A stretch of DNA of 15,862 nucleotides from Kofleriaceae bacterium (GTDB lineage Bacteria > Myxococcota_A > Polyangia > Haliangiales > Haliangiaceae), in assembly GCA_046597055.1 (NCBI GenBank), contig JBKJLC010000009.1, positions 1 to 15,862 on the forward strand, read 5' to 3'. The position numbers and the translations under genes are program-made. This document shows, piece by piece, positions 1-15,862 of the stretch. The notes beneath the pieces are model-generated. The model ran no database searches. It saw nothing but the letters and a program-made list of their open reading frames with translations, and was not told where the DNA came from. The number at the start of each line of letters is the position of its first letter. Position 1 is the first letter of the stretch.

Positions 1-146
1 CTGGCGATTTCATCACGCCATGTGCGCTCGACGTCGGCAGGATCGGTCGCTCGATCAAGACTCTCCAGCAGGGCCCGCGCGGCGTCCGCACGATCGGGGG
101 CGGGGAACTCGAGGAGCGCCTCGACCAGCTGGGCTCGGGTGGCCAT
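1..146 (-). CDS. Putative addiction-module antitoxin component (TIGR02574 / Unstab_antitox-like), runs off the window edge
   Basis: Manual translation from ATG at 146-144 gives MATRAQLVEALLEFPAPDRADAARALLESLDRATDPADVERTWRDEIA.... This matches the family pattern 'AL.LP..ERA.LA..LLESLD......E.AW..EI.RR'. It is absent from the ORF track because it has no stop inside the window. Confidence 0.8.
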   Translation of the reverse strand, partial: MATRAQLVEALLEFPAPDRADAARALLESLDRATDPADVERTWRDEIA

Positions 147-231
147 ACCGCTAACCGAACAGGAGGTCCTCGGCGACACCGAGGCACTCGACCGCACCAG
201 CCTGGTCGGGGCCCGCCCGGACGCGCTCGAC

Positions 232-1815
232 GTGGTCACCACCGCTGCCGCCACCGCCACCCCGGCGCTGTGGACCTCGCTCGAGTCGACCGCCAGCGCG
301 ATGCGGCTCGCCTTCCGCAGCGCGGACCCGGCCACGGTCGAGATCCTCATCCTCCGGATGGACCGGCTGGTGTGGACGACGGTCGGGACGCTGCCGGCGC
401 GGACCGGCGCCGGCACCACCTCGAAGTTCGTCGACCGGGATCTCGATCTCGAGCAGCGCTACTGTTACCGGGTGCGCGTCCACGGCGCCACCGCCTCGGC
501 GATCACCTTCGAGACCTGCGGGACGACCACGCCGTTCTTCGTGACCGAGCCGGAGATCGACGACGTCGCGCCCGCGATCGTGACCATCACCCATCCCGAG
601 CCGGGCACGCTGGTGGTGGCGTGGCTCGACCTGCGCGTGGGTGAGCGCGAATGGTCGGTGTCGCTGTTCGACGGCCTGGCGGCCAGCCCGCTGCACACCC
701 GGCGCGTGACCGACAGCCGACCCGAGCCGTCGATCCGCCAGGCGAGCCGCTGGCAGGACCTCGATCCGGCGAAGCTGTACTGCTTCCAGGTCACCCGCCG
801 CGGGCGCGGGTCGAACCGCCTGTGCGCGTCACCGGTGGCGGCGCGCACAGGCGCGGATCAGCGGGATCCGCGGCCCGAGGTGACGCCCAGCATCGGCCCG
901 ATCACCGCCGAGAACGGCGCGCTGCGCCTGGCCATCACGAACCCGCAGCCCGGTCAGGTGCTCGAGCAGGTGACCGCCAGCACCCTGGTCCGCCGCACGC
1001 TCGCGGTCGACGCCAGCGGCGCCAGCACGCTGACGAGCGCGGACCTGACCCCCGGCCAGACCTACTGCTACCGCCTGCTGGCCCGCACGCTGTGGGGCTC
1101 GCGGTACTCCGACCTGCAGTGCGCGACCACCACGACCGCGCTGCCCGGGCGGCCGAGCAACCTGCGCGTCACCGACCTGACCGCGACCCGGGTCGCGCTC
1201 GACTGGGACAGCGCCTCGAACGCCGACAGCTACGAGGTCGCGTACGCTGGCCGACGGACGTCGTATCAGGACGACGACGGTGCCCTGGGCTCGACCTCGT
1301 CGAGCATCACCTTCACCGCCAGCAGCGATGGCTTCGGTGGCTACGAGGGCTACTCGTATTGCTTCAAGGTCCGCGCCAAGAACCAGTTCGGCGTGTCCGG
1401 CTGGACCAGCGAGCTGTGTGATGTCCGGTTCGCGGACGACGGCCTCACCTGGTACCCCACGTTCCTGACCTTCGATCCGCCGCCGACGGGCGAGACCCAG
1501 GTGGTGTACACCCGCCTGGTCAGCCCGGGCGGCAGCCCGGCGGCGCGGCTGGTGTCGGTCGCGGTCGCCGGCAACGGAGCCATCCCGTTCACGGTGCGGT
1601 TCCTCCCGCCGGGGTCGACCCGCGCGGACTGCATCGACGTGACCAGGGGCGTGTCGATCGCGCAGGGTGGCACCCTGACCGGCGGGGCGCTCGCCACGCT
1701 CTATGGCGCGGCCGAGCCGGCGCCGCCGCTCATGCTGATCGCGTGCAAGGACTGGCCGCCCGGCGATCAGGGCACGCTCAACGACATCCTGATCGAGGTC
1801 ACCTACCGCCGGTAG
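232..1815 (+). CDS. Fibronectin type III repeat protein (about 4 FN3-like domains plus a C-terminal beta-rich domain); start uncertain, possibly 5'-truncated
   Basis: Four FN3 strand E-F signatures: DLDLEQRYCYRVRV, DLDPAKLYCFQVT, DLTPGQTYCYRLLA and EGYSYCFKVRAKN. It also has a canonical FN3 start, PGRPSNLRVTDLTATRVALDWD. The track start at 22 overlaps the antisense antitoxin gene. The first starts clear of it are GTG 232 and ATG 301. Confidence 0.8.
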   Translation: MVTTAAATATPALWTSLESTASAMRLAFRSADPATVEILILRMDRLVWTTVGTLPARTGAGTTSKFVDRDLDLEQRYCYRVRVHGATASAITFETCGTTTPFFVTEPEIDDVAPAIVTITHPEPGTLVVAWLDLRVGEREWSVSLFDGLAASPLHTRRVTDSRPEPSIRQASRWQDLDPAKLYCFQVTRRGRGSNRLCASPVAARTGADQRDPRPEVTPSIGPITAENGALRLAITNPQPGQVLEQVTASTLVRRTLAVDASGASTLTSADLTPGQTYCYRLLARTLWGSRYSDLQCATTTTALPGRPSNLRVTDLTATRVALDWDSASNADSYEVAYAGRRTSYQDDDGALGSTSSSITFTASSDGFGGYEGYSYCFKVRAKNQFGVSGWTSELCDVRFADDGLTWYPTFLTFDPPPTGETQVVYTRLVSPGGSPAARLVSVAVAGNGAIPFTVRFLPPGSTRADCIDVTRGVSIAQGGTLTGGALATLYGAAEPAPPLMLIACKDWPPGDQGTLNDILIEVTYRR

Positions 1816-1844
1816 CCCCGGCGCCGGATCGCAGCGAACGACGA

Positions 1845-1860
1845 GCCTCGGATGCGAGGC
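1845..1860. terminator. Short GC hairpin between convergent genes (possible terminator or 3' stabiliser)
   Basis: GCCTCG-GATG-CGAGGC is a 6-bp perfect stem in the 72-nt gap between convergent stops at 1815 and 1888. There is no U-tract. Confidence 0.25.
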
Positions 1861-1887
1861 GGCGGTAGATGAGGCCCGCGGCCGCGG

Positions 1888-2421
1888 CTACCGGGCGGTG
1901 GCCCAGCCGTCGCCGGTCCAGTGATACGTCTCGGTGTACTGCTCGTCATCGGCGGGCGCGCGCTGCAGGGTCACCTTGCGGTCTTCGAAGGTGAACTTCT
2001 CGTCCCACTTGTCGTCGCGATCGAGGTCGACCTTGGCGCGGTTGACCTTCCGCATGCCGACGTCCTGGTAGACGTTGACCTTCCAGCTGCGGCCCTTGCT
2101 GGCGTCCTTCAGCTTGTCGCCGCTGATCTTCTGGTCGCGCCAGGCGATGACCTCGCGGTCGTAGGCGCGGGCGGGCAGGTCGGCGCCCGACTCGCCGATC
2201 GGGTTGGCCACCGGGGCGCTGCCGCCGGGCGTCGGCGTCGGCGCGGACGGGATCACCGGCGCCGGGCGCACGTCGGTGGTGTCGCGGGCGGGCGCGGTGG
2301 CGACTGGATCGCCGCCGTCGCGGTCCTTCCCGCACGCCTGGTAGAGCCCGAAGCCGGCGAGCCCGGCGCTGGCGAACGCGAGCACGAGGAACATCCGCAA
2401 CCGCATCCGCCCTGCCATCAT
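1888..2421 (-). CDS. Membrane-anchored or exported hypothetical protein (177 aa), last gene of the radical SAM operon
   Basis: ATG 2421 overlaps the upstream TGA (TGATG), with a strong SD GAGGAGGTG at 2435-2427. The protein has a basic N-terminus plus hydrophobic helix (MRLRMFLVLAFASAGLAGFGLYQAC), a Pro/Thr linker, then a charged beta-rich domain containing DLDRDDKWDE. Confidence 0.8.
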   Translation of the reverse strand: MMAGRMRLRMFLVLAFASAGLAGFGLYQACGKDRDGGDPVATAPARDTTDVRPAPVIPSAPTPTPGGSAPVANPIGESGADLPARAYDREVIAWRDQKISGDKLKDASKGRSWKVNVYQDVGMRKVNRAKVDLDRDDKWDEKFTFEDRKVTLQRAPADDEQYTETYHWTGDGWATAR

Positions 2422-3275
2422 CAGCGCACCTCCTCGGCCCGGGGGCCGACCTCGACCATGCCGCGCTGCTGCGGCACGGTGCAGTTGCAGTAATCGTACT
2501 GGCACGGGGTCGCCGCGGCCATGAGCCGGAAGCTGCCGTCGAGCAGGTTGCCGAGCGGCTGGCGGCGGTGACGGCGCGCCGGATAGCAACGAAAGGCGTC
2601 GCCGCGGTGATCGACGATGAAGTAGCGGGCCCCGGCCCAGCACGGCCGGCCGGCGAACGACGGCGCGATCGACCCGGTGCCGTTGTGGCCGCCGAGCTGG
2701 ACCAGCTGGTCGCGCTCGTCCTCGTCGTAGTCGATCACGTCGCGGTCCGCCTTCTCGGGCTGGATCTTCAGGTCGACCCCGGCCGCCGCGTAGCTCGCGC
2801 GCAGCGCGGTCAGGCGCGGCAGGTTGGCCCGGGTCGCCACGCAGGTGACCACCACGCGGCCGGCGTGGCGCGCCTGGAGCGCGCGGACCTTGGCCAGCAG
2901 GGCCTCGGGCGTGACGTACTCGAGGTGGAGCGAGGCCGAGATCACGCCGGGTCGCGCGCGGGTGAGCTCGGCGAACCTGGCCAGCTCGTCGGCGGGCGCC
3001 GACAGGTTGGTGACCACGCTGACCCGACGGCCGCCGGCGGCCAGCGCGCCGACCGCATCGAGGAAGTCGGGGTGACGGAACGGCTCGCCGCCCGACAGCT
3101 TGATCTCCCAGTCACCGGGCAGCGCCAGGAAGCCGGCGATGAAGCGCGGCAGATCGCGCGCCCACTGCCCGCGATCCTCGACGAAGCGCTGCGTGCAGTA
3201 GCTGCACCGGTAGTTGCACGTGGTGTTCATGTTCCACGACGCGACGCCCTCGAGCGGGTAGCGCGGCGGGTTCAC
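2421..3275 (-). CDS. Radical SAM protein with C-terminal Cys-rich (Twitch/SPASM-like) domain, 284 aa; paralog of 3272-4138
   Basis: CNYRCSYC (Cx3Cx2C, 3218-3195), KLSGGEPF, VVTN, and a tail CWAG...GDAFRC...LGNL...CQYDYCNC. GTG start 3275 overlaps the upstream TGA (GTGA). Confidence 0.92.
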   Translation of the reverse strand: MNPPRYPLEGVASWNMNTTCNYRCSYCTQRFVEDRGQWARDLPRFIAGFLALPGDWEIKLSGGEPFRHPDFLDAVGALAAGGRRVSVVTNLSAPADELARFAELTRARPGVISASLHLEYVTPEALLAKVRALQARHAGRVVVTCVATRANLPRLTALRASYAAAGVDLKIQPEKADRDVIDYDEDERDQLVQLGGHNGTGSIAPSFAGRPCWAGARYFIVDHRGDAFRCYPARRHRRQPLGNLLDGSFRLMAAATPCQYDYCNCTVPQQRGMVEVGPRAEEVR

Positions 3276-4138
3276 TCGTCCAGCTCCGCGCCGCCGGCGA
3301 CGCCCTCGATCATGCCGCGGTTGGCGGGCACCGTGCACGGACAGATGTCGTAGCTGCACGGCAAGGGCGCGGTCGCGCGCGCGATCGCGCCGTCGAAGAC
3401 GTTGCCGAGCCGGCCGTGGCCGTGGCGCTTGGCGGTCCGGCACGACCAGACCTCGCCGTCCTTGTCGACCACCGCGTAGTCGACGCCGGCCCAGCAGGTG
3501 CGCCCGCGGTAGCTCGGCGCCACGTTGGCCTCGCGCGCGGTCGGGCGCCGGCCGATCAGCGGGATCAGCGCGTCGGGTGCCGGATAGTCGGCGACCCCGC
3601 CGCCGGTCTTGTAGAGCTGCGGGAACCAGCGCAGCCCGCGCGCCTCGATCGCGGCCTTGCCGCGGGCGGCGTCGGCCTCGCGGCCGGGCAGCACCACCTG
3701 GTTGACGACGAACGCGGTGGCCGGGTCGAGCTGGAGCGCGAGCCACTCGGCCTTGGCCGCGAACTCGTCGACAGCGACGTGCTCGAGGTGGAGCGAGGCG
3801 GAGAACACCGCGAGCCGACCGCGGGTGGCGTGGACGAAGCCCATCAGCTCGGCGCGGGTGGCCGAGAAGTTGGTGAGCACGCTGATCCGGTGCCGCGTGC
3901 GCGCCATCAGTCCGGGCACGACCAGGTCGAGGAACAGCGGGTGTGCGAACGCCTCGCCGCCCGAGCACTTGATCTCCCAGACCCCGGGCAGGCTGGCGAA
4001 GGTGGTCAGCGCCCGGTCGAGCTGGTCGCGGTGGGGGCGGCCGCGCCGGTAGCGCGCCGACTGGATGCAGTACGAGCAGTCGTAGTTGCAGGCGCCCGCG
4101 ACCTGCCACTCGATCGTCGGCGTGCGCGCGGTGGCCAT
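3272..4138 (-). CDS. Radical SAM protein with C-terminal Cys-rich (Twitch/SPASM-like) domain, 288 aa; paralog of 2421-3275
   Basis: CNYDCSYC (4090-4067), KCSGGEAF, VLTN, and a tail CWAG...GEVWSC...LGNV...CSYDICPC. The start (ATG 4138 or GTG 4141) overlaps the upstream TGA. Confidence 0.92.
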   Translation of the reverse strand: MATARTPTIEWQVAGACNYDCSYCIQSARYRRGRPHRDQLDRALTTFASLPGVWEIKCSGGEAFAHPLFLDLVVPGLMARTRHRISVLTNFSATRAELMGFVHATRGRLAVFSASLHLEHVAVDEFAAKAEWLALQLDPATAFVVNQVVLPGREADAARGKAAIEARGLRWFPQLYKTGGGVADYPAPDALIPLIGRRPTAREANVAPSYRGRTCWAGVDYAVVDKDGEVWSCRTAKRHGHGRLGNVFDGAIARATAPLPCSYDICPCTVPANRGMIEGVAGGAELDE

Positions 4139-5307
4139 CACCGCTCCATCGCCGCGAGATCGGCGTCGTCGACGTCGGCCGCGCCGGGGCCGCCGCGACC
4201 GTCGACCACCGCGAGCCGCACCCGCGCGCCGCCGCCGATCACGGCACGCCACGCGAGGTCGCCGTAGCGCTCGCGGAAGCGCGCGCTCCACGCGGCGTTC
4301 TGCTCGAGCTTGCCGCAGCGGTGACAGCCAGGGAACCAGTCGCCGCGACGCAGGCGCGTGCGCAGCTGGTGCCACGCGTCGCCCTGCCACAGCGCCGCGA
4401 AGGTGGTGCCGTGCAGCGAGCCGACCCGGACCTCGGTGTTGCAGCAGTAGAGGACGTCATGATCCACCGTGATCCGGGTGTAGACATGGCCCATGAAGCA
4501 GCCGATCTCGCCGATCGGCACGGTGGCGCGCAGGTCGCCCCGGGCGGCGCCGACCTGACGCTCGAACAGGTCGAGGTTGGTCGCGACCCCGAGCTCGGCG
4601 GCGACCGCGCGCGCCCGCGGGATCGCCGCGGCGAGCAGCTGGTCGCGCTGCTCGGGGGTGATGCTGCACTGCTCGGTGCCGCGGGCCAGGCTGGCCAGCT
4701 TGAAGTTGATGCGCGCCGCGTGAAACGTGCGTCCGAACCGGACCATCGCCTCGAGCTCGTGGGCGTTGTCGCGCTGGATCACGTGGACGTGGCGGACCGC
4801 GGTGCCGGTGCCGTGCAGGCGGCGCAGCCCCTTGCACATCGTGAAGAACTCGCGCTCGTCCCAGCCCGGGTGAAAGGCGGCGTAGGTGTCGGGGGTCGCG
4901 CCGTGGATGCCGACCAGCAGGTCGTCGACGCCGGCGACCGCCAGCCGGTCGAGGTCGGCGGCGATCAGGTTCGACAGCACGGTCAGCCGCCAGCCCTGGG
5001 CCTTGACCCGCGCCATCATCGTGTACGCGTCGGGGTGGACCAGCGGGTCGCCCATGCCCGACAGCACGAACCCGCGCACCGAGCCCATCGCGGCCAGCTC
5101 GTCGACCAGCCGCTCGAAGTCGGCCAGCGCGAACGAGCGGCGCTTCCAGCTCACCGGCCGCGGCTCGTCGAGCAGCGGCGAGTGATCCCAGCAGGTCACG
5201 CACGCCGCGTTGCACGCGTTGGTGATGTCGACGTGCACGGTCTCGGGCCCGGCCCCGGGCGCGCCGGTGCGGATCGCCTCGAGCCGGGCGTCGCGGTCGC
5301 CGCTCAC
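4138..5307 (-). CDS. Radical SAM / SPASM-Twitch domain protein, 389 aa
   Basis: DITNACNAACVTCWDHSP (Cx3Cx2C at 5214-5191), SGMGDPLVHP (GGEP-motif variant), VLSN, and C-terminal CFMG...DVLYCC...VGSL...FAALW...CHRC. GTG start 5307 overlaps the upstream TGA. Confidence 0.92.
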   Translation of the reverse strand: MSGDRDARLEAIRTGAPGAGPETVHVDITNACNAACVTCWDHSPLLDEPRPVSWKRRSFALADFERLVDELAAMGSVRGFVLSGMGDPLVHPDAYTMMARVKAQGWRLTVLSNLIAADLDRLAVAGVDDLLVGIHGATPDTYAAFHPGWDEREFFTMCKGLRRLHGTGTAVRHVHVIQRDNAHELEAMVRFGRTFHAARINFKLASLARGTEQCSITPEQRDQLLAAAIPRARAVAAELGVATNLDLFERQVGAARGDLRATVPIGEIGCFMGHVYTRITVDHDVLYCCNTEVRVGSLHGTTFAALWQGDAWHQLRTRLRRGDWFPGCHRCGKLEQNAAWSARFRERYGDLAWRAVIGGGARVRLAVVDGRGGPGAADVDDADLAAMER

Positions 5308-6938
5308 GCGTCGGCCTCGGGCCGCACGGAGGGCGCATCCCGCGCGCCGCGCCCGGCCAGGATCTCGGCCAGCCCGCGGCGCCCGGCGCCCTCGAGCCGG
5401 GCCAGATCGCGGGCGGCATCGAACAGATCGTCCTCGGCCGCGAGCCAGCTGGTGAGATCGGCCGTGAACGCCGGCAGCGGATAGCCGCGCTGCACCGGGA
5501 CCGCCCGCAGCAGCGAGACCGCGCCCATCCAGTCGCGGTAGCGGGCAAAGCCGGCGAGCAGCGCCGCGACCCCGGCGCCGAGCTCGTCGGCGGTGGCGGC
5601 CGGGAACGCGCGGCGGATCAGCGCCACGATCGTCGCGGCCTCGTCCCACGGCGCGCCGGTGGCGCGGATCGCGTCGGTCAGGCGCAGGACCCGCGCGGCC
5701 GGATCCCCGGCGGGCGCCGTGGCCGTGGCCCCGGTCAACTCGGCCAGCAGCGCGGCGTGGGCGGCGGCCTCGCCAGGCGCGTCGCCGGCGACCGCGCGGA
5801 TGACCTCCCACGTCCGGCGGTCGGACGGGGCCAGCCCGACCGTGCCGAGCCCGGCGAGCGCCGCGACCAGCTCGGGCGACAGCACGCGCGCCGCGTAGGC
5901 GACATCGGCCGGGCGCAGCACCCGCGCCAGGATCGCGGCGGCCGCCTCGCGCGCGCCGTTGCGCGGCACCAGCGATGCGGCGATCGCGCCGTCACCGGGC
6001 GCCTCGAGCAGGTCGGGCACGTCCTCGAGGCGCGCCGCGACCCGGCCGGCACCGGCGCGCGCCATCGCCTCGGCCCGCGCCCGCTGATCGTCGGCCAGCC
6101 GCGGCTGGGGCAGGAACACGGTCGGGATGCCGGCGTACATCAGCTCGGTCACGCCGTTGTAGCCGCCGGCCGACACCGCGGCGTCGACCCCCGGCAGCAG
6201 CTCGAGCGGGACGTAGCGGTCCATCCACGTGATGCCGGGGCCGCGTCGCTCCGGGCCCTGGTAGAGCGGGCCGGCGCCGACCACCACGTGCCAGCCGCGC
6301 GGGACCAGCGCGTCGACCAGCCACGGCAGCGCGTGGGGCGCGGCGTCGTCGCCCCCGCCGCCGAGCGAGACGTAGACCGCCCGGGCGCCGGTCGGGATGC
6401 CGAGCGCGGCCCGGGCCGCGGCCCGCGCCAGCAGCTCCTCGCGCTCGCGCAGCAGGATCGGCCCGACCCCGCGCTCGTCGGGGATCACCACCGCGCCGTA
6501 CAGCGGCAGGAGCGCGCGGTAGGCGTCGTCGCCCGCGATCTCGTCCTTCACCGCCCGCGCGACCAGCACCCGCTGCGGCACCATCTCGAGCACCGCCAGC
6601 AGCTCGCCGAAGCTGCCGCCCGGGAAGGTGTCGACCACCAGGACGTCGGGCGCCAGGCCGGCGATCGCGTTGACCACCCAGCCGCGCGCCACCGTGAGAT
6701 AGCGCGCCGGCTCCATGCCGGCGTCGCGCAGCATCGCCTTCGACGGCATCTTGAGCGCGGGCACGCCCTCGCGCCGGGCCAGGGTGTCGGCCTCCGACGA
6801 GGTGAGCACCCAGCACTCCGCGCGCACGCCCAGCAGCGCGGTCAGGCGCCGCACCCAGCGCAAGATCGCGAGCTGGCGCACCAGGTGACCGACCCCGCGC
6901 CCGTTGATCGCGTACGACAGCACGCGCACCGTCTTCAC
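5304..6938 (-). CDS. GT-B fold glycosyltransferase (MurG/GT28 C-terminal-like) with about 200-aa C-terminal helical extension, 544 aa
   Basis: N-terminal YAINGRGVGHLVR (GxGxGH acceptor loop), DVLVVDTFPGG, VYVSLGGGG, DAAVSAGGYNGVTE (nucleotide-sugar binding), PTVFLPQPRLADDQRARA. GTG start 6938 overlaps the upstream TGA. Confidence 0.88.
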   Translation of the reverse strand: MKTVRVLSYAINGRGVGHLVRQLAILRWVRRLTALLGVRAECWVLTSSEADTLARREGVPALKMPSKAMLRDAGMEPARYLTVARGWVVNAIAGLAPDVLVVDTFPGGSFGELLAVLEMVPQRVLVARAVKDEIAGDDAYRALLPLYGAVVIPDERGVGPILLREREELLARAAARAALGIPTGARAVYVSLGGGGDDAAPHALPWLVDALVPRGWHVVVGAGPLYQGPERRGPGITWMDRYVPLELLPGVDAAVSAGGYNGVTELMYAGIPTVFLPQPRLADDQRARAEAMARAGAGRVAARLEDVPDLLEAPGDGAIAASLVPRNGAREAAAAILARVLRPADVAYAARVLSPELVAALAGLGTVGLAPSDRRTWEVIRAVAGDAPGEAAAHAALLAELTGATATAPAGDPAARVLRLTDAIRATGAPWDEAATIVALIRRAFPAATADELGAGVAALLAGFARYRDWMGAVSLLRAVPVQRGYPLPAFTADLTSWLAAEDDLFDAARDLARLEGAGRRGLAEILAGRGARDAPSVRPEADA

Positions 6939-8212
6939 GACAGGTAGCCCCCGCCGGTCTCGACATCCTGGCGTCCAGCCATGAACGCGGCGGCGGCCGC
7001 GTCGTCGCGCGCCGACACCCCGCCGGGGTCGACGATGATCACCTCGGGGTGCTGGTCGTACCAGGCGCGGGTCCGCGCCAGCGTCCGCGGCGGCGGCTGC
7101 CGGGTCAGGTGCAGCCACCACATCGCCCAGTCGGCGTTCAGATCGAAGCCGTCGTAGTTGCGGGCCGCCACCAGCGTGTCGAGGCGCTTTTCGATCTTGT
7201 CAGCCTCCGCCAGCAGCGCCGGCGCGCGCGCGGTCAGCGGGTCGTTCAGGTCGGAGGCCGGCAGGCTGCGGCCGCGATCGATGCGACCGAGCCGGCGGTC
7301 GTACTTGGCGAGCCGCTCGGTGAAGCGCTGGATGATCGGCGGCAGCCCGACGTCGAGCAGCTCCTGCACGAAGGCACGCTTGGCCCGCGCCCCGTGCACC
7401 GGTCGCAGCGCGGCCAGCACCGCGGGCTCGCTGGCCGCCCACTGCGCGAGCAGGCCGAGATCCGCCAGCGCCAGGTGCTCGGCGAGGAAGCCCTGGGCAT
7501 CGGCCAGGTAGATCGCGTCGAGGTTGTCGCGGCGGTACACCGCGGCGTCGTGGCGGCGGACCAGGTCGTGGACCGCGTCGATCTCGGCGGTCAGCCGCGT
7601 GACCTCGGCCCGCAGCAGATCGCGGGGGGCTGCCACCTCGCGGTAGCGCGGCAGCACGTCATCGCCGAAGTCGCCGAGGTCGAGCGCGCGACAGATCCGA
7701 TCCCCGGCCGACCACAGCTTCCAGTACTCGGCGCGGTACCACGGCACGTCGAAGCTCGGCGTGTCGTAACCGAGCTCGATCAGCCGCAGGAAGCCGTCCT
7801 GGCTCTCGAACGCGTCGCACGCGCGCTGCTGCGGCGCCAGCGCGCCCTCGGCGCCGGCCAGGGCCAGGGCCAGCTCGCCACCGTCGCCGACCAGACGGGC
7901 CCGATCGACGTGGCGGGGATCGGCGCGCAGCTGCGTGACCGAGGTCTCGAGCACGTGGCGCTCGTGCTCGCGCGCGCGCAGCGGATCGCGGCGCTCGAAG
8001 CCCTTGAAGCCGGCCAGCGCCGCGGCTCGGCGCAGCGCCGCCTCGTCGAGCGACGGCAGGTAGCTCGCGGCCAGGGCCAGGGTCACCGCGCCGAGCTCGC
8101 GGTCGATCTGGGTCGCGGCCTCGCGGGCGCGCGCGGTCACCGCCAGGTACCGGGTCCGGACCGCCTCGGCGGTCTGGCGGAAGTCGAGGATCTGCTGCCG
8201 CTGGGACGCCAC
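6935..8212 (-). CDS. Hypothetical all-helical / coiled-coil protein, 425 aa, first gene of the radical SAM operon
   Basis: Long ORF with GC-rich third positions and A/L/R/E/D-rich helical composition. It contains an aromatic island LIELGYDTPSFDVPWYRAEYWKLW, and its stop overlaps the GT start. No family recognised. Confidence 0.8.
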   Translation of the reverse strand: MASQRQQILDFRQTAEAVRTRYLAVTARAREAATQIDRELGAVTLALAASYLPSLDEAALRRAAALAGFKGFERRDPLRAREHERHVLETSVTQLRADPRHVDRARLVGDGGELALALAGAEGALAPQQRACDAFESQDGFLRLIELGYDTPSFDVPWYRAEYWKLWSAGDRICRALDLGDFGDDVLPRYREVAAPRDLLRAEVTRLTAEIDAVHDLVRRHDAAVYRRDNLDAIYLADAQGFLAEHLALADLGLLAQWAASEPAVLAALRPVHGARAKRAFVQELLDVGLPPIIQRFTERLAKYDRRLGRIDRGRSLPASDLNDPLTARAPALLAEADKIEKRLDTLVAARNYDGFDLNADWAMWWLHLTRQPPPRTLARTRAWYDQHPEVIIVDPGGVSARDDAAAAAFMAGRQDVETGGGYLS

Positions 8213-8222
8213 GGCGCCGATC

Positions 8223-8225
<3 letters not shown>
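8213..8225 (-). promoter_or_regulatory. Putative -10 element of a leaderless promoter for the radical SAM operon
   Basis: TAGGAT (8225-8220) + 7 nt + GTG (8212), with no SD. The TAG doubles as the stop of the kinase fragment. Confidence 0.45.
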
Positions 8226-8666
<441 letters not shown>

Positions 8667-8884
8667 GCGAGCTGGACCACCACGCCGCGCAGCTCGACCG
8701 CGGGCGCCACCGGCCGCTCGGGTCGGTCGAGCGCCGCCTCCAGCAGCAGCGTGAAGCCACCGGCCTCGTCGGCGAGGTCGGCCTCCGCGTGCGTCTGCGC
8801 GACCGCGAGCCGTCCGGCTTCGGCCGCAGAGATACCGTCGGCGACCATCACGGCCGCCGCCACGAGCAGCAGTCCCCCACGCAT
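8667..8884 (-). pseudogene. N-terminal fragment of a probable exported or membrane protein, cut off at the junction with the kinase fragment
   Basis: ATG 8884 gives MRGGLLLVAAAVMVADGISAAEAGRLAV...ELRGVVVQLA, with a hydrophobic signal-like start and coding-type codon usage to 8667. After that it only shadows the kinase frame until the stop at 8597. Confidence 0.55.
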
Positions 8885-8896
8885 CGCTCGATGGTA
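8885..8896 (-). promoter_or_regulatory. Putative -10 element of a leaderless promoter
   Basis: TACCAT (8896-8891) + 6 nt + ATG (8884), with no SD. Confidence 0.45.
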
Positions 8897-8931
8897 CCCG
8901 TGGACGCGCCCGGGCGGGCGCCGCCGGCGCG

Positions 8932-9354
8932 CTACTTGACCGGCTTGGCCGGCTCGGCCCTGGGGCCGGACGGCGGCGGCGTGGTGACCGGCTTGCCCGC
9001 GACCACGCCCTCCATGAAGGAGCGGCCTTCGAAGATCACGCCCTTCTCGATCTGCAGCGACGGCGTGTGCAGGTCGCCCTTGACCCGCCCCGGCGCCAGC
9101 ACCTCGATGCTGCGCTTGGCGCGGATGTTCCCGACCACGGTGCCCTGGATGATCACCTCACCGATGTCGATCTCGGCCTCCACGTAGGCGCCCTCGCCGA
9201 TGATGAGGATGTCGTCGGAGAACACCTCGCCCTTGAGCTTGCCGTCCACGCGGACGGTGCCCTCGAAGGTGAGCTTGCCCTCGAACGCGGTGCCGCGACC
9301 GAGGAGCGTGTTGATCTCGCTGACGATGCCTTCGCGCCGAGCCGGTGCCGTCAT
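8932..9354 (-). CDS. bacM: Bactofilin (polymer-forming cytoskeletal protein, BacM-like), 140 aa
   Basis: EINTLLGRGTAFEGKLTFEGTVRVDGKLKGEV...LIIGEGAYVEAEI...VIIQGTVVGNIRA...GRVKGDLHTPSLQIEKGVIFEG is the bactofilin beta-helix. With the Pro-rich C-tail it closely resembles Myxococcus BacM, as recalled. Confidence 0.93.
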   Translation of the reverse strand: MTAPARREGIVSEINTLLGRGTAFEGKLTFEGTVRVDGKLKGEVFSDDILIIGEGAYVEAEIDIGEVIIQGTVVGNIRAKRSIEVLAPGRVKGDLHTPSLQIEKGVIFEGRSFMEGVVAGKPVTTPPPSGPRAEPAKPVK

Positions 9355-9367
9355 GAACCGGACGCTA
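9355..9367 (-). promoter_or_regulatory. Putative -10 element of a leaderless promoter for bactofilin
   Basis: TAGCGT (9367-9362) + 7 nt + ATG (9354), filling the whole 13-nt intergenic gap; no SD. Confidence 0.35.
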
Positions 9368-12346
<2,979 letters not shown>

Positions 12347-12353
12347 GGCGCGG

Positions 12354-13424
<1,071 letters not shown>

Positions 13425-13433
13425 CCGAGGGGG

Positions 13434-13453
13434 CCAGATGTGTCACCATCTGG
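13434..13453. promoter_or_regulatory. Perfect inverted repeat, putative operator between divergent signalling genes
   Basis: CCAGATG-TGTCAC-CATCTGG (7-6-7), ending 3 nt before the GTG at 13457. Confidence 0.45.
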
Positions 13454-13456
13454 ATC

Positions 13457-13870
13457 GTGGCTGACGGGACACCAGCCAAGCCCCAGCTCCTGGTCGTCGA
13501 CGACGAACCCGACATGCTCGACTTCATCGAGCGTGTCACCCGTCGACGTTATGACGTGACCCGATGTGCGAACGGGGAGGATGCCCTCGTCCTGCTGGGC
13601 CAGCGGGAGTTCGACGTCCTCATCACGGACCACAAGATGCCCCGGCTGACCGGGCTCGAGCTGCTCGAGCGCCTGGGCGACCGCCACCCTCGGATGGTGC
13701 GGGTGCTCCTGTCCGGCTACACCGACGTTCCCGAGGTCCGCCGGGCCGCGGCCACCGGCCGCGTCCACCACTACGTGGTCAAGCCGGTCGACTCGCGCGC
13801 GCTGATCGCCGGGATCGAGCACGCGTGCGAGGTGCACCAGGGTCGGGCCACCTACAGCGACGATCAGTAG
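13457..13870 (+). CDS. Single-domain response regulator (receiver), 137 aa
   Basis: LLVVDDEP acidic pocket, DVLITDHKMPRLTGLEL phospho-Asp, VLLSGY and YVVKP are all intact. Confidence 0.95.
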   Translation: MADGTPAKPQLLVVDDEPDMLDFIERVTRRRYDVTRCANGEDALVLLGQREFDVLITDHKMPRLTGLELLERLGDRHPRMVRVLLSGYTDVPEVRRAAATGRVHHYVVKPVDSRALIAGIEHACEVHQGRATYSDDQ

Positions 13871-13887
13871 CCCGCTCCCGGAGCCGC

Positions 13888-15862
13888 TCAGTAGGTGTAC
13901 TGCGCCGACAGGTACCCGTGGACGTCCTCCCACGGGTTGGGCTGGAACTCGAGGCGCGGCTCGTGGTCGTAGAACGTGTCGGGCTGGTAGTAGCGGGCGT
14001 TGAACGCGTTGAACACGGTGGCGCGCACGGTCAGCCTGGCGGTCGGCATGTAGGCCATGCCAAAGCTGAGGTCGGCCGCCGCCGGCAGGCGGTCCATCGT
14101 GAGCTGGGTGGCGTAGCTGCGCAGCGGGGTCGCCTGCATGGTCGTGGTGTTGATCACCGAGCCGCGCGGGTAGCTCGCCGGGCACCCGCCGGGGAGCTGC
14201 TCGCAGTAGATGAAGTCCCGGTGCTCGATCAGCCGGTTCGGGTCCTCCATCGCGCCGACCACGCGCAGATCGGTGAACGCGGTCAGCTTTTCGTCCATCA
14301 GGTTGTAGACGCCGGCCAGGTGGAACATGTGCTCGGGCATGCTCCTGTGGACGCCCTTGTCGCGCGTGTTGAGCCGGGTGAACGTGTAGGCGAGCTCGAG
14401 GCGGTGGCCACCCTGGATGTACAGCTTGGCCAGCCCCTCGGCCGAGTGAATCCCGCGGTCGGCGCTGTTCACGAACTTGGCGCGGTTGAGCTGGATGAGC
14501 TTCTCGAGGCGCGTGTACGAGTAGTCGAGGCGGAACGACAGCTCGCGGATGCGACGGTCGCCCTTGAACAGACGGGCGTTGACCTCGGCCTGGGCCGCGT
14601 CGGAGGTCTCGACCGAGAGGTCGGGCGAGCCGACGAGCGTCACGCTCTCGCCATTGGACCGCAGGTTGAGGAAGGTCGGCGGCCGGAAGCCCTGGGCGAA
14701 GTTGAGCTTGAGGTACCACTTCGGGATGAAGTTCCACACCGCGGTGGCCGAGAACAGCGGGGTCAGCGGATAGCCCAGGGTGCCGAGCGCCTCGGGCGAC
14801 GCCTGGAGCCGGGCGCCGGCATCGAGGATCAGCTGCTTGGTCGGCCGCCACTGCGGGTTGACGTAGATGCCACCGACCGAGCGGGTTGACGGAAATACGA
14901 ACGTCAGCGGGCACCGGTCGATGATCCGGACGTCGTCGCGCGCCTCGGTGGTCGGATCCGGCTCGCGCGGGCACGGCAGCGGCAGGCGATCGAGGCGATA
15001 CGGGGCGATCATCTCCGACTGGATGCCGTCGCCCTGCCGGGACCCGTCGACGTCGTTGAGCGCGAACTCGTGGAACGCCTCGGCGCCGTAGCTGACCCGG
15101 AGATCGCCGGGTAGCGAGAGGTCCCCGTCGAACGCGCTGCCGACCCGGTAGGACGTGTTGTCGGTCTGCAGCGCCAGGCCGCCCTCGAGCAGCACCGGCA
15201 CCGGCGCCGTGATGCCGACGTGCTTCTGGTTGCGCACGAACTGCTGGCCGTACACCTTGAGGCCGATGCCGGCCTTGCCGCCGGCGGCCCGGGTCCGCAC
15301 CTCGGCCACCGCGTACCGGTCCGAGTTGTCGAGCCGGTTGTCACGCGCGCGCCGGCCGCGGTCGAGACACCGATCGGTTTCGTCGTACGCCACGTCCGGG
15401 GTGCACGCCGGATCGTCATCCTCGGACAGATCCTTGCGGGTGACGGACCCGGCGAAGCCCAGCGGCAGGTGGCGCTCGACGAACGGCGCGTAGACCCGGA
15501 CCTGCAGCTTGCCGTAGGTCACCTTGGCGAACAGGTTCAGGATGTAGCTCTGCGGCGGGTCGGCCTGGGTCAGGGGGCCGAAGAAGTCGGGCGAGTTGGG
15601 CTGGGGCGGCGGCGCCGTGTACATCATCAGCGGCATCTCGAAGCCCGGGCCCCGGTAGCTCTCGAACGAGGTGTGGACCAGCAGCTTGACCTTGCCGTCG
15701 AGCAGATCGGGCAGGCCGGCCATGACGAAGACCCGCGCGTTCCGACGATCGCCGTTGCCGTCGCCGAGCTGGCCACCCGCCTCGACACCATCGACGTCCT
15801 CGGCGTCCTTGGTGATGATGTTGACCACGCCGAGCAGCGAGTTCGAGCCCCACAGCACGCCG
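13888..15862 (-). CDS. TonB-dependent outer-membrane receptor (5' end outside the window)
   Basis: Plug-end motif GVLWGSNSLLGVVNIITK, barrel motifs LDAGAR, LKLNFAQGFRPP, PDLSVETS and VFNAFNARY, and an amphipathic terminal strand GYLSAQYTY ending in an aromatic residue. Confidence 0.92.
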   Translation of the reverse strand, partial: GVLWGSNSLLGVVNIITKDAEDVDGVEAGGQLGDGNGDRRNARVFVMAGLPDLLDGKVKLLVHTSFESYRGPGFEMPLMMYTAPPPQPNSPDFFGPLTQADPPQSYILNLFAKVTYGKLQVRVYAPFVERHLPLGFAGSVTRKDLSEDDDPACTPDVAYDETDRCLDRGRRARDNRLDNSDRYAVAEVRTRAAGGKAGIGLKVYGQQFVRNQKHVGITAPVPVLLEGGLALQTDNTSYRVGSAFDGDLSLPGDLRVSYGAEAFHEFALNDVDGSRQGDGIQSEMIAPYRLDRLPLPCPREPDPTTEARDDVRIIDRCPLTFVFPSTRSVGGIYVNPQWRPTKQLILDAGARLQASPEALGTLGYPLTPLFSATAVWNFIPKWYLKLNFAQGFRPPTFLNLRSNGESVTLVGSPDLSVETSDAAQAEVNARLFKGDRRIRELSFRLDYSYTRLEKLIQLNRAKFVNSADRGIHSAEGLAKLYIQGGHRLELAYTFTRLNTRDKGVHRSMPEHMFHLAGVYNLMDEKLTAFTDLRVVGAMEDPNRLIEHRDFIYCEQLPGGCPASYPRGSVINTTTMQATPLRSYATQLTMDRLPAAADLSFGMAYMPTARLTVRATVFNAFNARYYQPDTFYDHEPRLEFQPNPWEDVHGYLSAQYTY

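Follow-up and report, generated by a model that had tools for sequence, protein, structure and literature searches.

A six-gene cassette of a glycosyltransferase, three radical SAM enzymes and a partner protein with an invariant C-terminal serine, the predicted acceptor of a sugar

The window, the whole stretch of 15,862 nucleotides that was analysed, carries a block of six genes on the minus strand, here called A (6935..8212, 425 aa), GT (5304..6938, 544 aa), R1 (4138..5307, 389 aa), R2 (3272..4141, start at 4138 or 4141, 288 aa counted from the ATG), R3 (2421..3275, 284 aa) and M (1888..2421, 177 aa). The six ORFs had been described in an earlier note made from the sequence alone, and their coordinates and lengths were re-derived and agree. 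So does the reported coupling of the genes: stop and start codons overlap at all five junctions (GTGA, GTGA, GTGATG, GTGA and TGATG, in gene order), and the block thus has no gap for a peptide gene. GC3 is 0.94–0.98 in all six genes. Neighbour families were clustered across loci from flanking ORFs of at least 70 aa; as had been claimed, they include no recurrent precursor peptide, transporter or pathway gene. A protease, an exporter or a lipid-pathway gene does not recur next to the block either.

Among 51 related loci with sufficient sequence, 41 keep the order A–GT–R1–R2–R3–M, and many myxobacteria, as well as some bacteria of other groups, carry blocks arranged in this way. The genes that the earlier note took for one operon are syntenic across genomes, and the six are a genuine unit that is kept together. 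Three separate whole-genome searches returned the same 7 of 61 genomes, and none of 16 genomes of the same genus carries the cassette. The whole block is also found in Enhygromyxa salina DSM 15201 (L062), which has been cultured. At the thresholds used, no relatives of GT were found in viral contigs or plasmids, and none of R3 in phages. We found no description of the cassette in the titles and abstract openings searched, which come largely from outside the subscription literature.

Protein A is a soluble, all-helical coiled-coil protein (AlphaFold2 mean pLDDT 93.8), in which a body of 390 residues, with invariant residues of its own, is followed by a tail where pLDDT falls from 63 to 42 (residues ~391–425). 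From the model, this tail is likely disordered. A has no Pfam or NCBIfam match; its homologs have scattered NCBIfam matches, with no family in more than 3 of 48 members, and a hydrophobic 19-mer at or above 1.8 is absent from all 48. Foldseek returned nothing at E≤0.001 for the model of A, unnamed clusters were its sole matches in the ESM Atlas, and the best VIA match (Z 9.8, rmsd 2.2, 110 aligned) is in the generic range of helical bundles and does not prove a new fold.

Comparison of homologs revealed a C-terminal tag, [D/E/Y]-x-Ser-COOH, represented in A by Tyr-Leu-Ser, the last three codons (6938..6946, minus strand). Ser is the last residue in 45/45 A homologs and [DEY]xS is present in 43/45. 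Among the ORFs of the genome, 444/5662 (7.8%) end in Ser and 42/5662 in [DEY]xS, and in the homologs of the other five cassette genes the motif was found in 1/51, 0/60, 0/68, 2/75 and 0/69. The 45 terminal codons are TCG (25), AGC (7), TCA (5), TCC (4) and TCT (4), and the Ser is retained where A is located 1.2–5.1 kb away from GT (L031, L035 and L044). The use of five Ser codons, together with the retention of Ser at a distance from GT, shows selection at the protein level. The stop/start overlap was considered as a cause of the Ser and rejected, because the overlap leaves the first two bases of the codon free and 11/45 codons are AGC or TCC. Ser or Thr ends all 97 A-type partners; the sole substitution is a Thr (L173), so that the hydroxyl is kept at the C-terminus. 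The tail is otherwise variable, and positions -2 and -3 differ among partners. In one clade of 44 GTs the -3 residue has changed from Asp to Tyr while the rSAM genes were retained, from which it follows that only the terminal residue is fixed.

The tag is not confined to A. A set of loci was collected by GT only and dereplicated at 90%, giving 98 loci with room for a neighbour. A neighbour ending in Ser or Thr was present in 85/98 and one ending in [D/E/Y]-x-[S/T] in 82/98. The tag is carried by a TPR-containing membrane protein family with a D-x-S end in 5/5 members and by a second partner unrelated to A, a protein of 196 aa ending in D-V-S. In hhalign there was no sign that either is homologous to A (probability 0.5 and 0.06). 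Judged from these sequences, the tag is portable between unrelated proteins. In a distant subfamily of A, encoded downstream of GT, it is kept in 5/6 members, and one protein of this subfamily (L200) has a terminal Met. GT and tail occur without detectable R1–R3 at 6/6 of the distant-A loci, three of them with more than 6 kb on each side, and at 4/5 loci of the TPR family, which points to GT as the core and the radical SAM enzymes as add-ons. The full tag is missing at 16/98 GT-anchored loci; these include eight short GTs that form one clade (support 0.994 in a FastTree tree) and have no Ser-ended neighbour at the locus. Among the outgroup GTs, 1/9 also adjoins a protein ending in E-S-S (L246). 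As the loci are related by descent, their counts overstate independence, and the independent evidence consists of the three unrelated partner bodies.

GT consists of a GT1-like GT-B domain with two Rossmann folds (residues 1–343) and a helical extension (~344–533), modelled at pLDDT 92.5. The model superposes on CalG1 (Z 24.8, rmsd 3.8, 318 aligned) and GtfA (Z 24.8, rmsd 3.9, 319 aligned). His18 near the N-terminus and, in the C-domain, Glu265, Asp283 and Gln285 are invariant in 46 homologs, as expected of a GT1-type GT-B enzyme; their roles would be those of the corresponding residues in GT1 and MurG enzymes. The N-domain also contains the invariant basic residues R21, R31, K63, K67 and R128. 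The Pfam families GT28_C, EryCIII-like and UDPGT are found across the 46 homologs, the GT of the window itself being below the cut-offs (PF06722 21.8 vs 31.7; PF04101 20.5 vs 22). The closest solved glycosyltransferases have small-molecule, sterol or lipid acceptors, not proteins. A natural GT–R1 fusion of 913 aa is present in three records. Complex prediction of GT 1–350 with A 376–425 gave a score of 0.01 (mark 0.32), which is counted neither for nor against an interaction.

R1 has Pfam matches above cut-off to PF04055 (52.2 bits) and PF13186 (28.6 bits), the latter being below cut-off in R2 and R3. Its Twitch-type C-terminus contains C270, C288, C289, C328 and C331, and its best solved relatives by profile are BlsE (3e-8), PqqE (3e-7) and the C-terminal part of BtrN (1e-6). 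R2 and R3 are paralogs, as previously stated, with 43% identity over 270 aa. The C-terminal cysteines of R2 are C215, C233 and those of a CX4CXC motif (261, 266, 268). The CxxxCxxC motif and five C-terminal cysteines are invariant in 43/43 (R1), 37/37 (R2) and 35/35 (R3) aligned homologs. Since all five are kept in all homologs, R2 and R3 also have auxiliary-cluster cysteines, and the assignment of SPASM/Twitch to R1 in the earlier note stands, whereas its restriction to R1 does not. On sequence criteria R1, R2 and R3 are all SPASM/Twitch enzymes, with one predicted auxiliary cluster each.

The similarities of these enzymes to solved ones are weak, with E 3e-8 at best, and point in different directions; the best solved match of R2 is the peptide-pathway enzyme YydG and that of R3 is PqqE. 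The CX4CXC motif is the one described in PMC6231123 for the peptide-modifying SkfB, and the same source states that function within this rSAM subfamily is hard to predict from similarity. None of the three enzymes attains any curated NCBIfam cut-off. R2 and R3 match the model of the STM4011-like family (NF038073) best, over nearly their full length, and 35/35 R3 homologs match it too, but the scores of R3 (67.8 bits; 66.9 when the genome was searched) and R2 (43.8 bits; 41.1 when the genome was searched) are under the cut-off of 200 and do not place either protein in the family. STM4011 is reportedly named in a Salmonella regulator study. The MftC model TIGR03962 (cut-off 265) gave 37.1 bits for R1 and 20.1 and 17.5 bits for the other two, and the viperin model NF038283 (cut-off 180) gave 35.9 bits for R3 (residues 11–93) and 27.2 for R2 (8–99).

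The alignment of M shows an N-terminal hydrophobic anchor, a Pro-rich linker and a domain of ~90 residues with a DxDxD motif. A hydrophobic segment near residue 11 was found in 24/34 M homologs and DxDxD in 34/34. By motif count (n=69) the domain is present once in 47 proteins, twice in 20, three times in one and not at all in one. The motif may bind calcium. An M profile search against solved structures gave nothing below E 0.06, and the ESM Atlas gave leads <0.9 only, with EF-hand or FG-GAP labels on 10–18% of members.

Taken together, we predict with moderate confidence that GT O-glycosylates the C-terminal Ser of A and that the three Twitch-type enzymes remodel that sugar. The idea of a pathway that attaches and remodels a sugar was already present in the earlier note and fits the GT1-like fold and the GT–R1 fusion; among the acceptors considered there, the evidence points to A, and specifically to its invariant C-terminal Ser. 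GT would transfer a sugar from a nucleotide-sugar to the hydroxyl of the last Ser, and R1–R3 would then rebuild it by hydrogen-abstraction chemistry. We infer that the tail is the acceptor, with linkage via the side-chain hydroxyl, that GT acts before the radical SAM enzymes, and that the latter act on the sugar, whether it is bound to the protein or to its nucleotide donor. There is precedent for C-terminal Ser/Thr glycosylation by TfpO and TfpM (as described in PMC9829042) and for a glycoside as rSAM substrate in BlsE (as described in PMC3715490). M might be anchored in the inner membrane, the DxDxD domain lying on the non-cytoplasmic side. Together, M and A could perhaps be the counterpart of the single-chain membrane partner found in other lineages, with a role in envelope sensing or stress. 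A tentative generalisation, which may well fail, is that a portable three-residue tag directs a soluble nucleotide-sugar transferase to cap the last Ser of large, unrelated proteins. The protein-bound sugar would then be turned into a new moiety by as many as three radical SAM enzymes, in a modular end-capping arrangement found in several phyla.

The fact that the closest solved enzymes all take small-molecule, sterol or lipid acceptors is also consistent with the Ser tail being a docking or switch peptide, which binds GT and activates or localises it, and with a lipid or small molecule being glycosylated and then tailored by the radical SAM enzymes. This speculation, which we consider unlikely, is supported by the membrane location of M and of the TPR-family partner and by the eight short GTs without a Ser-ended neighbour. 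Furthermore, R21, R31, K63, K67 and R128 of GT could hold the C-terminal carboxylate unmodified. A docking motif need not demand a hydroxyl, yet Ser or Thr is kept in every A-type partner while positions -2 and -3 vary, and no lipid-pathway gene recurs next to the cassette. The matches of R2 and R3 to YydG and PqqE, and their SkfB-like CX4CXC motif, would fit a RiPP-like route in which the rSAMs modify residues of the tail, for example by oxidative decarboxylation or epimerisation at the C-terminus. Glycosylation could precede or follow this step, and a small product might be released. Mycofactocin would be the model, as it combines an rSAM and a glycosyltransferase with a peptide whose C-terminal motif is conserved (PMC3023750). 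We regard this as decidedly unlikely. The positions of the first cluster Cys, residues 32, 17 and 20 of R1, R2 and R3, leave no room for an N-terminal RRE, and no RRE family recurs among the neighbours, nor does a protease or exporter. Only the last residue of the tail is constant, GT and tail survive without the rSAMs, and the conserved body of A is unlike a disposable leader.

A defence or competition role had also been raised earlier, and an anti-phage or competition system with viperin-like rSAMs as producers of modified nucleotides would agree with the patchy distribution of the cassette and the weak viperin-model matches of R2 and R3. These matches, however, are limited to the first ~100 residues, the shared rSAM core; PADLOC likewise gave only partial viperin matches to this core, and A, GT and M have no PADLOC match. 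The Ser tag would be left unexplained, and such a function appears highly improbable.

Among known systems, TfpO (PilO) and TfpM resemble the arrangement predicted for the cassette in that the enzyme gene adjoins the substrate gene and the site is a C-terminal Ser/Thr; they are described as wzy_C-domain enzymes that transfer a lipid-linked oligosaccharide to pilins (PMC9829042, PMC12645811). In contrast, GT is a GT-B, GT1-like enzyme with putative nucleotide-sugar-binding residues, A, a coiled-coil protein, lacks a membrane segment and is not a type IV pilin, and three rSAM genes follow. In mycofactocin (MftA–F) an auxiliary-cluster rSAM, a glycosyltransferase and a C-terminally conserved ribosomal product always occur together, MftA being a conserved peptide of 23 residues and the glycosyltransferase belonging to group 2 (PMC3023750), whereas the cassette has a GT-B enzyme and a tagged protein of 425 residues with only the last one fixed. 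BlsE and BtrN share with R1 a C-terminus for one auxiliary cluster, but they belong to antibiotic pathways and their substrates are free small molecules (PMC3715490, PMC6231123); the similarity of R1 to the BlsE model is weak (33.2 bits, cut-off 400). The cassette also differs from the siderophore-microcins in that microcin-type genes do not recur beside it. Microcin E492 involves a GT-B enzyme and carries a sugar-containing group on its C-terminal serine. There, the glycosyltransferase glycosylates enterobactin, other enzymes link the group to the carboxylate as an ester, and the peptide so made is exported.

If the prediction is true, the cassette would represent a soluble, single-enzyme route for site-specific glycosylation of the last residue of a protein, directed by a tag of about three residues that would be useful for glycoengineering, and three unstudied radical SAM families would gain a defined substrate. 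To our knowledge there is no example of radical tailoring of a protein-bound sugar, and none was found in the literature searched. The prediction is directly testable, with a single-residue site, a soluble partner and E. salina DSM 15201 as a cultured carrier.

The cassette had been thought to be preceded by its own promoter, which is not supported, as the start of A (8212) is only 10 nt behind the stop of a kinase gene (8223). A scan of positions 1500–9500 for sigma-70 sites gave 0 (0.1 expected). The kinase gene (8223..8884, minus strand) is a Ser/Thr kinase remnant outside the cassette. A kinase match is present in only 10/79 loci and its position varies, and the kinase was therefore rejected as a seventh member. 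The remnant derives from a large gene by an internal deletion of ~3.1 kb, with the two ends fused out of frame at 8667/8668; in relatives of the same genus the kinase is 1,250–1,310 aa long and its two ends match either side of this joint. A chimeric assembly was rejected as an explanation, since the joint is crossed without differences by contigs from two runs, X1 and X3, possibly those of the source samples.

The window covers the entire contig of 15,862 bases, in a genome of 303 contigs and 72% GC. An ORF check recovered the six minus-strand genes (8212 down to 1888) where the earlier note had placed them, with all five junctions overlapping as it described. In order they encode A (425 aa), the glycosyltransferase GT (544 aa), the radical SAM enzymes (rSAMs) R1 (389 aa), R2 (288 aa) and R3 (284 aa), and M (177 aa); apart from the R2/R3 pair, each is present as one copy in its own genome. 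The operon's own putative promoter, proposed in the same note, is not supported: a kinase remnant stops 10 nt before A starts, and scanning 1500-9500 for sigma-70 promoters returned zero sites. The nearest relatives of R3 are found in Kofleriaceae and other Myxococcota records.

Searching with R3 gave 79 loci, many on short contigs, with R2 in 72, M in 71, R1 in 63, GT in 54 and A in 47. Where at least 5.2 kb upstream and at least 0.7 kb downstream were available, tblastn placed all six genes in order in 41 of 51 loci, with inserted genes in a few. Among the remaining ten, A was detectable by profile in three (L056, L073 and L087), M was missing in one, and six had a partial block. The five junctions overlap, in order, in 27/41, 34/40, 33/39, 37/40 and 20/40 loci, all upper estimates as the start-picking rule was biased toward overlaps. 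Since the 79 loci had been gathered with R3, an independent co-occurrence test was run: GT, the A alignment and the R3 alignment were searched separately against 61 whole genomes, and every one of the three matched the identical 7, the own genome counted. Together with the conserved order, this bears out the six genes as a unit recurring across genomes. R1, two R2/R3 genes and M were likewise present in 30 of the 36 GT-anchored loci that have an A partner and offer 4.3 kb or more downstream. Across the cassette loci compared, no neighbour family recurred other than kinases, whose positions vary. The GT alignment matched in 35 of 401 own-phylum genomes at E<=1e-25, two being weak outgroup. A short-form GT alignment matched, centre genomes included, in 11/301 genomes from the phylum of the Pirellulaceae record, 5/301 from that of the Acidobacteria record and 6/251 from that of the Anaerolineae record; weak outgroup matches below 170 bits numbered four in the Pirellulaceae-phylum set and five in the Anaerolineae-phylum set.

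The final serine of A is near-invariant in the alignment. All 45 complete homologs end in Ser and 43 in [DEY]xS, an ending seen in 3 of 323 proteins from the other five genes and in 0.74% of 5,662 own-genome ORFs predicted with a simple GC-frame rule (7.8% Ser-ended). Five different Ser codons are in use at this position, and the ending is kept even at loci that place A apart from GT. Ala and Asp are abundant in the last 30 residues; in the model of A the body is well predicted and the tail is of low confidence.

GT homologs were also collected without regard to A or rSAMs, one search contributing the best 80 of 328 matches. Dereplication at 90% identity gave 102 of at least 240 bits, 98 of them with at least 400 nt upstream. 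Family profiles identified the partner; failing that, the longest ORF that stopped close to the GT start was taken, the ending itself not being a criterion. It ended in Ser/Thr in 85 of the 98 loci and in the tag [DEY]x[ST] in 82. Judged from sequence, the tag is carried by three kinds of protein body. One is A plus a distant A subfamily (hhalign probability 99.9) encoded downstream of GT. At two loci (L243:1389-5022 and L244:5237-8984) this takes the rSAM-less form TerB-domain gene–GT–distant A, the last ending D-E-S or D-A-S; distant A homologs also lie behind GT at L198, L201 and L204, and at L200, where the protein is Met-ended. The next, not related to A and encoded immediately 5' of a short GT, combines an N-terminal hydrophobic leader, TPR repeats and a membrane segment, followed by a conserved CxFC-containing region and the ending D-Q/R/H-S (L158:5004-6821; L180:5133-6959; L184; L185; L168:5730-6986). 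The last is a 196-aa D-V-S-ended protein, also not related to A, followed at L205:8106-13500 by a short GT and a 1,235-aa protein in which a GT28_C-type GT, a GT4 and an rSAM/SPASM domain are fused.

Against portability of the tag stand the 16 of 98 GT-anchored loci in which the full tag is missing; among them is a clade of eight short GTs (L175, L177, L181, L183, L189, L196, L197 and L203), sister to the TPR-partnered clade, that has no Ser-ended adjacent gene. A further point against it is the E-S-S-ended neighbour that one GT out of the nine in the outgroup has. In a FastTree phylogeny of 133 GTs, those whose partner has Tyr at -3 all fall together with the window in a single 44-member clade (support 0.912), and Asp occupies this position almost everywhere else. 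In some Asp-type loci a gene of 117-142 aa is coupled 5' of A (L062:4397-4750; L132:3123-3542; L239:2-430; L242:3338-3751); three that were tested had no Pfam match, and the window is without it.

The model of GT residues 1-343 superposes on CalG1, GtfA, YojK, YjiC and sterol glucosyltransferase (GT1-type; Z 23-25). Its invariant residues include His18 in a GxGH loop, which we take to be the base, and Glu265, Asp283 and Gln285, presumably nucleotide-sugar contacts as in the GT1/MurG mechanism. GT and R1 are fused into one 913-aa protein in three records. GT and the tail occur without cassette rSAMs at the distant-A loci and at 4/5 TPR-family loci, with R1 only at L248 and L249, and with R1 plus one R2/R3-type gene at the TPR-family locus L168. 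This distribution reads as a core reaction of GT and tail, with the rSAMs as optional tailoring.

On balance, we favour the reading that GT transfers the sugar of a nucleotide-sugar to the hydroxyl of A's terminal serine and that R1-R3 act on this sugar; the lone Thr variant among the partners is consistent with linkage through a hydroxyl. The three rSAMs would next abstract hydrogen from the attached sugar or from its donor, leaving the sugar oxidised, epimerised or rearranged. That radical chemistry tailors a sugar already bound to protein, the bolder reading, is possible but tentative. That the tail is instead a docking signal, the acceptor of GT being a lipid or small molecule, seems unlikely. 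A dedicated enzyme that is encoded beside its substrate and glycosylates a C-terminal hydroxyl is already known in kind from TfpO/TfpM (PMC9829042, PMC12645811), which are like the cassette in its predicted target site and in the pairing of enzyme and substrate genes; the cassette nevertheless falls outside that system. It also falls outside mycofactocin, despite the shared joining of rSAM, GT and C-terminal motif (PMC3023750). No description of the cassette was found in searches of open papers.

R1, R2 and R3 have three plus five invariant cysteines each, and none reaches the cut-off of any NCBIfam family. The closest solved relatives of R1 are BlsE, PqqE and BtrN, and those of R2 and R3 are YydG, PqqE and viperin-like enzymes, with the core alone shared; sugar- and peptide-acting rSAMs are treated in PMC6231123 and PMC3715490. 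Such weak matches are insufficient to fix the substrate of R1-R3, for which gene context is more informative. Action of the rSAMs on the peptide itself is somewhat less likely still than a docking tail. The cassette rSAMs lie outside both the STM4011 and the viperin families, and a viperin-like role in defence is very improbable.

M combines a basic N-terminus with a hydrophobic anchor and a DxDxD domain, and the prediction from these features is that it faces away from the cytoplasm. Together, A and M may be the equivalent of the one-chain TPR-family partner, which hints at an envelope-linked role.

The kinase remnant in front of A (8223-8884, minus strand) derives from a large Ser/Thr kinase gene whose intact product in same-genus relatives has 1,250-1,310 residues. 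Its two ends alone remain, joined at 8667/8668 by an internal deletion that makes it about 3.1 kb shorter than in those relatives. Contigs of two runs, which may be source samples, bridge this joint, and one contig of such a run covers 5857-8653, physically linking the remnant, A and GT. Non-cassette genes come after the kinase in the four relatives with the region fetched beyond it (L266, L268, L269 and L270), and GT, A and R3 matched 0 of 16 same-genus genomes searched; the site occupied by the cassette is thus variable. The convergent gene at its other end (22-1815, plus strand), assigned fibronectin type III domains by domain search, is absent from the recurring cassette neighbours. The stretch 8932-13870 codes for a bactofilin, a large Ser/Thr kinase in which PTGQVPT(V/L)R units are repeated, a weakly HATPase_c-like protein and a response regulator, the kinase and bactofilin portion keeping its synteny in same-genus relatives.

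The long contig-end gene (13884-15862), TonB-dependent-receptor-like by eye, has two copies, 88% identical, on contigs C7 and C291 of the same genome. The final 115 bases of the window are exactly the first 115 of both, so the assembly breaks inside a repeated gene. In one same-genus genome (L268:12446-13400) there are three small tandem ORFs, two of which start QITDA(V/I)TQTNVK-like, presumably a resemblance to Reb (R-body) proteins.
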